Assembly (NCBI GenBank): GCA_021413905.1
Contig: JAIOPO010000005.1
Coordinates: 81,271-145,270, forward strand
Length of the DNA: 64,000 nucleotides
Direction: 5' to 3'
Source: Candidatus Nomurabacteria bacterium
GTDB lineage: Bacteria; Patescibacteriota; Minisyncoccia; Phycocordibacterales; UBA9973
Shown: positions 1 through 64,000 of the stretch, one piece after another
How the letters are laid out: each line of letters opens with the position of its first letter
Numbering within the stretch: the stretch's first letter is position 1
Made by a program: the position numbers and the translations under genes
The notes under the pieces: model-generated
Told to the model about the DNA's origin: nothing
What the model saw: the letters and a program-made list of their open reading frames with translations, nothing else
Database searches by the model: none

Positions 1-3000
1 CCTGTTGTACCAGACAAAGTTAAAGTATGAGAACTTCCAGAAAGTGTAGCGCCAGAACCTATTGTTAAAACATTTGAAACAGTTAAATTCCCTCCTAGAG
101 TTTTTGTTCCACCTGTTGAAACAGTCAAATTATAATAAGGAGTAATTGTGCTTGAAATAGTTTGTGTCCCACTTAAATAATAATCCACAGTGGAACCGGA
201 ATTCAAATTTACAGTAGAAAATCCAGAAGGATATGAACCAGCAAAAGTCGAAGCTTCTACGCGAATAGTACCTGTCACATCCAAAGTATTTGAACCACTT
301 GCTACGAGCGCAGTTAGAGGGTCAAAAGTTCCCGCGGACACAGTGAGCGTGCCACTACTTGCAAAAGTCAAAGCCGATGAACCGCTGACACTTTTCACTC
401 CGGTCCCGCTTGAAGTTAAATTATAAAATGTAGTCGTGCCTGAATTTATCGTCGCGTCGCCATTACCGGAAAGTGTGACAGTCGAAGTCGCTTGTGTAAA
501 TGTTCCCGTGCGTGTAAATAAAGTCCCAGAAGTTCCATCTAATGTATAAGAAGCATTACCTGTTGAAGTCAGAGTTCCAGCAATATTAATTTTTCCAGTT
601 ACAATGCCTTCACTTGTTCCAACAGACAAAGTATTTCCGGATAAAATAGAAAGTGTTGGATTGGTATAAGAATTCCCCGTACCTTGCACAGACAAAATAC
701 TACTTGAAACAGACTGCATCACATCTTCATCATTACTAGATGTATAACTTGATAGATTTGTAATAGTTAAACTTGTATTTTGATTACTTCCTATACTAAG
801 CACTCCGGTATTCAAAACCATTCCGGTTATTGCTCCAGAACTTTGTTTTGTAATAGCAGTAGATTCATTTGCATTTGAAACACCATCTACATACACAGTC
901 ACTATATCTCCAGACACAGCCGTAACACTAGCTAAAGTCCAAGTTCCACCAGAAATAGTAGTACTTGTACCAGACAAAGTACCATTTACTGCCACTTTTA
1001 CGGTAGCTCCATTGTTGCCATCAGCTGTTCCTGAAATAGAAATACCGAACCAATTAGTATTATTACTTCCATCATAATCTGTACCGTCACTTGATATTGC
1101 ATTTCCACAAGAAGCATCAGAGCGAGAAACGTTTACATAAGAGACCGCTGTTTGTGTACCAGATACACACATACTCCATGTGCCAGAAACTGCTGAATTT
1201 CTAAAAAATATTTTAGTGCCACTGGCTTGTCCATTAAAATTAATATTGTTAAAAGTATAAGTGCCACCAGATAAATACTGAACACGCACCGATGCTGTGG
1301 TGATAGTATATGTACCAGTCGAAGTCATTGAAGCAGAAAAAATAATTGAAGGAGTAAAACCCGTTCTTTCGTCATCAGATGCATCAGATCCAGAATTATT
1401 TGTAATCGTTAAATTATAAAAAGCAGAACTTGATGTGAGTGTGCCAGAAATTGTTTGTTGCACTGAACCAGAAAGTAACACTGTGCCAGATCTAGCAGTA
1501 AATGTCCCACTATTAGACCAATTTCCCCCTAAAGATATTTGATAATTACTAACTGAAACATCAAGCGTCCCTGAAGAAATTGTTAAATCTCCATTTACTG
1601 TAACCGCTCCTCCAAGCGTAGCCGTTCCTCCTGCTCCTGATTTTGTAAGAGAATAATATGTGGCTGATTTTATAGTTTGAGAACTAGTAGAAGTATATTG
1701 TACAGTGTTACCCGTGGCTGTGGCTGTGAGTGTGGTTATAGTTGGTACTGTTCCAGAAAAAGTAAGGATTGCACTTGTGCCTTGAGTGACCGTCGTAGCA
1801 GAAGCACTTGAGGTCATCGTCAATCCTGTTGAAGTTGTAATATTATTTGTTAAATTAACATAAGAAATTCCCATTGCTGTCACAGCAGATGAATTGCTAT
1901 AAACTACTGTATTACCGGAAGCGCTCGCAGTCAAAGTTGTAATAGTCGGCAAAGAAGAACCGGTAAAAGTTAATATTGCATTTGTGCCTTGAGTTAAAGT
2001 TGTCACTGTCGGTTGTGTTCCTGAAAAAGTTAGACCGGTACCTGTGGTTACATTGTTCGTTAAATTTGTAATTGTAAAAGATTGTGTGCCGGAAATCGTT
2101 TGCGCATTTGTATCAAAAGTCCATGACCCTGAACCAGATTGAAAAGTACTTGTCGTATTATTAGTGAGTCCACCTCTAAAAACACAAGGACTATTTGCGG
2201 AAATATTAAAAATTGCACCGGAATTTACTGTTACAGTTCCAATAAAAGTATTAGTGCCTGTTACATTAGAATCTGTAAAATTACCTCCAGCACCAGTAAT
2301 AGTAGTTGTACCGGTCACAGTCAGGGTGGCATTAGCAATACTAAATGTTATCGCTCCAATAACCAAGTTTCCTCCTATAGTAACATTCTTTGCTCCACTA
2401 AATGTAGCATTTCCAGTAGCATTAAAATTGCCCGATGTCGTTAAATCTGAAGATAAATTAATAGGATTTGCATTATTAGAACTAAAACTACCCCAAACTG
2501 CTCCATTTGTATTTACTGTTACACCTGGACGAAAATCTAAACTCACATTAGAAACATGAGCACCTGCTGTCGCAGTCACAGTCCCATTAACTCTAAAAAG
2601 AGTTGTTCCAAATTGGACATTGTTATCCACAACAAGCATATTAACTGATGAGTTCAAACTAATATTGATAAGATTAGTGCTAGATGAAAATGAACCCGTG
2701 TATCCAGAAAAAGTTAAAGATTGAATTGTAATACCTGATGAAACAACAGAATCAGCATTTGCTGTAGTTCCTACACCATCAAAACAAACATCATCAGTAG
2801 ATCCCGGAGCAGCGACACGAATCGTCCCTCCTGAAGTAGCAGCCCAGTTTGTGGTAGGGCTAGCAGTCCAGCTTGTTGTTGTTCCACCTCCTATCCAATA
2901 TTTAGTACATGCCGCCGCCGCACTATGCGCAGAAAAAATAAAACAACAAAATGCAAAAACTAAAATTGCAAAAAATTTATAATTTATTTTCCTGAACACA

Positions 3001-3008
3001 ACATTCAT
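1..3008 (-). CDS. Large exported beta-strand-repeat surface protein (N-terminal >1000 aa; the C-terminus lies beyond the window start).
   Basis: ATG at 3008 on the minus strand followed by a hydrophobic signal peptide (MNVVFRKINYKFFAILVFAFCCFIFSAHSAAAA). The frame stays open to position 1, which is why it is absent from the ORF track. T/S/G/N-rich with recurring ~45-aa units (TQGT.AILTF.G..PTITTLTA.A.GNTV.Y). Confidence 0.7.
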   Translation of the reverse strand, partial: MNVVFRKINYKFFAILVFAFCCFIFSAHSAAAACTKYWIGGGTTTSWTASPTTNWAATSGGTIRVAAPGSTDDVCFDGVGTTANADSVVSSGITIQSLTFSGYTGSFSSSTNLINISLNSSVNMLVVDNNVQFGTTLFRVNGTVTATAGAHVSNVSLDFRPGVTVNTNGAVWGSFSSNNANPINLSSDLTTSGNFNATGNATFSGAKNVTIGGNLVIGAITFSIANATLTVTGTTTITGAGGNFTDSNVTGTNTFIGTVTVNSGAIFNISANSPCVFRGGLTNNTTSTFQSGSGSWTFDTNAQTISGTQSFTITNLTNNVTTGTGLTFSGTQPTVTTLTQGTNAILTFTGSSLPTITTLTASASGNTVVYSNSSAVTAMGISYVNLTNNITTSTGLTMTSSASATTVTQGTSAILTFSGTVPTITTLTATATGNTVQYTSTSSQTIKSATYYSLTKSGAGGTATLGGAVTVNGDLTISSGTLDVSVSNYQISLGGNWSNSGTFTARSGTVLLSGSVQQTISGTLTSSSAFYNLTITNNSGSDASDDERTGFTPSIIFSASMTSTGTYTITTASVRVQYLSGGTYTFNNINFNGQASGTKIFFRNSAVSGTWSMCVSGTQTAVSYVNVSRSDASCGNAISSDGTDYDGSNNTNWFGISISGTADGNNGATVKVAVNGTLSGTSTTISGGTWTLASVTAVSGDIVTVYVDGVSNANESTAITKQSSGAITGMVLNTGVLSIGSNQNTSLTITNLSSYTSSNDEDVMQSVSSSILSVQGTGNSYTNPTLSILSGNTLSVGTSEGIVTGKINIAGTLTSTGNASYTLDGTSGTLFTRTGTFTQATSTVTLSGNGDATINSGTTTFYNLTSSGTGVKSVSGSSALTFASSGTLTVSAGTFDPLTALVASGSNTLDVTGTIRVEASTFAGSYPSGFSTVNLNSGSTVDYYLSGTQTISSTITPYYNLTVSTGGTKTLGGNLTVSNVLTIGSGATLSGSSHTLTLSGTT

Positions 3009-3096
3009 ATGTAATAATTATACCATTTGAGAATTTAGATTCAAAGGAATATATAAAAAATATTATTGAAAATATTTTTTATAACACTAAGGTTTG

Positions 3097-3170
3097 TCCA
3101 CCCTCTTGGATTCGAACCAAGGACCCCAGAGGTATAAGCTCTGTGCTCTAACCAACTGAGCTAAGGGTGG
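3097..3170 (-). tRNA. tRNA with anticodon UAU (AUA-decoding tRNA-Ile type).
   Basis: Folds as a 74-nt cloverleaf on the minus strand: acceptor CCACCCT/AGGGTGG, U8, D-arm GCTC-AGTTGGTTA-GAGC with G18G19, anticodon arm CAGAG-CTTATAC-CTCTG (U33, anticodon TAT), T-arm CTTGG-TTCGAAT-CCAAG, discriminator A. No CCA is encoded. Confidence 0.7.
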
Positions 3171-3174
3171 ATAA

Positions 3175-3204
3175 ACAAATGTTTAAGATAAACATTTGTT
3201 ATTG
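3175..3204 (-). terminator. 11-bp AT-rich hairpin between the ftsH stop and the tRNA (terminator or processing site).
   Basis: acaaatgttta-agat-taaacatttgt inverted repeat, read directly from the sequence. Confidence 0.35.
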
Positions 3205-3254
3205 GCTATTTAAATACATTATATTATTTTTAACAAAAAAAACAAATACAAAAT

Positions 3255-5162
3255 CTACACTTCAAGTTTCTTTGGCAAAATACCATTTGCTATGATTATT
3301 TTTTCATAGTCTTCTTGCTCAAGAGTTTCAACTTCAATAAGCTTGTCAGCTATTGCTTTCAATGCTTTTTTGTTTTCAGTCAAAACTTTTTCTGCGGATT
3401 TCAAACCATCATTTATGATTCTTGAAACTTCAGAGTCAATCTTCATAGCGATGTCTTCTGAATATTCTTTTTCAACTGGATCATTCCATTGAGACTTTCC
3501 GCCATCACTGCTGAGAGCCACAGGTCCGATAACATCCGACATCCCCCACCTCGTCACCATAGCGCGAGCGAGGTTCGTCGCCACTTGCAAATCACTCGAA
3601 GGTCCTGTAGTAATATCTCCGAAAATCATTTTCTCCGCCACATATCCGCCAAGGGACATTGCTATGTCATCTATAAATTCTTTTTTGGATTGCAGTTTTC
3701 TTTCTTCGAGTGGAAGCTTCATTGTGTATCCGCCTGCACGTCCGCGAGCAACAATAGAAACTTTATGCACAGGGTCAGCGTATGGCAAGACAGAAGCCAC
3801 GAGCGCATGCCCCGCTTCGTGATATGCAGTAATTTCTTTTTCTTTTTTAGTAAGTAAATGACTTTTTCTTTCAGGTCCCATCATCACTTTTTCTATGGAG
3901 CGTATCAAATCAAATTGAAAAACTTTTTTTCTATTTTCACGCGCTGCCAATATCGCGGACTCATTCATAAGTGAAAACAAATCTGCGCCAGAAAAACCAG
4001 GTGTTCTCTCCGCAATTAATTTCAAATTGATATCTTCAGCCAATGGCTTTTTTAATGAGTGAATTTTTAAAATTTCTTCACGGTCTGCACGGTCAGGTAA
4101 ATCAAGAATAACTTTTCTATCGAAACGTCCCGGGCGAATGAGCGCAGGATCCAAAACATCCGGTCTATTTGTCGCCGCCATTACTATCACTTTATCATTT
4201 GGTTCAAAGCCATCCATCTCCACCAAGATTTGGTTCAATGTCTGCTCACGTTCGTCATTACCCCCACCAAAACCTCCTCCGCGAGTACGCCCTATCGCGT
4301 CTATTTCATCCACGAAAATAATAGCTGGAGCGGATTTCTTTGCCATTTTAAAAAGATCACGCACTCGACTCGCTCCCACACCCACAAACATTTCCACGAA
4401 TTCAGAACCGGATAAATGGAAAAATGGCACGCCTGCTTCCCCTGCTACGGCTCTTGCTAATAAAGTTTTTCCTGTACCAGGTGAACCAGTCAAAATAACT
4501 CCTTTTGGAATTCGCGCACCAATATCCAAAAACTTTTTCGGTGCTTTCAAAAAATCAACGATTTCTAAAAGTTCCTGTTTAGCTTCCTTATTGCCAGCGA
4601 CATCTTTAAATGTGACTTTGCTATTTTGATCATTTGGATCTGTTATGCGTGCTTTTGATTGACCGAAAGTAAAAGCTTGCATGCCTGAGCCTTTTACTTG
4701 TCTGGACATATACCAAAAGAAAAAAATTACAAAAATTACAGGTAGAGCAAATGGTAAAATATTTCCCAACCAAAACAAAACACCATTATCACTCTTTATT
4801 TTTACTTCAACAGCCTGCACAGCTTCGGCTTTTACACCATAATTATATAAAGTCTGAGATAAAGAAGACTCTATTTCTTTTTTAGATTTTTTAACATCGC
4901 CATTTTTGTATGCGATATTTAATTTATCAGCTTCAACAGCAATACTTTTCACTTCTCCAGAAGAAACACTTTTTGCTAAATCAGAAATAGGTATCTCTGG
5001 TATTTCTTTTGAAGAACTAGAAATTACCAAATATAAACCAGTAATCAGCATAAAAATCATAACTGCACCAAATATATTTCCAGTAAAATTTGGCTCTGCA
5101 TCTTTCTTTTTTCCTTTTTTATTCTCTTGTTTATTATTTAAAAAATTTAAATCCATTTTCAT
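3255..5162 (-). CDS. ftsH: ATP-dependent zinc metalloprotease FtsH.
   Basis: N-terminal TM segment, AAA Walker A GSPGTGKT, and zinc motif HEAGHA. Confidence 0.95.
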
Positions 5163-5211
5163 ATATTATCATAAAATTACAAATAAAAAAAGGACATGAT
5201 TTCTCATGCCC

Positions 5212-5553
5212 CTATTTTTTTATTGGATAATATCCTTTGGCAAAACAAGTGCCAGTTTGGACGATTACAATCAATTTATCCTTTTGATAAAAATACTTAA
5301 AACCAAATTGTTTAGCAAATATAATTGACTCTTTGTTTGAAAGATGTAAATCTTTACATAAAGTCATCCCATGCTCAAAACAAATTGTGTCTCGTTTATT
5401 TTCTTCTTCAACAGGATAATCGACAGTACGAACAGGATTTATAACTTCTTTGTTTTTTTTATTACATTTACTCTGAGTAAATAAATAGAAAAACAACAAA
5501 ACGAAAACCGAAGTTAAAACAAGACCCCACTTATTTTTTAATTTACCAGACAT
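5212..5553 (-). CDS. Small exported hypothetical protein (signal peptide or TM anchor followed by Cys; lipoprotein-like).
   Basis: N-terminal hydrophobic segment LVLTSVFVLLFFYLFTQSKC. No recognisable family. Confidence 0.45.
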   Translation of the reverse strand: MSGKLKNKWGLVLTSVFVLLFFYLFTQSKCNKKNKEVINPVRTVDYPVEEENKRDTICFEHGMTLCKDLHLSNKESIIFAKQFGFKYFYQKDKLIVIVQTGTCFAKGYYPIKK

Positions 5554-5620
5554 AACGCCTCCTTTTTTTTAAAAAGATTAAACAACATCGTTCTAACAAA
5601 ACGATAGCATAAAATTAATT

Positions 5621-6014
5621 TTTGTGGAACTGACGAGAATTGAACTCGTGTGCAGAAGGTTTTTGCAAAGAAGTCTACATATTTAGCGCATTTTTTTGTT
5701 TAAATTTTAAAATTCTTAAATGAACAAAATATTTTAAAATCGAGTTCTAAATTTTAGTGAAATATGCGAACAAATATTTCCTTATCCCGATAATATTATA
5801 CCCATTCTCATATATCGGAAGTCTATGAGATGGACACCAGTTTGGCTTACGCGAAAGCTGGAGCGAAAGCAAAATCATTCATACCGAAGTATGGTGATGC
5901 TTTCACTTTAGAAGCTAATTTTGCAATTAACATTTGAACTAAGTTTTACGAGATTACGTTCATTCTCGATATGCATCAATAGCAAAAGGCCCACTGTCTA
6001 TGCCTTGCAGTCCC
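5621..6014 (-). ncRNA. ssrA: tmRNA (ssrA, transfer-messenger RNA).
   Basis: The 5' GGGACUG pairs with the 3' CAGUUCC, giving the G3:U70 tRNA-Ala identity pair. The 3' T-arm is ACGAG-TTCAATT-CTCGT followed by a 7-nt acceptor strand and discriminator A. An internal tag reading frame ends ...GMNDFAFAPAFA-UAA. It lies immediately downstream of and co-oriented with smpB. Confidence 0.75.
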
Positions 6015-6026
6015 AATATTTTATTT

Positions 6027-6479
6027 TCAACGTCCTTTATATTCTCTACGAAGCTCTCGGTCTGTGTCGCGTTTTTTTGTAGTTTCACGTTTATCGTATT
6101 TCTTTTTTCCTTTAACCAAAGCTATTTTGACTTTGATTTTTCTACCTTTATTATACACTGCTATTGGTACTATAGTCAAGCTTTTGTTTTTTTCAGTTTC
6201 TACGAGTTCTATGATTTCTTTTTTCGTCAGTAATAATTTTTTATTTCTTAAAGGATCATAATCTTTAGGTGCATTTTTTACTTGATATGGCGGAATATTT
6301 GCATTAATTAAAAAAGCCTCCCCCCCACGGATAACAATAAAAGCCCCTTCGAGAGACATTTTGCCATCACGAACTGATTTTACCTCAGTCCCTAAAAGCT
6401 CAATGCCAGATTCGTAGTTTTCCAAAATCTCATAATCAAAAAGCACTTTTCTATTTTCAGCATAATTTGCCATACACAC
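6027..6479 (-). CDS. smpB: SsrA-binding protein SmpB.
   Basis: The protein starting MANYAEN...GTEVKSVR is typical SmpB and it is adjacent to the tmRNA. The true start is probably the second or third Met. Confidence 0.9.
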   Translation of the reverse strand: MCMANYAENRKVLFDYEILENYESGIELLGTEVKSVRDGKMSLEGAFIVIRGGEAFLINANIPPYQVKNAPKDYDPLRNKKLLLTKKEIIELVETEKNKSLTIVPIAVYNKGRKIKVKIALVKGKKKYDKRETTKKRDTDRELRREYKGR

Positions 6480-6520
6480 ATAATATCATATTTGAATTTT
6501 TTTTATGTTAAAATAAAAAA

Positions 6521-7888
6521 ATGTCAAAATTAAATGTTTCTGGATATAGAGGAATATGGGGACAAGATTTAAACGAAAAAATTGCTTTTGAATATGGTTT
6601 GGCTTTTGCAAGATTAATAAAAAGTCAGCAACCAACAAAAAAATGTAAAATTTTAATAGGTAGAGACGCACGAAAAACAGGACCGCAAATATTGGAAGCT
6701 TTTCGGCAAGCATTTGCAAAAGAAAAAATAGATTTTGAATATGCAGGGATTATACCTACTCCTTCGATATTATTATTGGTTAAAAAATTATCTTTCGATG
6801 GAGGTGTGATGATCACTGCTTCGCACAATCCTCCTGAATACAATGGAATGAAGTTCATAAACAATGCAGGGCTTTTTGCCACGCAAGATGAAATTGAAAA
6901 AATAATAAATCTACTCCCCCTTCAAGAGAAGAACCAAGTAGTCAATCTTGAGGTCTTGCCTAAAGAGTTTGAAAACGAAAAATACAGAAAAATACACATA
7001 GATGAAATATTGGAAAATGTGGATATTGAAAAAATAAAAAGTAAAAAATTCAAAATCGCGCACGATCCGATAAATAGTGCCGGCAGTGTCATCACAATGG
7101 AATTACTACAAAATTTGGGTTGTGAAGTTTTTCAAATAAATGAAAACCAAAACGGAGATTTTGCTCATATACCGGAGCCTATCGCGCAAAATCTAGGACA
7201 ACTGTCTGAAGCTGTAATAAAAAACAAAACTGACATAGGTTTTGCTCAAGACCCGGACGCAGACAGATTGGTAATGGTAAATGAAAAAGGAGAAATATTA
7301 AACGAAGAATACACATTAGCACTTGCAATAAAAAATATTTTACAAAAAAATTCCAAAGAAAAAAATGCTGTGGTTATAAATATGTCCACTTCAAATATAT
7401 CTGCAGATATTGCAAAAGAAAATAATGCGGAAATCTTTCGCACAAAAATCGGTGAAGCAAATGTGGTAAACAAAATGAAAGAAATAAATGCAATTATCGG
7501 AGGTGAAGGTAGTGGTGGTGTTATCTATCCAAAAATAAATACTGCGAGAGACAGTCTAGTAGGTATTGCTCTCACTCTTGAACTAATGGCAAATTTAAAT
7601 AAAAGTATTTCTGAAATAATAAATGAATTTCCTAAATATTTCATAAAAAAAGACAAAATTGCTTTTACAGGAGAATTGAATTTAATTTATGAAAAAATGA
7701 AAAAGACTTTTGAAAATGCTGAAATTAATACATTGGACGGCCTCAGATTTGACTGGAATGATTCTTCTTGGTTACATATAAGACCATCCAACACAGAGCC
7801 AATAATACGTATATTTTGTGAAGCAAAAAGCCAAAAACGCATAGATACCATATTGGAACAAATAAAGTTGACTTTAAGCGAGCAATAA
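6521..7888 (+). CDS. Alpha-D-phosphohexomutase (phosphoglucosamine mutase / phosphomannomutase type).
   Basis: Active-site serine loop ITASHNPPEYNGMKF; ~455 aa. Confidence 0.8.
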   Translation: MSKLNVSGYRGIWGQDLNEKIAFEYGLAFARLIKSQQPTKKCKILIGRDARKTGPQILEAFRQAFAKEKIDFEYAGIIPTPSILLLVKKLSFDGGVMITASHNPPEYNGMKFINNAGLFATQDEIEKIINLLPLQEKNQVVNLEVLPKEFENEKYRKIHIDEILENVDIEKIKSKKFKIAHDPINSAGSVITMELLQNLGCEVFQINENQNGDFAHIPEPIAQNLGQLSEAVIKNKTDIGFAQDPDADRLVMVNEKGEILNEEYTLALAIKNILQKNSKEKNAVVINMSTSNISADIAKENNAEIFRTKIGEANVVNKMKEINAIIGGEGSGGVIYPKINTARDSLVGIALTLELMANLNKSISEIINEFPKYFIKKDKIAFTGELNLIYEKMKKTFENAEINTLDGLRFDWNDSSWLHIRPSNTEPIIRIFCEAKSQKRIDTILEQIKLTLSEQ

Positions 7889-7933
7889 GCTATTATTCTA
7901 AATACCTAAGGCCCCAAAGGCTTTATAATAAAA

Positions 7934-8440
7934 TTGCGTGAAAGAATAAACAATCAAATAAGAGCCAAAGAACTTCGAGTTATCGACAACGAAAACAAGA
8001 ATATTGGCGTCTTGAGCTTCAAAGAAGCTTTAGATATGGCCCAAAATATGGGTCTTGATTTGATTGAAATTTCTCCAGAAGGTAACCCTCCTGTCGCAAA
8101 AATAGCGGATTTCGGTAAATATCAATACGAGCAAAGCAAAAAGTTAAAAAAAGCTAAAGCTAATGCTAAATCTACCGAAACAAAATCCATACAAGTAAAG
8201 ATCGGCACTGGTGACCATGACCTTGAACTAAAAGCAAAAACTGCTTCAAAATGGATCAAGGAAGGTCATAGAATAAAAGTCGAGCTTTTCCTTTCAGGAC
8301 GAGCAAAATACATGGATGAAAAGTTTTTAAGAGAAAGATTAGACAGAGTTTTGCACTTAATAACAGAAAATTACAAAATTTCTGATTCATATAAAAAAGG
8401 TCCAAAAGGTATAACTGTTACAATAGAAAAAGACAAATAA
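7934..8440 (+). CDS. infC: Translation initiation factor IF-3.
   Basis: IF3 N- and C-domain sequence. The in-frame start codon is TTG at 7934. Sits in the conserved infC-rpmI-rplT operon. Confidence 0.9.
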
Positions 8441-8463
8441 TTTTAAAATAAACAAAAAAATTT

Positions 8464-8658
8464 ATGAAAGGAATGAAAACAAACAAATCATATGCAAAGA
8501 GATTAAAAATTTCCAAAAATGGAAAGATTAAAGCTCGCAAACCTGGCTTTAACCATTTCAATGCGAAACAATCCCGTAACACACAACTAGCTGGCAGAAA
8601 AGGCACTAATTTTGTTATCAAGAACAAACCGAAAAGTCATTTGTTGCCTTTCAGTTAA
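8464..8658 (+). CDS. rpmI: 50S ribosomal protein L35.
   Basis: Small basic protein with MKTNKSYAKRLKISKNGKIKARKPG, located between infC and rplT. Confidence 0.85.
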   Translation: MKGMKTNKSYAKRLKISKNGKIKARKPGFNHFNAKQSRNTQLAGRKGTNFVIKNKPKSHLLPFS

Positions 8659-8681
8659 TTTATAAATTTTAATTAAATCAT

Positions 8682-9026
8682 ATGACAAGAGTAAAAAAAG
8701 GAGTACATGCGTTAAAGAGAAGAAGAAGTGTTTTAAAACAAACAAAGGGTTTTAGACATGGACGAAGCACAAAAGAAAGACAAGCAAAAGATGCTTTACT
8801 TCACGCTGGAGCTTATTCTTTCGCACACCGTAAAGACAAAAAAGGGCACAATAGAACTCTTTGGAATATTAAAATCAATGCTGGTTCTCGTGAGCTCGGC
8901 ATGACTTACTCCACACTTATCTCTGCATTAACTAAAAAGAACATAATGCTAAACCGCAAAATGCTCGCAGACTTCGCAGAAAATCACCCAGAAACATTTT
9001 CTCGAGTTATCGCAAACGTAAAATAA
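8682..9026 (+). CDS. rplT: 50S ribosomal protein L20.
   Basis: MTRVKKGVHALKRRRSVLK...GYRGRR-like L20 sequence. Confidence 0.9.
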   Translation: MTRVKKGVHALKRRRSVLKQTKGFRHGRSTKERQAKDALLHAGAYSFAHRKDKKGHNRTLWNIKINAGSRELGMTYSTLISALTKKNIMLNRKMLADFAENHPETFSRVIANVK

Positions 9027-9037
9027 ATACTATCAAA

Positions 9038-9066
9038 AAGCCCCCGCCGTAGGCGGGGGCTTTTTG
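9038..9066. terminator. Bidirectional intrinsic terminator (gcccccgcc-gtag-ggcgggggc flanked by A/T runs).
   Basis: 9-bp GC stem followed by tttttg; on the complement it follows the stop of the 9068 gene. Confidence 0.75.
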
Positions 9067-9067
9067 A

Positions 9068-9670
9068 TTACATCTTAAACTCTGCGATTTTGTCTTTCAT
9101 CACCAGCTCGATGACTTTTGCTACGAGAACTTTCGGATCTGAATCAAAAACAATTTTATCATTTGTCCTGTGTCCTTTTTCAATAATAACCTTCAATTCT
9201 TCAGCCATTTCCCAACCTGGATCTTCTAAAACTCCAATAGGTTTACCATCCTCAAAAGCCACGGTAAATTCGTGAATAGTACCAATACGTCCGCAACCAA
9301 TAAATATCGCATCAGTGGAACGCACGAGCAAGATATCTCGCATTGCGTAACCAAAACCTGTATAAATAACTAAATCCATATAATCCACAGGAAGTTTATA
9401 AACTTCCACATGTTCTTTTTCAGTTGCAGCTGGTGAAAGCCCAATAGAAATACCTCCCACTTCTTTCGCACCCATAGCAGACCATAAAGGAAAACCTGTA
9501 GTAGCACCTGTGACCAATATCCCCCCTTGTCGCACTATTTCTGCACCAAGTTCTTTTGCTTTTCTTAATGCATCATTACCACAATGCCCTGTATCTGCTG
9601 CTCCTGAAACACAAAGTTTTAATTGTCTATGCCCATGTTTTGCATAGGGATTTGCTGAAAGTATATCCAT
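9068..9670 (-). CDS. LOG / TIGR00725-family Rossmann-fold protein.
   Basis: Motifs VTGATTGFPLWSAMGA and GCGRIGTIHEF match the LOG-family GGG..G / PGG.GT..E signatures. Confidence 0.55.
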   Translation of the reverse strand: MDILSANPYAKHGHRQLKLCVSGAADTGHCGNDALRKAKELGAEIVRQGGILVTGATTGFPLWSAMGAKEVGGISIGLSPAATEKEHVEVYKLPVDYMDLVIYTGFGYAMRDILLVRSTDAIFIGCGRIGTIHEFTVAFEDGKPIGVLEDPGWEMAEELKVIIEKGHRTNDKIVFDSDPKVLVAKVIELVMKDKIAEFKM

Positions 9671-9688
9671 AAAATTATTTTAACATAA

Positions 9689-11053
9689 TTAACATTCTAA
9701 TAAAATGCTCTCTCCTTGTTCGGGAGCATAAGCATCGACACCAAGATTGTCTCTCAATTTTTGAACTAAAAATAAAGCAGATTTTGGTTCGCCCATCACG
9801 ACAAAAATTTTTCGTACTGTGTCTTGAGTATCTTCTACGAAATTCACCAAACCGTCAGAATCTTTATGTCCGGAATATCCGGAAATTGTGACTATATGAG
9901 CACGCACAGGAACATCTTCACCTGTAATTCGAACCACTTTTGCGCCTTCTTGAATCAATCTACCCATAGTACCCACAGACTGATATCCTGTGAGCAAAAG
10001 AGTATTATTTGGATCTGGTAAATAATGTCTCTCATGATGCACAACACGCCCTCCTGAAGACATACCAGAACCAGCTATCACTATCTTTGGATTTGGCACA
10101 TTTACAATCATTTTAGATTCTTCTGATTTTAAAGTTGAATGAAGTCCGGGAAAATCAAATAAATGTTTACCTTCAGAAATAGCTTTTTGTGCTGTTTCAT
10201 TAAAATAATTTTTAAATTGTTTAAAAACATTTGTCAGATGAATAGCTAAAGGTGAATCTAAAAATATCGGCATAATAGGAATGCGTTGTTCTTCCACTAA
10301 TGCATCTATTTCAAACAAAAGCTCTTGTGAACGCTCCAAAGAAAATGTTGGTATTACGAGAGTGCCTTTTCTTTTATAATTGTCTTCAATAGTCGCTTCT
10401 AGAAACTTTCTTCTTCCCTCTCTGGATTCATGATTTCTATCTCCGTAAACACTTTCCATTATCAAATAATCTATATCGGTAATTTTTTCTGTATCGGGCA
10501 AAAGCGGTGAAGGACTGTTGCCTAAATCTCCAGTAAAAAGAATTTTCTTTCCATTATAAAAAAATTCCGCCATACCTGAACCCAAAATATGTCCTGCGTT
10601 CCTAAAAGAAACAGAGAGATTCTCATTGATTTGTATTTTTTCATGATATTCAAAACCTTCCCATAAAGAAAGAGCGAGTTTTATATTTTCTTCCGTATAG
10701 ATTTCATTTAATTTATTTTCCGTATTTCTGGATAAAATACCCATAGTATCTTCGAGCATCGGACTTGCGAGTTCTCGCGTAGGTTTTGTGGAATATATTT
10801 TTCCGCGAAAACCATCGTAAATTAATTTTGGAATTCTACCCAAATGATCCACATGAGCATGAGTAACAAAAAGTATATCTATACTTTTTGGATCATAAGA
10901 AAATGGCGCCCAATTTATATCATCAGCCATTTTAGAACCTTGAGTCAATCCGCAATCTATTAGTATTTTTTTATCTTCAACTTCCAACAAAAAATTCGCG
11001 CCTGTCACCGAGCCTGTCCCTCCATAAAAAGTTATTTTAGCTGTTTTTGACAT
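9689..11053 (-). CDS. MBL-fold beta-CASP RNA-metabolising nuclease (CPSF / RNase J-like).
   Basis: Metallo-beta-lactamase HxHxDH motif (HAHVDHLG) followed by a beta-CASP-like region; 454 aa. Confidence 0.8.
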   Translation of the reverse strand: MSKTAKITFYGGTGSVTGANFLLEVEDKKILIDCGLTQGSKMADDINWAPFSYDPKSIDILFVTHAHVDHLGRIPKLIYDGFRGKIYSTKPTRELASPMLEDTMGILSRNTENKLNEIYTEENIKLALSLWEGFEYHEKIQINENLSVSFRNAGHILGSGMAEFFYNGKKILFTGDLGNSPSPLLPDTEKITDIDYLIMESVYGDRNHESREGRRKFLEATIEDNYKRKGTLVIPTFSLERSQELLFEIDALVEEQRIPIMPIFLDSPLAIHLTNVFKQFKNYFNETAQKAISEGKHLFDFPGLHSTLKSEESKMIVNVPNPKIVIAGSGMSSGGRVVHHERHYLPDPNNTLLLTGYQSVGTMGRLIQEGAKVVRITGEDVPVRAHIVTISGYSGHKDSDGLVNFVEDTQDTVRKIFVVMGEPKSALFLVQKLRDNLGVDAYAPEQGESILLEC

Positions 11054-11060
11054 GGGTTAA

Positions 11061-11456
11061 TTATACCTCTTTTTTAAAGACAATGATAACTCTTTTTATA
11101 ACATACAAAATAGCTGTCGATCCACCGGCTAAATCAAAACAAATATCAGAGAAAGTATCCAAAGCATAAAATGGATTTTGCGCCAAAAGATTATTGACCA
11201 ACACTTCAAACACTTCCCAACCGACACCAATCAACAAAACACCCAAAAGCAACCTTGTCACAATTTTTAAAGAAATTTCTTTTACTTTAAATACCCAAAT
11301 TAAAGCGAGTGATAACCAAAAACCTCCCAAGAAATGCATTATCATATCAAAATACCAGATACTTGAATACCAATACAATTTATTGGCCAAAAAATTCAAA
11401 ATAAATATAAAAAAAATAAGTGATGTTATTCGTATTAAAAGTTTTTTCCTATCCAT
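11061..11456 (-). CDS. Small polytopic membrane protein of unknown function.
   Basis: Four predicted hydrophobic helices; no family assigned. Confidence 0.45.
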   Translation of the reverse strand: MDRKKLLIRITSLIFFIFILNFLANKLYWYSSIWYFDMIMHFLGGFWLSLALIWVFKVKEISLKIVTRLLLGVLLIGVGWEVFEVLVNNLLAQNPFYALDTFSDICFDLAGGSTAILYVIKRVIIVFKKEV

Positions 11457-11749
11457 GTATATATTATATCATTTTAAAAGAAAAAATCCGCTCAAAAAAG
11501 AATGACGCGGATACTTTTTTAGGACTACTTCTAAAATATTACTATAGCTTAAAGCTAAGTGGGTGTCAGACGTGAGAGACCAAAGTCAAACACGATCGAG
11601 ACTCCCATAAAATAGTGTTCTAAGTAATAATCAGAAATAACCCTACTAAAAGTATATCAAAAAGTTATCAACATGCAACTAGACGACAAGTTTTTTTTGT
11701 TTTGCAACTATTTTTTTATAAAAAAAATTTAAAAAATAAAAATTCACAA

Positions 11750-11780
11750 AAAAAAATCCGCCGTATGGCGGATTTTTTAT
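11750..11780. terminator. Intrinsic terminator downstream of ndk (atccgcc-gtat-ggcggat with flanking A/T runs; works on both strands).
   Basis: Seen directly in the sequence; U-tract on the minus strand after the ndk stop. Confidence 0.65.
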
Positions 11781-11785
11781 AAAAA

Positions 11786-12259
11786 TTATTTATGTTCAGC
11801 GTAAATAAAATCAGCATCTATCTTTTCATAAGAAAAAATTTCATTTTCAAAAAAGAAACGCGCGACTTCTGTCTCACCAGCCTCTACAGAATCAGAAGCA
11901 TGAACAATATTTGATTGTGTGGAAAGAGAAAAATCTCCGCGAATAGTGCCTGCATTCGCTTCCCAAGCTTTCGTCGGGCCCACTAGTAAACGAATAGCAG
12001 AAACGGCGTTAATGCCTTCTACTGCTAAGACTACCACCGGACAATGTTTCATAAAGTCTCTAATACCAGGAAAAAATGGCTTATCTTTGATATGAGCATA
12101 ATGTTCTTCTAACGTCGCATCTTTTAGATTCATCATTTTCATTCCGACTATTTTTAAACCTTTTCTTTCAAGGCGAGAAACTATTTCTCCCACCAAATTT
12201 CTCTGAACTGCGTCAGGTTTTATAATAATCAATGATTTCTCACTATTTGGTCTTGTCAT
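11786..12259 (-). CDS. ndk: Nucleoside diphosphate kinase.
   Basis: NDK fold with the active-site His in NIVHASD. Confidence 0.9.
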   Translation of the reverse strand: MTRPNSEKSLIIIKPDAVQRNLVGEIVSRLERKGLKIVGMKMMNLKDATLEEHYAHIKDKPFFPGIRDFMKHCPVVVLAVEGINAVSAIRLLVGPTKAWEANAGTIRGDFSLSTQSNIVHASDSVEAGETEVARFFFENEIFSYEKIDADFIYAEHK

Positions 12260-12328
12260 AAATATGTTTTAAATTAAAATGCTAATATCACTATACTATC
12301 AGAAAATATCATTTTTGCAAAATAAAAT

Positions 12329-13144
12329 CTATTTTACAAATTTGCCGACAATACAAGCCTCAGCTCCTATTTTTTGATTCTTTCTTGGAAAGATAATACA
12401 TTCATTTTTCTTTGATTTAATCTTTTTTATTCCATCTATTGCAAACACAGCATTATCCGGAAGTAATTCAAAATTTTTATAATCTTTCATAAAATTAAAA
12501 TTATTTGTTTTTGCTTTTAAAACTTTGGTAACTTGAACTATTTTTTTATTTGTTCTTTTTTTATTTGAAACATGGAAATCCATCAAATTAAAATAATCTA
12601 TAAATTTATAAATTTGTTTTTTTGCAAATTCTTTATATTCTTCTGGTTTAGAAACCGGACCGCATTCTAAACAAATTCCTATTTTGTTTTGATTTTCCAT
12701 ATAGCCATCCGTTGCCCCCGGTTCTATTTTGTTCCAACCATATGAAATAATATTAACATCAAATATTGAAGCAATATTTAAATTTTTTTTACCACAAATA
12801 ATAAAAGGGTTCCCTTTTGGATCATTAAAAGCATGCAAATCTAGCAAAGCGTTACTTTTATCTAAAATTTTCATTAATACTCTGGCAATAATATCTTCTT
12901 TATTTTTTTCCTTATTATCTTTCAAAAAACAACGATTTAAATTTTTATCCAACATACGAACATTCTTTTTTACAGCTAAAGGATTCGCCACGACAAAATA
13001 AATTATTCCTTTTTTAATTTTTATTTCCTTAATTATTTCTTTTACCGCCAAGACTCCCACCTTTTCATTACCATGAATACCTGAAAAAACAGCCAGCACT
13101 GGTCCTTTTTCTTTTCCTTTGATTGTTTTTACGTATGGTTGCAT
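12329..13144 (-). CDS. Succinylglutamate desuccinylase / aspartoacylase (AstE-AspA, M14-like zinc deacylase) family protein.
   Basis: Zinc-binding GIHGNE and DLH motifs near the N-terminus, as in the AstE/AspA family. Confidence 0.65.
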   Translation of the reverse strand: MQPYVKTIKGKEKGPVLAVFSGIHGNEKVGVLAVKEIIKEIKIKKGIIYFVVANPLAVKKNVRMLDKNLNRCFLKDNKEKNKEDIIARVLMKILDKSNALLDLHAFNDPKGNPFIICGKKNLNIASIFDVNIISYGWNKIEPGATDGYMENQNKIGICLECGPVSKPEEYKEFAKKQIYKFIDYFNLMDFHVSNKKRTNKKIVQVTKVLKAKTNNFNFMKDYKNFELLPDNAVFAIDGIKKIKSKKNECIIFPRKNQKIGAEACIVGKFVK

Positions 13145-13210
13145 TAATAATTAAATAAATATTTATAAATTAAAAAGGGCAAATTAGTTTTACTAAAAGC
13201 CCTTTATAAA

Positions 13211-13765
13211 TTAGAAAAAAACCCAAGAACAATCTTTAAAAAGAGGACAGATCTTACAATTTTCTTTTCTGTCATTACACCGAAGACATAAAGTTTTTCT
13301 TAATGCTTCGCAACAAGAATGGTCTTCCATTAAACAACCATTTACTTTGCGAAAAATTTTCTGAACAACTTCATTACTACTTATACTAACAGAAACCCAA
13401 TTTTTTTCTTTAGCAAATTTTAATCTTTCACGAATCAATGACTCACCTATACCGTTTCCACGGTAATCAGGCAAGACAAAATTTGTACCAATTTCAACAA
13501 CCTTTTTACCGTCAAGATATGGTTCTGACTTATCACAGGTTCTAGGTAAAAAAATACCAGCAGCTCCTATGATTTCATTATTTTCATAACTAAAAACGGC
13601 CATTAATAACGTACTCTTAATCTCATCAACAGACAAAGTAAGCATATGCTTCTCTTCTCTAGTTTTACATGACCACCATTCAAAATTCTGGGTGATTCTT
13701 GCACTTTCTTGTCTATTCCTATCGGTAAAGTCAAAAATTTCCACTTTTTTTTCTGATGTTTTCAT
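13211..13765 (-). CDS. GNAT-family N-acyltransferase with a C-terminal cysteine-rich tail.
   Basis: Acyl-CoA-binding R/Q-x-x-G-x-G/A motif (RGNGIGESL). The C-terminal 45 aa contain 9 Cys (C..CC..C..C..C..C..C). Confidence 0.65.
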   Translation of the reverse strand: MKTSEKKVEIFDFTDRNRQESARITQNFEWWSCKTREEKHMLTLSVDEIKSTLLMAVFSYENNEIIGAAGIFLPRTCDKSEPYLDGKKVVEIGTNFVLPDYRGNGIGESLIRERLKFAKEKNWVSVSISSNEVVQKIFRKVNGCLMEDHSCCEALRKTLCLRCNDRKENCKICPLFKDCSWVFF

Positions 13766-13835
13766 ATTATAAAAAGAACGATGAATTTAAAACAGTCCAA
13801 CTATTATAATATCAAAATAAAAAAAATATTCAAAA

Positions 13836-14747
13836 TTACTTATCCACACCTACCAGAAATTGCAAAATAATATCTTGTGCTATTTTTATTGTCATTTCTG
13901 GTTTATCTTTTTCTGGATTAACTTCAACTAAATCAATAGAGAAAAGTTTCTTTGAAGCCATAATTGGTTGCATGCAAATATTAACCATTTCAGCACTAAA
14001 ACCATTAACATTTGGAGTACCAGTAGCACTGACTAAATCTTTCTTAAATACATCAATATCAAAAGTAACATGCAATACATCCATACGAGAACAAAAATCA
14101 TTTATATATGAAATTATTTCAGAAGAATTTGAATTAATATCATTTGAACTAATAATTTTAATATTTTTCTCATTGATAAATCTTTTTTCTTCATCTTCCA
14201 AAATCAAATTACCAATATATAAAAAATTATCTGTTGGAATACGAACATTGGCAACTTGAATAATATTTTCTTCATCAAAATCACTCAACAAAGGCCTTAG
14301 CCACATACCGTGAACATTTCCAGACGGACTTGTTTTTGATAAATGTATATCACCATGAGAATCAAAGTCTATAAAACCCACTTTTTTGTTTTCTAAAAAT
14401 TTCAAAGAAGCTATATCTGAAGCAAGAGCGACACTATGATCTCCTCCTAAAGTTACTACAAATTTATAATTATTAAAATTCAATTCACTTAAAATTTTTT
14501 CAGATAAATCTTTTGTCTCCTTAGAAAAAACAGAATAATAATCTTCGTCTAATACATCTTCCGGATTCGAAAAACTAAAATCTAATATTTTTAAATTATA
14601 TTTATCTTTTAAATTTCCTAAAAAATGTTCATCTAAAACAGCATCGGGACCATTCTCTACACCTATATTTAAAACTGTATCTCCTCCAAAAGGTAAAAAT
14701 TTCATACCTAGCCGAGATTTTGCTTTTATTAAAAGTAAGTTATTCAT
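13836..14747 (-). CDS. Arginase / agmatinase / formiminoglutamase (ureohydrolase) family protein.
   Basis: Binuclear-Mn ligand motifs GGDHS, DFDSHGD and TFDIDVF. Confidence 0.75.
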   Translation of the reverse strand: MNNLLLIKAKSRLGMKFLPFGGDTVLNIGVENGPDAVLDEHFLGNLKDKYNLKILDFSFSNPEDVLDEDYYSVFSKETKDLSEKILSELNFNNYKFVVTLGGDHSVALASDIASLKFLENKKVGFIDFDSHGDIHLSKTSPSGNVHGMWLRPLLSDFDEENIIQVANVRIPTDNFLYIGNLILEDEEKRFINEKNIKIISSNDINSNSSEIISYINDFCSRMDVLHVTFDIDVFKKDLVSATGTPNVNGFSAEMVNICMQPIMASKKLFSIDLVEVNPEKDKPEMTIKIAQDIILQFLVGVDK

Positions 14748-14800
14748 AACTTTATCATACCACTTATAGTATTTTAAATAAAAAACCTGTGGATAACCTT

Positions 14801-17575
14801 CTACCCATTTCTCTTCTCATATCTGCCCATGATTTCTGCTTCAACTTCTTCCCTGTCACGTCCATATTTGAGATAGGATAATTCTTTCAGACTTTCCACT
14901 ATTTCCGGATTGCCTTTTGGCAACAAAGACCAATGAGATGTCATACTGAAAGGTTTTGTAGGTGTGCCATTTACGAGCATACTCACATAAGAATTAAAAT
15001 TATCCAATTTCATAATATCTGTCGCTGAAAAAGTTGGCTTAAATTTAGACTCAATGGCAGTGGCATCTTCTGGAGAAACACGATAAACAGCCATAGAACC
15101 GACGTTTCCAAAAACAGCATTTTTAATATTTTCTTCAAGTTGAGAAATGTATTGATGAGCGACAGTCAAAGACAAACGATATTTGCGGGCTTCGGAAAGA
15201 ATAGAAGCGATGGAGTCTGTAGTCACATTTTGGAATTCATCGATATAAAGATAAAAATCATTCATCGGTTTGCCAAACATATCCACGCGAGAAAGTGCCG
15301 CCATTTGTATTTTACCTACAAGTAAAAGACCTATCAAATTCGCATTGATGTCTCCCAGGCGACCTTTGGATAAATTAACCAAAAGTATTTTTTTATTATC
15401 CATAATTTCTCGGAAATTAAAAACAGATTTTTCCTGCAAGACCACAGGACGCATAATATCATTTGAAATAAAATTATCAAATTTAGAAGTAATATACGGC
15501 ACAAAGTTTGCCAGGCCTTGGTCACCTGTTGTTTGTTCCGCAGCCATCCAGAATTGCTTGATAATAGGATTTTTACATTTTGCCAATTTCATATCACGAA
15601 ATTCTTTGTCAGTCAAAACACGGGAAATCTCAAGTAATGTACAACCAGACTCAGGATCTTCCATTATCAAAAAAGCGGAATTTTTGAAATATTGTTCAAA
15701 CATCGGCCCACCGGAAGTTTTCATATCAAAAAGTTTATTAAAAATTCCCATCAATTCGTTTACTACAAAAGTTTTTTGTTCAGGATATTTTGGATCAAAT
15801 TCAAGCATATTGAGACCCATAGGACGCGCAGTATATGCAGGATCAAAATAAATAACATCATCAATGCGTTCTTTTGGAACATAAGACAAAATCTCTTGTA
15901 TATCACTACCATGCGGATCTATAAAACAACAACCATCACCATTCATAATATCTTGAGCAATCATATTTTTTAAAATAGTGGTTTTACCAGTACCAGTCTG
16001 ACCTATAACATACATATGACGCATTCTATCTTCACGAGACATATGTATTTCTGTGTCACGTCCTCTATAACTATTTATCCCCAACAATATACCATCTTTG
16101 CCCATTTCCATAGGAGCAGGTGCCATACCGGCTTTTGCTTCTTTGAGTTGAGGTTGACTTGAAATACCGACAGGATAATGAAAAACGGAAGCCAATTCTT
16201 TTAAATTCATCGGTAAAACTTTTCCAGAATTAAATGTGCGATAAGAAAAATCATGAAATAAATCTTTCAAGCCTGAACCTTTTATTTTTTCAAAAACAAA
16301 AGAATTACTCGCTGATTCTTTAAATTGATTAAAAGAAGACTCAATCTCATTCAAAATTTCTTCCGCACGGATTAATGTTTCCGCAGACGCAACAACACGA
16401 ATATTTGCTTTCAAAATTGAACTTTTTAATTTATTACCTATTTTCTCAACAGCCCCCTCATCCACAGGCCTTCGCCCTTTCATATATTTTTCATCTTTTT
16501 GTTCATTTTTTTTAGAATCATCAAATACCAAACCTTTCACTGCTTGAAAAAAAGCATGCTCAAATTTATAAAAATTATCATTTGCATGTTTTACAGAAAT
16601 TCCACTTTTTACATCATCTAAAATCATATGAAATTCTCTTGTAAATTTTTCACCCGCTGGAGCTACGACGATCTGTATAGCTGCTCCTTCTCCTTGTGTT
16701 TTTAATTTTGAAAATACATTCAAAATAGTATTCATAGGATCATGATCTATATTGTCATAAGTTTTTATAGGCAAAATCGGTCTTTCAGAAAAATGAGCAT
16801 AAGCCCCCACAGAAAAACCTTTTTCGTTGAAAAGATTATAATCTTCAGTTACTTCATTTATTTTTGCATCATGATAAAAAGCCAATACTTGTTTTTCAAA
16901 AAGAGAAATATACTTATTTGGAACAGCAGTATATACCACCACCTCATCACTTTGATTTCCTAACGCAACTTCAAGGGTGAAGTAATTGTCTTTTGAATTA
17001 AATTTATCTTCAGCTATTGATTGCATACCCGCATAAAATTGTTCCATTGCACCAATAAATTCTTTGAAACCTTTTTGCATTTCAGCTTCGTCTTTTGACG
17101 GTGGTAATGTAATTTCAAACAATGTCATATTTAAAGATTTCCAAATAGGTGTACCTTCTTTTAAACCAGAAATAAGTTGCCCTGTCTTTAAATACTGAAC
17201 CAATAATCTATGAAAATCATCATCGACATGAGCATTGTTCATTGAACTTACAGTATCTAAAGCATTTTTTATTCCCTTGGTTAATAAAATACCCAAAAGT
17301 TCTTCCATCACCACATCATGCTTTTCGGGTTTCAATTTTAAAATAATCGTTTCTTTTTCTTTTTTATTCAATAAATTATCTTTACTTAAAACATCAACAG
17401 AAGAAACTTTTTCATATTCAGAAATTGTATTATTCAACGTGTCAATTTCAGCATTTTCAAAATGACCCCTATCGATTAATTCTTTTTCTTTTTGAGCAAC
17501 ATGTGCGCGCAAATACTCCAATTCTTCATTTGGAGTTTTAAATTTTGGTATATCTTTAAAATATGAATTTTCCAT
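14801..17575 (-). CDS. Large P-loop ATPase. The C-terminal half is a TraG/VirD4/FtsK-HerA-type (type IV secretion coupling-protein-like) ATPase domain. The N-terminal ~500 aa are uncharacterised.
   Basis: Walker A GQTGTGKTT, Walker B LYIDEFQ, and a C-terminal TraD/TraG-like segment (RKYRLSLTVAHQYISQL). No N-terminal TM helices. Confidence 0.6.
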   Translation of the reverse strand: MENSYFKDIPKFKTPNEELEYLRAHVAQKEKELIDRGHFENAEIDTLNNTISEYEKVSSVDVLSKDNLLNKKEKETIILKLKPEKHDVVMEELLGILLTKGIKNALDTVSSMNNAHVDDDFHRLLVQYLKTGQLISGLKEGTPIWKSLNMTLFEITLPPSKDEAEMQKGFKEFIGAMEQFYAGMQSIAEDKFNSKDNYFTLEVALGNQSDEVVVYTAVPNKYISLFEKQVLAFYHDAKINEVTEDYNLFNEKGFSVGAYAHFSERPILPIKTYDNIDHDPMNTILNVFSKLKTQGEGAAIQIVVAPAGEKFTREFHMILDDVKSGISVKHANDNFYKFEHAFFQAVKGLVFDDSKKNEQKDEKYMKGRRPVDEGAVEKIGNKLKSSILKANIRVVASAETLIRAEEILNEIESSFNQFKESASNSFVFEKIKGSGLKDLFHDFSYRTFNSGKVLPMNLKELASVFHYPVGISSQPQLKEAKAGMAPAPMEMGKDGILLGINSYRGRDTEIHMSREDRMRHMYVIGQTGTGKTTILKNMIAQDIMNGDGCCFIDPHGSDIQEILSYVPKERIDDVIYFDPAYTARPMGLNMLEFDPKYPEQKTFVVNELMGIFNKLFDMKTSGGPMFEQYFKNSAFLIMEDPESGCTLLEISRVLTDKEFRDMKLAKCKNPIIKQFWMAAEQTTGDQGLANFVPYITSKFDNFISNDIMRPVVLQEKSVFNFREIMDNKKILLVNLSKGRLGDINANLIGLLLVGKIQMAALSRVDMFGKPMNDFYLYIDEFQNVTTDSIASILSEARKYRLSLTVAHQYISQLEENIKNAVFGNVGSMAVYRVSPEDATAIESKFKPTFSATDIMKLDNFNSYVSMLVNGTPTKPFSMTSHWSLLPKGNPEIVESLKELSYLKYGRDREEVEAEIMGRYEKRNG

Positions 17576-17613
17576 TTATTTAATTATACCCTTTAGTTAA
17601 AATTTTCCAAAGT

Positions 17614-18390
17614 TTATTCCGGTAAACGAGTCAGTATTTCTGGCTCTCCATCCGTAATCAAAATAGTATTTTCAAAATGAGCACTTCTTTTTTTATCAGC
17701 TGTTATAAATGTATATTCATCATTTTCTAATTTTACATTTTTTGTTCCCATATTAAGCATAGGTTCAATAGCTATTACCATACCCTTTACGAGCTTAACC
17801 CCTGTATTTTTTTTACCAAAATTTGGTATATATGGATCTTCATGAATTTCTCTACCAACTCCGTGACCAGACAAAACTTCAACTATTCCATATCTATGAG
17901 GACGAGCAAAATTCTCAATTGCATAACCGATATCACCCACTTTATTTCCATTTTGAGCTGCATTTATACCCACATGCATTGCTTTCTCTGTGACTTCTAA
18001 AAGTTTTTTTGAAGCAGGACTCACATCTCCTACCGGCACAGTCAAAGCCATATCTGTATACAGACCTTTATGTTTTAATCCTAAATCAATTGAAACAATG
18101 TCTCCTTCTTTTAAAATTTTCTTATCAGATGGAATACCGTGAACCACTTCTTCATTTACAGAAACACAAAGAGATGCTGGATATGGAGTACGCACCCCTT
18201 CCGGACGATAATTTAAAAAAGCTGGAATATCACCTCCTTCTCTGATTAATTTTTCTGCATATTTGTCCAAGTCTTTCGTAGAAATACCCGGCTTCACAAA
18301 ATCTTTTACTTTGTAAAGTATTACAGCTAACCTGCGTCCACCCTCACGCAATATTTCTATTTCTTCTGGTGTTTTTATAATTATTGCCAT
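17614..18390 (-). CDS. map: Methionine aminopeptidase, type I.
   Basis: Pita-bread fold metal ligands (D..D..H..E..E pattern), e.g. VHGIPSDKKILKEGDIVSIDLG. Confidence 0.9.
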   Translation of the reverse strand: MAIIIKTPEEIEILREGGRRLAVILYKVKDFVKPGISTKDLDKYAEKLIREGGDIPAFLNYRPEGVRTPYPASLCVSVNEEVVHGIPSDKKILKEGDIVSIDLGLKHKGLYTDMALTVPVGDVSPASKKLLEVTEKAMHVGINAAQNGNKVGDIGYAIENFARPHRYGIVEVLSGHGVGREIHEDPYIPNFGKKNTGVKLVKGMVIAIEPMLNMGTKNVKLENDEYTFITADKKRSAHFENTILITDGEPEILTRLPE

Positions 18391-18396
18391 ATATTT

Positions 18397-19080
18397 TTAT
18401 TTTATTACAGTACCAATAAATTTTTCTCCGTTTAAGTAATTCTCTAAATTTTCCAAATTCTTACCATTCATTATAGCTACTTCGATATTTTGTTCTTCGG
18501 ATTTTTTTGCAGCGACAGGATCAAAAGGTGTATTTAATCCAGGATTCCACTCAAGAGGTAATATTTTTCTAAATTCTTCCCAAGAAATATTTTCTATTTT
18601 TTTAGCATCAGAAAATTTATTAGGATCCTTATCGTAAACATAATCTATATTCGAAAGATTAATTACTTTTTTTGAATTAACAGAAATAGCACAATGAATT
18701 GAAGCTAAATCACTACTATTACCAGGCCTCCAACCACCACCAACCATAATATGCTTATCTGTAATTGGTATCAAATCTGGATCTAAAATTAACTTACTAT
18801 AAACAATATCTCCAAAAATAATACGCACTAAATCTGCATTCATTCTCGTAAAAGCTATGCCCATCAAATCCAATTCAGTATCAGAAGGATTTGTAATTTG
18901 TTTTAAAGCATCCAAATATTTTCTGCAACATCTACCACCACCAGTAATAATAATAAATTTTTTACCTTTTTCAACTTGTGAAATAATCAAATTTTTAAAA
19001 TCCTTCAAAAAATCAACATCGATTTCTTCCGGAACAATGAGCGAACCACCCAATGAAATTACAATTATTTCTTCTTTCAT
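18397..19080 (-). CDS. pyrH: UMP kinase (archaeal-type, amino-acid-kinase fold).
   Basis: ~225-aa AAK-fold protein with an ISLGGSLIVPEE N-terminus and the GGG..R nucleotide loop; resembles short archaeal-type UMPK. Confidence 0.65.
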   Translation of the reverse strand: MKEEIIVISLGGSLIVPEEIDVDFLKDFKNLIISQVEKGKKFIIITGGGRCCRKYLDALKQITNPSDTELDLMGIAFTRMNADLVRIIFGDIVYSKLILDPDLIPITDKHIMVGGGWRPGNSSDLASIHCAISVNSKKVINLSNIDYVYDKDPNKFSDAKKIENISWEEFRKILPLEWNPGLNTPFDPVAAKKSEEQNIEVAIMNGKNLENLENYLNGEKFIGTVIK

Positions 19081-19083
19081 AAA

Positions 19084-19698
19084 TTATTCAACTAATTTCA
19101 AAGCTTTGATAATATCTTTATGGACATCTTCGACTGACTGTTCGCCATTTATTGAAAAAATTTCATAATTATTTTTATTTTTAAAATAATTCATTGAAGG
19201 CACCACATTGTTCACATATTCATCAAATCTTTTTTCCAAACCTTCTTTTGTATCATCATTCCTGCCACGCAACAAATTTCTTTTCATGGCTTCTTCACGT
19301 CCTACTTCAATATAAATAATTTTTATTTTATCTCTTTTAAAAAACTGCATAGTTGATTCAAAATTTTCAGACTGATCAAGAGTACGAGGATAGCCGTCAG
19401 CAATAAGATGTTTAGTATCGTCTAAATTAGAAATCAACATACTGTTGAAAATAGTATTTGTTAAAAAGTTAGGTTGAAGTTCACCACGAGACAAAGAATC
19501 TTTTATAAGATTTCCAACATAAGTTTCTGATGATATTAATTTCCTGTATTCATTACCCGGATAAACATAGACTACTTCTTTAGTATCTTTTGCTTTTAAT
19601 ACATCCATCAGAAGATTTATTTGAGTTCCCTTTCCGGAACCTACGATACCAAAAAATACGAAAGTTTCACTTTGCATAATAATTACAGAATACACCAA
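19084..19698 (-). CDS. adk: Adenylate kinase (short form).
   Basis: P-loop GIVGSGKGTQ and DGYPRT motif. Confidence 0.8.
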   Translation of the reverse strand: MVYSVIIMQSETFVFFGIVGSGKGTQINLLMDVLKAKDTKEVVYVYPGNEYRKLISSETYVGNLIKDSLSRGELQPNFLTNTIFNSMLISNLDDTKHLIADGYPRTLDQSENFESTMQFFKRDKIKIIYIEVGREEAMKRNLLRGRNDDTKEGLEKRFDEYVNNVVPSMNYFKNKNNYEIFSINGEQSVEDVHKDIIKALKLVE

Positions 19699-19703
19699 AA
19701 AGC

Positions 19704-20315
19704 TTGAATAATCAAGGTTTTTGTAATAGAATGAATCTTATAATGAAAAAACAAATTATTACTCTAGCTGGAGCTCCTGGTAGTGGAAAATCAAGTACAG
19801 CAGATAAATTGGCAAAAGAATTAAATTATCAACGTTTTTCTTCTGGTGATTTTATGAGAAAAATTGCTCTTGATATGAGTATATCGTTAAATGAATTATC
19901 TACTTTGGCCGAAACAGACACGAGTATAGATGAAAAAATAGACGCTGAAGTCCAAAAAGCAAGGGAGATGAATAATGCTGTTATTGACTCACGACTAGCA
20001 TATCATTGGATACCTGAATCATTCAAGGTATACCTTTCTTTACCTGCAAATATAGCCAAAGAAAGAATTTTAAGTAATTTGAAAACAAATAAATTACGAC
20101 AAGAAAGCGAAGGTATTTCAAATGTAGAAGAAATATATAAAAAAATAACTCACAGAATGGAAAGCGAGAAAAAAAGATACAAAGAATTATATAACATAGA
20201 TCATACAGACAAAAATAACTTTGATTTGGTTATAGATACAAATGAAAACAACCTAAATAAAGTCGTTGAAACAATACTAAAAGAATATGAAAATTGGCAA
20301 AACAAAAAAGACTAG
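19704..20315 (+). CDS. cmk: Cytidylate (CMP) kinase, short archaeal-like type.
   Basis: P-loop ITLAGAPGSGKSS. The real start is probably an internal Met (MNLIMKKQ...). On the opposite strand to its neighbours. Confidence 0.65.
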   Translation: MNNQGFCNRMNLIMKKQIITLAGAPGSGKSSTADKLAKELNYQRFSSGDFMRKIALDMSISLNELSTLAETDTSIDEKIDAEVQKAREMNNAVIDSRLAYHWIPESFKVYLSLPANIAKERILSNLKTNKLRQESEGISNVEEIYKKITHRMESEKKRYKELYNIDHTDKNNFDLVIDTNENNLNKVVETILKEYENWQNKKD

Positions 20316-20338
20316 CGAGGCTAGTCTTTTTTTTAATA
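20308..20338. terminator. Bidirectional intrinsic terminator (agactagc-gag-gctagtct with flanking A/T runs) between cmk and secY.
   Basis: 8-bp stem and T8 run, read directly from the sequence. Confidence 0.75.
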
Positions 20339-21604
20339 TTCTCTCATTGAGATTTGAGCATCTACTTTTTTGATTAAATCAAGCACTACCGAAACTACGA
20401 TAAGGAGAGCTGTACCACCGAGAGCTATAGCTGTGATACCTGTAGCAGCACGCATAATCAAAGGAAGGACAGCAATAATACCCAAAAATGTAGCACCCAT
20501 CATTGTAATACGATTTAATACTTTTGAAATATAAGCTGATGTTGAAGCTCCTGGACGAATGCCTGGAATAAATGCTCCATTTTTTTGAAGATTTGTAGAC
20601 AAAGCATCTGGATCAAAAGTAACAGCAGTATAAAAATATGTAAATAGAAAAACTAAAATAAAATACATAACAGAATATAACCAAGTTGTTTGTGAGAATG
20701 AAAGCAATGCATGAGATATTTTTCCAACTATTGCATTACTAGATGTTGAAAGAAAAGTTCCAATCATTTGAGGAAAAAGCAATATAGACAAAGCAAAAAT
20801 TATCGGTATCACACCAGCTTGATTCACTCGAAGTGGCAAATATGTAGAACCTCCACCATAAACTTTTGAGCCACGAATTTGTTTTGCATAAGTAACAGGG
20901 ATTGGTCTTTCAGCTTCAGTCACAATCACCACTCCAGCGATAACAGCAATACCTAAAACTACAAACAAAATATACAATGGTATTTGCGATACATCAAAAG
21001 TAAAAAGCATTTGACTAACATGTGTCGGAATAGCAGATACGATACCAGCAAAAATAATCAAGGAAACACCATTACCTATACCGAATTCAGAAACTAATTC
21101 ACCAATCCACATCAACAAGATAGAACCAGCAATAACAACGATGATATTTGTTATACGAGAAAACATATTCAAATCTCCTAAAATATGCTGATTTTGTAGT
21201 ATAGCCAAAAGACTAAAACCTTGAATGGCAGCCAAAGGTATAGTGATCATTCTTGAATATTGAGTAAATTTCTTTCTGCCTATTTCCCCTTCTTCATGGT
21301 AAAGCTTTTTCAAAGCAGGAATCATGATAGTCAAAAGTTGCATTATGATAGAAGAAGTAATGTATGGTCCAACTCCAAGCATAATAATAGACAAATTTGA
21401 AAGTCCACCTCCAGAAAAAATATTCAAAACACCGAAAAATTGATTGTTATTCAAGAATTGATTTAATGCTACTGTGTCAATACCCGGTATTGGAATAGCA
21501 GCGAGTAATCTAAAAACAATCAAGATGAAAAATACGAACAAGATCTTTTTTCGCAAAACAGCGTCTGTCCATATTAATTTCATTTTATTCCAAAAATTTT
21601 GCAT
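20333..21604 (-). CDS. secY: Preprotein translocase subunit SecY.
   Basis: 10-TM SecY sequence located after rplO. Confidence 0.95.
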   Translation of the reverse strand: MQNFWNKMKLIWTDAVLRKKILFVFFILIVFRLLAAIPIPGIDTVALNQFLNNNQFFGVLNIFSGGGLSNLSIIMLGVGPYITSSIIMQLLTIMIPALKKLYHEEGEIGRKKFTQYSRMITIPLAAIQGFSLLAILQNQHILGDLNMFSRITNIIVVIAGSILLMWIGELVSEFGIGNGVSLIIFAGIVSAIPTHVSQMLFTFDVSQIPLYILFVVLGIAVIAGVVIVTEAERPIPVTYAKQIRGSKVYGGGSTYLPLRVNQAGVIPIIFALSILLFPQMIGTFLSTSSNAIVGKISHALLSFSQTTWLYSVMYFILVFLFTYFYTAVTFDPDALSTNLQKNGAFIPGIRPGASTSAYISKVLNRITMMGATFLGIIAVLPLIMRAATGITAIALGGTALLIVVSVVLDLIKKVDAQISMREY

Positions 21605-21605
21605 A

Positions 21606-21923
21606 CTATCTTATTTTTATTTTTCCTCCTTTCAACTTCATGTCTTTACGAATTTGAGAGAATTTTGTTCCAACACCTTTTTTAAAAGAATCACCAGCTT
21701 TTTCTTTATCAATAGTGATTGTTTTACGGAAAGATTTAAATCTATAACCACGATTTTTTGGCAACTTCTTGATAATATCACGAAGTTCCGGGCGACGCTT
21801 GTTACCAGCACGAGCTGTTTGACCCTTACCTCCACGACCGGAAGTTTTCGCGTGTTTACCACCGCGTCCTACGATGCGGTCTTTTTTATTTTTATGTAAT
21901 CTTTTTAAATTATTTATTTGCAT
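21606..21923 (-). CDS. rplO: 50S ribosomal protein L15 (short).
   Basis: Gly/Arg/Lys-rich L15 N-region (GRGGKHAKTSGRGGKGQTARAG). It directly follows rpsE with no L30 gene in between. Confidence 0.8.
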   Translation of the reverse strand: MQINNLKRLHKNKKDRIVGRGGKHAKTSGRGGKGQTARAGNKRRPELRDIIKKLPKNRGYRFKSFRKTITIDKEKAGDSFKKGVGTKFSQIRKDMKLKGGKIKIR

Positions 21924-21929
21924 AAAATT

Positions 21930-22526
21930 TTATGAATTAACTTTTTCTTGTTCTTTTCCAGCAATGACTACAGTTTCGGGTACAGCCTTTGTGTATTTTT
22001 TAGAAATAGATGACAATGCTTCCATCACAGCTTTTGCATTGTTTAATTTATTTTTACTACCTGACAATATCTTTCCTGTAACGTCTTTGATACCTGCTAA
22101 TTTTACAATGTCATGAATAACAGAACCGACAACCAATCCGCGTCCTTTATTTGGCATAAGTTTCACAGATGAACTGGAGAACTTTGCGGAAACTTCATGA
22201 GGTAAAGACATTGTTTTTGTCAAAGAAACTTTAACCATATTTTTCTTTGCATTTCTCAAAGCTTTGTTTATAGCCAAAGAAGTATCACCTGCTTTACCGA
22301 GACCAAGACCGATAGCTCCTTTTTTATCTCCCGCAATCAATGCGACAGAGAAAGAGAATCTGCGTCCTCCTGCAACAACACGAGTAACACGACGAATATC
22401 CAAAATCTTTTGATCAAATTCCGGCTTTGGTCTTTCAAAAGAAGAAGAACGACGTTCTGGTCTGCCTCCTCTTGCTCCTGCTCTAGGATTTGAATTTGTA
22501 TTATTTTGTGTTTTATCTTTATCCAT
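21930..22526 (-). CDS. rpsE: 30S ribosomal protein S5 with an N-terminal basic extension.
   Basis: S5 dsRBD and C-terminal domain sequence. Confidence 0.9.
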   Translation of the reverse strand: MDKDKTQNNTNSNPRAGARGGRPERRSSSFERPKPEFDQKILDIRRVTRVVAGGRRFSFSVALIAGDKKGAIGLGLGKAGDTSLAINKALRNAKKNMVKVSLTKTMSLPHEVSAKFSSSSVKLMPNKGRGLVVGSVIHDIVKLAGIKDVTGKILSGSKNKLNNAKAVMEALSSISKKYTKAVPETVVIAGKEQEKVNS

Positions 22527-22535
22527 ATATTTTAA

Positions 22536-22877
22536 TTAAAATTTCAAACCGGAAGCTCTTGCTTCATCAGCTACTAATTTAATACGGCCTGTATATTTGA
22601 AACCATTTCTATCAAAAACAACTGTATCCATTTTTTTAGAAATAGCCAATTCTGCAATCATCTTACCTACTTGTTTTGCTCTTTCTGATTTTGTACCTTT
22701 TGTAATTTTAACATCATTTGCTTGCATCAAAGTCTTGCCGACAGTATCATCGATAATTTGAGCATAGATAAATTTATTTGATCTAAAAACAGAAAGACGT
22801 GGGCGCTCTGTAGTACCTGAAATCTTTGATCTGATTTTTGCTTTTAATCTTGTTCTTTTTTCGTCTTTTTTAATCAT
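22536..22877 (-). CDS. rplR: 50S ribosomal protein L18.
   Basis: L18 sequence; position in the spc cluster. Confidence 0.9.
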   Translation of the reverse strand: MIKKDEKRTRLKAKIRSKISGTTERPRLSVFRSNKFIYAQIIDDTVGKTLMQANDVKITKGTKSERAKQVGKMIAELAISKKMDTVVFDRNGFKYTGRIKLVADEARASGLKF

Positions 22878-22895
22878 AAATTTATTTTAATTAAA

Positions 22896-23429
22896 CTATG
22901 CTGTTTTCTTACCTTGTTTTCTTCTGATAACTTCACCTTCATAACGCATACCTTTACCTTTATATGGTTCCGGTTTCTTTAATGCGCGAACACTTGCTGT
23001 AAATGAACCTACCAATTCTTTATCAATACCTGTGACTGTGATATTGTTTTTTTCAGCTGTTGCAGTAAGCCCTTCAGGAATTGCGACAATAACAGAATGA
23101 GAAAAACCAAGAGCTAAATGTAATTCTTTTCCTTTAACTTCTGATTTAAAACCAACTCCTTCTAAAATCAATTTCTTTACATATGGTGTTTGAACTCCAG
23201 CAATCATATTTTTTATATGTGAAGCATAAGTTCCCCATAGAGATTTTGAAAATTTGTCATTTCTTTTTATATTTAAAGTAATGATCTTATCAGCTATAGT
23301 GATAGTGATATCATCACGGAAAGTTTTTGTTAAAGTTCCTTTTGGACCTTTAACTGTCAAAATAGCATCATTCTTTATGACTTCTACTCCTGTCGGTATT
23401 ATTATTTCTTGTTTTCCTATTCTTGACAT
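22896..23429 (-). CDS. rplF: 50S ribosomal protein L6.
   Basis: L6 two-domain sequence; position in the cluster. Confidence 0.9.
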   Translation of the reverse strand: MSRIGKQEIIIPTGVEVIKNDAILTVKGPKGTLTKTFRDDITITIADKIITLNIKRNDKFSKSLWGTYASHIKNMIAGVQTPYVKKLILEGVGFKSEVKGKELHLALGFSHSVIVAIPEGLTATAEKNNITVTGIDKELVGSFTASVRALKKPEPYKGKGMRYEGEVIRRKQGKKTA

Positions 23430-23441
23430 ATATTTATTTGA

Positions 23442-23828
23442 CTACCAAATTTTAAATAAAGCTTCACCACCGACTTGTTCTTTGCGAGCTTGTTTACCGG
23501 ACATAATTCCTTTTGGTGTTGATAATACCAACAAACCTGAACCGTTGCGAACTGTGTGTATATCTTTCATTCCAAAATAAACTCTTTTTGATTGTTTTGA
23601 TACTCTTTCGACATCTGCTATTTTTGGTTTTTTGTCTACGTAAACCAAAGATACTTCCAATACAGGATGACCTTTTTTAGTCTTTTTTGAAAAATCTGAA
23701 ATATATCCTTCTTTCTTTAAACATTCAGCAATAGCATTTTTCATTTTTGAATACGGAAAAGAAGCTGTCTCATGTCCTGCAAGACTTGCATTCTTCATCA
23801 TTATTAACATGTTTGAAATTATATCCAT
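23442..23828 (-). CDS. rpsH: 30S ribosomal protein S8.
   Basis: S8 sequence; position in the cluster. Confidence 0.9.
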   Translation of the reverse strand: MDIISNMLIMMKNASLAGHETASFPYSKMKNAIAECLKKEGYISDFSKKTKKGHPVLEVSLVYVDKKPKIADVERVSKQSKRVYFGMKDIHTVRNGSGLLVLSTPKGIMSGKQARKEQVGGEALFKIW

Positions 23829-23842
23829 ATTTTTTTATTTAT

Positions 23843-24028
23843 TTACCAACTTGATTTTCTAATACCCGGAAGCATACCTTCGTTTGCCAATTCTCTGAAA
23901 CAAATACGACAAAGACCGAAATCTCTCATAAAGCCGTTACCGCGGCCACAACGAAAACATCGATTTTTTTGTCGACTTGAAAATTTTGGTGTCTTTTTTG
24001 ATCTTGCTACTACTGATGTTTTTGCCAT
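23843..24028 (-). CDS. rpsZ: 30S ribosomal protein S14, zinc-binding type Z.
   Basis: 61 aa with CxxC...CxxC (CFRCGRGNGF...CRICFREL). Confidence 0.9.
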   Translation of the reverse strand: MAKTSVVARSKKTPKFSSRQKNRCFRCGRGNGFMRDFGLCRICFRELANEGMLPGIRKSSW

Positions 24029-24152
24029 ATAAATTTAATTGGGAGTGCTCTGTTAATATCACATTTCTTTTCTTATTTCTTCAAAAATACATATGTATCC
24101 TGAAAAGATAAGGAGAAAAACGGATTAATCAAAACCATATTCCCTTACTCCC

Positions 24153-24183
24153 TATACTAGCAGATTGCCCTAAAATAGTCAAA
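24153..24183 (-). promoter_or_regulatory. Sigma70-like promoter with extended -10 (minus strand: TTGACT-N17-TGC-TAGTAT), upstream of rpsZ; family P2.
   Basis: Conserved block aatctgcTAGTATAG shared with copies at 28475 and 32806. Confidence 0.55.
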
Positions 24184-24206
24184 TAAAAAATCTCCATGTA
24201 AGTTTC

Positions 24207-24788
24207 CTAAACATGACGATTTAAAAATTCATTTCTCATACCTGCAAATGCAACCGCAGCAGAAAAAATCTGACAAATAGCTATAAAAGGTGACCCTGTT
24301 TCAATCATCAAATAAGTTACTAATAAATGAGTAAATAAGTAACTAATCCAACCAATAATATTAACGGTCTTTTTATTAAGAGCCAAAAAAATAGTTCCGA
24401 CAAGTCCACCTAAGACAGAAAAAAATTGAATTAAAACTAAATTCTCATTTATTGCTTGAATTAAAAAGAAAATACAAACAACTGTAGTAATAGTAAAAAT
24501 AACAATTTTAAAAATAAGATTCCATTTTTTTAAAACTTTATTTAAATTATGTTTTTTTACAGAACTTGAAACTAAATATCCGTAAATCATAATAAAAATT
24601 AAAGCTACATCATATACCACCATAATCCATAGATTACCCCTATCTTCTAACACCATTTGAAGATAAAAATATATCGTAATTGTTATGGTTCCTAAAATTC
24701 CAAGACTCCAACCAATCGTCTTCTTTTTAAAAACAAAATATTTGTTCAATAAAAGAAGCAATGCGGAAATAATTTGCAATGCTAGCAT
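24207..24788 (-). CDS. Polytopic membrane protein (about 6 TM) inserted between rplE and rpsZ.
   Basis: 193 aa, strongly hydrophobic; no ribosomal function expected at this position. Confidence 0.55.
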   Translation of the reverse strand: MLALQIISALLLLLNKYFVFKKKTIGWSLGILGTITITIYFYLQMVLEDRGNLWIMVVYDVALIFIMIYGYLVSSSVKKHNLNKVLKKWNLIFKIVIFTITTVVCIFFLIQAINENLVLIQFFSVLGGLVGTIFLALNKKTVNIIGWISYLFTHLLVTYLMIETGSPFIAICQIFSAAVAFAGMRNEFLNRHV

Positions 24789-24809
24789 TCTTTCAACTTT
24801 TTAATTTTA

Positions 24810-24900
24810 CCTACTCTTTAGTTTTTCGGCGAACACTAGTCGGGTTTCAATGAACCTTATCTGTGTATATGATAGCATATTGTTAATAAAAAGTCAAATA
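24810..24900 (-). repeat. Copy A of a ~90-bp repeated promoter-plus-leader element (family P1: TTGACT-N17-TGC-TATCAT on the minus strand, -35/-10 at 24869-24897).
   Basis: About 93% identical to 33183-33270. Both lie immediately upstream of a minus-strand gene start. Confidence 0.6.
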
Positions 24901-24944
24901 CAGCATAAAATCCCCTTTCGGGGATTTTATGGTAGAGTCAATTT

Positions 24945-25511
24945 TTATTTTTTCTTTTTAACTTCTTCTTTCTTGAAAGGAATTCCTAAAATTTCAAAAA
25001 ATGCAGTGCCTTCAGCTTTTGTTTTTGCAGTAGATACAAAAGTGATAGCCATACCGAAAACATCTTTAATATCTTCATCTGCTGTTTCCGGGAAAATAGT
25101 ATGTTCTTTGATACCCATTGAAAGATTACCGATATTGTCTACTCCACTGCGATTAATACCACGAAAGTCTTTTGTACGAGGAAGAGCGACGTTGATCAAT
25201 TTTTCAATAAAAGCAAACATTCTTTTTCCACGTAGAGTAACCACAACACCGACAGGGTCTCCTTGACGGATTTTAAAAGAAGCAATGGATTGCTTTGCTC
25301 CTTTTTTAGTTGGCTTTTGTCCAGTGATTTTCGCAAGACGATCAGCAATAGCGTCATTTTTATTTTTATCTTTTTTGACTGCAGTACCTGTGCCTACATT
25401 CAAAACAATCTTTTTTAATTTTGGTGCAGCCATTACATTCTTGTAACCAAAATTAGCTTTCATTAATTCAAAAGCTTTTTCTTCTTTTTCTTTTACAGTT
25501 AAATGTTTCAT
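24945..25511 (-). CDS. rplE: 50S ribosomal protein L5.
   Basis: L5 sequence. Confidence 0.9.
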   Translation of the reverse strand: MKHLTVKEKEEKAFELMKANFGYKNVMAAPKLKKIVLNVGTGTAVKKDKNKNDAIADRLAKITGQKPTKKGAKQSIASFKIRQGDPVGVVVTLRGKRMFAFIEKLINVALPRTKDFRGINRSGVDNIGNLSMGIKEHTIFPETADEDIKDVFGMAITFVSTAKTKAEGTAFFEILGIPFKKEEVKKKK

Positions 25512-25520
25512 ATATTTAAA

Positions 25521-25826
25521 TTAAATTTCTTGATTACTTTTTCTCGCGATACGGACCATTTTACCGCCAACTTCTTTTTTACCAATTCTTGAAGCCTTGC
25601 CTGTTTTTGGATCTGCAATCATAACATTTGAAGCATGTATAGGCATAGGAATATCTAGCATTTGACCTTTCTCACCAGACTTTCTAGGACGTTGATGTTT
25701 CTTCATCATATTCAAACCTTCAACAACCACTCTGTTTTTAGTTACCAAAACACGAGTAATTTTACCTTTTTTACCTTTGTCTTTTCCTGTTACCACTATT
25801 ACATTGTCTCCTTTTTTTAATTTCAT
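25521..25826 (-). CDS. rplX: 50S ribosomal protein L24.
   Basis: KOW-domain L24 sequence. Confidence 0.9.
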   Translation of the reverse strand: MKLKKGDNVIVVTGKDKGKKGKITRVLVTKNRVVVEGLNMMKKHQRPRKSGEKGQMLDIPMPIHASNVMIADPKTGKASRIGKKEVGGKMVRIARKSNQEI

Positions 25827-25840
25827 ATATTTTAAATTAA

Positions 25841-26212
25841 TTAAATTACTTCCGGTGCTAAAGAGATTATCTTTTGGAAACCTTTTTCAGCTAATTCTCT
25901 TGGCATTGGTCCGAATACACGTCCTGCTTTCGGATCTTTTTTTCCTTTTTCTAAAATAACAACAGCGTTATCATCAAAACGAATATATGAACCGTCCTTT
26001 CTGCGGTAAGCACTACGTGTGCGGACAACAACAGCTTGGTGGACATCTTTCTTTTTTATCGCTTTTCTTGGTGAAGCAACTTTTACAGAAATCATAACAA
26101 GCTCTCCGATAGATGCATATCTTTTGTGAGCACTACCTAAAACCTTGAACACTTTTCCTATTGTTCCTCCTCCATTATCTGTTATTTTTACCAATGTTTC
26201 TGTTTGTATCAT
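25841..26212 (-). CDS. rplN: 50S ribosomal protein L14.
   Basis: L14 sequence. Confidence 0.9.
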   Translation of the reverse strand: MIQTETLVKITDNGGGTIGKVFKVLGSAHKRYASIGELVMISVKVASPRKAIKKKDVHQAVVVRTRSAYRRKDGSYIRFDDNAVVILEKGKKDPKAGRVFGPMPRELAEKGFQKIISLAPEVI

Positions 26213-26218
26213 AAAATT

Positions 26219-26482
26219 TTATTTAACAACTTTAAATTTCTTATCTTTTGAAATAGGTCTTGTTTGTACTATTTCAACAGTATCCCCTACTTTATATTTA
26301 TTATTTTCATCATGTGCTTTAAATTTCTTATTCACTTGATAAAATTTTCCATATTTTGGGTGCTTAATAAGACGCGCAACTGAAACAACAACAGTCTTGT
26401 CCATCTTGTCTGACACGACCACTCCTTTTAGAGCGCCTTTCAGATTTTCTGTATTCTCTTGTATGTTGTCTTTGTTTTTCAT
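26219..26482 (-). CDS. rpsQ: 30S ribosomal protein S17.
   Basis: S17 OB-fold sequence ([14 protein letters not shown]). Confidence 0.9.
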
Positions 26483-26504
26483 AAATATATATTATTTGTT
26501 AAAA

Positions 26505-26933
26505 TTATTTCTTGTGAACTCTCGCTACGATTCTTGTCTTTAATGGAAGTTTTGTTCCGGCTTTTCTGAGGGCTTCGCGAGCAATAGCTTCATCTACTCC
26601 ATCAACTTCAAAAATTATGCGTCCAGGGAAAACTTCGAAACAATAACCTTGTGGATCTCCTTTTCCCTTACCCATGCCCACTTCTGCTGCTTTAGCTGTA
26701 TATGGTCTGTCTGGAAAAATTCTTATCCAGTATTTTCCGGCCTTTGTTAAAGCGCGAGACATAGCCTTACGAGCAGATTCAATTTGATTTGATTTAACAC
26801 GAGCTTGGCTTTCTGATTTCAAAGCGAAAGAACCGAAAGCTATTTTTGTGCCACGTGTATCGGCTGTCATAGCCTTTGGGTTCATACGCATTGTATGCCA
26901 CTTTCTAAATTTTACTTTTTTAGGTACCAACAT
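26505..26933 (-). CDS. rplP: 50S ribosomal protein L16.
   Basis: L16 sequence. Only 22 bp separate it from rpsQ, so there is no rpmC gene here. Confidence 0.9.
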   Translation of the reverse strand: MLVPKKVKFRKWHTMRMNPKAMTADTRGTKIAFGSFALKSESQARVKSNQIESARKAMSRALTKAGKYWIRIFPDRPYTAKAAEVGMGKGKGDPQGYCFEVFPGRIIFEVDGVDEAIAREALRKAGTKLPLKTRIVARVHKK

Positions 26934-26938
26934 ATAAT

Positions 26939-27619
26939 TTATTTATTTTCTTCTGTTTTCTTTTTTTCAGAAAAAATCTTACCACGATAAATCCAAACCT
27001 TTATGCCGACATCTCCATAAGGTAAGTGTGCTTTTTCTCTCTTGAAATCAATATCCGCGCGGAAAGTCTGAAGAGGGATACTACCTTTCTTAAGCTCTTC
27101 CGTACGAGCAATTTCAGCACCGCCCAATCTTCCTGAAAGCACAACTCTCGCTCCTTCTACTCCGCGAGCAGTCATAACTTTTTCAATAACTTGTTTGATA
27201 ACACGTCTGTATGGCATTCTCTTTTCCAATCCTTCAGCAATCATATAAGCTACAATAGCTGCATCAGCTTCTGGATTTGGAACTTCAATAATCTCCAACT
27301 TGAAATCTTCTGACTTAGGCAAATTTAATTTTGCCATTTTTTTCAAAATTTCTTCTTTTAATTTTGTAGCGCCTTCACCATTTCTGCCGATAATAAGACC
27401 TGGACGTGAAGTACGAATCATAAAACGTGTAGTTTTTTGACTTCTTTCTATTTCAATAGTTGAAATATACATACCACGCAATTTCTTTTCCAAATATTCA
27501 CGAATGAGCACATCACCCTTTAGATAATCACAGTATTTTTTAGGATCAGCAAACCAACGAGATTTCCAATCTCTTAATATTACCAATCTATGCGCATATG
27601 GGTGAACTATTTTTGACAT
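26939..27619 (-). CDS. rpsC: 30S ribosomal protein S3.
   Basis: S3 KH and C-terminal domain sequence. Confidence 0.9.
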   Translation of the reverse strand: MSKIVHPYAHRLVILRDWKSRWFADPKKYCDYLKGDVLIREYLEKKLRGMYISTIEIERSQKTTRFMIRTSRPGLIIGRNGEGATKLKEEILKKMAKLNLPKSEDFKLEIIEVPNPEADAAIVAYMIAEGLEKRMPYRRVIKQVIEKVMTARGVEGARVVLSGRLGGAEIARTEELKKGSIPLQTFRADIDFKREKAHLPYGDVGIKVWIYRGKIFSEKKKTEENK

Positions 27620-27623
27620 AAAA

Positions 27624-28070
27624 TTATTTTGTTACTTTTTCTTTTTTAGCTTTTACTGTTTTGACCTTTGCTATTGTTTTCTTTTCTGTTTTTTCAGACT
27701 TAACTGATTTTTCAACTTTTGTATTTTTTGTATTTTTTTCTTTTGATACTTTTTCAGCCAAAACCAAAGTAATGTGACTTGTTCTCTTGTTTATTTTGTG
27801 ACCTGTACCCATGGCTGCAGGCATCATTCTTTTCATGACTATACCCTTGTCTACCATTATTTCTTTAACAAAAAGATTTTCTTTTTCTGCGCCGATTTGT
27901 TTGGCATTTGCCACAGCTGAAAGTAAAAGTTTTTTTACAGGATCACTCGCGCGTTTTGCCAAAAAGTCTAATTGGACTAAAGCCTCAGAAACATTTTTGC
28001 CACGAATAAGACTCGCAACGAGGCGAACTTTTCTAGGTGATTGTCTGTAATTTTTTAAAAAGGCTTTCAT
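27624..28070 (-). CDS. rplV: 50S ribosomal protein L22 with a Lys-rich C-terminal extension.
   Basis: L22 sequence plus a KEKNTKNTKVEKSVKSEK... tail. Confidence 0.9.
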   Translation of the reverse strand: MKAFLKNYRQSPRKVRLVASLIRGKNVSEALVQLDFLAKRASDPVKKLLLSAVANAKQIGAEKENLFVKEIMVDKGIVMKRMMPAAMGTGHKINKRTSHITLVLAEKVSKEKNTKNTKVEKSVKSEKTEKKTIAKVKTVKAKKEKVTK

Positions 28071-28093
28071 GTTTTTTAATTAATTTATTTAAA

Positions 28094-28438
28094 TTATTTT
28101 TTCTTTGCATCAGTAGCTGCGGATGCGCTTTTTGCTGCTGTTATTTCAGCTTCTTTCTTTTTCTGTTCTAATTCTTTTTGCATTTTACCTCCGTGTTTAA
28201 TGAATTTCTTTGTAGGAGAAAATTCGCCTAGTCTGTGCCCTACCATGTCTTCTGTAACAAGAACTTCTACATGGACTTTTCCATTGTAAACACCAAAAGT
28301 AAAACCTACGAATTCCGGAGGAATCTGACAAGCTCTTTTCCATGTTTTAATCATTGGAGTTTGCAAAGGACTTTTGCCTTCTATTTTCTTTAGAAGTCTT
28401 TCGTCAACATTTATTCCTTTTTTGATTGATCTTGTCAT
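28094..28438 (-). CDS. rpsS: 30S ribosomal protein S19 with a C-terminal Lys/Ala-rich extension.
   Basis: S19 core starting MTRSIKKG. The longer ORF start at 28504 would overlap the promoter and terminator. Confidence 0.85.
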   Translation of the reverse strand: MTRSIKKGINVDERLLKKIEGKSPLQTPMIKTWKRACQIPPEFVGFTFGVYNGKVHVEVLVTEDMVGHRLGEFSPTKKFIKHGGKMQKELEQKKKEAEITAAKSASAATDAKKK

Positions 28439-28474
28439 ATTATTAAGCAAAAAGCTCGAAACGAGCTTGTCCAT

Positions 28475-28505
28475 ACATACTAGCAAATTCAAATAAAATG
28501 TCAAA
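28475..28505 (-). promoter_or_regulatory. Family P2 promoter (minus strand: TTGACA-N16-TGC-TAGTAT) driving rpsS.
   Basis: Shares the aat.tgcTAGTATG block with the rpsZ and tuf copies. Located right after the rplB terminator. Confidence 0.5.
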
Positions 28506-28557
28506 TTTATATATCTTTAAATATCTTATATTTAAAAACGTAATTTTTAATAAAATT

Positions 28558-28601
28558 TGAAAAAATAAAAACCTTGCATTTCTGCAAGGTTTTTATTTTT
28601 A
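28558..28601 (-). terminator. Intrinsic terminator immediately after the rplB stop (accttgca-gaaa-tgcaaggt 8-9 bp stem followed by UUUUUAUUUUUU on the minus strand).
   Basis: Read directly from the sequence. It lies inside the normally contiguous S10 operon. Confidence 0.6.
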
Positions 28602-29438
28602 TTTATTCTTTCCAGTTTTTCTGCGAGAGACGATAAATACATTTGAGTATTTCTTTGGAGTTCTTGTCTTGCGTCCTCCGGTAACTTTACCCCACATAGT
28701 CTTTGGGCGTTTTGTTCCGCGTCCTTGTCGGCCTTCACCTCCTCCGTATGGGTGATCCACAGGGTTCATGGCTGTACCACGAACTGTAGGACGAATACCT
28801 TTCCAACGAGAGCGTCCAGCTTTTCCGTAATTTTCCAAATGATGTTCTTCGTTTGAAACTGTGCCTACGCATGCCCAACAATTTTCATTTACTTTTCTGA
28901 TTTCAGAAGATGGCATTTTTATATTTGTATAACCATCAGCATTTGCCACAACTTGTGCGAAAATTCCAGCTGAACGTCCGATCTTTGATCCTCCACGAGG
29001 TTTTAATTCTATGTTGTAAACGAAAGTTCCAACAGGAATATTTTTCAAAGGAAGTCTGTTTGCTGTATCTACTTCGGCTTTTTCAGAGACGATAAATTTA
29101 TCTCCTACTTTTACAGACTTTGGCAAAACAACATATCTTTTTTCACCATCAGCATATACAGCGATACCGATAAAAGCTGAGCGGTTTGGGTCGTATTCAA
29201 CAGAAGCGATCTTTGCAGGAATATCTTTTTTGTCATACAAAAAATCAACATCACGATACAAACGCTTGTGCCCCGCGCCTTTATGACGAGTAGTGATACG
29301 GCCTTGATTATTTCTTCCAACAGCTCGGCGAAAACCGTGAGTCAATGACTTTGTAGGTTCTGTTTTTGTCAAAACACCACGATAAGTCACATTACTCATT
29401 TGTCTTCTTGATTTGGTTGTAGGTTTGTATGTTTTCAT
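28599..29438 (-). CDS. rplB: 50S ribosomal protein L2.
   Basis: L2 sequence. Confidence 0.9.
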   Translation of the reverse strand: MKTYKPTTKSRRQMSNVTYRGVLTKTEPTKSLTHGFRRAVGRNNQGRITTRHKGAGHKRLYRDVDFLYDKKDIPAKIASVEYDPNRSAFIGIAVYADGEKRYVVLPKSVKVGDKFIVSEKAEVDTANRLPLKNIPVGTFVYNIELKPRGGSKIGRSAGIFAQVVANADGYTNIKMPSSEIRKVNENCWACVGTVSNEEHHLENYGKAGRSRWKGIRPTVRGTAMNPVDHPYGGGEGRQGRGTKRPKTMWGKVTGGRKTRTPKKYSNVFIVSRRKTGKNK

Positions 29439-29447
29439 ATTAAAAAA

Positions 29448-29729
29448 TTAAATTATTTCTATCTTATCACCTTTTTTTAAATAAACTGAAGCTTTCTTTC
29501 CACCTTGTTTTACACCTTTTCTACCTTTTACAATAATTTCTTTTGCTTTTACTGTAGTAATATTTACTTTCAAAGGTTTGACTTTGTAAAGAGCAAAAAT
29601 TTCTTTCTTGATTTCAGTTTTATTTGCATTTGCTTCCACGTTGAAAGTGTAAACATTATGTTTTTCCGCCATGAAAGATGCTTTTTCTGTAACTCTTGGT
29701 TTTTTAATTAATTTCATTTTTGTTGTCAT
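29448..29729 (-). CDS. rplW: 50S ribosomal protein L23.
   Basis: L23 sequence. Confidence 0.9.
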   Translation of the reverse strand: MTTKMKLIKKPRVTEKASFMAEKHNVYTFNVEANANKTEIKKEIFALYKVKPLKVNITTVKAKEIIVKGRKGVKQGGKKASVYLKKGDKIEII

Positions 29730-29744
29730 ATATTTATTTAAAAA

Positions 29745-30404
29745 TTAACCGCGAGATTCTAAAAACTTTACAGATTCTGTCGGATTTTCTATTAAAAGAT
29801 ATTGGTGATTCAAAACATCGTATGGATTCAAATTCTTCAAGAAAACAATATCGAGTTGAGGTAAATTTCTGTAACTTTTTTCTGTTTTTTCACTGCGTCC
29901 AGATAGAGCAGTCAATACTTTTGGTTTCTTTGAAGATCCTAAAGTTTTTACACCTGTAGCTTTTGCCAAGTTCTTCATTACATCTACAGCTGTCTTTGTC
30001 TTTATGTCTGTAGGAGCCAATGAATCAACGAAAATTATTTCTCCATCTTTTAATTTTCTTGATAATACAGAGAAAAGAGCTTGAGCACGCATACTCTTTG
30101 TGATCTTTCTCTTGTAATTCTTTTCTGCAAGAGGACCATGTGTAACACCTCCGCCCACCCATATAGGTGAACGAGAAGATCCATGACGAGCACGTCCTGT
30201 ACCTTTTTGTTTCCAAGGCTTCTTACCTCCTCCGCGGACTTCACCACGTCCTTTTGTATCAGCAGTTCCAGCGCGCTTATTTGAACGCATGCCTTCTACC
30301 ACTTGATGCACAAGGTCTGATCTCCACTTTGCAGAAAAAACCTTTGCCGGTAGTGTGATACTTCCCGCTTCTGCTCCTTTTTGATTGTATATTTTTGCTT
30401 CCAT
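29745..30404 (-). CDS. rplD: 50S ribosomal protein L4.
   Basis: L4 sequence. Confidence 0.9.
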   Translation of the reverse strand: MEAKIYNQKGAEAGSITLPAKVFSAKWRSDLVHQVVEGMRSNKRAGTADTKGRGEVRGGGKKPWKQKGTGRARHGSSRSPIWVGGGVTHGPLAEKNYKRKITKSMRAQALFSVLSRKLKDGEIIFVDSLAPTDIKTKTAVDVMKNLAKATGVKTLGSSKKPKVLTALSGRSEKTEKSYRNLPQLDIVFLKNLNPYDVLNHQYLLIENPTESVKFLESRG

Positions 30405-30408
30405 ATTA

Positions 30409-31023
30409 TTATCTTGAAACTATTTCAATTAAAGTACCACGTTTTCCTGGTAATGCGCCCTTTATAAGCATAACGTTATTTTCTTTATCAACATAAACAA
30501 CTTTCAAGTTTTTGTAAGTTATCCTGTCAGATCCCATTCTACCTGCCATACGCATACCTTTTGGCACGTGTGTACGAAGACCTCCACCGATACTTCCCGG
30601 CTCTCTTTCAGAATGTTTTTGTCCGTGTGTCCTAGGTCCTCCGGCAAAACCGTGTCTCTTTACAACACCTTGAAAGCCTTTACCTTTTGAGATACCTGAA
30701 ACTTGCAATTTATCTCCAGCTTCAAAAGCTGAAACATCTATTACATCACCTTCTTTTACAGTAGTTGAATCAGTAGGCTTTAATCTAAATTCTTTTAAAG
30801 TTTTATAAAATCCTCCTTTCATTTGACCTTTAGGTCCTTTTTGGATTCTACTTTCTTTTTGATTTCCATATCCAACTTGCACAGCATTATAACCATCTTT
30901 TGTTTTTTCAAAAACACGAGTCACAGTTATTGGACCTGCTGAAATAATCGTTACTGGTATAACTACTCCTTCTTCAGAGAAATACTCTGTCATATTTTCT
31001 TTTGTTCCGAGAATAAATTTCAT
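30409..31023 (-). CDS. rplC: 50S ribosomal protein L3.
   Basis: L3 sequence. Confidence 0.9.
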   Translation of the reverse strand: MKFILGTKENMTEYFSEEGVVIPVTIISAGPITVTRVFEKTKDGYNAVQVGYGNQKESRIQKGPKGQMKGGFYKTLKEFRLKPTDSTTVKEGDVIDVSAFEAGDKLQVSGISKGKGFQGVVKRHGFAGGPRTHGQKHSEREPGSIGGGLRTHVPKGMRMAGRMGSDRITYKNLKVVYVDKENNVMLIKGALPGKRGTLIEIVSR

Positions 31024-31027
31024 AAAA

Positions 31028-31408
31028 TTATAACATTTTAACGTCTATATCAACACCTGATGGTAATGACAAATTTGTAAGAGCTTCTACTGTTTTTGCA
31101 TTTGGATTCAAAATATCAATCATTCTTTTGTGAACTCTCATTTCAAATTGTTCTCTAACATTTTTGTAAATGAAAGAAGCACGATTAACTGTGTATTTCT
31201 TGATTTCAGTCGGCAAAGGAACTGGTCCGATTATTTTTGCATCATAACGCATAGCAGTATCTATGATCTGTTTTACAGACGCATCGAGAATCTTGCTTTC
31301 ATAAGCACGAACTCTGATACGAAGCACTACCGTACCGTCTTCTTTTTTATCCTTTGCTTTTGGTTTGGATACTTTTGGCTTCTTTATTTTTGTTTCTGTT
31401 GTTGTCAT
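31028..31408 (-). CDS. rpsJ: 30S ribosomal protein S10 with an N-terminal Lys-rich extension.
   Basis: S10 sequence (RIRVRAYESKILD). Confidence 0.9.
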   Translation of the reverse strand: MTTTETKIKKPKVSKPKAKDKKEDGTVVLRIRVRAYESKILDASVKQIIDTAMRYDAKIIGPVPLPTEIKKYTVNRASFIYKNVREQFEMRVHKRMIDILNPNAKTVEALTNLSLPSGVDIDVKML

Positions 31409-31427
31409 GATTTTTTAATGTATTCCA

Positions 31428-31438
31428 GATGTCGGACA
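31428..31438. promoter_or_regulatory. Perfect 11-bp palindrome ATGTCgGACAT inside an 18-bp motif (atgtcNgacatatggaaa), in the 63-bp tuf-rpsJ spacer.
   Basis: A second copy sits at 33322-33332. A 1-nt centre excludes an RNA hairpin, so a protein-binding site is more likely. Confidence 0.4.
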
Positions 31439-31471
31439 TATGGAAACCATACGCCCGATATCTGTTTTGTG

Positions 31472-32668
31472 CTATGCAAGAATTTTTGTAACAACCCCCG
31501 CGCCCACAGTCTTACCTCCTTCACGGATAGCAAATCTTTGTGATTCTTCCAATGCAACTGGTGTAACCAACTTAACTGTAAATGTAACTGTGTCTCCAGG
31601 CATAACCATTTCTTTTCCTTCTGCTAATGTAACTTCACCAGTTACGTCTGTAGTACGGATGTAGAATTGTGGTTTGTAACCTTTGAAGAAAGGAGTGTGT
31701 CTTCCACCTTCTTCTTTTTTCAAAATGTAAACTTCACAAGTAAAGTTATCATGAGGAGTAACTGTTCCTGGTTTTGCTAAAACTTGTCCACGAGTAATGT
31801 CTTCTTTTTTAAGACCTCGGAGCAAGATACCAGCGTTGTCGCCAGCCATACCTTCTTGTAAATTTTTGTTGAACATTTCAATACCTGTAACTGTTGATTT
31901 TTGAGTTGCACGAATACCGACTATTTCAATATCTTCACCAACTTTTACTATACCTCTTTCGATTTTTCCTGTTACAACTGTTCCACGTCCTTCGATAGAG
32001 AAGATGTCTTCTACTGGCATAAGGAAAGGTTTTGCTGTATCTCGTTCAGGAACCGGGATATATGTATCAAGAGCGTTTGCAAGTTCAAGAATTTTCTTTG
32101 CCCATTCATCATCTGCTGATGTAGCTTCAAGACCTTTCAAAGCTGATCCACGGATAACTGGAGCATTTGCACCATCGAAACCTTGCTTTGTAAGCAATTC
32201 ACGGATTTCTTCTTCAACCATGTCAATCATATCTTTATCATCAACCATGTCACACTTGTTCAAGAATACGATGATTCTTGGAACACCAACTTGTTTTGCA
32301 AGTAAAACGTGTTCACGTGTTTGTGGCATAGCTCCGTCTGTAGCAGCAACAACCAAGATAGCGCCGTCCATTTGAGCAGCACCTGTGATCATGTTTTTAA
32401 TGTAGTCAGCGTGTCCTGGAGCATCAATGTGCGCGTAGTGACGAGCAGCTGTTTCGTATTCATTGTGAGAAATGTTAATAGTGATTCCACGAGCTCTTTC
32501 TTCAGGAGCATTGTCGATTTGACTAACATCTTTCATTCTAACAGTGTTACCTGAAAGGTTAAGACAGTTCAAAATAGCTGCTGTTAAAGTAGTCTTTCCA
32601 TGGTCAACGTGACCGATTGTGCCCACGTTTACGTGTGGCTTGTCTCTTTTAAATTCTTCTGCTGCCAT
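31472..32668 (-). CDS. tuf: Elongation factor Tu.
   Basis: GTP-binding motifs [14 protein letters not shown] and NKCD. Confidence 0.95.
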
Positions 32669-32805
32669 ATATTTTTTATGTTTAATGGCTAAAACTCAGC
32701 ATACGAGATGTAATTGCTAAGGCTTAGTCACTAATAAATTAATTAATAATAAACTAAAAAACTGTAAAATTGGCAATATAAAAACCGCCAAAAGTGCAGT
32801 TACAT

Positions 32806-32836
32806 CTATACTAGCAGATTAAAAAAGAATGTCAAA
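32806..32836 (-). promoter_or_regulatory. Family P2 promoter (minus strand: TTGACA-N16-TGC-TAGTAT) upstream of tuf.
   Basis: Conserved block aatctgcTAGTATAG. Confidence 0.5.
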
Positions 32837-32872
32837 TAAAAAACCAGCAGTAGACAAGTCATACTGCTGGTT
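32836..32872 (-). terminator. Intrinsic terminator after the lipoprotein gene (ccagcag-...-ctgctgg stem plus U-run on the minus strand).
   Basis: Seen directly in the sequence. Confidence 0.6.
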
Positions 32873-32892
32873 ATTATTTAGATTTTTTGTGG

Positions 32893-33159
32893 TCATTTTG
32901 CCATGACCAAAGTTAGCATGTATGGTTCTCTTTCGAGAACCACAGTATCTCCGATTTTCGTTTTAAAAAAAATATATTCGTTCACTTTTGGAACGAATAC
33001 TTTTTCTCCTGTTATAAGCATTTTTGCTTCCATGGAGATTTTTATGCCGGTAGCGTTTTCTGTATATTCCCGATGGATAACAATAGCCTTGCCCACAGGA
33101 GTATTGTTGCAAGCCACCAAAATAGTAGCCAACAATAGCAATAAAATTAACTTTTTCAT
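32893..33159 (-). CDS. Small lipoprotein (signal peptide with lipobox LVAC).
   Basis: MKKLILLLLLATILVACNN... Confidence 0.55.
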   Translation of the reverse strand: MKKLILLLLLATILVACNNTPVGKAIVIHREYTENATGIKISMEAKMLITGEKVFVPKVNEYIFFKTKIGDTVVLEREPYMLTLVMAK

Positions 33160-33182
33160 AATCGAAATTACTTTTTAAATTG

Positions 33183-33270
33183 CCTACTCGTTAGTTTTTC
33201 GGCAAACACTAGTCAAGTTTCAATGAACCTTATCTGTGTATATGATAGCATATTGTTAATAAAAAGTCAA
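33183..33270 (-). repeat. Copy B of the P1 promoter-plus-leader repeat (-35/-10 at 33242-33270).
   Basis: About 93% identical to 24810-24900. Confidence 0.6.
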
Positions 33271-33321
33271 GCATAAAAATGACTTTATTACAAAATACCT
33301 TATTAAATATAGCTTTTCCCT

Positions 33322-33332
33322 ATGTCAGACAT
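33322..33332. promoter_or_regulatory. Second copy of the palindrome ATGTCaGACAT (18-bp motif atgtcNgacatatggaaa).
   Basis: Direct sequence match to 31428-31445. Confidence 0.4.
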
Positions 33333-33350
33333 ATGGAAAAGCTAATAAAT

Positions 33351-33378
33351 AAAAAGACGCCCCCTAAGAGGCGTCAAT
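33351..33378 (-). terminator. Intrinsic terminator overlapping the trxA stop (gacgcc-...-ggcgtc plus U-run on the minus strand).
   Basis: Seen directly in the sequence. Confidence 0.55.
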
Positions 33379-33645
33379 TAATTGTTTTACAGTCTTTTGA
33401 TAATCAGAAGCTTTAGATGCTCCAATTATCCTTTTTGTCTCTTCCCCATCTTTTAAAAAGATGGTGGTAGGGACATTCCTTACCCTGAATCGACTTGCGA
33501 TTTCAGTGTTTTCTTCAAGGTCAATTGAGACCTTTTGAAAAACCAAAGAAGGATTTTCTTTCAGAATTTCCTCCAAAACAGGGTAAACAATACTGCAAGG
33601 ACCGCATCCAGGCGCAGTAAAGAATAAAATCTCTATTTTTTTCAT
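33364..33645 (-). CDS. trxA: Thioredoxin.
   Basis: CGPC active site (FFTAPGCGPCSIV). Confidence 0.9.
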   Translation of the reverse strand: MKKIEILFFTAPGCGPCSIVYPVLEEILKENPSLVFQKVSIDLEENTEIASRFRVRNVPTTIFLKDGEETKRIIGASKASDYQKTVKQLIDAS

Positions 33646-33712
33646 TTTTTCATTTTTAAGAACTATTTAATGTATATCATAAAAACAAAATAAAGTCAAG
33701 TTAAATAGATTT

Positions 33713-34873
33713 TTAATTTGCAGATGTATTATTTTTTTCCTCTTCTTCTTTTATCATATGATTTATTTTTTCTAATCCATATTTAAATTTTCTATTCAAT
33801 TCTTGATCTTTAGACATATCTCCATAATCATATAAATACCAATCTGTTAAATAAGGGTCTTTTTTTTCACCACTAAGCATATTTGTGGCTGAAAAAGGAT
33901 CGGAATAAACATAAACATATCCCCTATTTGCAGACTCCTCGTAAGCTTTTTTGAATTTTTTTAGAATTTCTAATCTTTCTAATGGATTAGATTTACTATC
34001 ATCAAAGAAAAACATTTGCATATCCTCACCATCTATAAATTCTTCAAAAATAGAACCTTTTGCCCCATCAAAAACAGCTCCATAATATTCTGGAATACCA
34101 TGCAATCCTTGCAAATCAGTTAGTGCTTTAGACTGTGTATATGTCGTATCCATTACAAAATATTCTTTATTATTTTTTTCATCAAAAATCTTATATCTAA
34201 AAAAATTACCCGGTTCTTCGGTTTCATCAGGTGGCATATCTGAAATTTTAAATCTGGAAGATATAAGATTACCTGCTATGCCTATTTTTTCAACAATGTA
34301 TTTTTCTTTATTGGTATTTATTTCTTTTACTTTAAGTCTAAAAATAATACCGGAAACTCCCTGAGAGAGTCTTTCTCTACCTCCTAGAACTTCAAGACCT
34401 TTTTCTAAAAGGTGTTTTTTGACTTTCTCAAAATCAGTATAATTTTCCAAGTAAAAATTTGAATCTTTTTCTTTTGAAGAAAAAGATGGTTTTTCATTAC
34501 CGAATAAATATTTTACAGCAATTTCCGCATCTTTATGATTTGTATCTGCTGAATCCAAGATTTGAACTTTAAATTCTTCGCCATTTTCTAATTTTACATT
34601 TTTCTCCTCAAAATAAGTATTATTAAATTCTTTTTCTAATGAAATTAATTTATCTTTGACAAAATAAAGAGACGGCAGATCTTGATAATCGATCTCTAAA
34701 TCTAACCTAGTTCTAATTTTATTATAATCTTCTAATGTTTTTGAAATTTTCAATTTCAAAGTGTTTATTTCTATTTTTAAATTTTCTTTATTTTTTATAT
34801 TAGAAAAAACTGCTTGAATATTCTGTTCTTTAACACTAGTATTTTCTTTTGTTTTTAATATTTCTTCTTTCAT
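33713..34873 (-). CDS. Hypothetical protein, 386 aa (K/E-rich coiled-coil-like N-half, globular C-half).
   Basis: No confident family. Located between fusA and trxA. Confidence 0.4.
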   Translation of the reverse strand: MKEEILKTKENTSVKEQNIQAVFSNIKNKENLKIEINTLKLKISKTLEDYNKIRTRLDLEIDYQDLPSLYFVKDKLISLEKEFNNTYFEEKNVKLENGEEFKVQILDSADTNHKDAEIAVKYLFGNEKPSFSSKEKDSNFYLENYTDFEKVKKHLLEKGLEVLGGRERLSQGVSGIIFRLKVKEINTNKEKYIVEKIGIAGNLISSRFKISDMPPDETEEPGNFFRYKIFDEKNNKEYFVMDTTYTQSKALTDLQGLHGIPEYYGAVFDGAKGSIFEEFIDGEDMQMFFFDDSKSNPLERLEILKKFKKAYEESANRGYVYVYSDPFSATNMLSGEKKDPYLTDWYLYDYGDMSKDQELNRKFKYGLEKINHMIKEEEEKNNTSAN

Positions 34874-34899
34874 TTCAATATTAAATTATAACACACAAA

Positions 34900-34930
34900 T
34901 TTTTAATAAAAAAAACCGCAATTAGTGCGG
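34900..34930. terminator. Bidirectional intrinsic terminator after fusA (accgca-attag-tgcggt flanked by A8/T8).
   Basis: Seen directly in the sequence. Confidence 0.65.
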
Positions 34931-34959
34931 TTTTTTTTATTTTTTAAATAGAAACTAAT

Positions 34960-37107
34960 TTATTTCCTAGCAGCGATAATAGTTTCAGCGACATTCGCAG
35001 GAACAATATCGTAACGCAAGAATTCCATAGTGAAAGATGCGCGACCTTCGGTCATTGAGCGAAGTCCTGTCATGTAACCGAACATTTCAGAAAGAGGAAC
35101 AACAGCTTTGATGACTTTATTCATACCGCGTTCTTCCATACCATCGATAAGTCCGCGTTTTGAAGAAAGATTTCCTGTGACATCTCCCATGAATTTGTCA
35201 GGTGTTACAACTTCAACTTTCATCATAGGCTCAAGGATTACAGGATTTGCTCGGCGACAAGCGTCTTGGATTGCCATAGAAGAAGCGATTTTGAAAGCCA
35301 TTTCATTAGAGTCAACTTCGTGATAACTTCCATCCCAAAGGTCAACAGAAACATTGACCATCTTGAATCCTGCCAAAATACCGCGATCAAGACCTTCTTT
35401 AAATCCTTTTTCACAAGGAGCGATATATTCTTGAGGGATAACACCTCCTTTGATGGAGTTGATAAATTCAAAGTCTGTATAGTGTTTGACATTTTTCGGC
35501 AAGTCAGCAATTTCTTCTTTTGTAAGATCGGGCATTCTCTTAACTTTAATTTTAACATGACCGTAGTTTCCACGACCTCCGGATTGCTTGATGTATTTAC
35601 CTTCTGCGTCAGCAGATCCGTTGATTGTTTCTCTATAAGCAACTTGAGGTTTACCAACATTCGCATCAACAGAAAATTCTCTTTTCATACGGTCAACGAT
35701 AATTTCCAAATGTAATTCTCCCATACCTGCGATGATAGTCTCCCCTGTTTCTTGATCAGTTGTAACTTTAAAAGTCGGATCTTCTTGAGCAAGTCTGTTC
35801 AAAGCCATACCCATTTTTTCTTGGTCAGCTTTTGTTTTTGGTTCAATACGCAAAGAGATAACAGGTTCAGGGAAAACAATACGGTTTAACTCAATAGGAT
35901 TAGCTTCATCACAAAGTGTGTCTGAAGTAATAGTGTCCTTGAGTCCCACCGCTGCGGCGATTTCTCCTGCATAAACTTGTTTCACTTCTTCACGATCATT
36001 TGCGTGCATACGCAAAATACGTCCTATGCGTTCTTTGTTTCTTGTGCGAGGATTGTAAACATAACTTCCCGCTGAAAGACTACCAGAATATACACGGAAG
36101 AAAATAATTTGTCCTACGAATGGATCAGTAGCCACTTTGAAAGCAAGCGCTGAAAAAGGTTCTGAATCAGATGCGTGACGAACCATCTCTTCATCAGTAT
36201 CTGGATTTACTCCAGGGATAGGAGGAATATCTGTCGGAGCTGGCAAATAATCAACCACAGCATCAAGTACGAGTTGAACACCTTTGTTCTTCAAAGCAGA
36301 ACCTGCGAATACTGGGAAAATATCGTTTGCAATAACCGCCTTACGAAGAGTCTTTTTCAAAACTTCTATACTAGGAATTTTGCCATCCAAATAATCCGTC
36401 ATCATAGCGTCATCAGTCTCAACTATTTTTTCAATAAGTTCAGCGTGGTATTTTTCCGCTTCAGCTTTCATATTTTCAGGAATTTCTTTTTCTATAACTT
36501 TATTACCCATTTCACCTTCAAAGTAAAAAGCTTTCATGTTCAAAAGATCTACAACTCCTTCGTGATTTTCTTCGAGACCAATAGGGATTTGCATACGCAC
36601 AGCTTTTTTTGTAAGTCTGTCTAAGATAGTAGCATAAGAATGCTCAAAGGAAGCGCCTGTTCTGTCCAATTTATTTATGAAACAAATACGAGGAACATTT
36701 GCTTCGTCAGCATAACGCCAGTTTGTTTCTGATTGAGGTTCTACTCCAGCAACGCCGTCGAAGACCACCACTGCACCGTCGAGCACGCGAAGAGAACGCT
36801 TCACTTCTACAGTAAAGTCGATGTGTCCAGGTGTGTCGATAATATTGAAACGGTGTTTTTTATTTTTGTCTGTTAAAGCATAAGTCGGTGTCCAGAAACA
36901 AGTCACAGCTGCAGATGTGATAGTGATACCTCTTTCTCTTTCTTGTTCCATCCAGTCTGTAGTAGTCTCACCATTGTGCACTTCCCCGATTTTGTGGGAC
37001 ACTCCAGTGTAATAAAGCACGCGTTCTGTCGTGGTTGTCTTACCAGCATCAATGTGCGCAATAATTCCAAAATTTCTAACTTTTTCTAAAGGATAATCTC
37101 GTTCCAT
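34960..37107 (-). CDS. fusA: Elongation factor G.
   Basis: GTPase motifs [14 protein letters not shown] and NKLD; 715 aa. Confidence 0.95.
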
Positions 37108-37124
37108 AAATAAATATTTTCTAA

Positions 37125-37150
37125 TTTTCTAATAAAAAAGCGCTTCCGGC
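37125..37150 (-). terminator. Hairpin (agcgc-ttccg-gcgct) plus U-run on the minus strand, between rpsG and fusA (attenuator or terminator).
   Basis: Seen directly in the sequence. Confidence 0.4.
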
Positions 37151-37219
37151 GCTATCAACACTATATATTAAAAATATATTTTTTGCAAATAAAAAAATCA
37201 TCTTTTGAGGATTTTTTTA

Positions 37220-37690
37220 TTACCAAGCAAAGTGAGCAAATGCTTTGTTTGACTCTGCCATTTTATGAGTATCTTCTCTTTTCTTAATGGCCGCACCTTC
37301 GTTTTTAGAAGCTGCTATTAATTCATCAGCGAGTTTAATATGCATAGGTTGTCCTTTTTTTGAACGAGCTGCATCACGAATCCATCGCATCGCCAAAGCA
37401 AGACGGCGTTCTGGACGAACTTCACGAGGAACCTGATAGTTTGCACCTCCGATTCTCTTTGAGCGAACTTCAGTCAAAGGACCAGCATTTTTCATTGCAA
37501 GATCAAAAACTTCTAAAGGATTTGGATTACCTGTCTTTTCTTTGATAATATCAAAAGCTTGATACATTACCTTGCGGGCTGTTTCCTTTTTACCGGACCA
37601 CATAGTGTAATTTATAAACTTCTCCAATTTTGGAGAATTATAAACAAAGTCTGGACCAACTATATTTCTATTTTTTACTTTTCTTCGCAT
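37220..37690 (-). CDS. rpsG: 30S ribosomal protein S7.
   Basis: S7 sequence. Confidence 0.9.
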   Translation of the reverse strand: MRRKVKNRNIVGPDFVYNSPKLEKFINYTMWSGKKETARKVMYQAFDIIKEKTGNPNPLEVFDLAMKNAGPLTEVRSKRIGGANYQVPREVRPERRLALAMRWIRDAARSKKGQPMHIKLADELIAASKNEGAAIKKREDTHKMAESNKAFAHFAW

Positions 37691-37728
37691 AATATATTAT
37701 TTAAATTATTTATAGTGAGCTTGCCGAA

Positions 37729-38154
37729 TTATTTCTTTCCGTCTTTCTTTGGTTTCTTGTTTCCGTAAAGTGAACGACCTTGACGTCTCTTTTCAACTCC
37801 TTGAGTATCAAGCACACCACGAACTATATGATAACGAACTCCGATCAAGTCTTTCACACGACCTCCGCGCAACATAACCACAGAGTGTTCTTGCAAATTG
37901 TGTCCTTCTCCTGGAATATAAGCAGTGACTTCCATACCGTTAGTCAAACGTACACGAGCGATTTTACGGAGAGCAGAGTTTGGTTTCTTTGGGGTGATAG
38001 TTGTAACTTTTGTACAAACTCCTCTTTTGAAAGGAGATGGGAAAAATACAGGACGATTTTTTAATGTGTTAAATCCACGCGCTAAAGCCACAGCCTTTGA
38101 TTTTTGACTTATCTTGCTTCTGTTCTTTTTAATTAATTGATTGATTGTTGGCAT
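37729..38154 (-). CDS. rpsL: 30S ribosomal protein S12.
   Basis: S12 sequence (PNSALRK, GGRVKDLPGVRY). Confidence 0.95.
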
Positions 38155-38251
38155 ATAATGCTTTTTTGTAAAACAAAAGAGTCCGAGGACTCAATTAGTA
38201 ATCTACTACAAGTCGTTAAAAAATGCAAATGCTGATAGTGAATATATAATT

Positions 38252-38896
38252 TTAAATATATAAGCCGGTAATACCATGAAACAATATAGACAAAACAGGA
38301 TAAAGATAATTTGAAAAGAAAATGACAAAAACCAACAATGCAATCAATGAATATTGTTCTATTAAAAGAGTAACTGGGCGTAAAAAACCTGGCAACAATG
38401 GATAAAGTATTTTAGAGCCATCGAGCGGAGGTATTGGGACCAGATTAAACAAAGCCAAAGAAATATTTATCAAAACTATTTCAATTGTTATTTTATAAAA
38501 AGCATCAATATTCACAGGATCATAAACCGGAAAACCTAAACTCGGAGCAAGATGAATTAAAATTCCAAAAATACAAGCGATGGAAAGGTTTGCTAAAATT
38601 CCAGCAGATGCCACAGCTATGCCTCCCCATTTTTCATTTTTTAAATTATGAGGATTGTACGGCACAGGTTTCGCCCAGCCAAAAATAAAAGAATGTCCTG
38701 TAACAAGAGAACCGAGATATAACATACCAGGCAAAATAATAGAACCAAATGGATCCAAATGTTTTAATGGATTCAATGTCAGTCTTCCGGCATAACGCGC
38801 AGTTCTATCCCCTAAAAAATCAGCCATGAAGCCGTGACACAATTCGTGTATCACTACAGACATGATGAGTATGATTATAAAAAATAAAGTATCCAT
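38252..38896 (-). CDS. Site-2 protease family (M50) membrane metalloprotease.
   Basis: HExxH in TM1 (HELCHG) and polytopic membrane topology. Confidence 0.75.
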   Translation of the reverse strand: MDTLFFIIILIMSVVIHELCHGFMADFLGDRTARYAGRLTLNPLKHLDPFGSIILPGMLYLGSLVTGHSFIFGWAKPVPYNPHNLKNEKWGGIAVASAGILANLSIACIFGILIHLAPSLGFPVYDPVNIDAFYKITIEIVLINISLALFNLVPIPPLDGSKILYPLLPGFLRPVTLLIEQYSLIALLVFVIFFSNYLYPVLSILFHGITGLYI

Positions 38897-38958
38897 AAAA
38901 TGTTTAAAATATTAAAGGGGTTGCATCCCTACAATTTATATGATAACATAAAAAAATC

Positions 38959-39213
38959 ATGGCGAAAATATGTGCAATAACAAATAAGACTTCAATTGTC
39001 GGTGGTGGCTACTCAAACCGCACTCGTGCGACCAAATTCAACCCTACAGGCAAGAAGCGTAAGTATCAGAATCTTCAGAAAAAGAAGGTTTTTGTTCCTG
39101 AATTAAACAAATCCGTAAATATCGAGGTTTCTACAAGAGGCCTACGCACTATCAAGAAAAACGGCGCTTACGCCACACTCCTCAAAGCCGGACTAATCAA
39201 AGCTAGAGTTTAA
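38959..39213 (+). CDS. rpmB: 50S ribosomal protein L28.
   Basis: MAKICAITNK...GLRTIKKNG matches L28. An upstream TTGCAT-N17-TAACAT promoter is present. Confidence 0.8.
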   Translation: MAKICAITNKTSIVGGGYSNRTRATKFNPTGKKRKYQNLQKKKVFVPELNKSVNIEVSTRGLRTIKKNGAYATLLKAGLIKARV

Positions 39214-39227
39214 ATAAAAAAAACAAA

Positions 39228-39255
39228 AAAATCCCCAAATGGGGATTTTTTTGTT
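39228..39255. terminator. Bidirectional intrinsic terminator (atcccca-aat-ggggat plus T7).
   Basis: Seen directly in the sequence. Confidence 0.7.
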
Positions 39256-39263
39256 AACTTATT

Positions 39264-40649
39264 TTAATGTGCTGGCACAAAAGTCAAAGCTGTTCCCTTT
39301 TTGCCTGCACGGCCGGTACGGCCTATGCGGTGCACATATGTGTCGTAAGTCTGTGGCACGTCGTAGTTGATAACGTGCGTGACGTCAGGTATGTCCAGAC
39401 CTCGCGCTGCGACATCTGTCGCAATCAAGATATTTATCTTGTCAGTCTTAAACAAGTCCAAAGTGCGAATACGGTCTCGGCTTCTTTTGTCGCCGTGTAT
39501 TGTACCCACTTTGAAACCGATTTTACCAAGTTCTTTAGAAAGGTCATCTACTGCATGTTTCATCTCGCGGAAAATCAAAATCTTGTCTGTGCCTTCTGAT
39601 TTCAAAACTTCGTGCAAGAGTTCTATTTTAGATTCTTTGGTTTTAAACTTCACGACATCTTGGTCAATATTTTTTGCAGTCTCACCGGAAACTACAGAAA
39701 TAAATACAGGATTTTTCAAAAAATCTGCTGTAAGTTTTTTTATTTCCGGAGAAAGTGTCGCGGAGAAAAAAAGAGTTTGTTTGTCCGGAGATGTTTTTGA
39801 AATAATTGAAACCATGTCATCGCGGAATCCCATATCAAGCATTCTGTCCGCTTCATCAAGCACCACATATTTATAAGGTGCTAAATCCAACACTTTTCTT
39901 TTTATCAAATCCATTACACGTCCTGGTGTACCGATAACGAAAGACACTCCGCGAGTAATTTCATTTATTTGTTTCATAATCGGCATACCTCCGACAACAC
40001 ATACTCCATAAAGTCCTGAGCCGAAAGCGAGAGAGCGAAGTTCTTCTTCAATCTGCATTGCGAGTTCGCGAGTAGGAGCAAGTACCAAAACTTTTTGAGT
40101 TTTGTCTTTCATTACTTTGTCTATCAATGGCAAAAGAAATGCCGCTGTCTTTCCTGTACCTGTATTTGCCAAACCAAAAACATCTTTTCCTTCAATTACA
40201 GATGGAATAGATTGATCTTGAATAGGGCGAGGATTTGTATATCCTTTACGTGTAATATTTTTATGAAGCTGTTCATTGAAAGGAAAATCCGCAAAAGTAT
40301 GTTTTGCTATGTATGGCTTTTCTTCCACTTTTACTGCTTTTTGAATAAAGCGAGAATAGTCTATCCTCTCGCCACCAAATCTACCGCGTTTTGCTGGGCG
40401 TGAATTTCTACTAAAACTATTTTTCTTAAAACCTCCACCTCCAAAACTTTTTCTAGCTCCAAAAGCTGGCTTGCTTGTGCCGAAAGAACGAACAGGCTTA
40501 CCAGTCGTAAACGGTCTGCTTGAACTTTTAGCTGGTCCCGCAAAGCGAGACGGTGCACGTACTCCAGACGAAGCTGGACGCGCGAAACTGCGTGTTTTTA
40601 TCATATATTTCTTTTTGTCATGGTAATCAATACCACGACTCAAAGTCAT
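39264..40649 (-). CDS. DEAD-box ATP-dependent RNA helicase with an N-terminal Arg/Gly/Phe-rich (RGG/FGG-like) extension.
   Basis: Motifs GTGKTAAF (I), DEAD, SAT and HRIGRTGRAG (VI). About 100 aa of low-complexity basic region precede the core. Confidence 0.9.
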   Translation of the reverse strand: MTLSRGIDYHDKKKYMIKTRSFARPASSGVRAPSRFAGPAKSSSRPFTTGKPVRSFGTSKPAFGARKSFGGGGFKKNSFSRNSRPAKRGRFGGERIDYSRFIQKAVKVEEKPYIAKHTFADFPFNEQLHKNITRKGYTNPRPIQDQSIPSVIEGKDVFGLANTGTGKTAAFLLPLIDKVMKDKTQKVLVLAPTRELAMQIEEELRSLAFGSGLYGVCVVGGMPIMKQINEITRGVSFVIGTPGRVMDLIKRKVLDLAPYKYVVLDEADRMLDMGFRDDMVSIISKTSPDKQTLFFSATLSPEIKKLTADFLKNPVFISVVSGETAKNIDQDVVKFKTKESKIELLHEVLKSEGTDKILIFREMKHAVDDLSKELGKIGFKVGTIHGDKRSRDRIRTLDLFKTDKINILIATDVAARGLDIPDVTHVINYDVPQTYDTYVHRIGRTGRAGKKGTALTFVPAH

Positions 40650-40724
40650 AATTGATTTCCATCACTTGCCCCGCTAAGCGGGGTCATTCAGTCTCGATTA
40701 GATTAAAGTGAGATTGATAATTAA

Positions 40725-40753
40725 AGAATAGCATATTGCTTATATAATGTCAA
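40725..40753 (-). promoter_or_regulatory. P1-like promoter (minus strand: TTGACA-N17-TATTCT with caatatgc before the -10), upstream of the DEAD-box helicase; a GC hairpin follows in the 5' UTR.
   Basis: Spacer sequence resembles the P1 repeats; hairpin ccccgc-tta-gcgggg at 40668-40684. Confidence 0.45.
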
Positions 40754-40769
40754 ATTTGTTAAAGATATT

Positions 40770-41768
40770 TTGAAAAGTTATAATTCAATTATGCAAAATA
40801 AACTTATTGGTAAACATGTAGATGAATTGTATTTAGACCTCTTGGAACACATTATGAAAAATGGTGTCGAGAAAACTGACCGTACAGGCACAGGCACAAA
40901 GAGCATTTTTGGCTATCAAATGCGTTTCAATCTCGCTGATGGCTTCCCTCTCCTGACCACTAAAAAAGTACCCATCAAATCCATCATACATGAATTGCTT
41001 TGGTTTATGCGCGGAGATACAAATCTGAAATATCTTGCAGATAACAATGTGCATATCTGGGATGAATGGCCTTACAAAGCATATTTAAAAAGAAACAATT
41101 TACCAATTCCAGAAATCAATGGCGAAGAATGGAAAAATGGCATGGCAGAATTTGTGGATAAAATAAAAACTGACGAAAATTTTGCAAAAGAATATGGCAA
41201 ACTTGGACCGATTTATGGTTATCAATGGAGAAGCTGGCCTACACCAAACGGTAAACACATCGACCAGCTCGCAAATGTGATAGAGCAAATAAAAAATACT
41301 CCGGACTCTCGCCGAATGATTGTGTCTGCTTGGAATGTCGCTGACATCGAAGAAATGGCAAAAGCCGGACTACCCCCTTGTCATTGTTTTTTTCAATTTT
41401 ATGTTACTCAAGCAAACCCTTCGACCGGTGCTCAGGGTAAACTCTCCTGCCAACTTTACCAAAGAAGCTGTGATACATTTTTGGGTTTGCCTTTTAATAT
41501 TGCATCATATTCTGTGTTCACAATGATGATAGCTCAAATCTGCGGACTTGAAGCTGGCGAATTCGTCTGGACTGGAGGCGACGTGCATTTATATTCAAAT
41601 CATTTAGAGCAAGCCAGACTCCAACTATCCCGCCGTGGCGACATCCGCCCAATGCCGAAAATGAAAATCAATCCTAATAAAAAAAACATAGAAGATTTCA
41701 CGATAGAAGATTTTGAATTAACAGATTACAATCCGAATGAAGGCATCAAGGCGCCTATCGCAGTTTAA
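40770..41768 (+). CDS. thyA: Thymidylate synthase (ThyA).
   Basis: DRTGTGT and the active-site Cys region ([11 protein letters not shown]). The real start is probably the Met at about 40797. Confidence 0.9.
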
Positions 41769-41774
41769 AAAATT

Positions 41775-42281
41775 ATGATTTCAATCATTGCAGGAATTGG
41801 TAAAAATAATGAACTCGGAAAAAACAATGCTTTGCTTTGGCGTTTACCAGCAGATTTAAAACATTTCAAAGAATTAACTTCCGGTCATTCTATTGTAATG
41901 GGCAGAAAAACTTTTGAATCAATAGGAAAGATTTTACCAAATAGAAGAAATATAATAATTACTCGAGACAAAAATTATAAAATAGAAAATGCAGAAATAG
42001 CACATTCGCTCGAAGAAGCCCTTCGACTCGCTTCGCTCGCTCAGGGTAAACACTTAAACGAAGAAGTGTTTATTATTGGTGGTGCGGAAATATATAAACA
42101 AGCGATGAATTTTGCAGATAAACTTTATATCACAGAAATAAATGCAACGGACAAAAAAGCGGACGTATTTTTCCCGGAAATAATACCAATAGTATTCGGA
42201 GAAGTTTCCAGAGAAAATCATCAAAAAGATGAAAAAAATCCATATGATTATGCTTTTGTGGAATATAAGAGATTTTTCTAA
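41775..42281 (+). CDS. folA: Dihydrofolate reductase.
   Basis: MISIIAGIGKNNELGKNNALLWRLPADLKHFKELT matches DHFR. Confidence 0.9.
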   Translation: MISIIAGIGKNNELGKNNALLWRLPADLKHFKELTSGHSIVMGRKTFESIGKILPNRRNIIITRDKNYKIENAEIAHSLEEALRLASLAQGKHLNEEVFIIGGAEIYKQAMNFADKLYITEINATDKKADVFFPEIIPIVFGEVSRENHQKDEKNPYDYAFVEYKRFF

Positions 42282-42611
42282 TTAAGGATCTAAATCCGTC
42301 TTTTCTCGTATAAAAATATCTTTACCATCAGGAGATTTAACTTTTTTATATTTTCTATTTTTATTTTTTTCTATTTTGTCTACCAATTCTTTTTCCAAAT
42401 CAAAACCTAAAATCTCAGACATTCCTAAAAGGAATATAGCAACATCTGCAAATTCTTCTGCTACCCCCTCTTGCCCTTTATTGAATTTAGAAAATGCTTC
42501 TGAAAGTTCTTCATGAGCGCGACAAAATTCAAGAGCCACATCAGTGGTATTAAAACCTTTTTCCAATTTATTTCGCATTATTTCTTTTTGCAATTCTTTC
42601 AAATTTACCAT
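42282..42611 (-). CDS. MazG-like nucleotide pyrophosphohydrolase domain protein.
   Basis: Small all-alpha protein with EE..E...EE..D metal-binding pattern (EELSEA...EEFADVAIFLL). Confidence 0.6.
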   Translation of the reverse strand: MVNLKELQKEIMRNKLEKGFNTTDVALEFCRAHEELSEAFSKFNKGQEGVAEEFADVAIFLLGMSEILGFDLEKELVDKIEKNKNRKYKKVKSPDGKDIFIREKTDLDP

Positions 42612-42615
42612 AAAA

Positions 42616-43122
42616 TTATTTTTGATTATTATATTTTTGTACTTCTTTGTTTAAAAGTTTAAATTTTATTCCGGCTTCTTTAAAAATCTCTTTGGTTCTT
42701 TTGCTTGCATGATAATCTTTTTTTGCAATCACTTTTTCAATACCAGCATTTATAATCATTTTAGCGCAAGCATAACAAGGTGTCATATTGCAATACAATG
42801 TGCCACCAAACAAAGCGTTGCCCACTCGAGCTGCATGCACAATTGCATTTTGTTCAGCATGCGCGGTGCGAATACAATGCATAGATTCTGTTCCATCTGC
42901 ATGAATAACAGTATGCATTTCGTGACCAATATCATCACAATGTTTTGTATTCACAGGAGAACCGGCATAACCAGTGGCTAAAATTCTATTATCTTTTACA
43001 ATAATACAACCTGTTTGACCACGATCACAGCTAGACCTTTTTGCAACAGTATCCATAATCTCAATAAAATATTCATCCCAAGATGGACGCTTGCTTTTCA
43101 AAGGCTTTTCTTGTTTCTTCAT
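42616..43122 (-). CDS. dCMP (deoxycytidylate) deaminase.
   Basis: Zinc motifs HAE and PCxxC (HAEQNAI...PCYACAKMI). The ORF-track start at 43194 adds a hydrophobic 24-aa leader; start is more likely MKKQEKPL... Confidence 0.8.
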   Translation of the reverse strand: MKKQEKPLKSKRPSWDEYFIEIMDTVAKRSSCDRGQTGCIIVKDNRILATGYAGSPVNTKHCDDIGHEMHTVIHADGTESMHCIRTAHAEQNAIVHAARVGNALFGGTLYCNMTPCYACAKMIINAGIEKVIAKKDYHASKRTKEIFKEAGIKFKLLNKEVQKYNNQK

Positions 43123-43197
43123 ATACAATAAATATACTACTAAAATTAAAAAAAGCCAGTCACACAGACTGGCTTTTAAACATTTCAAAAACATTAA

Positions 43198-43767
43198 TTA
43201 AAATAAATTTGGGATTTTTGTCTTAAAATTTTCCCAATTTATTTTTCGCTCTTCGGGAAGATGAGCATTGTAAGGATAATTTCTATCAAAAACAAAATGC
43301 TCAAACACTGGTGTTTTTTTACCCTTTATTTGTGGCTTGTCATCCACAAGGTAATCACACAGAATATGAGTCTTATCGTAAGTCAAAGTTAGTGAATGAG
43401 CAGCATCTGAACCAAAGTTATCCAAAAGGCATTCATATTTTTCTTTATAAGAATGTCCCGCATTTGGTCCCCTGTTTGGAGTAGAAACAAACATAACATG
43501 ATGATTTAACTCAATCAAATTTTTATAAATTTCTACTGCTCCAGGTATTAAAGGCAAATCCTTGTAAAATCCTGGACGATGCCAAATTGCATTAATTCTT
43601 GAACGATACTCTTCAGGATAATTGGAAGAAAAATCCCATTCAGTTTGTTTATCACGATGAAAAAAATCAAGATCGGGAAATTCTTTTTTGCATTCTTGCA
43701 TCAATTTTCCCACCCAATCAAAACATGTATCATCAAGGTCAAAACCAAGAGTCATATACTTACTCAT
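43198..43767 (-). CDS. HAD-superfamily 5'(3')-deoxyribonucleotidase-like (NT5C family) protein.
   Basis: N-terminal DxDxT motif (GFDLDDTCFDW). Confidence 0.55.
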   Translation of the reverse strand: MSKYMTLGFDLDDTCFDWVGKLMQECKKEFPDLDFFHRDKQTEWDFSSNYPEEYRSRINAIWHRPGFYKDLPLIPGAVEIYKNLIELNHHVMFVSTPNRGPNAGHSYKEKYECLLDNFGSDAAHSLTLTYDKTHILCDYLVDDKPQIKGKKTPVFEHFVFDRNYPYNAHLPEERKINWENFKTKIPNLF

Positions 43768-43835
43768 AAAAACCTCCTTTAAGATTGTTTAATTTTTCAA
43801 ATTCTACTTTCAGACTATCAATTTAAAAACAAAAA

Positions 43836-43875
43836 GTAAAGCACCCCATAGGCCTTGCCTATGGGGTGCTTTTGT
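43836..43875 (-). terminator. Strong intrinsic terminator right after rplK (12-bp stem gcaccccatagg-ccttg-cctatggggtgc).
   Basis: Seen directly in the sequence. Confidence 0.7.
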
Positions 43876-43891
43876 ATATATTTTAAAAAAT

Positions 43892-44314
43892 TTATTTAAC
43901 TTCTATACCCATAGATCTCGCGGAACCTGCAATAATAGCGACAGCGCCATCCATGTCTTTTGCATTTAAGTCAGTCATTTTCTTTGTTGCAATTTCTTCA
44001 GCTTGAGCGCGAGTTATTTTGCCCACTTTTGAAGAATTTGGTTTTCCGGAACCTTTTTCCACACCTGCCGCTTTCAATATCAAATCAGTAGCTGGAGAAG
44101 TCTTTACAACAAAATCATAAGTGCGGTCTTCATAAACAAAAACTTGCACACCCACCTTTTCACCCATCATTTTTGATGTAGCAGCGTTAAATTTAGTAAC
44201 GAAATCCCCTATGTTTATACCAGCTTGTCCCAATGCAGGTCCAAGAGGCGGAGCTGGAGTAGCTCTTCCACCCATAATTTGTAATTTAATTTTCTTTGTT
44301 ATCTTTTTTGCCAT
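43892..44314 (-). CDS. rplK: 50S ribosomal protein L11.
   Basis: L11 sequence ([14 protein letters not shown]). Confidence 0.9.
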
Positions 44315-44331
44315 TGCTTTTGTATATTATA

Positions 44332-44877
44332 TTAAATCTTCTTAACTTGCAAGAAATCCAACTCGACTGGTGTCTCGCGACCAAACATTGAAACAAGAAC
44401 TTTTATCTTACCTCTTTCTTGATCAACGCTGTTTACTTTACCTTCTAAATCCTTAAATGGTCCATCACTAATCAAAACAGTCTCTCCTATCGCCAAATCA
44501 ATATTGTGTTTTGCTGTATTAGAATCCATTTTCTTAAACAAATAATCAACTTCTTCTTTTCGAAGTGGCACAGGGTTGACTCCCGCACCAACAAAACCTG
44601 TAACACGAGGTGTATTACGAACAATATACCAAGAATCATCAGTAACAATCATATCCACCAATACATAACCAGGATAAATTTTTTCTTCAACTTCAACTCT
44701 TTTACCAGCTTTAATTTTTACCTTTTTTTCTACAGGCACTATTACATTAAAAATCTTTTCATGCATACCCAAAGAATCTATGCGTTGTTTTAAATTGCGA
44801 AGAACCGCATTTTCATATCCTGCATAAGTATGTATTGCATACCAATTCCTAACTCCTTGTGTTTCTTGTTTTGACAT
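44332..44877 (-). CDS. nusG: Transcription antiterminator NusG.
   Basis: NGN domain (WYAIHTYAGYE) plus KOW. Confidence 0.9.
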   Translation of the reverse strand: MSKQETQGVRNWYAIHTYAGYENAVLRNLKQRIDSLGMHEKIFNVIVPVEKKVKIKAGKRVEVEEKIYPGYVLVDMIVTDDSWYIVRNTPRVTGFVGAGVNPVPLRKEEVDYLFKKMDSNTAKHNIDLAIGETVLISDGPFKDLEGKVNSVDQERGKIKVLVSMFGRETPVELDFLQVKKI

Positions 44878-44880
44878 AAA

Positions 44881-45066
44881 TTAAAAAGAAATTATTTTTG
44901 TTAATCCTTTTGAAAACAGAAAATCAAAAAATCCTAAGAAATAAGCTATTAAAAAAGACAATAATAAAACTATACCAGTATAAAAAACTGTCTGGCTTTT
45001 TGTAGGCCAATTAACATGCTTTAATTCTGTTTTTGCTTCATTAAAATATTCAGTAATTTTTGACAT
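44881..45066 (-). CDS. secE: Preprotein translocase subunit SecE.
   Basis: 61 aa with a single C-terminal TM; located before nusG. Confidence 0.8.
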   Translation of the reverse strand: MSKITEYFNEAKTELKHVNWPTKSQTVFYTGIVLLLSFLIAYFLGFFDFLFSKGLTKIISF

Positions 45067-45094
45067 ATATTTATATTTTACAATGTTTTCTTTT

Positions 45095-45125
45095 ATTAAA
45101 AAAGCCCCGCAAAGGGCTCTTTTAA
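45095..45125. terminator. Intrinsic terminator (agcccc-gcaaa-ggggct plus T-run) after the 45155 gene.
   Basis: Seen directly in the sequence. Confidence 0.6.
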
Positions 45126-45154
45126 ATATACTCTTTTTAACTTAAAAAGTCAAC

Positions 45155-45943
45155 TTAACGAATTTCAAAAGTGATAGTCACATCTGAAGTTATTGTATTC
45201 TCTCCTTTTGGCAATTCAGCCACAGCAGGAGCAGAACTTCCCATAGCCATATCAGTTTTAGCATACATTGGCATAGGATAATTTCCATTCTCATTAAATG
45301 AAGTAATTTTTCCTAAATGAACACCTAAATCTCTGGCTAAAGATTTAGCCTTTTCTTTTGCATCATCTATAGCTTGTTTTCTAGCTTCAGCTTTTAAAGC
45401 ATCTTCATCATCAATAGAAAAATTTGGACCACTCAAATCTGTAACACTCAAACTTCCTAATCCTTGCATAATTGTTCCAACATTGTCAGTATTTCTTATT
45501 TTCACACTAATACTTTCATAAGCTTCGTAACCGACTATTTTTGGAGAAACAGGATCACAAGGACGAGGGTATGAATTTAAACAAGGATTTGTATAATCAT
45601 ATTTAGGATTAAAAGATGCATTTTGTGTTTTAATATCTTTATCTTCAATCTTATTTCCTCTTAAAAAACTTAAAGATTTATTTTCAATTTGAGCCACAGA
45701 ATCTTGAGCTTCTTTTACAGTTTTTGCTTCTTTGTGAATTGTAAAAGAAATATTGGCAATATCAGGCACAGCATTTACTTCTCCATGTCCTGTAAAAGAA
45801 ATGACATTAATATTTTTATTATCATCTTCATTTAAATTTTTTAATTCAGACAAAACTTTTACACCTAAAAATAAAGCTAGGATTATACCTACAATCAAAA
45901 TTATTTTGAATAACTTGCCCTTTTGTTCATTTGTAATTTCCAT
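45155..45943 (-). CDS. SIMPL-domain (DUF541 / YggE-like) exported protein.
   Basis: N-terminal TM anchor and SIMPL-like core; a paralog lies at 60371-61093. Confidence 0.55.
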   Translation of the reverse strand: MEITNEQKGKLFKIILIVGIILALFLGVKVLSELKNLNEDDNKNINVISFTGHGEVNAVPDIANISFTIHKEAKTVKEAQDSVAQIENKSLSFLRGNKIEDKDIKTQNASFNPKYDYTNPCLNSYPRPCDPVSPKIVGYEAYESISVKIRNTDNVGTIMQGLGSLSVTDLSGPNFSIDDEDALKAEARKQAIDDAKEKAKSLARDLGVHLGKITSFNENGNYPMPMYAKTDMAMGSSAPAVAELPKGENTITSDVTITFEIR

Positions 45944-45973
45944 ATTTTATTCTATTTCGCTAAACGAAATATA

Positions 45974-46450
45974 TTATTTTTTAATAGCAACCAATTCAAC
46001 TTTGAAAGTCAAAACAGAATTTGGAGGGATCACACCACCTACACCATTGGCACCATAACCATACTCAGGATTTATTTCCAATGTTCTTTGTTCTCCTGTT
46101 TTCATACCAGCAATACCTTCATCCCAACCTTTTATCACTTGTCCTGCTCCGATTGTAAAAACAAAAGGTTGAACATGATTAAACTTTGGATCAACATTTG
46201 AATCAAAAACTGTACCATCTGCGAGCATGCCTGTGTAATTCATAGCAACAGTATCACCCGTCTTAGCAATGTCACCATTACCTTCTTTTGTAATTGTAAA
46301 TTTATAACCTTCTTTTTGCACTGTTTGTGTATTGTTTTCTGCTGTCATTTTATTTTTATTTTTATTAATAGTAATATAAGCTAACCCGCCAATAACAACC
46401 AAAATAATTAAAACTGAAACAACCATATTTAATTTATTATCTTTAAACAT
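45974..46450 (-). CDS. FKBP-type peptidyl-prolyl cis-trans isomerase, membrane-anchored.
   Basis: FKBP core GAGQVIKGWDEGIAGMKTGE...LTFKVEL. Confidence 0.85.
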   Translation of the reverse strand: MFKDNKLNMVVSVLIILVVIGGLAYITINKNKNKMTAENNTQTVQKEGYKFTITKEGNGDIAKTGDTVAMNYTGMLADGTVFDSNVDPKFNHVQPFVFTIGAGQVIKGWDEGIAGMKTGEQRTLEINPEYGYGANGVGGVIPPNSVLTFKVELVAIKK

Positions 46451-46503
46451 ATTTTTATTTTTTATAATTAACTTTTAATACAAAACATTATACACTTTTT
46501 TAA

Positions 46504-49266
46504 CTAATTTGTTAAAGAATTAATTAATTTTCTTGTAGCAGGACCAAAAATACCATCAGCCTTTAAATTCAAATGTGATTTCTGAAATTGGATCAAAGCA
46601 TTTTTAGTAGCATTCCCAAATTTATTGGTTTCAAAACCTTTAGAACCAACACCTCTTAAAGAAACAGGAAAACCATTTTTATTCAAAAATTCTTGTAATT
46701 TCTTCACATCAAGAGAGGTGTTTCCAAACTTTAAATTATTTTTAAATTTAAAGTTATTATTTGAACTTAAATTTACACAATTATTCAAAGAGCAATCATT
46801 GTTGTTGATAAGATTATTTTGATTTTGATTTAAATTATTCAACAATAAAGCAACACCAGATGGTCTACTGTGCACAACAAAAGGAGTCATTGTTAACATA
46901 TTACTTTGATTACCAAAAGAATCCGTAACACGCACGAAACAATTATGTACACCGACAGGTAAATAGTTTAAAGTAATATGATTAACACCAGAAGAAACAG
47001 AAGTTGTACCAGAAGAACAATCACCATAAAAAACAACACTGCCAGATTCAGAAGAATTTAAATCATAAACAGGAGTACTGTTTGTTGAATTTTGAATTGC
47101 TGATATTTCATTTATTACAGGTGCTTCTGTGTCCACTTCATAATTAGAAGAATCAGTAGAAGCAGAAGGTGCATTACCTGTACTTGTATACCAAGAAGTA
47201 CCGACAGTGATAACATTTGAAAGATCAGCAACAGAAGAATCTGGTGTAAATAATGCCGTATAAATTGTAGGATCAGAAGTTACAGTAAAATCAGAAATTG
47301 AACCATTGGATACGGAAACATCAGCTGAAGTAAAAGCAGTGGGTGTCTCAGAAAAAGTAAATGTAATTGTCGCAGTATCACTTGATTTAAAAGTGTACCG
47401 ACTGAGTGAAATCACAACACTCGGTATAGTTTGATTTACGGTTAATGTATTAGCACTCACTGTTCCAGTTCTTGAATTCACAGCTATATCTGTCAGAACT
47501 GCTTTAAAATTAAAAATATCACTATTTGCAAAATCAGTAATTGCTTCAAAATCTGAAGCAGAGATAGACATTGTTTTTGTTCCAGCTACAACATCTCCAC
47601 TCAAAATAGTATACGCACTTCCAAGATTAGCATATGCACCACTATTTCTACTTGCTTGTATTTGAATTGTTCCACCAATCAAAGAATCATCATTAGAGTT
47701 TAAAGGAACAATAATATTTAAACTAGTATTAGTAGAATTCCAATAATCTGCAACAACGTTTCCACCCACAGATGTCACTGCCCCAGTAGTGAATGCAATC
47801 GGCAAAGTAACGTCAGTACCTGCTGATCCTAATAATAAAGTAGTAGTACCGGCTCCTTGATTTGAAACAGCGATATCTATAATCCCATCATTATTAAAAT
47901 CTGCAGTATTTAATGAAATAGGAGTAGACCCTACAGCGATATCTATTTTAGCACCGAAAGTTCCGTCTCCAACTCCAATTAAAAAAGAAATTGTATTTGC
48001 AGTTTGGTTTGAAACAATCAAATCCTGTTTTCCATCTCTATTTAAATCTACAACGGAAATAAAAACACCAGCATTAGTGCCGACATTATAATTCACAGCG
48101 GTAGCAAAGCTACCAAGACCATCACCAATTAAAACAGAAAGATTGCTTGTGGTTTGATTTGAGGAAACCAAATCAACTTTTCCATCATTATTAAAATCAC
48201 CATAACTCAAACCAATAGGAGCAGTACCAACACTATAATTCACAGCGGTAGCAAAGCTACCAAGACCATCACCAATTAAAACAGAAACGGAATTTGAAGT
48301 TTGGTTTGAAACAGCAATATCAAGATGACCATCACCGTTCAAATCAGTTGAAACAACTCCAGTAGGAGCAGAACCCACAGTAAATGATACAGGGTTAGCA
48401 AAAGTACCAGTACCTGAACCAAAAATAACAGTCGCACTCGTACCTGCTACTGTAGTGGAAACAACCAAATCAATATTACCGTCTTCATTGAAATCACCAG
48501 AAGACATATAACGAGATGTTTTACCAACAGAATAAGTAGAATTAGTACCAAAACTTCCAGCTCCATCACCCAGCAAAACAGAAATACTATTTCCATTATC
48601 ACTTGTAGCAGCTATGTCTAATTTTCCATCTTTGTTAAAATCAGCAACCACCATTCCTCTTGGACGTGAGGCTACTGTGTAATTCGTAGCGGTACCCATA
48701 TTCCCTGTTCCATCGCCGAGAAAAACAGAAATATTTGCAGATGTTTGATTTGAAACAGCCATATCCATATTTCCATCTTGATTGAAATCAGCAGTGACCA
48801 CAAATCTATTACTAGTACCTACAGTATAAGGTGAATGCGATTCAGCAGAAGCTGTATAGTCAAAAAAATGACAACCGCTTGTGGTAAAATTTTGAACAGT
48901 AGAAGCATTGCCTACTCCTGCACTATTCACAGCAAAAGCTTTATAGTAATAAGTAGTATTACATTTCAAAGAAGCACTTGGAAATGTATAAGAAAAAGAA
49001 CCAGTATTAAAAGAACCACTTTTTACAACTTGAAAATTTAAATTATTAGAAGCAGTACCATAATTAAAACCGACAGACAATGCATTCTCTCCACCAGTAT
49101 CACTAATATTTCCCAACAAAACAGCTGAAGTCGCCCCTACTGTAACCAAAGGTGAAGTAGTACTGACTGTTGGAGCAGAAATTGCAAATGCTGAATTTGT
49201 TAAAAATCCAAAGAATATAAAAATTATATATAAAAAAACGCCGTATTTTGTATTATATGTTCGCAT
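46504..49266 (-). CDS. Large exported protein: N-terminal FN3-like region, seven FG-GAP/VCBS-type repeats (beta-propeller) and a C-terminal peptidoglycan-binding (PG_binding_1-like) domain.
   Basis: Signal peptide. Repeats of the form DFN.DG..D.....N.....SV..G.G.G.F occur seven times. The C-terminal segment carries the PG_binding_1-like motifs KKLQEFLNKNGF...DGIFGPATRKLI. Confidence 0.7.
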   Translation of the reverse strand: MRTYNTKYGVFLYIIFIFFGFLTNSAFAISAPTVSTTSPLVTVGATSAVLLGNISDTGGENALSVGFNYGTASNNLNFQVVKSGSFNTGSFSYTFPSASLKCNTTYYYKAFAVNSAGVGNASTVQNFTTSGCHFFDYTASAESHSPYTVGTSNRFVVTADFNQDGNMDMAVSNQTSANISVFLGDGTGNMGTATNYTVASRPRGMVVADFNKDGKLDIAATSDNGNSISVLLGDGAGSFGTNSTYSVGKTSRYMSSGDFNEDGNIDLVVSTTVAGTSATVIFGSGTGTFANPVSFTVGSAPTGVVSTDLNGDGHLDIAVSNQTSNSVSVLIGDGLGSFATAVNYSVGTAPIGLSYGDFNNDGKVDLVSSNQTTSNLSVLIGDGLGSFATAVNYNVGTNAGVFISVVDLNRDGKQDLIVSNQTANTISFLIGVGDGTFGAKIDIAVGSTPISLNTADFNNDGIIDIAVSNQGAGTTTLLLGSAGTDVTLPIAFTTGAVTSVGGNVVADYWNSTNTSLNIIVPLNSNDDSLIGGTIQIQASRNSGAYANLGSAYTILSGDVVAGTKTMSISASDFEAITDFANSDIFNFKAVLTDIAVNSRTGTVSANTLTVNQTIPSVVISLSRYTFKSSDTATITFTFSETPTAFTSADVSVSNGSISDFTVTSDPTIYTALFTPDSSVADLSNVITVGTSWYTSTGNAPSASTDSSNYEVDTEAPVINEISAIQNSTNSTPVYDLNSSESGSVVFYGDCSSGTTSVSSGVNHITLNYLPVGVHNCFVRVTDSFGNQSNMLTMTPFVVHSRPSGVALLLNNLNQNQNNLINNNDCSLNNCVNLSSNNNFKFKNNLKFGNTSLDVKKLQEFLNKNGFPVSLRGVGSKGFETNKFGNATKNALIQFQKSHLNLKADGIFGPATRKLINSLTN

Positions 49267-49302
49267 ACATTTATTATAACAATAATAAAAATAAAAAACT
49301 AC

Positions 49303-50319
49303 TTATATCAAATTCACTTCTGGTGTAATGCTAATACCGAATTTTTCAAAAACAGAATCTATAATTAAATTGGCAAAATTAACCATTTCTACTCCATCAG
49401 CACCACCATAATTTACCAAAACAAGGGCTTGTTTTTCATGAACTCCTACATTACCTACCCTTCTCCCTTTCCATCCAGCTTTTTCTATCAACCAAGCCGT
49501 AGGAATTTTTATTTTTTCATTTTCATTAAAATAATTCATTTCCGGATATTTTTCCAAAAGTTCATTTAATTTTTTTTGATCAATATAAACATTTTTAAAA
49601 AAAGAACCTGCGTTACCTAAAACTTTCGGATCAGGTAATTTACTTTTACGAATTAAGGAAACAGCATCACTTACATCTTTAGATGTTTCAAGTTTTAAAT
49701 TATTTTCTTTTATATATTCTTCTAAAACTTTATATGAGGTGTTTAATTTATTTTTTTTAGATAATTTCACAGTAATACTTGAAATAAAATATTTTCCCTT
49801 TAATTCATTTTTAAAAATACTATCCCTGTATCCAAAATTACATTCTGTATTATTAAAAATTCTTTTTTCTCCAGAATCTATTTCATAAGATTCTAAACTT
49901 TCTAAAATATCTTTAAGCTCCACACCATACGCTCCTATGTTTTGTATTGGCGAAGCTCCCACAGTGCCTGGTATTAAAGACATATTTTCAATTCCCCAAA
50001 AATTATTTTCTACACAAAAAACAACCAAATCATGCCATAATTCCCCGCCAAATGCTTTTACCCAAACATTTATATCATCTTCTTTTAAAATCTCAATTCC
50101 TTTTAATTTATTTAAAATAACCAAGCCGTCAAAATCTTTAGTAAAAAGAATATTACTTCCCCCACCCAAAAAAAGAATATTATTTTTTTTAAATTCTTCA
50201 GAATTTAAAATATTTTTTAAATCATTTTCATTTTCAATAATGAAAAAAAGTTTTGATTTAACAAAAACACCAAAAGTATTTAAATCTTTTAAATTAAAAT
50301 CTTTTAAGATTTTCATCTT
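49303..50319 (-). CDS. murB: UDP-N-acetylenolpyruvoylglucosamine reductase MurB.
   Basis: FAD-binding GGGSNILF plus the MurB C-terminal domain. Start is probably MKILKDFNL..., which overlaps the upstream stop by 1 nt. Confidence 0.8.
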   Translation of the reverse strand, partial: KMKILKDFNLKDLNTFGVFVKSKLFFIIENENDLKNILNSEEFKKNNILFLGGGSNILFTKDFDGLVILNKLKGIEILKEDDINVWVKAFGGELWHDLVVFCVENNFWGIENMSLIPGTVGASPIQNIGAYGVELKDILESLESYEIDSGEKRIFNNTECNFGYRDSIFKNELKGKYFISSITVKLSKKNKLNTSYKVLEEYIKENNLKLETSKDVSDAVSLIRKSKLPDPKVLGNAGSFFKNVYIDQKKLNELLEKYPEMNYFNENEKIKIPTAWLIEKAGWKGRRVGNVGVHEKQALVLVNYGGADGVEMVNFANLIIDSVFEKFGISITPEVNLI

Positions 50320-51596
50320 TAAAACCAAAGAGAAATTATCGTAGTAATACCAACCAATGTCATCAATAAAAACAAAATCCAACCAAAAAATTTAATCAAT
50401 TTGCTATTTTTATATTCTCCCATTATTTTTTCATTTGAACTTAAACCTAATATTAAAAAAATAATAATAGGTGCAACTAAACCATTCAACATGGCAGAAT
50501 AAATCAATGCTTTAATTGAATCTAACCCTATAAAATTTAAAAGAATTCCAAAACCAACAGCTAAAATAATAACTCCATAAAAAGCTAATGCTTCTCGCCA
50601 ATTTCTATACAAACCTTCTTTCCAACCAAAAAATTCAGAAACTGCATAAGAAACAGATCCAGCCAAAACAGGTATCGCTAAAAGACCAGTACCCACAATA
50701 CCGATAGCAAAAAGTATAAAAGTAAAATTCCCCGCCAATGGTCGTAAAGCATAAGCAGCGTCTGTGGCAGTTGTTATATTTGTAATACCATTTTTAAATA
50801 AAGTAGAAGCACAAGTAAGTATTATAAAAAACATTACGACATTTGAAAAAAACATTCCAGACCAGACATCTGCACGCATTTTTTTTATATCATTTTTTAT
50901 ATCTAAATCAGAAGAAATACCTTCAGCTGACTGAGGGATAAGACTATACTCTTCTACTTCTTGAGAAGTTTGCCAGAAAAAAAGATAAGGCGAGATTGTT
51001 GTTCCCAATATTGCACAGATTAAAATCAAGCTATCTTTTGATATATGAATATTTGGTATAAAAGTATGCTTTAATACCTGAAACCAGTCTATCTGAATTA
51101 CAAAAACAGCAAAAACATATGCAAACAAAACAAAAGTCAGATATTTCAAATATTTTGAATATTTTTTATACGAAATAAATATTTGTAAAACCAAACAAAA
51201 CACAGCAAAAATAATAACCAATAAAGCAAAATTTAAATGAGGAAAGACTAATCGCACTCCCTGAGCCATTGCTCCCAAATCTGCGCCGATATTAAATATA
51301 TTTGCAGAAAGTAAAAGCAAGGCACAGATAAATAAAACTTTTTTAGAATAATTTCTTTTTATATTATAAGCAAGACCTGCCCCTGTAACGAGGCCTATAC
51401 GCGCGCACATTTCTTGGACTATAGCCATCAAAGGAAATGTAAAAAGAGCAAGCCAAATCATATTTAATCCATATTTAGCTCCTGTTTGAGAATAAGTAGC
51501 GATACCAGAAGGATCATCATCGGCTGCTCCTGTTGTGAGTCCGGGACCCAAAGCTTTCCAATAATTCTCGAAAATATTAAATATTTTTTTAGGCAT
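50319..51596 (-). CDS. mntH: NRAMP-family divalent metal (Mn2+/Fe2+) transporter.
   Basis: GPGLTTGAADDDPSGIATY consensus at the N-terminus; polytopic. Confidence 0.85.
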   Translation of the reverse strand: MPKKIFNIFENYWKALGPGLTTGAADDDPSGIATYSQTGAKYGLNMIWLALFTFPLMAIVQEMCARIGLVTGAGLAYNIKRNYSKKVLFICALLLLSANIFNIGADLGAMAQGVRLVFPHLNFALLVIIFAVFCLVLQIFISYKKYSKYLKYLTFVLFAYVFAVFVIQIDWFQVLKHTFIPNIHISKDSLILICAILGTTISPYLFFWQTSQEVEEYSLIPQSAEGISSDLDIKNDIKKMRADVWSGMFFSNVVMFFIILTCASTLFKNGITNITTATDAAYALRPLAGNFTFILFAIGIVGTGLLAIPVLAGSVSYAVSEFFGWKEGLYRNWREALAFYGVIILAVGFGILLNFIGLDSIKALIYSAMLNGLVAPIIIFLILGLSSNEKIMGEYKNSKLIKFFGWILFLLMTLVGITTIISLWF

Positions 51597-51601
51597 AATT
51601 T

Positions 51602-53023
51602 TTATTTATTTTTTTCAAAATCAATACTAATAGAAAAAATATTTTTGTCATTTTTCATAGAAGTCATAAATTGCAAACCGAAAGGCAAACCAGAGGAAGA
51701 AAATCCGCATGGTATGGAAATACTCGGTATGCCGGAAATATTCGCAGGCACAGTAAAAATGTCAGATAGATACATTTGCAAAGGATCTTTTTTTTCTCCG
51801 AATTTAAATGCCGGAGTCGGAGTCGTCGGAGTAGCGATAAAATCAACTTTTTTAAAAATATCTTCAAATTCTTTTTCGATTACATGGCGAACTTTCCAAG
51901 CTTTGTTGTAATATGCGTCATAATATCCATGAGACAGGACATACGATCCTAAAATAATTCTGCGTCTTGTTTCTGCACCAAAACCCGCTGAACGAGATTT
52001 TTTGTAAGTATCAAACATATTCTCCCCTTCTTTTCGCAAACCATAACGCACGCCATCTAAACGAGAAAGATTTGTAGAAACTTCCGCTGGCATTAAAATA
52101 TAATAAACAGCCAAAGAAAATTTTGAATATGGTAAATCAATATCCACTATTTCATATCCTTGTTTTTTTAATTTTTCCAAAGACTCTTCAAAATTTTTAA
52201 TTATTTCAATATCAACTCCTTCTTTCAACCAATTTCGAGGCACACCTATTTTCTTGCCACTTTTATTTTCAGAATTTATTTCTATACTTGTACTATCCAT
52301 CTCATCTTTACCTACAATGCAATCAAAAATTATTTTTGCATCTTCAACTGTTTTTGCAACAGGACCTATTTGATCCAAAGATGAAGACATCGCCATCGTG
52401 CCGTTTCTGGAAACTCCGCCATAAGACGGCTTCATACCTACAAGCCCGCAAAAAGACGCCGGCTGGCGAATAGAACCTCCTGTGTCAGTACCTAATGCAC
52501 CAAGAGCCATACCTGCAACAACAGAAGCAGTGGAACCACCCGAAGAACCTCCCGGAACACGAGTCGGATCAATCGGATTCTTAACTACTCCATATGCAGA
52601 ATTTTCAGTAGAAGAACCCATAGCAAACTCATCCATATTTGTCCTGCCAATAAAAACTGCACCTGCTTCTTTTAATTTCTTAATAAGATATGCATCATAG
52701 CTTGCCACATAATTTTCAAGCATTTTGGATCCTGCGCTCACTTTTCTACCAGTTATTAAAATATTGTCTTTGATAGCCAAAGGTATACCGGTCAGCAATG
52801 TGCCTTGTCCGCTTTTTATGATCTCATCCGCTTTTTTAGCTTGCTCTAATGCATCAGAAAAAACTTCCAAAAAAATATTTAGCTCTTTATTTTTTTCTTC
52901 AATATTTTTCAAACAAGCAGAGACTAAATCAACTGAGGTCAATTCTCCTTTTTGCATCATCTCTCCCGCTTTTTCTATTGTTAAATTTTTTATATCCATA
53001 AAATATTTAATTAAGAAAATCAA
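51602..53023 (-). CDS. gatA: Glu-tRNA(Gln)/Asp-tRNA(Asn) amidotransferase subunit A.
   Basis: Amidase signature GGSSGGS. Confidence 0.9.
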   Translation of the reverse strand: MIFLIKYFMDIKNLTIEKAGEMMQKGELTSVDLVSACLKNIEEKNKELNIFLEVFSDALEQAKKADEIIKSGQGTLLTGIPLAIKDNILITGRKVSAGSKMLENYVASYDAYLIKKLKEAGAVFIGRTNMDEFAMGSSTENSAYGVVKNPIDPTRVPGGSSGGSTASVVAGMALGALGTDTGGSIRQPASFCGLVGMKPSYGGVSRNGTMAMSSSLDQIGPVAKTVEDAKIIFDCIVGKDEMDSTSIEINSENKSGKKIGVPRNWLKEGVDIEIIKNFEESLEKLKKQGYEIVDIDLPYSKFSLAVYYILMPAEVSTNLSRLDGVRYGLRKEGENMFDTYKKSRSAGFGAETRRRIILGSYVLSHGYYDAYYNKAWKVRHVIEKEFEDIFKKVDFIATPTTPTPAFKFGEKKDPLQMYLSDIFTVPANISGIPSISIPCGFSSSGLPFGLQFMTSMKNDKNIFSISIDFEKNK

Positions 53024-53103
53024 AGATTTGAAGCGTCGTGGGTTCCCTGTCCTATGTCTCCGAGGGTGAAGGCGCTAAAATCTTTGAATTTCTTAATTTA
53101 TAA
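53024..53103 (-). promoter_or_regulatory. Structured intergenic element between gatC and gatA: a GC-rich core inside a ~19-bp AT-rich inverted repeat.
   Basis: ttaagaaattcaaagattt ... aaatctttgattttcttaa flanks the core gcgccttcaccctcggagacataggacagggaacccacgacgc. Confidence 0.4.
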
Positions 53104-53376
53104 TCATAAAATCTTCTTCACTTTTACATAATCATCCTGTGAATCCGGAAATTGTTTTATAATCAAATCTTTTGAAAAATCTTTCATTAAAATTTCATCC
53201 TCTCTCCATATATTTTTATTCACATACTCAGGTTCAATATCCGGAACTTCAAGCATTTCTATTTGTTTTACATAATCCAAAATACCAGCCATATCAGAAA
53301 GCAAAGAAACCTTTTCCTCTTCAGAAAGCTCTATTTTTGACATTTCCGCCAAATTCTCTATATCCTTTATCTCCAT
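53104..53376 (-). CDS. gatC: Glu-tRNA(Gln) amidotransferase subunit C.
   Basis: GatC sequence (LSEEEK...L..ILDYV). Confidence 0.8.
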   Translation of the reverse strand: MEIKDIENLAEMSKIELSEEEKVSLLSDMAGILDYVKQIEMLEVPDIEPEYVNKNIWREDEILMKDFSKDLIIKQFPDSQDDYVKVKKIL

Positions 53377-53412
53377 ACCAAAAGTATAGCAAAATATAAG
53401 AAAAATTGGAAT

Positions 53413-54309
53413 TTAATTACCGAGCAAAGCTTTTATTCTCTCTTCCACAGGTGGATGTGTGCTAAATAAATTTGAGACTTTTTGACCTAAGCTACCTTTA
53501 TTACCAAAAGGATTCGCTATAAAAAGATGCGCTGTGGCTGTGTTTGCGTGAGCCATCGGTCTGGAATATTTTGATATTTTCTGCAAAGCATTCGCCAGCC
53601 CTTCCGGATAACGGGTGAGCAATGCCCCCGATGCGTCTGCTAGGAATTCTCTTTTTCTGGAAATCGCGAGCTGGATAAGAGTTGCAAAAATCGGCGCTAA
53701 AATCGAAAGCACAATACCGATGAGCATCATCAGTCCATTATTATTTTCATTATCTCTATTTCTACCACCTCCGAAAAACATAGAACGCAAAAACATATCG
53801 GCAATTATAGAAATAAAGCCAACTAAAACCACCACGACAGTCGAAAGTAAAATATCTCTGTTGCCTATGTGTGAAAGCTCGTGAGCTATCACACCTTCCA
53901 TTTCGCTCTTGTCTAAAATCTGCAATATTCCCGTCGTCACTGCCACCACTGCATGATTTTTATCTCTGCCTGTGGCAAAAGCATTCGGCGCAGGGTCTTC
54001 TATAATATAAAGTTTCGGCATTGGAAGTCCCGCAGTAATTGCAAGATTTTCAACAATATTCCACAGCTCCGGATTTTGCTCTTTTTTGATTTGCTTCGCG
54101 CGGTTTAAACTCAAAGCTATTTTATCCGAATACCAATAACTCGCTATGTTCATCACTATGCTGAAAATAACAAAGAAATACAGAATATTCGGATTCCTAT
54201 AATATTGCGAAAAGAAAAAACCAATCGCAATAACAATCACAAAAAACATGCTCATCAAGAGCCAAGTCTTTGTCACATTTTTTGATTGCTCTGTATAAAG
54301 TGTTGCCAT
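53413..54309 (-). CDS. htpX: HtpX-type M48 zinc metalloprotease.
   Basis: HELSHIGNRD HExxH motif plus four TM segments. Confidence 0.85.
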   Translation of the reverse strand: MATLYTEQSKNVTKTWLLMSMFFVIVIAIGFFFSQYYRNPNILYFFVIFSIVMNIASYWYSDKIALSLNRAKQIKKEQNPELWNIVENLAITAGLPMPKLYIIEDPAPNAFATGRDKNHAVVAVTTGILQILDKSEMEGVIAHELSHIGNRDILLSTVVVVLVGFISIIADMFLRSMFFGGGRNRDNENNNGLMMLIGIVLSILAPIFATLIQLAISRKREFLADASGALLTRYPEGLANALQKISKYSRPMAHANTATAHLFIANPFGNKGSLGQKVSNLFSTHPPVEERIKALLGN

Positions 54310-54313
54310 ATTT

Positions 54314-54517
54314 TTATTCTATTTCTGCATCCCTTAAAATATTCTTTACAATTTTAGGATGAAGAATTTTTGAACTGTGTTTTGGAATAGTAATTCGCAC
54401 GCCTTTGCCATTGTGAAAAATCATATGACTTCCACTCTGGCGAGACAAGGAAAATCCAATAGACTTTATTATTTTTATAATTTGGCCAGCAGTATACCTG
54501 AGAGTTTTTGGAGACAT
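54314..54517 (-). CDS. hicA: HicA-family mRNA interferase toxin.
   Basis: 67 aa containing GSHMIFH..G (HicA GSHh.h motif) with dsRBD-like fold features. Confidence 0.75.
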   Translation of the reverse strand: MSPKTLRYTAGQIIKIIKSIGFSLSRQSGSHMIFHNGKGVRITIPKHSSKILHPKIVKNILRDAEIE

Positions 54518-54520
54518 ATT

Positions 54521-54751
54521 TTAAGCCACTGCAACTTGAAAATTAGAAAATGTAAAAAATCTTTCAGAAAGTTTTAGTTTTTCTTTTTTTGCAACCCTGT
54601 CTGCAATATGAAGCTTTATGGCATCTTTGATATTTTTTACAACATCTTCATAAGTTTTGCCTTGTGTATAGCATCCCTGCAAATCTAAACATTCGGCAAC
54701 AAAGCCGTCTTTATCTTGTTCTATAACGACAGAAAAGTTTTGTATCTTCAT
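54521..54751 (-). CDS. hicB: HicB-family antitoxin (UPF0150).
   Basis: 76 aa with FSVVIEQDKDGFVAECLDLQGCYTQGKTYEDVVKNIKDAI; 3-bp spacing to hicA. Confidence 0.7.
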   Translation of the reverse strand: MKIQNFSVVIEQDKDGFVAECLDLQGCYTQGKTYEDVVKNIKDAIKLHIADRVAKKEKLKLSERFFTFSNFQVAVA

Positions 54752-54819
54752 ATTTTTATTTTAACACACCATATGCCAAAACCGCAACTATTCTAAATTG
54801 AAGTGCTTTTATAGTCAAA

Positions 54820-55794
54820 CTAACGATAAAAAGGATTAAAATGCTCTGCTAAATTACGAAAGCACAAAAACTCTAGATAAAAATTTTCATACAACTCTGT
54901 ATTTTTTGAAAAACTTTTAAAAGGATTAATAACTTTAAACATAGATTTATCTTTACTATTATTTATATTATTAATATAATATTTTACAAAAATAGAACTT
55001 TTAGTAAAATAAAAATCATATCTTCTTTGATTGTTAAAAAATTTAATAAATTCCATAAGTAGTTCCATTGTATGTGGATTTAATAATTCCCTTACTTCAA
55101 TTTGATCTTTGCAATACACATCAAACATTTTCTCGAAATCATTACTTTCCAAGAAAACTGCTTCTTTCTTGTATCCAAGTAAAGCAAAATCCTCAAATCC
55201 TGGAACAAGCGCTACTTTTTTTGATTTTACTAATACATCATTTTTCATTTTAAATTTATCAGATAAATATTTTATCTCTGTTATATAAGAATGTGAAGTG
55301 ATTTTTGTTCTGCTACTATTATTCGAAACTGCTATTTCATACCCTTCAATAAAAACATCACAAATTTCTTTATTGAACATATTTTGTGTTTCATACTTTA
55401 TATGACTTTGAATACAATCGATACCATCATGAGGATTAACCAAACACCTATTATCTAAATAATCTGGAGAGTCGCTTGGTATAAACTCATAGAAAAGCTT
55501 TTTATCAATCAACTTAGCCAAAATAGGTATAACATCATTGCGTGGGTCAATACTCTGAATGTCATAAATGGCTACTAAGACAGGCAAAATAAATGCATAC
55601 GTAATAAGGTTATAAACATCTGACGTATCTTTACTTTTAAAGATAAAGTAATCCAGAATAAGTAGAGTAAGAGAAAATAAGCTACCAGCAAAAAATCCAA
55701 GAAATAAAAGACGTTTTCGTTTATTATCAGATTTAATTAAAAGACTTTTAACATCAGAGCGAGATAGAAAAGTTTTTATAAATTCTTTATTCAT
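54820..55794 (-). CDS. Hypothetical membrane protein with two N-terminal TM helices (possibly DUF3137-like).
   Basis: 324 aa with TM pair at residues ~28-50 and ~62-80 followed by a soluble domain. The family assignment is from memory and uncertain. Confidence 0.4.
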   Translation of the reverse strand: MNKEFIKTFLSRSDVKSLLIKSDNKRKRLLFLGFFAGSLFSLTLLILDYFIFKSKDTSDVYNLITYAFILPVLVAIYDIQSIDPRNDVIPILAKLIDKKLFYEFIPSDSPDYLDNRCLVNPHDGIDCIQSHIKYETQNMFNKEICDVFIEGYEIAVSNNSSRTKITSHSYITEIKYLSDKFKMKNDVLVKSKKVALVPGFEDFALLGYKKEAVFLESNDFEKMFDVYCKDQIEVRELLNPHTMELLMEFIKFFNNQRRYDFYFTKSSIFVKYYINNINNSKDKSMFKVINPFKSFSKNTELYENFYLEFLCFRNLAEHFNPFYR

Positions 55795-55822
55795 TTGATG
55801 AACTAAATTAAATAATATATAA

Positions 55823-56320
55823 CTATTCTATCACAATTGGAATTAAAATAGATTTGTCATTTTCGGGCAAACCTGAAGCATTGTCATTGTGGATTTCAAA
55901 ATATGATGGACCCTTTGGGAGAGTGGAGAAATCAATATTGCCTTCAAATTCCACCGGTTCTGCAGTCATCCATTCAGTCTTTGCCACGGCATTGCTTGAT
56001 TTTAATACTTTTTTATTTGCGTCCAAAATATTTATCAAGATATTTCCTTCAAAAAAATATCCGCCTTTAATGCTTCCTCTGTATGAAAGAATGCCATGCA
56101 CTTTTGTATTCGGAAAAACAGAAAAAGAAATTAAATCATCTTTATTCCCCTGCAATAAATCTTTTGGATATGTTTCAATATTATTTACTTTTGTATTTTC
56201 ATTTACCGGAGCTTTGACTTCCATTTTAAAAATGAAAAAACCAAGAATAATTATTACAACAATTATTAATATAATCGAAACTTTTTTTGCCATAAATTTA
56301 AATATTATAATTGTATCCAT
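55823..56320 (-). CDS. Small exported hypothetical protein (N-terminal TM or signal anchor).
   Basis: Hydrophobic N-terminus KKVSIILIIVVIIILGFFIF. The start is more likely the second Met. Confidence 0.45.
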   Translation of the reverse strand: MDTIIIFKFMAKKVSIILIIVVIIILGFFIFKMEVKAPVNENTKVNNIETYPKDLLQGNKDDLISFSVFPNTKVHGILSYRGSIKGGYFFEGNILINILDANKKVLKSSNAVAKTEWMTAEPVEFEGNIDFSTLPKGPSYFEIHNDNASGLPENDKSILIPIVIE

Positions 56321-56828
56321 ATGGACCTGTTGCTTTCAAAATAACAGAAGCATCTTTAGAGTAAGTTTTTTTAATCAAAACACCAAACTGACAAGTATTT
56401 TTACTATTTTCATCATTAACAAAAACACTACCTTTACATAATTCTCCTTTTAAATAAACACCACCATGTGAATCTTTTACATCAAAAGTCTGTATTTCAT
56501 AACCAGCCATTGGTACTACTGGTAAACAAAGCTCTGTGTTGCAAACCTCATCTACGCCTATTAACTTAAAAGTTGAACCAGAACCATATGCATCATTTAC
56601 GACAACTTTCTCTCCTAATTTAATATTAAATTCTTCATTTAAGTCTACAGTTCTTGTTTGTGAACTCAATGGAGGTAATTTGAGAATATCTTTTATGTTT
56701 GTTTCTTTTTTAACTTCTTTATTATCAGCATCTTTAAATGAAACAGACTTCACAGAAAAAATCACACACAAATAGACTAAGGCTAACGCTATGATAATTA
56801 GTAATGTTGTTATTATTTTCTTTTGCAT
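56298..56828 (-). CDS. Exported hypothetical protein, tandem paralog 1 (4 Cys in the C-terminal half).
   Basis: Shares an almost identical N-terminal ~45 aa with the 56845 gene and diverges afterwards. Confidence 0.6.
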   Translation of the reverse strand: MQKKIITTLLIIIALALVYLCVIFSVKSVSFKDADNKEVKKETNIKDILKLPPLSSQTRTVDLNEEFNIKLGEKVVVNDAYGSGSTFKLIGVDEVCNTELCLPVVPMAGYEIQTFDVKDSHGGVYLKGELCKGSVFVNDENSKNTCQFGVLIKKTYSKDASVILKATGPYGYNYNI

Positions 56829-56844
56829 AAATTTAAATTAAATA

Positions 56845-57369
56845 CTAATCAGTCCAACCATCAATTTTTCCTAAAACAATATTGGCGTATGTTTGATAAT
56901 CAGTTTCTTTTACTAAAACGCTAAATGGCGTATGGTATGAATCATATTTATATGGATCATTTTTATAAAGTGCTCCACGTTGAATACTGCCATCTGGATT
57001 TTTTACATCATTGGTTTGTATTTCATATAAAACTTTTTGAGGAAATGGCATTGCTATACAATTAGAATTAATAGGACAACCATTGCCACCTAGGTCAAAT
57101 CCAACAACTTTAAAAGTTGCTCCACTATATGAGTCATTAGCAATTATGACTTTCTCCCCCAATTTAATATTAAATTCTTCATTTAATTTTACAGTTTTTG
57201 TTTTTGAATCTAACATAGGTTTAATAATATCTTTTAAGCTTGTTTCTTTTTTAACTTCTTTATTATCAGCATCTTTAAATGAAACAGACTTCACAGAAAA
57301 AATCACACACAAATAGACTAAGGCTAACACTATGATAATTAGTAATGTTGTTATTATTTTCTTTTGCAT
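56845..57369 (-). CDS. Exported hypothetical protein, tandem paralog 2.
   Basis: The N-terminal 45 aa are nearly identical to paralog 1. The 5' ~135 nt are ~99% identical (56695-56830 vs 57228-57369). Confidence 0.6.
   Translation of the reverse strand: MQKKIITTLLIIIVLALVYLCVIFSVKSVSFKDADNKEVKKETSLKDIIKPMLDSKTKTVKLNEEFNIKLGEKVIIANDSYSGATFKVVGFDLGGNGCPINSNCIAMPFPQKVLYEIQTNDVKNPDGSIQRGALYKNDPYKYDSYHTPFSVLVKETDYQTYANIVLGKIDGWTD
57228..57369 (-). repeat. Near-identical ~135-bp direct repeat covering the 5' ends of the two tandem paralogs (second copy at 56695-56830).
   Basis: Read directly from the sequence; 1-2 mismatches. Confidence 0.8.
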
Positions 57370-57390
57370 AAAATTTATTTATTAATTAAT

Positions 57391-57942
57391 CTAGAATTTC
57401 ACTTCCACAGGATTTTGCGCGACGTCGTTGTCAGCCAAATCAAAGAATTCCATTTTGGAGAAAGAAAACATTCCGGCAATCATATTACTAGGGAAAACTT
57501 CTATTTTTGTATTCAAGTCGCGGACATTTGCATTATAAAATCTGCGTGCGGCTTGGATTTTATTTTCAGTATCAGAAAGTTCACTTTGCAAAGCCAAGAA
57601 ATTTGTATTTGCTTTCAAATCTGGGTACGCTTCAGAAATAGCAAAGACTGATTTTAATGCTCCCGTGAGCATATTTTCTGCTTGCGCATGAGCAGGATTT
57701 GGACCACCGGAAGACATGGCTTTAGCTCTGGCATCACTGACTTTCTCAAATGCAGTGGATTCATGTGTAGCATAACCTTTCACTGTATTTACTAAATTCG
57801 GTATCAAATCATAACGGCGTTTTAGCTGAACTTCAATATCCGCCCAAGCTTCTTTCGCTCTATTTCGCAATGAAACAAGACCATTAAAAGCGAAAACAAC
57901 CCATAAAACTATAATACCCAATATAATCAAAAAGTACATCAT
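57391..57942 (-). CDS. lemA: LemA-family protein.
   Basis: N-terminal TM, then the LemA core (NGLVSLRNRAKEAWADIEVQLKRRYDLIPNLV...). Confidence 0.8.
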   Translation of the reverse strand: MMYFLIILGIIVLWVVFAFNGLVSLRNRAKEAWADIEVQLKRRYDLIPNLVNTVKGYATHESTAFEKVSDARAKAMSSGGPNPAHAQAENMLTGALKSVFAISEAYPDLKANTNFLALQSELSDTENKIQAARRFYNANVRDLNTKIEVFPSNMIAGMFSFSKMEFFDLADNDVAQNPVEVKF

Positions 57943-57964
57943 ATAATATATTTATTAGTGATAA

Positions 57965-58008
57965 AAGTTAAGAAATACTTAACTTATATATTGTAACATA
58001 TTGTAACA
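57965..58008 (-). promoter_or_regulatory. Candidate operator upstream of lemA: a perfect 10-bp tandem direct repeat (tattgtaaca x2, 57989-58008) next to the palindrome aagttaag-aaatac-cttaactt (57965-57985).
   Basis: Seen directly in the sequence between the secF stop and the lemA start. Confidence 0.35.
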
Positions 58009-58015
58009 CAAAAAA

Positions 58016-58915
58016 CTATTTTTTATTAGATTTCTTTTGCAATTCTTCCACCCATACGAGCAAAGGTGATGCTAGGAATATTGAAGAATATGTTCCAAAG
58101 AACATTCCAGCTGTGAGCATAAGTGCAAAATATTTTGTAGACACCGGTCCAAAGAAATACAAAGAAAGTAAAACAAGAATAACTGTCATAGAAGTGTTAA
58201 TGGAACGCACATATGACTGACTCAAACTATTCCCGACAGTATGATCAAATTCCACTGCTCTGTTTTTCAAATTCTCTCTGATACGGTCAAAAATAACAAT
58301 AGTATCTGAAACAGAAAGACCAAGGATTGTAAGTATTGCGACAACAAACAAAGTATCTACTTCTGCTCCGTAATAATGAGAAAGAAAAGCAAACAAACCA
58401 ACAGGTATTAATACGTCATGAAGCAATGTAACAACAGCGATGATACCATATCTCCAAGAGGACACAGGCTTTGAAACTTTTCTAAATGCAAAAGCAATAA
58501 AACATATTATAGCGAGAGCGACCAATACAATAGCGATGATTGCTTTCTTTGTAAGTTCATGACCAACTGATGGACCTATAGAATTAAAATTAGTCTCTTG
58601 CAAAGGATATTTTCCACCTTCAGATAAAGTGCTCAAAACTAAAAGATGTTCTGTATCTCCTAAATCACGAGTTTTTATTATATAACCCATATCACCTGTA
58701 GGCTGTATTAAGACTGAACCAAGATTTAAAGATTGAAAAGAAGTATCAAGATCTGCTTGCAATGGACGAGCATTAGTATAAACAACTTCAGTCAATGCTC
58801 CCCCCTTAAAATCAATACCGATCTTAAGACCGAATACAGACAAGGAAAGAACAGATAAAATAACCAATACTATTGATATACTAATAAATATTTTTTTGTT
58901 TTTTATTATGAACAT
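58016..58915 (-). CDS. secF: Protein translocase subunit SecF.
   Basis: SecF 6-TM sequence following secD. Confidence 0.85.
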   Translation of the reverse strand: MFIIKNKKIFISISIVLVILSVLSLSVFGLKIGIDFKGGALTEVVYTNARPLQADLDTSFQSLNLGSVLIQPTGDMGYIIKTRDLGDTEHLLVLSTLSEGGKYPLQETNFNSIGPSVGHELTKKAIIAIVLVALAIICFIAFAFRKVSKPVSSWRYGIIAVVTLLHDVLIPVGLFAFLSHYYGAEVDTLFVVAILTILGLSVSDTIVIFDRIRENLKNRAVEFDHTVGNSLSQSYVRSINTSMTVILVLLSLYFFGPVSTKYFALMLTAGMFFGTYSSIFLASPLLVWVEELQKKSNKK

Positions 58916-58920
58916 ATATT

Positions 58921-60336
58921 TTATTTACTTAAACCTGAGCTGAATAAAAATCTCGCCACTTTATTTTCACCCAAGAAATCTATAACTGTTAAGAATATCC
59001 TAGTTATTGTGATAGCGGAAAGCATTGAAACCAAAACACCCATCCCTAAAGTCAAAGCGAAACCTTTGATGAGTGATGTACCAAACCAGAAAAGGATAAC
59101 AGCTGTTATGATACTGGAAATATTTGAATCACGAATTGAAAACCATGCGCGTGCATAACCCGCTGAAATAGAATTCGCAATACTTCTGCCTCCACGTAGT
59201 TCTTCTTTTACTCTTTCGAAAATCAAAACATTAGCATCAACAGCAATACCCATAGATATTATAAATCCAGCAATACCGGCAGCTGTCAAAGTCACAGGCA
59301 ATAATTTAAACAAAGCTAAAATTATAGATACATATATAGATAGAGATATAACAGCTACCAAACCAGGGAGTCTGTACCAAAGAATAAGAAACAATGCTAT
59401 AAGCAAGAAACCATAGATAGTCGCTTTCACACCCGCATGAACTGCATTAGTTCCGAGACTTGCGCCGATAGTTTGTTTTGAAAGAAGTGAAATAGGCACA
59501 GGCAATGCTCCGGAATTCAATCTGCCTACAAGTTGTTTAGCTTCTGTAGGTGTAAATGAACCAGAGATAACGGCTTGACCATTTGGTATTTCTTCACGAA
59601 CAACAGGAGTGGAAATAGCTGAACCATCCAAATAAATAGCCACCATCTTGCCGACATTTTCTTTTGTTATTTTTGCAAATAAAGCAGTACCAGTGTCATC
59701 AAATTGGAGTGATACTTTTGGTTCACGAGTATTTTGATCAAATTCTAAAGTTGCATTTTTTAAATATCTACCAGTAAGTTCTGTATTTACAAATTGAGAA
59801 TTGATATCTAAATTCAATTTTCCATCTTTGCCTACAGTCACTTGTTTTGGAGCGTCTTTAGGAGCTTCAATTTTAAATTCCAAAAGTGGAGTCTGCCCTA
59901 TCATTTGTGTCGCTTTTTCAACATCAGTAACACCAGGCAAATCAATAAGAAGCTTTTCTTCTCCATTAGAAACTATCCCCCCGTCTTCTATTTGAACTAC
60001 GGGTTCAGAAACACCAAAAAGATTAACTCTTCTTTCTATAACATCACGCAATGCAGACATAGAGTCACTAATTTGTCCTGCTGGGACAGCTGAAACATCT
60101 GCTTTATATACCAAATGAGTTCCTCCGGACAAATCCAAACCTAAACGAAATGGATGATGCTTAAAAAATGACTTTTGAGATTCAAAATTATGATTCAAAG
60201 TCGGTTCAGTCTTATAAACAAAACACGCTACAGCAACGCCTAGTAAAATAATTATTAAAGCTAAAATTCTTTTTTTCCACATAATATAAGTATATTCTAT
60301 ACACTTTAATCTAAAAAAGCAAATACGGATAATCAT
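58921..60336 (-). CDS. secD: Protein translocase subunit SecD.
   Basis: SecD periplasmic and TM domains. The start is probably the internal MWKKRILAL (about 60282). Confidence 0.85.
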   Translation of the reverse strand: MIIRICFFRLKCIEYTYIMWKKRILALIIILLGVAVACFVYKTEPTLNHNFESQKSFFKHHPFRLGLDLSGGTHLVYKADVSAVPAGQISDSMSALRDVIERRVNLFGVSEPVVQIEDGGIVSNGEEKLLIDLPGVTDVEKATQMIGQTPLLEFKIEAPKDAPKQVTVGKDGKLNLDINSQFVNTELTGRYLKNATLEFDQNTREPKVSLQFDDTGTALFAKITKENVGKMVAIYLDGSAISTPVVREEIPNGQAVISGSFTPTEAKQLVGRLNSGALPVPISLLSKQTIGASLGTNAVHAGVKATIYGFLLIALFLILWYRLPGLVAVISLSIYVSIILALFKLLPVTLTAAGIAGFIISMGIAVDANVLIFERVKEELRGGRSIANSISAGYARAWFSIRDSNISSIITAVILFWFGTSLIKGFALTLGMGVLVSMLSAITITRIFLTVIDFLGENKVARFLFSSGLSK

Positions 60337-60370
60337 TGTCTTTTGTTTAAAATTGTAGTAAAATAAAAGT

Positions 60371-61093
60371 ATGGAAAATAATAAAAATTACACAATCTTT
60401 GGTTTAATATTAGGTGTCTCACTTATTTTAAGTTTTGGAATAGGTTCTTTTACTTTTTACAAACTTCGTTCAATGGATTTTATTTCGACGACAGGTTCTG
60501 CAAAAAAAGAAGTTACTTCTGATAAAGTTAAATGGACTTCATCAATCACTCGCCCGGTAAAAGTCTCAACTATTAAAGATGGTTACGCAAAGATGGACGC
60601 AGACTTGAAAGAAGTTAAAAACTTTTTAACTTCAAATGGAATCACTGAAGAAAACATAGAAATATCTCCTATTTTCATGAATGAAGTTTACGAACAAAAC
60701 CAAGGAGCTGAGAAAAATTACAACTTAGTTCAAAATATAGAAGTCCAATCTTCAGACGTTCAAAAGATTTCCAGTTTAGCAAAAAATACAAGCTCATTAA
60801 TAATAAATAAAGGAGTATTATTCTCCACAAATTCTTTAGAATATTATTATTCAAAACTCCCAGAAACTCGGATAGAGTTATTGGCAAATGCTGTCGGTGA
60901 TGCAAAAGCTCGAGCAGAACAACTCGCAAATGCTGGAGGCAAAAAAATAGGTGTATTAAAATCAGCATCTAGTGGAGTCGTGCAAGTCACATCACCAAAT
61001 TCTGTAGAAGTCAGTGATTATGGCATGTATGATACTTCAAAAATTCAAAAAGAAATAATGGTTACAGTTAAAGCGAGTTTCGAAATTAAATAA
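60371..61093 (+). CDS. SIMPL-domain (DUF541 / YggE-like) protein, membrane-anchored.
   Basis: TM anchor plus SIMPL-like core (ANAVGDAKARAEQLANAGGKKIGVLKS). Confidence 0.55.
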   Translation: MENNKNYTIFGLILGVSLILSFGIGSFTFYKLRSMDFISTTGSAKKEVTSDKVKWTSSITRPVKVSTIKDGYAKMDADLKEVKNFLTSNGITEENIEISPIFMNEVYEQNQGAEKNYNLVQNIEVQSSDVQKISSLAKNTSSLIINKGVLFSTNSLEYYYSKLPETRIELLANAVGDAKARAEQLANAGGKKIGVLKSASSGVVQVTSPNSVEVSDYGMYDTSKIQKEIMVTVKASFEIK

Positions 61094-61622
61094 TTTTTCT
61101 AATAGAATAAAAAAATATTGATATCAATGAACCTAAAATAAATCCACCCAAAATATCAATTGGGTAATGTACTCCTGCAATAATACGCGCAATCCCCACA
61201 ATCAAAGCTAAAAAGATAAAAATAATACCGACTTTTTTATGATTGAATAAAATAGCCATAGCTAAAGCCATAAAAAAAGTTGCATGCCCTGAAGGAAAAG
61301 CAAACCCTTTTTCATAAAAAAGCGGGTAAACATTAAACAAATCAACAAACGGTCTAGGTGTATGAAAAAATACTTTTAAAACAGAAGCAGATATCCAAGC
61401 TACAAAACCTGAAAAAAATGCGATCATTATTTCTACGCCCTTGGAAGAAATTTTTTTTAAATAAAATTTTGAGGAAATTATATCGTGATGTAAAAGCAAA
61501 AAACTTATCGCAAATATCACTATCAAATAAGGCAAGTAAATAGCACAGAAAAAAACAATATCATCAACATATTTAAAATGATGAGCAAAACCATATAAAA
61601 AATTAAAAATAATATTATTCAT
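61086..61622 (-). CDS. PAP2-family phosphatase (undecaprenyl-diphosphatase / PgpB-like).
   Basis: PSGH and SR.HRP-like motifs (FPSGHATFFM, HTPRPF). Confidence 0.75.
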   Translation of the reverse strand: MNNIIFNFLYGFAHHFKYVDDIVFFCAIYLPYLIVIFAISFLLLHHDIISSKFYLKKISSKGVEIMIAFFSGFVAWISASVLKVFFHTPRPFVDLFNVYPLFYEKGFAFPSGHATFFMALAMAILFNHKKVGIIFIFLALIVGIARIIAGVHYPIDILGGFILGSLISIFFYSIRKII

Positions 61623-62463
61623 TTTTATTTATTTTATCTTTTAATTTTGCTACGTCAACAACATTAGACAATAGCATGGCGACAGTTACAGGACCGACAC
61701 CTCCAGGAACAGGAGAAATATAACTCGCAATATTTTTAACAGAATCCAAATCAACATCGCCCACAATGCCTTCATTTGATTCAAATGTTCCAGCATCAAT
61801 TAATATTACATCTTTTTTAACCATATCCCCTTTTATATATTTACCCTGTCCTATGCCCGACACTATAACATCGGCATTTTTTAAAATAACTTCTTTATTT
61901 TCTGTTTCACTGTCAATCGTCTCGACATTCAAATTGCGAAATCTTAACAAAGAAGTTACTGGCTTACCAACCAAATCACCTTGACCCAAAACAACAATTT
62001 TTTTATCTTTCAAATCAACACCTAAAGAATCTAAAATCTCAATGCAAGCGCGTGCAGTTGGAAAAGACAAGATACCCGAACCATTATAGAATTTTTGACT
62101 ATTCACAAATCCCAAACAATCAACATCCAACTCTGGATTAATTGCATTTAATATTGCATTTTTATCTAAATGTTTCGGCAAAGGAATTTGAGCGATAATA
62201 CCGCATATATTTTCTATATTATTTATTTTTTTTATTTCATTTAAAATTTCATCGTTTGAAATATCTTCTTTAAAAAAAGCTTTATGAAATTTTATACCGA
62301 TACTTTCAGCCATACGCATCTTCATATTAACATACTGTAAAGACACAGAATCTTCCCCTACTAAAATATCACAAAAGACTGGTTGAAAAGAAAGATTTTT
62401 AATATCTTCTTTTAATTTATTTAAAATAATATCTCTAATTTTTTTTCCTTCTACTATAATCAT
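61615..62463 (-). CDS. folD: Bifunctional methylene-THF dehydrogenase / methenyl-THF cyclohydrolase.
   Basis: FolD sequence (VGKPVTSLL, PVPGGVGPVT). Confidence 0.85.
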   Translation of the reverse strand: MIIVEGKKIRDIILNKLKEDIKNLSFQPVFCDILVGEDSVSLQYVNMKMRMAESIGIKFHKAFFKEDISNDEILNEIKKINNIENICGIIAQIPLPKHLDKNAILNAINPELDVDCLGFVNSQKFYNGSGILSFPTARACIEILDSLGVDLKDKKIVVLGQGDLVGKPVTSLLRFRNLNVETIDSETENKEVILKNADVIVSGIGQGKYIKGDMVKKDVILIDAGTFESNEGIVGDVDLDSVKNIASYISPVPGGVGPVTVAMLLSNVVDVAKLKDKINKNE

Positions 62464-62467
62464 ATAT

Positions 62468-63601
62468 TTATATACCTAAAAATTCATTTCTCATATCGTC
62501 TTTATGAGCAACTCTCGCATAACTACGCATACTCATCAAAATACCGAGAGCCATAAATTCTGTTAAAAGATGAGATCCTCCGTAACTCATAAAAGGTAAA
62601 GTAATTCCGGTAACAGGCAAAATACCGATATTCATACCTATATTTATGAGTATATGGCTCATTAAAAAAATAGCAACTCCTAAACCAAAAAGGATTTCAA
62701 AATTAGAAGAACCAAGAAGAGCATTTCTTAGAATTCTCCAAATGGTTAAGGCGAACAATATAAATAACAATAAAACACCTACAAAACCCCATTCTTCAGC
62801 AAAAGCAGCAAAAATAAAATCTGTTTGATATTCTGGTAAAAAATTAAGTCTTGATTGTGTTCCAAAACCAACACCCTTACCTAATATCTTACCTGAACCG
62901 ACAGCAATTGTTGACTGAAAAGCATTGTAACCAGAACCATGAATATCAGCCAATGGATTCAAAAAATTTAAAATTCTTGCTTTTTGATAAGGAGCAAAAA
63001 CAGACATCCATAAAACTGTAAAAATTAAAACTCCTGAAATACCAACCAAAGCCAAATGTCTTTTAGAAATACCTGAAACCAAAGTCATACCAAACCAAAT
63101 AAAAAATATAATAATAGCAGAACCAAAATCTGGTTGAAATAAAACCAAACAAAATGGAATAACAGCATAAACACCAGAAATAAATATATGTTTAATATTC
63201 CTGATTTCTACATGGCGACGAGAAAAGTATTTAGCTAAAATTAAAATAACTACCAACTTCATCATATCTCCTGGTTGAAATGAGAATATACCAAAAGAAA
63301 ACCAGCTTTGAGCTCCATGAGAAATATGACCCAATGTAAAAAGAATTAATAAAATTGAAGAAAAAAATAAAAATAAAATAACTAAAACATCTGTTCTTTT
63401 TAAGAATCTAAAATCAATAAAAGAAAATACAAAAAAAATAAAAAGACAAAAAACAATAGATATTATTTGTTTTTCAAAAAAACTAATACCGGAAGAATCT
63501 GGGACGAAAGATTTCATTGTTACTAAACCAGCAGAAATTATAGGTAAAATAAATAACAATAAAAGCCAATCTATTTTTTTTACGAAAGATAAAGACATCA
63601 T
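62468..63601 (-). CDS. SEDS-family peptidoglycan glycosyltransferase (FtsW/RodA).
   Basis: 10-TM SEDS protein with the conserved PEYQTDFIFAAFAEEWGF segment. Confidence 0.85.
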   Translation of the reverse strand: MMSLSFVKKIDWLLLLFILPIISAGLVTMKSFVPDSSGISFFEKQIISIVFCLFIFFVFSFIDFRFLKRTDVLVILFLFFSSILLILFTLGHISHGAQSWFSFGIFSFQPGDMMKLVVILILAKYFSRRHVEIRNIKHIFISGVYAVIPFCLVLFQPDFGSAIIIFFIWFGMTLVSGISKRHLALVGISGVLIFTVLWMSVFAPYQKARILNFLNPLADIHGSGYNAFQSTIAVGSGKILGKGVGFGTQSRLNFLPEYQTDFIFAAFAEEWGFVGVLLLFILFALTIWRILRNALLGSSNFEILFGLGVAIFLMSHILINIGMNIGILPVTGITLPFMSYGGSHLLTEFMALGILMSMRSYARVAHKDDMRNEFLGI

Positions 63602-64000
63602 TTAATTTAAAGAAGCGTAGAAAATATTGTAAATAGGTATGATTTCTTTATTAACTATTTTTGAAGAAAAAGGTTCCGGCCAAGTAAACACTATATCTTG
63701 ACTTGTTTTTTTATACAAAAAATTTAAATACGTCTTACTTGCTGATATAGCTTCACCAGAAGCATCATACAAAATTACAATAATATTAACATCTGGAATT
63801 TTAAACAAAGAATCGTTCTCAATAACAGCTTTCAATTTTGGAAAAGAATTTTCATTCTCCAAAAATATTTGATCGACATTTACTTTTAATTGTTCTATCT
63901 TATCTTGGCTAACAGCAAGCCAAACTGGCATTTCCAAAAATTCAAATGTTGTATAAACAGGAACAGAATTACCCACACCTATGGCTGGTTCAAAAACAGC
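63602..64000 (-). CDS. Hypothetical protein, partial (continues past the window end).
   Basis: Open frame to position 64000; no family recognised. Confidence 0.3.
   Translation of the reverse strand, partial: AVFEPAIGVGNSVPVYTTFEFLEMPVWLAVSQDKIEQLKVNVDQIFLENENSFPKLKAVIENDSLFKIPDVNIIVILYDASGEAISASKTYLNFLYKKTSQDIVFTWPEPFSSKIVNKEIIPIYNIFYASLN

Follow-up and report, generated by a model that had tools for sequence, protein, structure and literature searches.

Known systems for AUA decoding

The canonical bacterial reader of AUA is tRNA-Ile2, in which the CAU anticodon is modified by TilS to the lysidine form k2CAU; this tRNA reads AUA as isoleucine and rejects AUG. Textbooks and recent papers regard lysidine and TilS as near-universal and essential in bacteria, and tilS is present in approximately 98% of annotated genomes according to one paper (PMC12514573). 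Isoleucine tRNAs with a UAU anticodon encoded directly in the DNA have been described for nine species from three clades, along with 371 unassigned metagenomic tDNA-Ile(TAT) (PMC3575796), for 17 genomes under the name 'Ile3(UAU)' in the tRNAscan-SE 2.0 paper of 2021 (PMC8450103), and as 'rare cases' in a 2026 preprint.

In Mycoplasma mobile, a DNA-encoded tRNA-Ile2(UAU) reads AUA and replaces the pair of tRNA-Ile2(CAU) and TilS; its U34 is proven to be unmodified, the IleRS is of the bacterial type with Arg865, and reading of AUG is blocked by a property of the organism's own ribosome (PMC3575796). A UAU tRNA also replaces tRNA-Ile2(CAU) in Bifidobacterium and Neorickettsia, which lack tilS and have an IleRS of the IleRS2 type (PMC3575796). 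In Lactobacillus casei and L. plantarum, Cyanothece PCC 7424 and Ferrimonas balearica a UAU isoacceptor coexists with tilS, being sporadic and redundant (PMC3575796). The tilS-deletion suppressor of Bacillus subtilis, obtained in the laboratory and in one strain, lives without TilS via a recruited U34 tRNA-Ile (Fabret 2011; Kohrer 2014, PMC3919564). In the other domains, archaeal (Nanoarchaeum equitans, Korarchaeum cryptofilum) and eukaryotic tRNA-Ile(UAU) read AUA through U34 without a modified cytidine and are served by an IleRS2-type enzyme. Eukaryotic tRNA-Ile(UAU) genes contain an intron, and their tRNAs carry pseudouridine in positions 34 and 36.

The stretch of DNA analyzed here, 64 kb in its full length and called the window below, contains a tRNA-Ile gene with the anticodon TAT. 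By its DNA-encoded anticodon and predicted function, this tRNA belongs to the same class as the ones of M. mobile, Bifidobacterium and Neorickettsia. Membership in the canonical tRNA-Ile2(CAU)/lysidine class is excluded by the anticodon of the gene: the tRNA would do the same job, with lysidine neither needed nor possible. The genome, similar to that of M. mobile, is reduced, AT-rich and abundant in AUA. Still, the change in M. mobile is recent and concerns one species (PMC3575796), whereas the tRNA of the window is fixed over a large clade at a constant locus; it also differs from its M. mobile counterpart by the C1-G72 pair and C32/C38, and the IleRS that charges it is probably of the eukaryote type. 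The Bifidobacterium and Neorickettsia cases come from other phyla and are confined to the genus level, while here whole classes of Patescibacteria seem to be involved. Compared with the bacteria combining tilS and a UAU tRNA, the lineage of the window has this tRNA fixed in its clade, and most relatives have no third CAU tRNA. Unlike its counterparts in the other domains, the gene of the window has no intron and lies in a bacterial context, and unlike the suppressor in B. subtilis, the patescibacterial state is natural, fixed and apparently ancient.

The tRNA gene and its fold

Read 5' to 3' from position 3170 on the minus strand, the segment 3097-3170 is a canonical tRNA of 74 nt up to the discriminator A73. 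Its 5' half, including the anticodon stem, is CCACCCU UA GCUC AGUUGGUUA GAGC A CAGAG CUUAUAC CUCUG, and the 3' half is GGGUC CUUGG UUCGAAU CCAAG AGGGUGG A; CCA is not encoded at the 3' end of the gene sequence. The first acceptor pair is C1-G72, and the anticodon loop is C32-U33-U34-A35-U36-A37-C38. ARAGORN reports tRNA-Ile with the anticodon tat at 3096-3170(-), one base more than the span of the Rfam match. The latter (RF00005, 3097-3170(-)) covers the full model, positions 1-71, with the score of 69 bits vs the gathering score of 29 (E-value 5.8e-13). The body of the tRNA resembles what we take to be that of E. coli tRNA-Ile2, sharing U8-A9, the GCUC/GAGC D stem, C4-C5-C6-U7 in the acceptor strand and A73.

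The single-sequence fold has the minimum free energy (MFE) of -30.2 kcal/mol (z = -2.8 vs shuffles). In this fold the acceptor and T arms are paired as in the cloverleaf, and the D and anticodon arms are mis-paired. The full cloverleaf is accepted here because ARAGORN, Rfam and covariation (see below) agree on it, not on the grounds of the single-sequence fold. An earlier sequence-only reading of the segment, which gave no strand, had claimed a canonical cloverleaf, UAU in positions 34-36 within the loop CUUAUAC, and the C1-G72 pair with the A73 discriminator; all of these are found in the gene on the minus strand. It had also named a run of a tRNA predictor on the window as a check, and this check yields the UAU anticodon (ARAGORN) and the tRNA fold (Rfam). 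That the segment is a genuine tRNA gene is virtually certain. Neither ARAGORN nor Rfam finds a second tRNA in the 64-kb window, and the only other structured RNA that they identify there is tmRNA.

Genomic neighbourhood

The window, a chromosomal segment of a Nomurabacteria-like member of Paceibacteria (Patescibacteria, the ultrasmall CPR bacteria), has the G+C content of about 33% and is dense in housekeeping genes. Matches to the family library include ftsH, the SecD translocase subunit, ribosomal proteins L5 and L11, nusG, gatA, thyA, folA, rodA and a VirD4/TraD-like ATPase; smpB, a glmM-like mutase, infC, a ribosomal-protein operon, tuf, fusA, rpsG and rpsL are recognized from ORF translations and comparison with E. 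coli. Genetic code table 11 fits, all ORFs being intact under it. An alternative genetic code was considered and rejected: TGA ends one real gene (smpB), yet the ORFs are intact under table 11, and no recoding is assumed. The features of the tRNA locus are listed in Table 1.

Table 1. Features of the tRNA-Ile(UAU) locus, in the coordinates of the window.
Feature	Position	Strand	Evidence
Candidate terminator: perfect 13-bp AT-rich hairpin	3052..3083	-	repeat search; fold
tRNA-Ile(UAU) gene	3097..3170	-	ARAGORN; Rfam, 69 bits; sequence; covariation
Anticodon U34-A35-U36 (ATA on the + strand)	3134..3136	-	sequence; part of the invariant loop CUUAUAC
AT-rich hairpin, perfect 12-bp stem and 3-nt loop	3174..3200	-	repeat search; fold, -9.6 kcal/mol
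ftsH, 635 aa	3255..5162	-	ORF translation; Pfam AAA/Peptidase_M41
tmRNA (ssrA)	5622..6014	-	Rfam, 113.9 bits; ARAGORN
smpB	6027..6479	-	read from ORF translation

The tRNA starts 85 nt past the stop codon of ftsH, and no convincing promoter is seen in this 85-nt spacer by a promoter scan. Since the two genes lie on the same strand at such a short distance and with no convincing promoter between them, their co-transcription is likely. Downstream of the tRNA there is a gene encoding a surface protein of at least 995 aa, which extends beyond the left edge of the window.

The tRNA is flanked by two hairpins. The one in the spacer stops 3 nt before the 5' end of the tRNA and is possibly a stabiliser of the ftsH 3' end or a processing site, in either case a local feature. 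The other begins 13 nt past the tRNA 3' end; it fails the rule of G+C-rich terminators, and we list it as a candidate terminator peculiar to this genome. The role of a conserved processing signal has been rejected for the flanking hairpins, as they show no conservation in relatives, and the mean MFE of the upstream regions equals that of shuffles.

The gene order smpB - tmRNA - ftsH - tRNA-Ile(UAU) is often kept among relatives. In related loci, the commonest gene upstream of ftsH belongs to a family of SmpB-sized ORFs of about 149 aa, which by analogy with the window may be regarded as smpB, and DNA similarity to the tmRNA has been found in two loci (L003 and L041).

Conservation of the gene and its position

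Two independent samples of related loci were analyzed. In sample (a), a pattern spanning the D arm, loop and variable region was applied to one genome per GTDB species, yielding at least 119 loci, nearly all of them labelled as Patescibacteria; the labels among the matches listed are Nomura-, Taylor-, Kaiser-, Zambryski- and Doudnabacteria, Paceibacterota and Patescibacteria. ARAGORN predicts tRNA-Ile(tat) in 113 of the 119 matches listed (91 with C1). The closest FtsH among the matches listed, from the locus L107 (JAZJXT01), has 84.6% amino-acid identity to the one of the window.

Sample (b) consists of 80 metagenome loci fetched by the FtsH protein of the window alone (69-84% identity), with no selection for the anticodon. 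In 71 of the 80 loci ftsH is directly followed, on its own strand, by tRNA-Ile(tat); in the other nine the sequence continues for no more than 700 bp past ftsH, and a CAU tRNA occupies the site after ftsH in none of the 80. As only 30 of the 71 tRNAs from these FtsH-seeded loci fit the pattern used for sample (a), the number 119 is a clear underestimate. The position of the gene is equally constant in sample (a): in all 85 listed loci with both genes the tRNA lies on the downstream side of ftsH, being on the same strand in 63 of them and inverted in 22.

The seven nucleotides of the loop CUUAUAC are identical in all 71 tRNAs of sample (b), and C1 is present in 67 of them. The covariation analysis of the 26 distinct tRNAs of this sample shows that 99.6% of the cells are paired, compared to 30-50% in slid controls, that double-sided changes have occurred in 14 of the 21 stem pairs, and that none of 500 shuffles has a covariation score as high as the observed one. 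Judging from these alignments, the tRNA is functional and under strong purifying and compensatory selection, and tRNA-Ile(UAU) is fixed in its clade, always in the same position beside ftsH.

The same observations bear on the possibility that the gene is a passenger of a phage or an integrative element, a recent horizontal acquisition, or a decaying pseudogene. Phages and islands often bear tRNAs for rare codons ending with A or U, and the VirD4/TraD-like ATPase is encoded 12 kb from the tRNA. However, the tRNA is immediately flanked by ftsH and the surface-protein gene, integrase and phage genes being absent from its vicinity, its position is kept in 85/85 listed genome loci and in 71/71 metagenome loci with enough flanking sequence, and every helix is kept intact by compensatory changes. 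The probability of such an origin is close to nil, and, given its flanks and conserved position, the tRNA does not belong to the class of phage- or island-borne accessory tRNAs.

The meaning of AUA and the identity of the tRNA

In the 69 ORFs of the window, AUA accounts for 29.4 per 1000 codons and for 34% of isoleucine codons, which bears out the abundance of this codon asserted in the sequence-only reading; in the genes of the translation apparatus its frequency is 20 per 1000. At the columns corresponding to the 18 ATA codons of the window ftsH, the codons in 162 homologues include ATT (31%), ATA (25%) and ATC (15%), so that isoleucine codons fill 70% of the cells, while ATG fills 3.5%. In the comparison of six proteins with their E. 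coli orthologues, 62 ATA sites are matched by Ile in 12 cases, Leu in 12, Val in nine and Met in five, whereas 33 of the 73 ATG sites in the same proteins are matched by Met. By these codon comparisons, AUA is to be read as isoleucine in this lineage, and hence the UAU anticodon would be its cognate reader.

Identity features of E. coli tRNA-Ile include A73, U12-A23 and C4-G69, and all of them are present in the tRNA of the window. At the same time, it differs from E. coli in two IleRS identity elements, having C38 in place of A38 and G29-C41 in place of C29-G41. The C1-G72 pair is unusual among bacterial elongator tRNAs, and in E. coli it is a feature of tRNA-Pro. An attempt to assign the isotype by similarity, using blastn with the tRNA as query and E. 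coli genomes as the database, gave tRNA-Arg and tRNA-Val (about 77-84%) as the top matches; over so large a distance such matches carry no information, and the approach was abandoned.

The odd first pair, along with C38 and G29-C41, could be taken as indications of a non-isoleucine identity of the tRNA, or AUA itself could be reassigned, e.g. to methionine, as in many mitochondria. The former is opposed by the presence of A73, U12-A23 and C4-G69, and the latter by the prevalence of isoleucine codons and scarcity of ATG at the ftsH columns, as well as by the aliphatic residues, rather than Met, aligned with the ATA sites in E. coli. This explanation is highly improbable, and the tRNA is treated below as an isoleucine tRNA reading AUA.

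The lysidine system

A lack of tilS is one of the two alternatives predicted in the sequence-only reading. Searches of the window and of 1.63 Mb of related loci by tblastn and phmmer with E. coli TilS, by the PP-loop motif SGGxDS and by an HMM of the TilS N-domain (built from the E. coli, Geobacillus and Aquifex proteins) detect no TilS. Many bacteria carry the arrangement tilS-hpt-ftsH. Here, the SmpB-sized ORF family and tmRNA are located upstream of ftsH in place of tilS-hpt, and tilS adjoins ftsH in none of approximately 165 loci. Similarly, the 64-kb window contains no CAU tRNA, and the sole CAU tRNA in related loci is initiator-like. The search with the TilS profile against a collection of 5.8 billion proteins is uninformative on Patescibacteria, the best 120 matches all being close relatives of the three queries. 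In the covered parts of the supplementary gene tables of two Paceibacteria papers, the sole TilS match is an N-acetyl-sugar amidotransferase mislabelled by Prokka.

Counts of tRNAs in complete genomes are available for 95 Patescibacteria in Table S2 of the paper 'Group I introns in tRNA genes of Patescibacteria' (PMC13011429), where they were obtained with tRNAscan-SE and ARAGORN and are given per amino acid, not per anticodon. In our tabulation, we relied on ARAGORN labelling every CAU tRNA as 'Met'. At least two non-CAU Ile tRNAs together with at most two CAU tRNAs are found in 40 of the 95 genomes, and one non-CAU Ile tRNA together with at least three CAU tRNAs in 50. Five genomes have at least two non-CAU Ile tRNAs and at least three CAU tRNAs, and none has at most one of the former and at most two of the latter. 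The reciprocity of the Ile and CAU counts is significant (Fisher p = 1e-21). The second Ile tRNA in these genomes would be the UAU one, an assignment supported by the genome and metagenome scans described above. Neither UAU nor lysidine occurs in the text of the source paper, and the Ile/CAU pattern is not mentioned there (PMC13011429).

By the counts, the UAU type is observed in all seven Dojkabacteria and all 12 Microgenomatia, and in WWE3, UBA1384 and Doudnabacteria, each represented by a single genome. A second Ile tRNA is present in all four ABY1 genomes, two of which have three CAU tRNAs as well. Among 20 Paceibacteria, 14 are UAU-only, one has both types, and five are canonical. The canonical type is seen in Saccharimonadia, JAEDAM01 (which we equate with Absconditabacteria), Kazan-3B-28 and most of the Gracilibacteria.

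These data allow one to weigh the possibility that the tRNA of the window is a redundant decoder, with tilS and tRNA-Ile2(CAU) encoded outside the window and AUA read by both the k2CAU and UAU tRNAs. Double systems exist in the Lactobacillus, Cyanothece and Ferrimonas species listed above, and the mixed state may apply to the five complete Patescibacteria genomes (one of them from the 20 Paceibacteria) with high counts of both tRNAs; moreover, the genome considered here has been read over the 64-kb window. On the other hand, 14 of the 15 Paceibacteria with a second Ile tRNA have no third CAU tRNA, the clade-wide single locus and invariant loop are what one would expect of an essential sole decoder rather than of a spare one, and tilS is missing from the vicinity of ftsH throughout the loci examined. 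Redundancy is therefore improbable, and this genome very likely has neither tilS nor tRNA-Ile2(CAU).

Proposed decoding without lysidine and the problem of AUG

The reading that we favour, and consider likely, is that tRNA-Ile(UAU) is the main or sole decoder of AUA in this organism, acting without lysidine. The tRNA would be transcribed together with ftsH or just behind it; we infer read-through from ftsH because the spacer has no convincing promoter and most relatives have the two genes co-oriented. It would then be trimmed, supplied with CCA enzymatically, and charged with isoleucine by an IleRS tolerant of U34, after which AUA would be read through a plain U34-A pair, while AUG would somehow be discriminated against. 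In this way the tRNA would substitute for the pair of tRNA-Ile2(CAU) and TilS, most likely lost in the lineage.

No IleRS gene is present in the window or the related loci. We take the DUF5915 domain to be a mark of the eukaryote-type IleRS2. An IleRS with DUF5915 at the C-terminus is seen in two Paceibacteria-related genomes (Pfam annotation in paper supplements), and the charging enzyme in this lineage is probably of the same eukaryote type, which would be a further likeness to Bifidobacterium and Neorickettsia.

Candidate causes of AUG rejection are the invariant C32/C38, the C1-G72 pair, competition with tRNA-Met, properties of the ribosome, and an unspecified modification of U34. The pair in positions 32 and 38 is known to modulate the affinity for the codon. 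As for the ribosome, in protein S12 encoded in the window Ile replaces Pro90, which we assume to be the classical restrictive/streptomycin site. Ile is found in this position in 113 of 120 close homologues and Pro in 139 of the best 150 S12 representatives, in a comparison that covered the residue in this position. The Pro90 to Ile replacement was rejected as a block of AUG misreading: it is confined to the immediate clade and does not appear to follow the occurrence of UAU decoding, and we claim no connection between the two.

With the same role of the tRNA, fidelity could be ensured by a modification of U34, e.g. to pseudouridine, rather than by features of the tRNA body or the ribosome combined with an unmodified U34; a special modification of U34 is the other alternative put forward in the sequence-only reading. 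Plain U34 can wobble to G. The eukaryotic tRNA-Ile anticodon is pseudouridine-A-pseudouridine. The M. mobile tRNA-Ile(UAU) does read AUG when placed on E. coli ribosomes, and Taniguchi et al. left modification open for M. suis (PMC3575796). Against this, the sole chemically analyzed bacterial tRNA-Ile(UAU), that of M. mobile, has an unmodified U34 (PMC3575796), and genes of tRNA modification are absent from the window, including the flanks of the tRNA. A modified U34 is a possibility to be reckoned with, although on balance we think it unlikely.

A bolder proposal is that the lineage-specific invariants C1-G72 and C32/C38 act by themselves as determinants of identity and fidelity, preventing the tRNA from reading AUG, and that a large share of Patescibacteria is lysidine-free; we regard this combined claim as rather doubtful. 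If it were true, the lysidine-free share would be about 40-45% of complete Patescibacteria genomes, spanning practically all of the sampled Microgenomatia, Dojkabacteria, ABY1 and WWE3, as well as most Paceibacteria. Such tRNAs would then represent a third solution of the AUA/AUG problem, one that is intrinsic to the tRNA and may be ancestral to the radiation; they would also bear on the proposal of an unmodified UAU tRNA in early life.

Significance for Patescibacteria

The kind of tRNA described here is already known, while its lineage-wide occurrence in Patescibacteria appears to be under-described: a literature search, with most subscription journals outside its coverage, found no paper on lysidine, tilS or AUA in Patescibacteria or CPR. 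The sequence-only reading had ascribed genomic UAU tRNAs to a few AT-rich or reduced lineages, in agreement with the literature, but this understates their spread, as in Patescibacteria the state is common and clade-fixed; the interpretation that it gave in terms of direct AUA decoding is supported by our analysis, and none of the observations that it named as refuting has been made in the DNA covered.

A UAU tRNA that is ordinary for its lineage is an exception to the supposedly near-universal bacterial rule of lysidine and TilS, and our data indicate that the UAU route is in common use within a major radiation of bacteria. Patescibacteria are the probable source of many of the metagenomic tDNA-Ile(TAT) left unassigned in 2013 (PMC3575796). 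For these Patescibacteria, TilS would be unsafe as a universal marker or an antibiotic target. It is one of the bac120 markers of GTDB. Finally, the tRNAs of these lineages provide a diverse natural set for studying how a U34 tRNA avoids AUG.

tRNA genes in related loci and a published tilS annotation

Eleven related Patescibacteria loci (L numbers in the table denote pattern matches from species genomes and metagenome loci seeded with FtsH) carry a tRNA gene with a long variable arm, which ARAGORN identifies as tRNA-Ser with the anticodon ACU. These tRNAs have A34 in the anticodon loop UUACUAA, and in one copy an anticodon-stem pair is altered on both sides. A normal tRNA-Ser(GCU) gene adjoins the ACU gene in all eleven loci. 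To our knowledge, A34 in bacterial tRNAs is normally confined to tRNA-Arg(ACG). The 64-kb window has no tRNA-Ser(ACU) gene.

Three of the at least 119 pattern matches for tRNA-Ile(UAU), namely L011, L108 and L113, come from metagenome-assembled genomes labelled "uncultured Gammaproteobacteria". One of the three sits on a 638-kb contig, and L108 and L113 also contain tRNA-Val(GAC) and tRNA-Glu(UUC). The three may be genuine carriers of tRNA-Ile(UAU) outside Patescibacteria or may come from wrongly labelled bins.

As to the lysidine route of AUA decoding, the sole "tRNA(Ile)-lysidine synthase" annotation of a Paceibacterales bin, among the entries listed in Table S2 of PMC10936435, is PMX_810_sub_00091. 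The name is an error of Prokka, since the gene lies in a polysaccharide gene cluster and encodes an N-acetyl-sugar amidotransferase; therefore, judging by these entries, false positives are possible when tilS is surveyed by name in these organisms.

Coordinates of tRNA-Ser(ACU) genes in related loci and of selected protein-coding features of the window
Feature	Location	Strand	Remark
tRNA-Ser(ACU)	L016 4623-4710		ARAGORN
tRNA-Ser(ACU)	L067 7018-7105		ARAGORN
tRNA-Ser(ACU)	L078 225-311		ARAGORN
tRNA-Ser(ACU)	L096 7298-7384		ARAGORN
tRNA-Ser(ACU)	L106 128-217		ARAGORN
tRNA-Ser(ACU)	L133 12546-12633		ARAGORN
tRNA-Ser(ACU)	L155 12019-12108		ARAGORN
tRNA-Ser(ACU)	L167 11695-11782		ARAGORN
tRNA-Ser(ACU)	L175 10816-10903		ARAGORN
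tRNA-Ser(ACU)	L176 8206-8293		ARAGORN
tRNA-Ser(ACU)	L180 12790-12877		ARAGORN
Thr/Ser/Gly/Asn-rich protein, at least 995 aa	window 1-2985	-	signal peptide; open at left end of window
beta-CASP metallo-beta-lactamase RNase, 454 aa	window 9689-11053	-	
VirD4/TraD-like coupling ATPase, 924 aa	window 14801-17575	-	
ORF, 88 aa	window 32893-33159		fusA-tuf interval
ORF, 93 aa	window 33364-33645		fusA-tuf interval; CGPC motif
ORF, 386 aa	window 33713-34873		fusA-tuf interval
FG-GAP/Ig-like/peptidoglycan-binding protein, 920 aa	window 46504-49266	-	

Translation genes of the window

The smpB, tmRNA, ftsH and tRNA-Ile(UAU) genes form a single co-oriented block, with smpB and tmRNA at 5622-6479 (minus strand). 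The tmRNA begins 12 nt past the end of smpB, and the tag predicted by ARAGORN, AKLASKVKASPYFGMNDFAFAPAFA, is unusually long (25 residues). The stop codon of smpB is TGA, which ends no other real gene of the window.

Ribosomal protein S12 (37729-38154, minus strand) has Ile at the position of P90 of the mature E. coli protein, occupied by Pro in nearly all S12 proteins; this is a classical site of streptomycin resistance or dependence and hyperaccuracy. Among 120 close homologues the residue is Ile in 113, Val in 2 and Pro in 5, while among the best 150 of the 50%-identity representatives it is Pro in 139, Ile in 1 and Gly in 1, with a one-residue deletion in 2.

The fusA and tuf genes, which usually adjoin, are separated here by a same-strand interval of about 2.3 kb (32669-34959); of its ORFs, the longest has no Pfam or NCBIfam match, the 93-aa one looks thioredoxin-like by its motif, and the N-terminus of the shortest looks like a lipoprotein signal. 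In the ribosomal-protein operon, directly downstream of rplE, there is a gene for a 193-aa membrane protein (24207-24788, minus strand) with a weak PnuC-like match to nicotinamide mononucleotide transporters (PF04973, E 2e-8).

Other proteins encoded in the window

The top NCBIfam model for the beta-CASP RNase is "type VII CRISPR Cas14" (403 bits, below the cutoff of 800), and the archaeal aCPSF1 model scores 307 bits, also below its cutoff (580). The protein is probably an RNase J/CPSF-like enzyme, not a CRISPR protein.

The window also codes for three large proteins of the envelope or of secretion: the Thr/Ser/Gly/Asn-rich protein, the FG-GAP protein and the VirD4/TraD-like ATPase. Patescibacteria are reported to have a type IV secretion system, to which the ATPase may belong.

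Follow-up and report, generated by a model that had tools for sequence, protein, structure and literature searches.

The locus directly downstream of smpB in the stretch of DNA analysed here (64 kb, hereafter the window) reads, at a probability that we put at about 95%, as a functional one-piece gene for tmRNA (ssrA), the RNA that rescues stalled ribosomes; it would serve canonical trans-translation in an uncultured bacterium of the Candidatus Nomurabacteria/Paceibacterota (CPR). The identity and the structure of the RNA are established by its sequence and by comparison with related loci. The gene is a further member of a universal and well-known family, and nothing that was found speaks against its identity as tmRNA. 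An earlier note on this DNA had placed a tmRNA at this site, and ARAGORN, the Rfam model and the covariation among 76 sequences agree with the placement.

Detection, extent and neighbourhood of the gene

ARAGORN calls a tmRNA at 5624..6014 on the minus strand, with the tag AKLASKVKASPYFGMNDFAFAPAFA followed by a stop codon, and this tag matches exactly the one given in the earlier note. The Rfam model RF00023 detects the gene as well; the match covers 5622..6014 of the same strand and model positions 1-374 of 374, with 113.9 bits and an E value of 9.9e-44. The gathering score of this model is 47 bits, and the score obtained is far above chance. No ORF of at least 60 aa is present within 5560..6000, and only antisense ORFs, for example 6000..6233 on the plus strand, clip the edge of the region. 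A protein-coding account of 5560..6026 was ruled out on this ground, which bears out the absence of an ORF reported earlier.

The mature RNA (pre-CCA) has a length of 390 nt and occupies 5625..6014 on the minus strand, as defined by ARAGORN, RF00023, the sequence itself and the 3' flanks of relatives. Its 5' end reads GGGACUG at 6014, and its 3' end reads ACGAG-UUCAAUU-CUCGU-CAGUUCC-A at 5649..5625. The ends, the 7-bp acceptor stem with a G3:U70 pair and the canonical T-arm are present on the minus strand as the earlier note had described them. Its extent of 5621-6014 holds for the 5' end at 6014, but the far end at 5621 overshoots the mature end at 5625 by 1-4 nt. The bases past the discriminator A (5624..5622) are CAA; CCA is not encoded and would therefore be added after transcription. 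An encoded CCA is also absent in most of the relatives, as judged from their 3' flanks.

The related loci were collected by a SmpB-based scan with one genome per species, which yielded 80 loci (L001-L080) labelled mostly as Candidatus Nomurabacteria, Paceibacterota or Patescibacteria. The tmRNA homologues were searched for with a profile derived from the tmRNAs that ARAGORN had called; 76 of the 80 loci have a full-length homologue immediately 3' of smpB. Three of the other four loci hold partial or split matches (two of these at contig ends), and the fourth, L070, gave no match. The tmRNAs of these relatives are homologous to the window gene in sequence (nhmmer E to 1e-115), position, structure and tag family. 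The window differs from them in representing a distinct species-level lineage, in its shorter tag and in a unique ORF between ssrA and ftsH. ARAGORN, as run here, found 27 of the 76 clade tmRNAs and missed 49; it also put the tag in the wrong place in two loci (L020 and L080) and let it start too late in two others (L017 and L079). When 17 of the loci negative in ARAGORN were run against RF00023, each of them scored 108-131 bits. This difference in recall between ARAGORN and Rfam/Infernal, which recovered every locus tested, makes it likely that pipelines relying on ARAGORN under-annotate ssrA in Paceibacterota.

The smpB gene (6027..6473, minus strand) encodes a protein of 148 aa from ATG, or of 150 aa from GTG at 6479. 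The product matches Pfam PF01668 with an E value of 1.9e-50 over profile positions 2-142 of 143 and carries a C-terminal tail with Y-D-K-R-E. The gene terminates with TGA, 12 nt ahead of the 5' end of the tmRNA. The 148-aa ATG-start SmpB is found in identical form on one public Logan contig (run SRR15633504, protein calls only), and the 150-aa GTG-start form is not on record in public assemblies. Downstream of ssrA follow an orphan ORF of 113 aa (5212..5553), which has no counterpart in the 80 relatives, then ftsH (3255..5162, minus strand; Pfam M41 and AAA), situated two genes downstream of ssrA, and a tRNA-Ile(UAU).

FtsH (635 aa), SmpB and other genes are intact under translation table 11, and table 4 adds only overlapping spurious ORFs. 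An intact gene set under the standard code, together with the TGA stop of smpB, shows that the genome is not that of a Mollicute. A Mollicute origin with TGA read as Trp was ruled out on these grounds and because the relatives of SmpB belong to CPR MAGs. The closest of these relatives are Candidatus Nomurabacteria/Paceibacterota MAGs with an identity of at most 85%; the genome therefore represents a species-level lineage, not yet described, within this CPR group.

A promoter-like motif, TTGACT-18 nt-TATAAT, is located within the smpB coding sequence (6150..6179, minus strand); it matches 11 of 12 consensus positions and precedes the 5' end of the tmRNA by ~135 nt in the window. In 75 of 77 sequences TTGACN-18-TA[TC]AAT falls on the corresponding codons (Leu-Thr...Tyr-Asn), with free variation at the third codon positions of the spacer, and the distance from the motif to the mature 5' end ranges from 126 to 531 nt with a median of 163. 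This suggests that the motif serves ssrA as its own promoter within smpB, and that RNase P would cut the leader from the resulting transcript. The motif overlaps conserved SmpB residues (L-T...Y-N), and its conservation is therefore partly at the protein level. A consensus scan identified no intrinsic terminator directly after ssrA, the first one scored being at 5213..5190. A weak AUCGUU/AACGAU hairpin and a U-rich tract follow the gene.

Folded structure and covariation

Helices came from a de novo search for compatible and covarying pairs and from RNAalifold, and were then curated and counted on the alignment of 76 sequences; gene coordinates are numbered such that position 1 corresponds to window position 6014. 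The structure given by RNAalifold alone was dropped, as it took some pseudoknot stems for nested helices and contained a spurious pairing of 47-49 with 272-274. In the curated structure, 91.6% of the cells in the 76 sequences are standard pairs, compared with 39-50% in slid controls, in which the partners were shifted by 1-3 columns. Changes on both sides, i.e. compensatory changes, are observed in 82 of 101 pairs, and the structure has a covariation score of 0.378, where the slid controls give 0.08-0.12; none of 500 shuffles reached the observed values. The second stems that form the pseudoknots, taken alone, are 92.9% paired (31-58% in slid controls) with compensatory changes in 19 of 23 pairs. 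The window sequence itself preserves all of the helices. The RNA, as read from this alignment, has the full canonical architecture of a one-piece tmRNA.

The 5' strand of the acceptor stem, GGGACUG (6008..6014, minus strand; gene 1-7), pairs with gene positions 383-389, that is, with the 3' strand CAGUUCC (5632..5626), which is followed by the discriminator A at 5625 (together 5625..5632, minus strand; sequence and alignment). The seven pairs are G1:C, G2:C, G3:U, A4:U, C5:G, U6:A and G7:C, with G3 located at 6012. The stem is 99.4% paired among the 76 sequences, with covariation at pairs 4 and 5, and both G3:U70 (76 of 76) and the discriminator A are invariant. The T-arm, ACGAG-UUCAAUU-CUCGU (5633..5649, minus strand; gene 366-370/378-382), is 100% paired with compensatory changes in five of five pairs. 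Helix 2 connects a 5' strand at 5969..5996 (gene 19-46) with a 3' strand at 5653..5682 (gene 333-362), both on the minus strand. Its segments are 84-98% paired and 14 of 19 pairs show double changes.

All four pseudoknots, whose prediction the earlier note had proposed as a check, are supported by covariation, and all lie on the minus strand. PK1 (5935..5968) consists of 47-50/63-66 (CGAG/CUCG) and 53-58/75-80; it emerged from the de novo covariation scan and is 91% paired. PK2 (5785..5836) comprises 179-183/212-216 and 186-191/203-208 with a second stem at 195-202/223-230, and its elements are 94-99% paired. PK3 (5744..5780) is formed by 235-241/250-256 and a second stem at 244-247/268-271. 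The first stem of PK3 is the weakest element of the structure (74% paired), and the alignment is gappy there; the second stem is 86.5% paired and covaries in four of four pairs. PK4 (5689..5741) is formed by 274-284/302-312 and a second stem at 293-297/322-326, which are 93% and 98% paired, respectively. Helix 5 (5837..5861, minus strand), predicted by RNAalifold, holds the stop codon in its loop and is composed of 154-160/172-178 and 163-164/169-170; it is 86% paired, with double changes in seven of seven outer pairs. Failure of the covariance model, together with a region in which neither pseudoknots nor a tag frame could be folded, would have pointed away from tmRNA according to the earlier note; a high-scoring match, pseudoknots and tag frame were all found.

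The window gene shares the tRNA-like domain, helix 2, PK1-PK4, a GCA resume codon, a stop codon in helix 5 and an adjacent smpB with E. coli SsrA and the standard one-piece tmRNA. The adjacency of smpB and ssrA is the commonest arrangement (PMC4131195).

We also considered that the locus might be a decayed or mobile-element-borne copy, such as a pseudogene, a phage ssrA or an att remnant, rather than a working gene. The 3' ends of tmRNA genes are often integration sites (PMC4131195), and the orphan ORF directly after the gene, which the 80 relatives lack, would fit such an event. This is nevertheless highly improbable in view of the full-length Rfam match, the intact helices, the tag ending that is identical in several relatives, the syntenic position in 76 relatives and the housekeeping context (smpB, ftsH, infC, a ribosomal protein cluster and secY). 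The window also contains no second ssrA 3' end; an island or att duplication at this end was rejected as no second copy of the 23-nt end was found in the window with up to 3 mismatches allowed.

The tag frame and its embedded hairpin

The tag frame (5850..5924, minus strand) comprises 25 codons and encodes AKLASKVKASPYFGMNDFAFAPAFA. The resume codon, GCA at 5924..5922, follows the conserved UAAUU, and the frame ends at a UAA stop codon (5847..5849, minus strand) in the loop of helix 5, as indicated by sequence, alignment and RNAalifold. In the resume context G91, A94 and A95 are invariant, and the frame is conserved in 77 sequences with varying third codon positions. Including the Ala of the charged tmRNA, the total added tag would amount to 26 residues, Ala followed by AKLASKVKASPYFGMNDFAFAPAFA, and its C-terminal stretch is ...SPYFGMNDFAFAPAFA.

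In each of the 77 sequences the tag was translated from the resume codon as placed by the alignment. The family has the form AKL[AT]SK[AV]KA..(V)SPYFGM[NK]DFAFA, followed by PAFA, [SR]VSA[SLY]A or a similar tail. Tag length in the clade is 21-29 codons with a median of 28, and the 25 codons of the window are slightly fewer. SPYFG is present in 54 of the 77 tags and FAFA in 53; the stretch before SPYFG carries a net charge of +3 in 60, and each tag contains 4-5 aromatic residues. The terminal residue is Ala in 73 of 77, and the penultimate residue is variable (LA 22, FA 19, SA 16, YA 8). None of the 77 tags ends in LAA, and only two end in AA. The ending ...FGM[NK]DFAFAPAFA is common to the window, L003, L044, L054 and L062. 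By these features the window tag is an ordinary member of the clade family.

The codons for Pro-Tyr-Phe-Gly-Met also form a hairpin, CAUAC-UUCG-GUAUG (5880..5893, minus strand; gene 122-126/131-135), which shows compensatory changes. The hairpin positions are 85.7% paired, against 15-43% in slid controls. Selection on the peptide SPYFGM, with the hairpin arising as a side effect and not selected as RNA, is an unlikely account, although one group of relatives favours it: in the deeper relatives L072-L080 SPYFG persists, yet the RNA folds into another hairpin at a shifted position, CUCCA-UAUUU-UGGAG, which indicates that the peptide itself is under constraint.

Several features besides the excess of pairing over the slid controls are difficult to reconcile with selection on the peptide alone. 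Wherever Phe UUC replaces Tyr UAC (5 of 5 loci), the Gly codon also switches from GGU to GGA, which turns an A-U pair into U-A. In L012 the peptide is altered to SPYANM, yet the 5-bp stem is retained with a GCAA loop, and changes of Gly to Ser or Arg touch only a base of the hairpin loop. The codon choice points in the same direction. In the window genes only 18% of the Tyr codons are UAC and only 18% of the Phe codons are UUC, whereas these rare codons are strongly preferred in the tags, with UAC at 61 of 70 (87%) and UUC at 61 of 74 (82%). When SPYFGMN is recoded synonymously with weighting by codon usage, only 4.8% of the variants reach this stability.

Both the peptide and the RNA hairpin thus appear to be under selection. 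The UUCG-capped hairpin is a clade-specific element of the mRNA-like domain and probably keeps the domain compact or stable until the ribosome unwinds it. A compact mRNA-like domain and protection from nucleases are the candidate roles that we infer for it.

Tag recognition and the proteases that may act on it

The biochemical steps are taken from established knowledge of tmRNA and SmpB. The tmRNA would be transcribed with smpB or from the promoter-like motif inside it; RNase P would trim the 5' end, and the 3' end would be trimmed and receive CCA from a CCA-adding enzyme. AlaRS would charge the RNA with Ala through G3:U70, and SmpB and EF-Tu would bring it to ribosomes stalled on non-stop mRNA. 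After the nascent chain has moved to Ala, the ribosome would switch template to GCA at 5924, add the 26 residues of A-AKLASKVKASPYFGMNDFAFAPAFA and terminate at UAA, and the tagged product would be degraded. The tag is expected to mark the product for an AAA+ protease that reads hydrophobic or aromatic C-terminal degrons, of the Lon type or FtsH. Recognition by a Lon-type protease or FtsH is, by analogy, most likely in preference to ClpXP/SspB of the E. coli type, and this is the least certain step of the scheme.

The published tag of E. coli is AANDENYALAA and that of M. florum is AANKNEENTNEVPTFMLNAGQANYAFA (PMC9097571). The window tag frame has 25 codons compared with 10 in E. coli, corresponding to a ~39-nt insertion relative to the Rfam consensus, and the tag ends in ...FAFAPAFA instead of ...YALAA. 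The UUCG hairpin in the ORF and the CCA that is not encoded are further departures of the window gene from the E. coli system.

The Mollicute tags of M. florum and M. pneumoniae (27 aa) are like that of the window in being long (26 vs 27 residues) and rich in hydrophobic and aromatic residues (PMC9097571, PMC8403727, PMC9382460). A central VPTFM patch in the Mollicute tag resembles SPYFGM of the window (Pro-aromatic-Phe...Met/Gly), [YF]AFA lies near the C-terminus in both, and both lineages have small, reduced genomes. In contrast to the Mollicutes, the window belongs to the CPR and uses the standard genetic code. The N-terminal half of its tag is basic (+3), whereas that of the Mollicute tag is acidic or polar, and the clade continues beyond the Mollicute pattern, with FAFA followed by a variable tail (PAFA, SVSASA, RVSALA). 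The likeness comprises few residues and may reflect convergence. Typical Firmicute tags, e.g. that of B. subtilis, end in ...LAA, and only the Mollicute comparison is therefore apt. The earlier note had likened the tag to those of Mollicutes and Firmicutes rather than to the ALAA tags; the likeness to Mollicutes stands at the peptide level, in a CPR host that is neither a Mollicute nor a Firmicute, and that to Firmicutes does not.

Mycoplasmas are devoid of ClpXP, and their long aromatic tag ending in NYAFA is degraded mainly by Lon (PMC8403727, PMC9382460, PMC9097571). With 26 residues, 4-5 aromatics and DFAFA...AFA, the window tag resembles a Mollicute Lon-type tag in length, aromatic content and C-terminal motif. 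FtsH is the only AAA+ protease revealed by a Pfam scan of ~40 window ORFs, among which M48 and M50 peptidases are also present. These ORFs of the 64-kb window, taken from outside the ribosomal protein cluster at ~21.6-34 kb, include no Lon, ClpX or ClpP. In 70 of 76 relatives no more than 4 kb separates the ftsH gene from smpB-ssrA; 32 of them have it shortly downstream on the same strand, and in the other 38 it lies upstream in divergent orientation. This linkage is consistent with a functional link and equally with local synteny around an inverted smpB-ssrA cassette. FtsH and Lon of E. coli also degrade ssrA-tagged proteins, according to work cited in PMC8403727. Depletion of FtsH in M. pneumoniae did not stabilise a tagged reporter (PMC8403727), and the linkage of ftsH is therefore weak evidence. 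We infer FtsH as a candidate protease for the tagged proteins. A literature search on tmRNA tags or Clp/Lon in CPR, Parcubacteria or Patescibacteria returned nothing specific.

The tag might instead be an E. coli-type ClpXP degron that is recognised through its C-terminal residues and alpha-carboxylate, its length and aromatic character being incidental. ClpXP is the main protease for ssrA-tagged proteins in E. coli (PMC8403727), the tail is rich in Ala with a terminal Ala in nearly all clade tags, and the window covers only 64 kb of the genome, so that Lon or ClpXP may be encoded elsewhere. The strength of the E. coli tag is set by its terminal LAA (PMC9097571), an ending that the 77 tags lack, with L, F, S or Y as the penultimate residue and AA in two of them. 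Conservation is highest at the internal segments SPYFG and DFAFA, and the scanned ORFs include neither clpX nor clpP. The window tag ends in PAFA, and its N-terminal AKLASKVKA contains no SspB site of the AANDENY kind; comparison with the ClpXP/SspB rules, which the earlier note had proposed, thus places it outside the E. coli type. A ClpXP degron is on balance an unlikely description of the tag, and recognition by a Lon-type protease or FtsH is preferred.

A broader proposal, which we regard as tentative, is that a long aromatic degron, with a basic N-terminus, the SPYFG core, FAFA and a terminal Ala, evolved in Nomurabacteria/Paceibacterota independently of the Mollicutes. It would be read by Lon or the linked FtsH, as the reduced genomes would lack ClpXP/SspB, and its SPYFG segment would be doubly constrained, by contact with a protease or adaptor and by the RNA hairpin.

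The present analysis places an RNA gene of an essential pathway precisely in a CPR genome and leaves the understanding of trans-translation unchanged. The side results, namely the clade-specific tag, the embedded hairpin, the promoter-like motif inside smpB and the recall of ARAGORN, are modestly interesting. The clade offers a clean natural example of a sequence constrained both as peptide and as RNA hairpin. If the independent origin of the degron is true, it would be a second independent case of the Mycoplasma-type switch in tag-protease specificity. The Mollicute-like tag hints that quality control in reduced genomes may use Lon or FtsH rather than ClpXP.

Detection and arrangement of the tmRNA gene among relatives

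In 76 of the 80 related loci (L001-L080), a full-length tmRNA gene (ssrA) lies just 3' of smpB. With the settings used, ARAGORN recovered only 27 of these 76 clade tmRNAs; the tags that it returned for L020 and L080 are evidently wrong. Of the tmRNAs that it missed, 17 were checked with the Rfam covariance model RF00023, and all of them score 108-131 bits. The tmRNA of locus L027 (L027:4859-5307) carries an insertion of ~50 nt inside PK2, the second pseudoknot, at alignment columns 237-288.

The smpB-ssrA cassette, situated between ftsH/tRNA-Ile and infC, occurs in two orientations among the related loci. In 32 loci ftsH lies downstream of the cassette and shares its strand; in 38 it is upstream and divergent. 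The presence of both orientations relative to ftsH and infC indicates that the cassette has been inverted locally and recurrently within the clade. In one relative, L004, a 16S rRNA gene begins ~3 kb downstream of ssrA (L004:7950-8450; Rfam SSU, 383.7 bits). The gene is incomplete, as the locus ends within it, and would be of use for phylogenetic placement of the clade.

An orphan reading frame and tRNA-Ile(UAU) around ftsH

An ORF of 113 aa is situated between ssrA and ftsH in the window (5212..5553, minus strand); it is preceded by a strong AAGGAGG ribosome-binding site, possesses a hydrophobic segment at its N-terminus, and is followed on the 3' side by a terminator-like hairpin (5213..5190). 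The ORF has no match in Pfam, and tblastn found matches in none of the 80 relatives, where the gap from ssrA to the start of ftsH is often just 44-100 nt. The ORF may represent a small insertion at the tmRNA gene's 3' end, but neither an att repeat nor an integrase was detected.

ftsH is also adjoined by a tRNA-Ile with the anticodon UAU (3096..3170, minus strand), identified by ARAGORN and scoring 69 bits with the Rfam tRNA model. This tRNA is conserved across the clade, being present in 56/80 of the related loci. In most bacteria AUA is read by a tRNA with a CAU anticodon that is modified by TilS, and tilS is a frequent neighbour of ftsH. Set against this usual route and gene proximity, the UAU anticodon suggests that AUA may be decoded without TilS in this lineage. 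The literature was searched for work on TilS and UAU in Patescibacteria, and no report turned up.

Large proteins of the window

A reading frame that stays open for at least 1005 codons (3..3017, minus strand) runs past the window start, in a region of raised G+C (about 38%). It has no Pfam match at E<=1e-5, and may encode a large, lineage-specific surface protein. A 924-aa protein (14801..17575, minus strand) matches PF10412, the DNA-binding domain of TrwB/VirD4-type coupling proteins, no more than weakly (E 5e-7). Housekeeping genes surround this protein.

In a 920-aa protein (46504..49266, minus strand), FG-GAP repeats and a bacterial Ig-like domain are combined with a peptidoglycan-binding domain at the C-terminus. 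The protein probably acts at the cell surface or in adhesion, and it may be relevant to an epibiotic lifestyle.

Follow-up and report, generated by a model that had tools for sequence, protein, structure and literature searches.

Adjacent arginase-family, GNAT acyltransferase and AstE/AspA-family deacylase genes in a Candidatus Nomurabacteria genome

Gene layout and transcription signals at the locus

The window, a 64-kb stretch from the genome of a tiny, uncultured Candidatus Nomurabacteria (CPR) bacterium, carries three genes side by side on the minus strand. These encode an arginase-family binuclear-Mn ureohydrolase of 303 aa (ARG; positions 13836 to 14747), a small GNAT acyl-CoA N-acyltransferase of 184 aa (13211 to 13765), and a compact AstE/AspA-family zinc amidohydrolase of 271 aa (12329 to 13144; hereafter the deacylase). 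All three ORFs are intact, and spacers of 70 bp (13766 to 13835) and 66 bp (13145 to 13210) separate them. The coordinates, shared strand, and 66- to 70-bp gaps given in an earlier sequence-only reading agree exactly with the ORF list; its family assignments were borne out by Pfam (PF00491, PF00583, and PF24827, respectively), and the motifs it quoted (GGDHS, DFDSHGD, TFDIDVF, and GIHGNE) all occur in the translations. NCBI already names the products at family level for Candidatus Nomurabacteria bacterium, as "arginase family protein," "GNAT family N-acetyltransferase," and [quoted passage not shown] Each of the three is a genuine, conserved gene with its predicted catalytic motifs intact.

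Directly upstream on the minus strand lies a gene for a VirD4/TraD-like coupling-protein ATPase of 924 aa (14801 to 17575), which matches TrwB_AAD_bind, T4SS-DNA_transf, TraG-D_C, and the SXT_TraD model; it is context and stands outside the pathway. A homolog of this ATPase adjoins the arginase gene divergently at five other loci (L009, L010, L012, L019, and L070). Directly downstream, also on the minus strand, is the gene for nucleoside diphosphate kinase (Ndk; 11786 to 12259; PF00334, E = 1.5e-49). Besides these two genes, the flanking ~6 kb toward Ndk and ~9 kb in the opposite direction contain genes for a membrane protein, a beta-CASP RNase, a SLOG protein, translation proteins, methionine aminopeptidase, kinases, and SecY. 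No AstA, AstB, AstC, or AstD was found among the ORFs and Pfam matches of these flanks, and tblastn searches of the 64-kb window recovered no homologs of ArgRS, decarboxylase, DHS/polyamine, MR_MLE, racemase, or M15 proteins.

In the direction of transcription, the order is arginase, GNAT, terminator-like hairpin, deacylase. The hairpin (13166 to 13213, minus strand) comes directly after the GNAT stop codon, is followed by a U-run, and lies 5' of the deacylase gene; its predicted stability was −13.8 kcal/mol (z = −2.4), with 4 of 200 shuffled sequences equally stable. The one other genome with the same trio (L007) has an equivalent hairpin and U-run of different sequence at the same place (−17.6 kcal/mol, z = −2.5), such that both trio genomes carry a terminator-like hairpin between GNAT and deacylase. 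The AT-rich arginase-GNAT spacer on the same strand has no stable hairpin (−4.9 kcal/mol, z = +0.54) and includes promoter-like hexamers (TTGAAT-16-TATTAT, at 13833 to 13806), but promoter-like matches in the region were not above chance (29 found versus 33.8 expected). Scans for promoter and terminator consensus sequences gave no more matches than in shuffled sequence; the hairpin past GNAT was found by folding only. The arginase and the GNAT, which has a Cys-rich tail, are probably cotranscribed.

Family assignment and predicted activities

The ureohydrolase matched the Pfam arginase family with 142 bits (E = 3.5e-41; cutoff, 22 bits), and a total of 613 homologs were found at E ≤ 1e-3. Its motifs lie at residues 101 to 105 (GGDHS), 127 to 133 (DFDSHGD), and 228 to 234 (TFDIDVF). 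All six ligands of the binuclear Mn center are present (H104, D129, H131, D133, D230, and D232) and align with those of Bacillus arginase; the equivalent ligands in rat arginase are H101, D124, H126, D128, D232, and D234. Together with H146 and E275, the six are invariant across 30 homologs. The loop TSPSGNVHGM matches its counterpart in Bacillus arginase almost exactly, and the acidic pair E184 and E187 aligns with the arginase D/E pair. In rat arginase, N130, S137, N139, and H141 bind the substrate alpha-carboxylate, and D183 and E186 the alpha-amino group. Among the substrate-site positions of the window protein, S142, N144, H146, and E187 are conserved and position 184 (Glu here) is acidic, Asp or Glu, in almost every homolog, while the position of N130 is occupied by His (His135) in the window clade and by Asn in some other CPR members.

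The best NCBIfam model for this protein was rocF_arginase (TIGR01229), at 128 bits against a cutoff of 227.6, followed by HutG (76.7 bits) and agmatinase (TIGR01230; 69.2 bits, not passing the cutoff of 174.3). Among solved relatives, the best matches to the single sequence were all arginases (1e-29), with agmatinases at 2e-9 or worse. Placement of the protein, which had been suggested as a check when the trio was first described, was nearest to the L-arginine arginases: with a family profile as the query, 44 of them (4e-47 to 3e-28) ranked ahead of the first agmatinase (1e-20). Relatives also carry a separate paralog (L003, 9597 to 10511) that passes the agmatinase cutoff (192 versus 174 bits), which indicates that the window-type enzyme is not the agmatinase; with the NCBIfam and PDB rankings, this bona fide agmatinase led us to rule out an agmatinase identity. 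Family placement and conserved residues point to a classical L-arginine arginase as the most likely identity of the ureohydrolase, which would then be a divergent arginase within a CPR-wide subfamily.

The GNAT matched Acetyltransf_1 (PF00583) with E = 7.5e-10 and 39.6 bits (threshold, 20.7). In its acyl-CoA-binding motif, R102-G-N-G105-I-G107, residues R102, G105, and G107 are invariant, and its C-terminal insert is Cys rich (LCLRC..CxxCP..C.W.F). Just six homologs were recovered from 5.8 billion proteins searched; this rare subfamily is other than the GNAT subfamily usually found beside the window-type deacylase. The AlphaFold2 (AF2) model (pLDDT, 86) has a GNAT fold, with structural matches at TM scores of about 0.5 to 0.58 (typically about 0.56) to AAC(2')-Ia, Naa50, and phosphinothricin acetyltransferase. 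Assignment of an acceptor from structure was dropped, as these matches are generic for GNATs.

The deacylase matched AstE_AspA_cat (PF24827) with E = 1.9e-20 and 73.7 bits (threshold, 25), and its C-terminal AstE/AspA hybrid domain fell just under threshold (22.3 versus 25). The GIHGNE motif occupies residues 22 to 27. Of 111 homologs found, 35 were aligned, and in these the Zn site (H24, E27, and H104), the base E160, and R63, N70, R71, and Y148 are invariant. The best solved match to the family profile, over the full length, was Vibrio succinylglutamate desuccinylase (E = 1e-24). Foldseek searches with the AF2 model (pLDDT, 96) returned AstE (TM, 0.79 to 0.81), DoeB/EutE (0.76 for DoeB), and CphZ (0.65 to 0.73). 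The cutoffs of the AstE models TIGR03242 (33.6 versus 305.65) and NF003706 (58.8 versus 170) and of the aspartoacylase model NF002601 (67.2 versus 180) were not reached. The nearest solved relatives—AstE, DoeB, CphZ, ASPA, and ACY3—are all amidases whose released amino acid has a free carboxylate, and the deacylase is a probable N-acyl-amino-acid or isopeptide hydrolase whose product would likewise have a free alpha-carboxylate. Asp146, in a GATDGY motif, is nearly invariant in the subfamily and is Phe in Vibrio AstE; it could bind a basic side chain. A fragment search for a residue-level alignment of the pocket with CphZ or DoeB gave no matches. This compact AstE/AspA subfamily was seen in CPR records only.

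Gene neighborhoods across CPR bacteria

None of the 78 other metagenome loci carrying the window-type deacylase subfamily had an arginase. A GNAT was near the deacylase in about 35 of them (~29 within three genes and 5 to 6 more identified through Pfam); a TrpR/YerC-like (Trp_repressor-family) gene was a neighbor in 21, and a GCS2-like ligase took the place of the GNAT in 5 to 6. ArgRS was found in two cases only and polyamine genes in none. Many GNAT/AstE pairs outside the window are convergent rather than operonic. Because the recurrent companions of this subfamily across CPR bacteria are a TrpR/YerC-like regulator and an amide-forming enzyme, mostly a GNAT but at times a GCS2-like ligase, and arginase is not among them, the GNAT and hydrolase likely form an N-acyl-amino-acid pair. 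An HMM survey of ~70 CPR arginase loci outside the Nomurabacteria-like clade turned up no AstE, a single distant M20, and two marginal GNAT matches. Protein P0078, in which the N-terminal two-thirds of an arginase is joined to the C-terminal half of a GNAT, was rejected as Rosetta-stone evidence; it lacks D230, D232, and E275 and is a deletion or chimera. A literature search for CPR arginase and for aspartoacylase-GNAT operons found nothing relevant.

Our preferred reading, to which we give about an even chance, is that the trio consists of two units adjoining through lineage-specific gene order, an ordinary arginase and a separate N-acyl-amino-acid module, rather than one acyl-protection pathway. 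In the first unit, as family membership and conserved residues suggest, two Mn ions would activate water for attack on the guanidinium carbon of free L-arginine, giving L-ornithine and urea. In the second, the Zn site His24/Glu27/His104 with the base Glu160 would hydrolyze an amide, and Arg63, Asn70, and Arg71 would clamp the free alpha-carboxylate of the released amino acid. The GNAT would most likely form an N-acyl amino acid and the deacylase cleave it, with glutamate/aspartate-type or basic amino acids as candidates. A looser link between the units, through arginine or ornithine supply, is possible.

The setting of the arginase gene in one Nomurabacteria-like lineage bears on this reading from both sides. 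There, the arginase lies in an island with ArgRS (directly upstream in L002, L006, L008, L082, and L168), a SpeA-like arginine decarboxylase (ADC), agmatinase, and a homospermidine-synthase-like (DHS-like) gene. At all 13 clade loci examined, an AstE, M20, or window-type GNAT gene occurs within a few genes of the arginase, and at about 9 of the 13 an amide-forming enzyme and a hydrolase stand beside it together, in varying order, orientation, and family. The exact trio, whose conservation in relatives had been raised as a check, recurs in L007 alone, but a generalized triad (amide-forming enzyme, metallo-amidohydrolase, and arginase paralog) is recurrent, though confined to this lineage: GNAT-M20-ARG in L003, ATP-grasp-AstE-(...)-ARG in L004, L166, and L167, and ARG-GNAT-AstE in L007. 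Nonorthologous replacement is evident from GNAT-M20-ARG-ADC-DHS in L003 versus ATP-grasp-AstE-ARG-ADC-DHS in L004. Such repeated exchange of acyltransferase or ligase genes and AstE, M20, or M15 genes within an arginine/polyamine island would explain the adjacency of arginase, GNAT, and AstE under the two-unit reading. Against it, the pattern at these loci, with its varied orders, orientations, and families, suggests a functional triad kept by selection more than it does frozen synteny. Further counterpoints are the additional ARG-GNAT adjacency represented by P0078 as a deletion derivative, the unusual subfamily of the window GNAT, the many convergent GNAT/AstE pairs, the arginase score under the NCBI equivalog cutoff, and the His in place of Asn130.

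The same island suggests an alternative that we consider unlikely, in which all three genes would serve the arginine economy of an arginine auxotroph: the AstE-like hydrolase (M20 or M15 in relatives) would act on an N-acyl or isopeptide conjugate used for salvage or storage, freeing L-arginine or L-ornithine from it; the conjugate would be made by the GNAT (an ATP-grasp ligase in relatives), and freed arginine would pass to ornithine via arginase or to ArgRS or arginine decarboxylase. In addition to the arginine theme of the island and the interchangeable hydrolases and amide-forming enzymes beside the arginase paralog at 9 to 13 of the 13 loci, this is consistent with the possible role of Asp146 and with the fold match to CphZ. 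This cyanophycin dipeptide hydrolase has an AstE-family fold and frees arginine from beta-Asp-Arg, using an Arg/Asn/Arg carboxylate clamp shared with the window enzyme, a Glu base, and the guanidinium-binding residues D222 and E223 (PMC9974463). However, AstE and DoeB outrank CphZ as structural matches, and no cyanophycin genes were seen. The AstE proteins adjoining clade arginases can be sorted into three or more subgroups that share only 19 to 36% identity with one another, and the window-type subfamily occupies 78 arginase-free loci that, two ArgRS cases apart, lack ArgRS and polyamine genes. Within the 64-kb window itself, ArgRS, decarboxylase, and DHS genes are missing and the terminator-like hairpin parts the deacylase from arginase and GNAT. 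Another reading, which we hold to be quite improbable, is a modular arginine-conjugate cycle of this lineage, with arginine or ornithine tied up in an N-acyl or isopeptide conjugate by an acyltransferase or ATP-grasp ligase, freed by an interchangeable AstE, M20, or M15 hydrolase, and channeled by a dedicated arginase paralog adjoining ArgRS, ADC, agmatinase, and the DHS-like gene.

Similarly doubtful is a route for salvage of D-amino acids or cell wall peptides, in which the GNAT would N-acylate a D-amino acid such as D-Glu or D-Asp, an enolase-superfamily N-acyl-amino-acid racemase would invert it, and the AstE-like enzyme would deacylate it to the L-amino acid, with the arginase unrelated. 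Genes for enolase-superfamily racemases/epimerases (MR_MLE) are present in the L002, L006, L084, and L108 clusters. In L002, GNAT, MR_MLE, and AstE follow in a row (MR_MLE-AstE gap, 2 nt); in L108, AstE, racemase, MR_MLE, and GNAT occur together; and in L006, L082, and L084, the gene after a window-type GNAT encodes a VanX-like M15 dipeptidase, and genes for an aspartate-type racemase and MR_MLE are close by. Several loci have LD-carboxypeptidase or M15 genes in the vicinity of AstE, the solved protein nearest to the hydrolase is N-succinyl-L-glutamate desuccinylase, and precedents exist in the Geobacillus GNAT/NSAR/M20 and DgcN-DgcA pathways (bioRxiv 10.1101/2022.03.03.481873; PMC10845958). 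The MR_MLE proteins match Ala-Glu epimerase, DgcA, and low-GC OSBS/NSAR models, but all score far under the equivalog cutoffs; most AstE-GNAT loci are racemase free, and tblastn found no MR_MLE, racemase, or M15 homolog in the 64-kb window.

The mechanism put forward in the sequence-only reading, a shortened AST-like route in which the GNAT acylates arginine, agmatine, or some other guanidino compound, the arginase-family enzyme hydrolyzes its guanidino group, and the AstE-like enzyme deacylates the product, draws on the adjacency of the three genes on one strand, the trio in L007, the analogous order in L003, and the likeness of the hydrolase to AstE, yet it is very improbable, given a ureohydrolase that clusters with true arginases and keeps most of the residues with which they bind the free alpha-amino group and alpha-carboxylate of the substrate, a net reaction that plain arginase would achieve without spending an acyl-CoA, a hairpin ahead of AstE, the lack of AstA to AstD nearby, the 78 arginase-free deacylase loci, the ~70 other CPR arginase loci without AstE and essentially without GNAT or M20, and no co-occurrence beyond one lineage. 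Co-conservation of the trio elsewhere, whose absence the sequence-only reading had named as counting against it, is largely though not completely lacking.

Significance and relation to known systems

If the two-unit reading is true, the locus itself is ordinary, a divergent arginase beside a conventional acyltransferase/deacylase pair. Of greater value than the initial idea are two side results: the compact AstE/AspA subfamily, seen in CPR records only and recurrently found with a GNAT (or GCS2-like ligase) and a TrpR/YerC-like regulator, and the arginine/polyamine island, in which acyl-forming and acyl-hydrolyzing enzymes of different families are swapped beside an arginase paralog. Both would shed light on amino acid and polyamine management in CPR bacteria that depend on hosts and are auxotrophic for arginine. 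The modular conjugate cycle, if true, would amount to a miniature cyanophycin-like arginine buffer in an ultrasmall auxotrophic bacterium.

The ureohydrolase resembles RocF (Bacillus subtilis/B. caldovelox type, EC 3.5.3.1) in its fold, six Mn ligands, catalytic His (H146) and Glu (E275), SPSGNxHGM loop, and acidic pair. It differs in its identity of only ~30%, its TIGR01229 score (128 versus 227.6), His135 in place of arginase Asn130, and its place in a CPR-wide subfamily marked by the N-terminal motif SRLGMK..P..G..LN.GVE. The AST pathway (AstA to AstE) likewise places an acyltransferase and an AstE-family hydrolase beside an arginine-degrading enzyme, but the window locus has no AstA-type transferase, AstC, or AstD, has an arginase-fold enzyme instead of the AstB dihydrolase, and encodes a hydrolase about 50 to 80 residues shorter than AstE. 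CphZ shares the AstE-family fold, the R/N/R clamp, and the Glu base with the window deacylase; at 365 aa it is longer than the 271-aa window enzyme, and it is a weaker fold match than AstE or DoeB. Conversion of D- to L-amino acids in Geobacillus kaustophilus (GNAT succinyltransferase, NSAR, and M20 desuccinylase) and the DgcN-DgcA D-glutamate pathway are similar in joining a GNAT with a deacylase and, in relatives L002, L006, L084, and L108, in the racemase gene; the 64-kb window differs in lacking a racemase and in having an AstE-family rather than an M20 deacylase.

The mammalian NAT8L/aspartoacylase pair makes and breaks N-acetylaspartate, and EctA and DoeB act on acetyl-diaminobutyrate in ectoine metabolism. 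Compared with these, the CPR GNATs come from different subfamilies, a TrpR/YerC-like regulator is often part of the CPR module, and a GCS2-like ligase sometimes stands in for the GNAT. What the CPR loci conserve, in about 35 of 78 cases, is the same pairing of a GNAT with a zinc deacylase.

Gene order and transcription of the trio

Three genes lie in transcription order on the minus strand of this low-GC Candidatus Nomurabacteria genome (CPR/Patescibacteria): an arginase-family ureohydrolase (ARG; 14747 to 13836, 303 amino acids [aa]; Pfam Arginase, 142 bits), a GNAT acyltransferase (13765 to 13211, 184 aa; Acetyltransf_1, 39.6 bits), and a deacylase (13144 to 12329, 271 aa; AstE/AspA catalytic domain, 73.7 bits). 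The ORF list, in which 70 and 66 bp separate the genes, and the Pfam scores bear out the co-directional arrangement and family calls of the sequence-only reading, and each of its motifs was found in the translations. GenBank already holds identical proteins, named at family level only. The ARG-GNAT spacer has no stable fold, while the GNAT-deacylase spacer carries a hairpin and then a U-run (−13.8 kcal/mol; z = −2.4). Related locus L007 has an equivalent GC-rich hairpin and U-run at the same place but with a different sequence (−17.6 kcal/mol; z = −2.5). This suggests that ARG and GNAT form one transcription unit, with the deacylase transcribed separately or by read-through.

Directly upstream of ARG, on the same strand, is a VirD4/TraD-like coupling-protein ATPase (924 aa; 14801 to 17575, −). 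A homologue with 36 to 37% identity adjoins an ARG homologue divergently in five distant, Roizmanbacteria-like CPR genomes (L009, L010, L012, L019, and L070; about 3100 to 5400, −), an adjacency kept over large divergence. Downstream of the trio are an Ndk gene (Pfam) and, about 2.7 kb away, a SLOG-cluster4 protein (LDcluster4, LOG/TIR-like; 9068 to 9670, −), whose homologue in L084 (6872 to 7414) adjoins a gene for an MR_MLE enolase-superfamily racemase/epimerase. The window also encodes a tmRNA (5624 to 6014, −; tag AKLASKVKASPYFGMNDFAFAPAFA) directly beside smpB (6027 to 6479, −) and a tRNA-Ile with anticodon TAT (UAU) (3096 to 3170, −), an uncommon bacterial means of reading AUA codons.

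Predicted activities of the three proteins

Across 30 ARG homologues (35 to 57% identity), the six Mn ligands (H104, D129, H131, D133, D230, and D232) are invariant, as are H146 and E275. The loop TSPSGNVHGM nearly matches that of Bacillus arginase, and the segment IGNLILEDEE aligns with arginase IG(A/L)R(S/D)xDxGE, so that E184 and E187 land on the acidic pair that in arginases contacts the free alpha-amino group. Unlike in arginases, His135 replaces Asn130. Among NCBIfam models, rocF_arginase ranked best (128 bits, but below its 227.6 cut-off), ahead of HutG (77) and agmatinase (69), and in a family-profile search 44 solved arginases (4e-47 to 3e-28) outranked the first agmatinase (1e-20). 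Since a second paralogue in close relatives clears the agmatinase cut-off, the window-type ARG is a distinct arginase-type paralogue. From these sequence features, L-arginine is the likeliest substrate, an assignment we consider fairly probable, and, with an alpha-amino-binding site retained, the enzyme would be a poor candidate to act on N-acylated arginine.

In 35 deacylase homologues (33 to 64% identity), the Zn ligands H24, E27, and H104, the base E160, and R63, N70, R71, and Y148 are kept; every taxonomically named homologue comes from CPR. The best solved match of the profile was Vibrio succinylglutamate desuccinylase (full length; E = 1e-24). The AlphaFold model (pLDDT 96) gave Foldseek TM scores of 0.79 to 0.81 to AstE, 0.76 to DoeB/EutE, and 0.65 to 0.73 to the beta-Asp-Arg hydrolase CphZ, with aspartoacylase, aminoacylase 3, and Csd4 as poorer matches. 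In CphZ, the counterpart of the Arg/Asn/Arg triad holds the released amino acid by its carboxylate (PMC9974463). Together, the conserved catalytic set, the solved and fold matches, and this role of the triad point to a probable amidase whose released amino acid has a free alpha-carboxylate. The protein scores far under the AstE and aspartoacylase equivalog cut-offs.

The GNAT has the acyl-CoA-binding motif (R102, G105, and G107) and, before its last strand, a conserved Cys-rich insert (LCLRC...CxxCP...C.W.F; 13211 to 13330, −, the C-terminal 40 residues). C160, C170, and C173 are present in all homologues and C163 and C179 usually; the insert, modelled at low confidence (pLDDT 56 to 78), may be a metal-binding knuckle. 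The protein is rare, with only 6 proteins in a 5.8-billion-protein collection plus a few relatives (35 to 40% identity) in L091, L100, and L136, where it adjoins AstE. A fold search returned only generic GNAT matches, which pointed to no acceptor. In L086 (1869 to 4262), a 248-aa transposase-like ORF appears to interrupt a Cys-tailed GNAT (fragments 1869 to 2132 and 3158 to 3403) directly upstream of an AstE-like gene. P0078 (308 aa; Logan contig) was considered as an arginase-GNAT fusion and rejected: arginase residues 1 to about 205 run straight into the C-terminal half of a window-type GNAT as the result of an in-frame deletion, and the C-terminal metal ligands are missing. It is likely a pseudogene or assembly chimera, and it adds one further ARG-GNAT adjacency.

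Gene neighborhoods in relatives

Conservation of the trio in relatives, which the sequence-only reading had proposed as a check, proved narrow: among 80 genome loci with ARG relatives, the exact ARG-GNAT-AstE order was confined to L007 and the contig of the window itself. About 70 CPR arginase loci beyond the closest clade were surveyed by HMM; no AstE-family gene turned up, and the survey gave one distant gene of the M20 hydrolase family and two marginal GNAT matches. From the deacylase side, 80 metagenome loci were fetched, 78 with a recognizable deacylase, and none of the 78 had an arginase. GNAT was a neighbor in 29 by HMM and in a further 5 to 6 by Pfam, a Trp_repressor-family (YerC/YecD-like) protein was nearby in 21, and a GCS2-like carboxylate-amine ligase took GNAT's place in 5 to 6; where at least 4 neighbors were visible, 24 of 46 loci had GNAT or the ligase. 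The CPR-wide conserved unit is thus an amide-former, an AstE-like hydrolase, and a regulator rather than arginase, GNAT, and AstE. Its neighborhood (L087 to L164; for example, L093 1725 to 3628, L144 5989 to 7929, and L161 5989 to 8156) combines a compact AstE/AspA hydrolase, a GNAT with a PPWNE-type N-terminal motif or a ligase of 295 to 323 aa, and a 104-aa Trp_repressor-family protein.

A different picture holds within the Nomurabacteria-like clade (13 loci; arginase identity of 42% or more), where ARG lies in an island with DnaJ, ArgRS, a SpeA-like arginine decarboxylase, a deoxyhypusine-synthase-like (DHS-like, homospermidine-type) gene, and a convergent agmatinase. In each of the 13 loci, ARG has an AstE-family, M20, or window-type GNAT gene no more than a few genes away, and about nine combine an amide-former with a hydrolase, in varied order: GNAT-M20-ARG (L003), ARG-M20 (L165), ATP-grasp-AstE-ARG (L004 and L167), ATP-grasp-AstE-ArgRS-PRS-ARG (L166), AstE (divergent) with ArgRS-ARG and convergent GNAT (L168), ARG-PALP-GNAT-MR_MLE-AstE (L002), and ArgRS-ARG-GNAT-M15 dipeptidase with a convergent aspartate-type racemase (L006 and L082). 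The GNAT also occurs as ArgRS-GNAT-M15 (L083) and GNAT-M15-racemase-...-MR_MLE (L084). AstE proteins of the clade fall into at least three subgroups with 19 to 36% identity between them. The polyamine cluster of L002 to L004, L006, and L165 to L168 comprises the decarboxylase (458 aa), the DHS-like gene (best match, a homospermidine biosynthesis model), and the agmatinase; L083 carries carboxy(nor)spermidine dehydrogenase/decarboxylase-like genes instead. None of the relatives' polyamine genes was found in the 64-kb window.

Interpretation of the gene set

Recurrence in 13 loci is the strongest argument for a functional link, but the pattern is limited to a single lineage whose gene order is conserved in other respects. 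We favor, with about even confidence, a classical arginase beside a separate N-acyl-amino-acid module. ARG would convert arginine to ornithine and urea, the GNAT/AstE-type module would make and then hydrolyze an N-acyl amino acid, and the two would adjoin through lineage-specific gene order in the arginine island. It is possible, though unlikely, that the hydrolase, CphZ-like, frees arginine or ornithine from an N-acyl or isopeptide conjugate made by the GNAT or ATP-grasp ligase, feeding arginase, ArgRS, and the decarboxylase; an arginine-conjugate buffer as such seems rather improbable. Similarly doubtful is D- to L-amino-acid conversion by GNAT, racemase, and deacylase, which has precedents in Geobacillus GNAT/NSAR/M20 (bioRxiv 10.1101/2022.03.03.481873) and DgcN-DgcA (PMC10845958) and is consistent with the gene clusters of L002, L006, L084, and L108, but the 64-kb window holds no racemase. 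The acyl-protection route of the sequence-only reading (acylation by GNAT, hydrolysis of the guanidino or amidino group, then deacylation) is not dismissed outright, given the clade recurrence, but is highly improbable and unsupported: ARG has an arginase-type substrate site, the route offers no gain over plain arginase, AstA-D are absent near the trio, a hairpin separates GNAT from AstE, and the trio does not co-occur outside one lineage. Each gene of the trio adds a divergent new member to an enzyme family already known. The module of AstE-like, GNAT, and TrpR-like proteins found across CPR, like the modular arginine island, is uncharacterized yet conventional in kind.

Follow-up and report, generated by a model that had tools for sequence, protein, structure and literature searches.

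The gene at positions 14801-17575 of the window, i.e., of the whole 64,000-nucleotide stretch of Candidatus Nomurabacteria DNA, encodes an ATPase that is, on balance, probably a domesticated monoderm-type coupling ATPase serving the patescibacterial type IV system. The protein would be a soluble and probably hexameric ATPase of the VirD4/TrwB/TraD coupling-protein branch of the FtsK/HerA superfamily, in which a VirB4-type N-terminal domain (DUF8128) would precede the nucleotide-binding and all-alpha module and replace the two-helix membrane anchor. Its family most likely derives from a coupling ATPase that served conjugation modules of the monoderm type (Tcp/ICEBs1/MPF-FATA-like); in the Paceibacteria this conjugation context would have been lost, and the gene would have taken up its fixed position with map on one side and ndk on the other, downstream of secY, adk and the ribosomal-protein genes. 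The family as such has already been catalogued (DUF8128 plus TrwB/TraG domains, with a homologue listed as T4CP); new here are its inheritance as a core gene, the conjugation-module context of its distant relatives, a putative leaderless promoter and the VirB4-like fold predicted for its N-domain.

The 924-aa open reading frame reported by the initial annotation is real and intact: it starts with ATG, comprises 924 codons plus stop and reads on the minus strand (ORF and translation). A plus-strand reading of the same interval was rejected, as that frame is full of stops. The encoded protein is identical to NCBI MCE9585515.1, which is named 'type IV secretion system DNA-binding domain-containing protein [Ca. 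Nomurabacteria]', and the GC content of the gene is 33.0% vs 33.3% for the window. The following features were assigned, the structural evidence coming from AlphaFold models throughout.

14801..17575, minus strand: whole CDS, DUF8128 plus coupling-protein-type ATPase (924 aa plus stop)
17171..17575, minus strand: soluble helical N-terminal extension, residues 1-135 (AF2 full-length model, pLDDT about 60-87; alignment)
16136..17170, minus strand: DUF8128 alpha/beta domain, predicted VirB4/TrwK N-terminal-domain-like fold, residues 136-480
16472..16573, minus strand: low-confidence K/E-rich loop of variable length within the N-domain, residues 335-368 (pLDDT <50 in both models; gapped in the alignment)
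14804..16108, minus strand: FtsK/HerA-superfamily nucleotide-binding domain of VirD4/VirB4 type, residues 490-924
15977..16003, minus strand: Walker A GQTGTGKTT, residues 525-533 (translation)
15908-15919, minus strand: DPHG after Walker A, residues 553-556, aligning with DPNG of TrwB
15440..15778, minus strand: all-helical insertion in the nucleotide-binding domain, residues 600-712, at the position of the all-alpha domain of coupling proteins
15230..15250, minus strand: Walker B LYIDEFQ, residues 776-782, aligning with LFIDEL of TrwB
15137..15187, minus strand: TraG-D_C segment RKYRLSLTVAHQYISQL, residues 797-813, aligning with KGRKAGLRVVAGLQSTSQL of TrwB
17583..17610, minus strand: promoter-like TTGGAA-16 nt-TATAAT (consensus scan; 7 nt separate the end of the −10 box from the ATG)

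The Walker A, Walker B and TraG-D_C motifs that had been quoted initially were each found exactly as given, and an alignment of 144 sequences identified G525, T527, G528, G530, K531 and D553-G556, further D779, E780, F781, Q782 and N783, and within the TraG-D_C segment R797, K798, A806, H807, Q808 and Q812 as invariant. Residue-by-residue alignment with TrwB recovered GxTGTGK, DP[HN]G, [IL]DE and RK...Q..SQL. The Pfam matches are weak and cover short stretches only, being nevertheless above the curated cut-offs: TrwB_AAD_bind 29.3 bits (cut-off 20.5), T4SS-DNA_transf 22.5 (20.1) and TraG-D_C 23.2 (22), the latter spanning residues 774-825. By these motifs, the Pfam matches and the TrwB alignment, the TraG/VirD4-like P-loop ATPase claimed at the outset is a coupling-protein-like one (TraG/VirD4/TrwB type). 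The NCBIfam TraD models remained far short of their cut-offs (15-52 bits vs 366-648), and in PDB searches, by single sequence and by profile, TrwB and DotL were matched in their P-loop region only. The protein does not qualify as an FtsK/SpoIIIE DNA translocase, for which an FtsK_SpoIIIE motor match at threshold would be expected together with a gamma domain and a membrane domain of polytopic type.

The protein might be considered a second VirB4 paralogue acting in machine assembly and pilin extraction instead of receiving substrates, its T4CP-like sequence signals being misleading. This is rather improbable, as VirB4 sequence models match the P-loop at most: PF03135 (CagE_TrbE_VirB), PF12846 (AAA_10) and PF19044 (P-loop_TraG) gave no Pfam match at E ≤ 0.01, and TIGR00929 (VirB4) reached 19 bits against a cut-off of 643, over the P-loop only. 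T4CP models and the t4cp1 profile, on the other hand, do match, and a 2025 Patescibacteria survey lists a 76%-identical homologue, KKS24372.1, under T4CP/t4cp1 (Table S3, PMC12102498), where the profile is covered to 88% and the gene is marked 'not near virB4'. The 556-kb genome encoding KKS24372.1 also carries separate VirB4 and VirB2-like genes (PMC12102498), and in a related Nomurabacteria genome a separate VirB4 gene is located 108 genes away from the coupling-type ATPase.

Structural modelling provided a more detailed view on the region preceding the ATPase. The initial annotation described it as a novel N-terminal domain of ~500 aa; such a region does precede the ATPase, but it is bipartite, a helical extension of 135 aa being followed by an alpha/beta domain of 345 aa. 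The novelty of the domain is not supported, as a precomputed match to Pfam PF26449 (DUF8128) is on record for the identical protein and for all 120 best homologues. In the predicted structure the DUF8128 domain folds like the N-terminal domain of VirB4/TrwK and thus differs from the VirD4 all-alpha domain that the initial annotation had named as the alternative. Comparing the DUF8128 profile by hhalign with three single VirB4-like sequences gave no match, and against an N-domain profile of 113 TcpF homologues a 33-column local match was obtained which is not significant (P = 0.054). The similarity between N-domain and VirB4 is hence one of predicted structure only, and homology would rest on fold and context. 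A literature search on DUF8128 found no papers. The models provide this Pfam family with a predicted structural assignment.

The N-terminal extension begins with a coiled-coil-like stretch, followed by conserved helices (HD..EL..GI.N.L..H..DDFHR.LVQY). No transmembrane (TM) helix is predicted for the window protein, in line with the earlier claim that N-terminal TM helices are absent: an N-terminal hydrophobic segment, and with it the N-terminal transmembrane domain typical of coupling proteins, is lacking, and the highest 19-residue Kyte-Doolittle mean (1.52) falls into a segment inside the ATPase core. In four of 23 full-length representatives of 50% clusters a hydrophobic N-terminal segment is found instead (KD19 1.9-2.75), forming a single TM helix; such homologues fit an action at the membrane. 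The protein combines a feature of coupling proteins, i.e., an all-alpha domain inserted into the nucleotide-binding domain, with one of VirB4, i.e., an N-terminal domain of VirB4 type ahead of the ATPase domain. According to the models, the protein of the Paceibacteria has an architecture of its own, in which a head of VirB4 type is joined to a motor of VirD4 type and the membrane anchor is missing; it may represent an intermediate form in the long-discussed VirB4-VirD4 relationship.

The closest known systems are TrwB (R388), VirD4, TraD and DotL (PF10412, PF02534, PF12696; CONJScan t4cp1). From these the window protein differs in that the 345-aa VirB4-like domain and the 135-aa helical extension replace the two-helix membrane domain, and its gene differs in being chromosomal, core, syntenic with map and ndk and unlinked to relaxase or T4SS genes. 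TrwK/VirB4 (R388; PDB 7o42, 7o41, 8rtb) and the VirB4 C-terminal domain of Thermoanaerobacter (4ag5) share ~9-11% identity with the window protein, whose gene has no adjoining VirB3. TcpA of pCW3 is the FtsK-like coupling protein (t4cp2) of monoderm conjugation, whereas the family studied here is VirD4-like (t4cp1) with a VirB4-type N-domain; ConQ of ICEBs1 is assigned to the same coupling role as TcpA.

Upstream of the gene the window holds secY, adk, an archaeal-type pyrH and map, and downstream an arginase-family gene, a GNAT gene, an AstE/AspA-like gene and ndk. A scan of the window ORFs, all large ones included, bore out these previously described neighbours as well as the absence of VirB, relaxase and pilin genes. 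The position behind map, regarded initially as an oddity, turned out to be the normal arrangement of the lineage. The actual anomaly is a low-GC block of arginase, GNAT and AstE genes inserted behind the ATPase gene. Among the conserved neighbours are ndk, adk, pyrH and cmk, together with genes for a beta-CASP nuclease and a SLOG protein.

The description of the gene as an orphan holds for its local neighbourhood only, as the family has thousands of members: a first search returned 1,540 homologues, a profile search 4,027 among the 8,000 candidates scored, and relatives are encoded in at least 370 species genomes. The best 120 matches are full length and 75-81% identical to the window protein. 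Of the related loci, 80 were fetched; the upstream side holds map (methionine aminopeptidase) in 36 of them (adjoining in 19), and the downstream side holds ndk in 38 (adjoining in 27). Mean identity to the window genes amounts to 62.6% for the ATPase, 61.0% for map, 67.6% for secY and 43.6% for adk; the ATPase hence diverges at the same rate as map, which identifies it as a vertically inherited core gene. The family is large, slowly evolving and widespread across the Paceibacteria (candidate phyla radiation).

These findings also bear on the earlier suggestion of a defence or effector ATPase. An anti-phage function of the HerA, DptH or MADS type is very improbable, as the matches obtained (PADLOC mad8, HerA) are limited to the shared ATPase fold. 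HerA, DptH (DndH) and MADS mad8 differ from the window protein, whose N-domain is VirB4-like and not a HAS-barrel, and whose context is one of housekeeping genes in which nuclease, Sir2, methylase, Dnd, MADS or other modification partners are absent nearby. Further, a fixed map-ndk place across the Paceibacteria and vertical, map-like slow divergence over at least 370 species are unlike defence islands.

Distant homologues of the family reside on plasmids and phages. They include ATPases of Bacillus plasmids, termed 'DUF87 domain-containing', as well as phrog_5156 from phages of Bacillus (gp156 of phage G, gp91 of CP-51 and gp033 of 0105phi7-2). Their homology is near full length, covering most of DUF8128 plus the ATPase: phrog_5156 matches residues 149-918 with an E-value of 9e-82, and tblastn matches span about 178-918. 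They are ~20-25% identical to the window protein, from which they differ in their location on mobile elements and in lacking the 135-aa N-terminal extension; the plasmid and 0105phi7-2 homologues share with it the lack of TM helices. The published 0105phi7-2 paper does not discuss its homologue. A B. subtilis plasmid (NZ_CP032854.1) carries the homologue, then Replic_Relax, then TcpC and TcpE further along, with TcpE followed by TcpF/AAA_10 (3e-116); in phage CP-51 a Replic_Relax gene comes after gp91, in phage G gp156 is preceded by a TrbL-like gp153 and a VirB4-like gp155, and on a Haladaptatus plasmid a VirB4-like gene lies directly upstream. With a relaxase-like gene as neighbour and TcpF/VirB4 encoded separately, the distant homologues in these conjugation modules occupy the coupling-protein slot. 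A second VirB4 paralogue is further disfavoured, since a distinct VirB4/TcpF-like gene coexists with the homologue on the Bacillus plasmid, in phage G and on the haloarchaeal plasmid, and since a relaxase-like gene adjoins it on the Bacillus plasmid and in CP-51.

A conserved conjugation locus in relatives, as had been considered at the outset, is found for very distant homologues on Bacillus and archaeal plasmids and phages, but for no relative within the candidate phyla radiation. While this mobile distribution would agree with the gene being left over from a conjugative element or prophage that integrated and is now decaying, such a remnant was rejected as the most improbable of the readings considered, given the intact frame, the invariant catalytic residues, a GC content equal to that of the genome, a synteny and divergence rate matching those of the housekeeping neighbours and the absence of integrase and relaxase.

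For the domesticated coupling ATPase a mode of action can be suggested. The epibiotic life of Patescibacteria is thought to depend on a type IV system, and the ATPase would be a concrete candidate for substrate delivery to the patescibacterial machine. Its VirB4-like N-domain might dock on the inner-membrane platform of a type IV system encoded elsewhere, or on the canonical VirB4, and ATP hydrolysis (Walker A K531, Walker B D779/E780, R797/K798/Q808 segment) would feed the substrate into the machine. As a relaxase is absent from most such genomes, this substrate is more likely a protein or a non-conjugative nucleic acid. Since T4SS genes are absent near the ATPase gene, in the window as in the 80 patescibacterial loci, it is homology alone that links it to a T4SS.

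The survey already cited found T4CP homologues in nearly every Patescibacteria genome (2,918 of 3,035, vs VirB4 in only 2,417), far from virB4, and left this unexplained; in Ca. S. epibionticum the T4CP homologue is not essential, whereas other T4SS genes are, and exaptation of T4CP homologues was raised by its authors (PMC12102498). In such a case, the protein would be an exapted housekeeping translocase, independent of a T4SS and moving nucleic acid or protein in an essential process of the cell, e.g., importing or handling host-derived DNA or RNA for nucleotide salvage. This is unlikely, though map-like conservation, the fixed place among housekeeping genes, the wider occurrence of T4CP homologues than of VirB4, the conserved neighbours named above and the absence of a TM helix in this clade all speak for it. 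The nucleotide theme of these neighbours may, however, be coincidence, adk and map being part of this operon in most bacteria, and the apparent own promoter of the gene weakens guilt by association. Moreover, the VirB4-like N-domain and the TM-anchored homologues suggest a membrane machine, and two t4cp2 (TcpA-family) matches in a related genome could be FtsK-like, in which case there would be no vacant role for an FtsK substitute. About as unlikely, if not slightly more so, is that a hybrid of VirB4 N-domain and VirD4 motor was exapted as an essential, constitutively expressed translocase without a conjugation channel, possibly as a motor for uptake or processing of host nucleic acid or protein in auxotrophic epibionts; if true, this would account for the wider spread than VirB4 and for the housekeeping-like evolution.

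With respect to the putative promoter, a −10-like box was found 4-12 nt upstream of the ATG in 44 of 78 relatives, mostly at 6-9 nt in those 44, and within the window 11 of 75 genes possess such a box, vs 1.3% of internal ATGs. This conserved −10 box suggests that the ATPase gene may have its own leaderless or near-leaderless transcript.

At ~13 divergent loci a large E/K-rich ORF and an ORF of 95-108 aa adjoin the ATPase gene; in the window such E/K-rich or DUF5663-/TPR-like partner ORFs are absent. A conserved partner gene was rejected, as BLASTP grouped only four DUF5663-like small ORFs and the large ORFs are patchily similar. By iterative profile search, seven of the small adjoining ORFs were identified as DUF5663-like and four as TPR-like.

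The ATPase gene was found to be a single open reading frame on the minus strand, with an ATG start and 924 codons; the plus-strand frame over the same interval contains stops throughout and is not coding. The initial annotation had described this frame, three ATPase motifs, the neighbouring genes and surroundings free of a type IV secretion system (T4SS), all of which stood, the motifs being recovered in the minus-strand translation. The features of the protein, with domain limits taken from the AlphaFold model, are as follows.

Features of the ATPase (window coordinates, then residues)
14801-17575 (-): ATPase gene
residues 1-135: helical extension
residues ~143-470: alpha/beta domain, with a disordered loop at 335-368
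residues 496-924: ATPase, with a helical insertion at 600-712
residues 525-533: Walker A, GQTGTGKTT
residues 776-782: Walker B, LYIDEFQ
residues 797-813: C-terminal segment, RKYRLSLTVAHQYISQL

The Pfam models TrwB_AAD_bind, T4SS-DNA_transf and TraG-D_C matched above their curated cut-offs, each over a short stretch, and the NCBIfam TraD models matched far under theirs. When compared with PDB sequences by phmmer, the protein matched TrwB (7.8e-5) and DotL, whereby the Walker A, DPHG/DPNG, Walker B and RK...Q..SQL segments correspond in the TrwB alignment. At the level of sequence VirB4 and VirD4 are thus set apart, as beyond the P-loop only coupling-protein models match. Residues K531, D779/E780, R797/K798 and Q808 do not vary across 144 sequences, and the protein is as a consequence very probably an active ATPase. 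In agreement with the initial annotation no transmembrane segment was predicted in it, so that its sequence describes an ATPase of coupling-protein type whose active site is intact and which in this clade is devoid of a transmembrane helix.

The N-terminal part had been regarded as a novel, uncharacterised domain, a view which did not survive structure prediction. The full-length AlphaFold model, derived from 144 sequences, reached a pLDDT of 82.9, and residues 136-480, modelled separately, gave a pLDDT of 87.7 and a pTM of 0.86. In the model this domain, assigned to Pfam DUF8128 by a precomputed match, has the fold of the VirB4 N-terminal domain, the likeness being one of fold only: a DUF8128 profile compared by hhalign with single VirB4-like sequences and with a profile of 113 TcpF homologues yielded as best result a local match of 33 columns (P = 0.054). 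This model-based assignment is new. In some homologues of 800-840 aa a strongly hydrophobic segment takes the place of the first ~135 residues (alignment A1 of family members), and such a segment was found in 4 of 23 diverse full-length representatives (KD19 1.9-2.75), which suggests that parts of the family are membrane-anchored. Structural comparison of the C-terminal half did not tell VirB4 and VirD4 apart, with scores of 29.1 for the VirB4 C-terminal domain (4ag5), 28.4 for the DptH C-domain, 26.8 for TrwB, 25.9 for HerA, 23.4 for DotL, 21.3 for Cag-beta, 17.1 for TcpA and 16.8 for FtsK. A role as a VirB4 paralogue is judged unlikely given the sequence class and the gene content of distant relatives.

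Such relatives were identified by tblastn in the Bacillus phages G, CP-51, JL, Shanette, SP-10 and 0105phi7-2 and on plasmids of Bacillus, Clostridium botulinum, Streptomyces/Embleya and haloarchaea, covering the ATPase plus most or part of the DUF8128 domain; Sulfolobus plasmids were also among the matching records. The same range of taxa is known for monoderm (MPF-FATA-type) conjugation systems. PHROGs family 5156, of unknown function, matches residues 149-918 (E 9e-82). On the B. subtilis plasmid NZ_CP032854.1 the homologue (886 aa) is followed directly by a Replic_Relax gene, then at some distance by TcpC, further on by TcpE with a TcpF-type AAA_10 ATPase (3e-116) adjoining it, and finally by a 784-aa protein, an arrangement which constitutes a Tcp/ICEBs1-like transfer operon whose coupling-protein slot, beside the relaxase-like gene, is occupied by the homologue. 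In phage G (84952-99066) gp153 (TrbL/VirB6-like) and gp155 (VirB4-like) precede the DUF8128 ATPase gp156, and on a Haladaptatus plasmid a VirB4-like gene precedes the homologue. CP-51 carries gp96 (actin-like) and gp91 (DUF8128 ATPase), the latter being followed by gp90 (Replic_Relax). Since a distinct VirB4/TcpF-like gene accompanies the homologue in the B. subtilis plasmid, phage G and the Haladaptatus plasmid, CP-51 being the exception, the gene content argues for the DUF8128 ATPase as the second, coupling ATPase of these elements and not their VirB4. The connection between this family and the coupling-protein slot in conjugation modules carried by Bacillus and archaeal plasmids and phages is reported here for the first time and places the distant relatives in an ancestral conjugation context. 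Large Bacillus phages (G, CP-51, 0105phi7-2) carry conjugation-like genes, 0105phi7-2 having a weak VirB2-like gp031 ahead of its homologue gp033.

Separately, in ~13 divergent Paceibacteria loci the ATPase is flanked by a 700-1,650-aa E/K/A-rich frame without Pfam match and a 95-108-aa acidic helical frame (DUF5663-like or TPR-like), sometimes also by a ~180-aa Thr-rich frame with a transmembrane helix. They lie upstream of the homologue in L004, L037, L041, L042, L002 and L052 and downstream in L060, L065, L072, L074, L077 and L084; L059 also belongs here. The large and small frames could be substrate/adaptor pairs; by BLASTP only four small ones group and the large ones share patchy similarity, and none of the three types occurs in the window.

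The designation as an orphan had to be abandoned. The protein is identical to MCE9585515.1 (Ca. Nomurabacteria), and 1,540 homologues came up in an initial search, of which the 120 best are all full length, 75-81% identical and precomputed as Pfam PF26449 (DUF8128). A profile search seeded with divergent members found 4,027 proteins (E ≤ 1e-5) among just 8,000 candidates scored, and residues 1-470 alone match 994 clusters (50% identity) of a 1.84-billion-protein library, in which full-length members span 800-1,120 aa. At least 370 species-representative genomes encode a relative, the best 80 all being Patescibacteria MAGs of Paceibacteria type (Nomura-, Taylor-, Yonath-, Kaiser-, Campbell- and Zambryskibacteria). 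Protein and family are thus already catalogued in NCBI product names, in Pfam and in a published count of type IV coupling proteins (T4CPs) (PMC12102498); a full-text literature search for DUF8128 found no paper.

Upstream of the ATPase and on its strand lie secY, adk, an archaeal-type pyrH and map; downstream, likewise on its strand, follow an arginase-family gene, a GNAT gene, an AstE/AspA-like gene and ndk. No T4SS component was found among the other large frames of the window (FtsH, a beta-CASP nuclease, a DEAD helicase, an FG-GAP surface protein and similar), and no T4SS gene recurs around the ATPase in 80 patescibacterial loci. In these, map is upstream in 36 (directly adjoining in 19) and ndk downstream in 38 (directly adjoining in 27), with adk, pyrH, a DUF2238 protein, the beta-CASP nuclease and a SLOG protein recurring around them. 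The ATPase had been noted in the place after map where infA-rpmJ-rpsM are usual; not the ATPase but the arginase/GNAT/AstE block (12329-14747, minus strand) is the local insertion, seemingly a lineage-specific one. By tblastn its genes were absent from all 80 loci, ndk there commonly coming straight after the ATPase, and its GC content is 27-29% as compared to 31-35% in the flanks. Over 41 loci the mean identity to the window protein is 62.6%, and for map 61.0%, SecY 67.6%, the beta-CASP nuclease 63.0%, adk 43.6% and ndk 43.2%; the gene hence diverges alongside, and as fast as, its housekeeping neighbours, core-gene behaviour that points to vertical descent under strong purifying selection. 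This synteny of map, ATPase and ndk and the housekeeping-like rate are new findings. The GC content of the gene (33.0%) equals that of the window (33.3%), and a remnant of a mobile element is the least probable reading; the defence role proposed initially is scarcely more credible for a gene in this setting.

As to the neighbours themselves, ndk (11786-12259) occurs at this position in two forms among otherwise syntenic relatives (L001-L085), ~80-86% or ~29-43% identical to that of the window, which suggests replacement in place. The UMP kinase (18397-19080, minus strand; TIGR02076, 184 bits, cut-off 158) and CMP kinase (19704-20315, plus strand; TIGR02173, 106, cut-off 102) exceed the cut-offs of the archaeal-type NCBIfam models and fall well under those of the bacterial ones. 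A cluster for pyrimidine and deoxynucleotide metabolism lies at 40770-43767 (thyA, folA, MazG-like, dCMP deaminase, NT5C 5'-nucleotidase); added to adk, pyrH, cmk and ndk close to the ATPase, it makes nucleotide salvage a prominent function of the window.

In a survey of the T4SS of Patescibacteria (PMC12102498), KKS24372.1, a homologue with 76% identity, is entered as a T4CP (profile t4cp1, coverage 88%) that is not near virB4; its 556-kb genome encodes VirB4 separately, at a distance of 108 genes, and has three VirB2-like genes and two matches to t4cp2. T4CP homologues were reported in 2,918 of 3,035 genomes, with just 148 near virB4, and VirB4 in 2,417 (PMC12102498). In the model favoured here, with somewhat better than even confidence, the N-domain would stand in for the usual membrane anchor and dock the ATPase onto the inner-membrane platform, or onto VirB4, of a patescibacterial T4SS encoded elsewhere, whereupon the motor would pass substrate into this machine. 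Relaxases being rare in these genomes (PMC12102498), a conjugative relaxosome is an improbable substrate. The main rival, exaptation to a T4SS-independent housekeeping translocase, is favoured by a distribution wider than that of VirB4 and by conservation like that of housekeeping genes; the survey itself raised exaptation and reported the T4CP homologue of Ca. S. epibionticum to be non-essential (PMC12102498). This rival is considered possible at a distinctly lower probability than docking to a T4SS, and both are more likely than the VirB4-paralogue, defence and remnant readings. The predicted function bears on T4SS evolution and on the biology of the candidate phyla radiation.

Finally, a −10-like TGnTATAAT (box at 17583-17588) ends 7 nt ahead of the ATPase ATG, and such a box lies 4-12 nt, mostly 6-9 nt, ahead of the ATG in 44 of 78 relatives, irrespective of the upstream gene. 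From this we infer an own promoter and a leaderless mRNA, so that the neighbourhood is not to be taken as co-transcription; this predicted, conserved promoter was likewise not described before. Window-wide, the box (TA[TAC]A[AC]T, often with upstream TG) precedes the start by 5-10 nt in 11 of 75 predicted genes, as compared to 1.3% of internal ATGs, which suggests that leaderless transcription is widespread in this genome. Further examples are the genes starting at 49266, 11053, 9670 and 11456 and, on the plus strand, at 7888. The first of these encodes a 920-aa protein, a candidate surface adhesin; two RNA genes were also noted.

46504-49266 (-): 920 aa; six FG-GAP repeats, Big_12 domain, peptidoglycan-binding domain at the C-terminus
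3096-3170 (-): tRNA-Ile, anticodon TAT
5624-6014 (-): tmRNA, tag AKLASKVKASPYFGMNDFAFAPAFA
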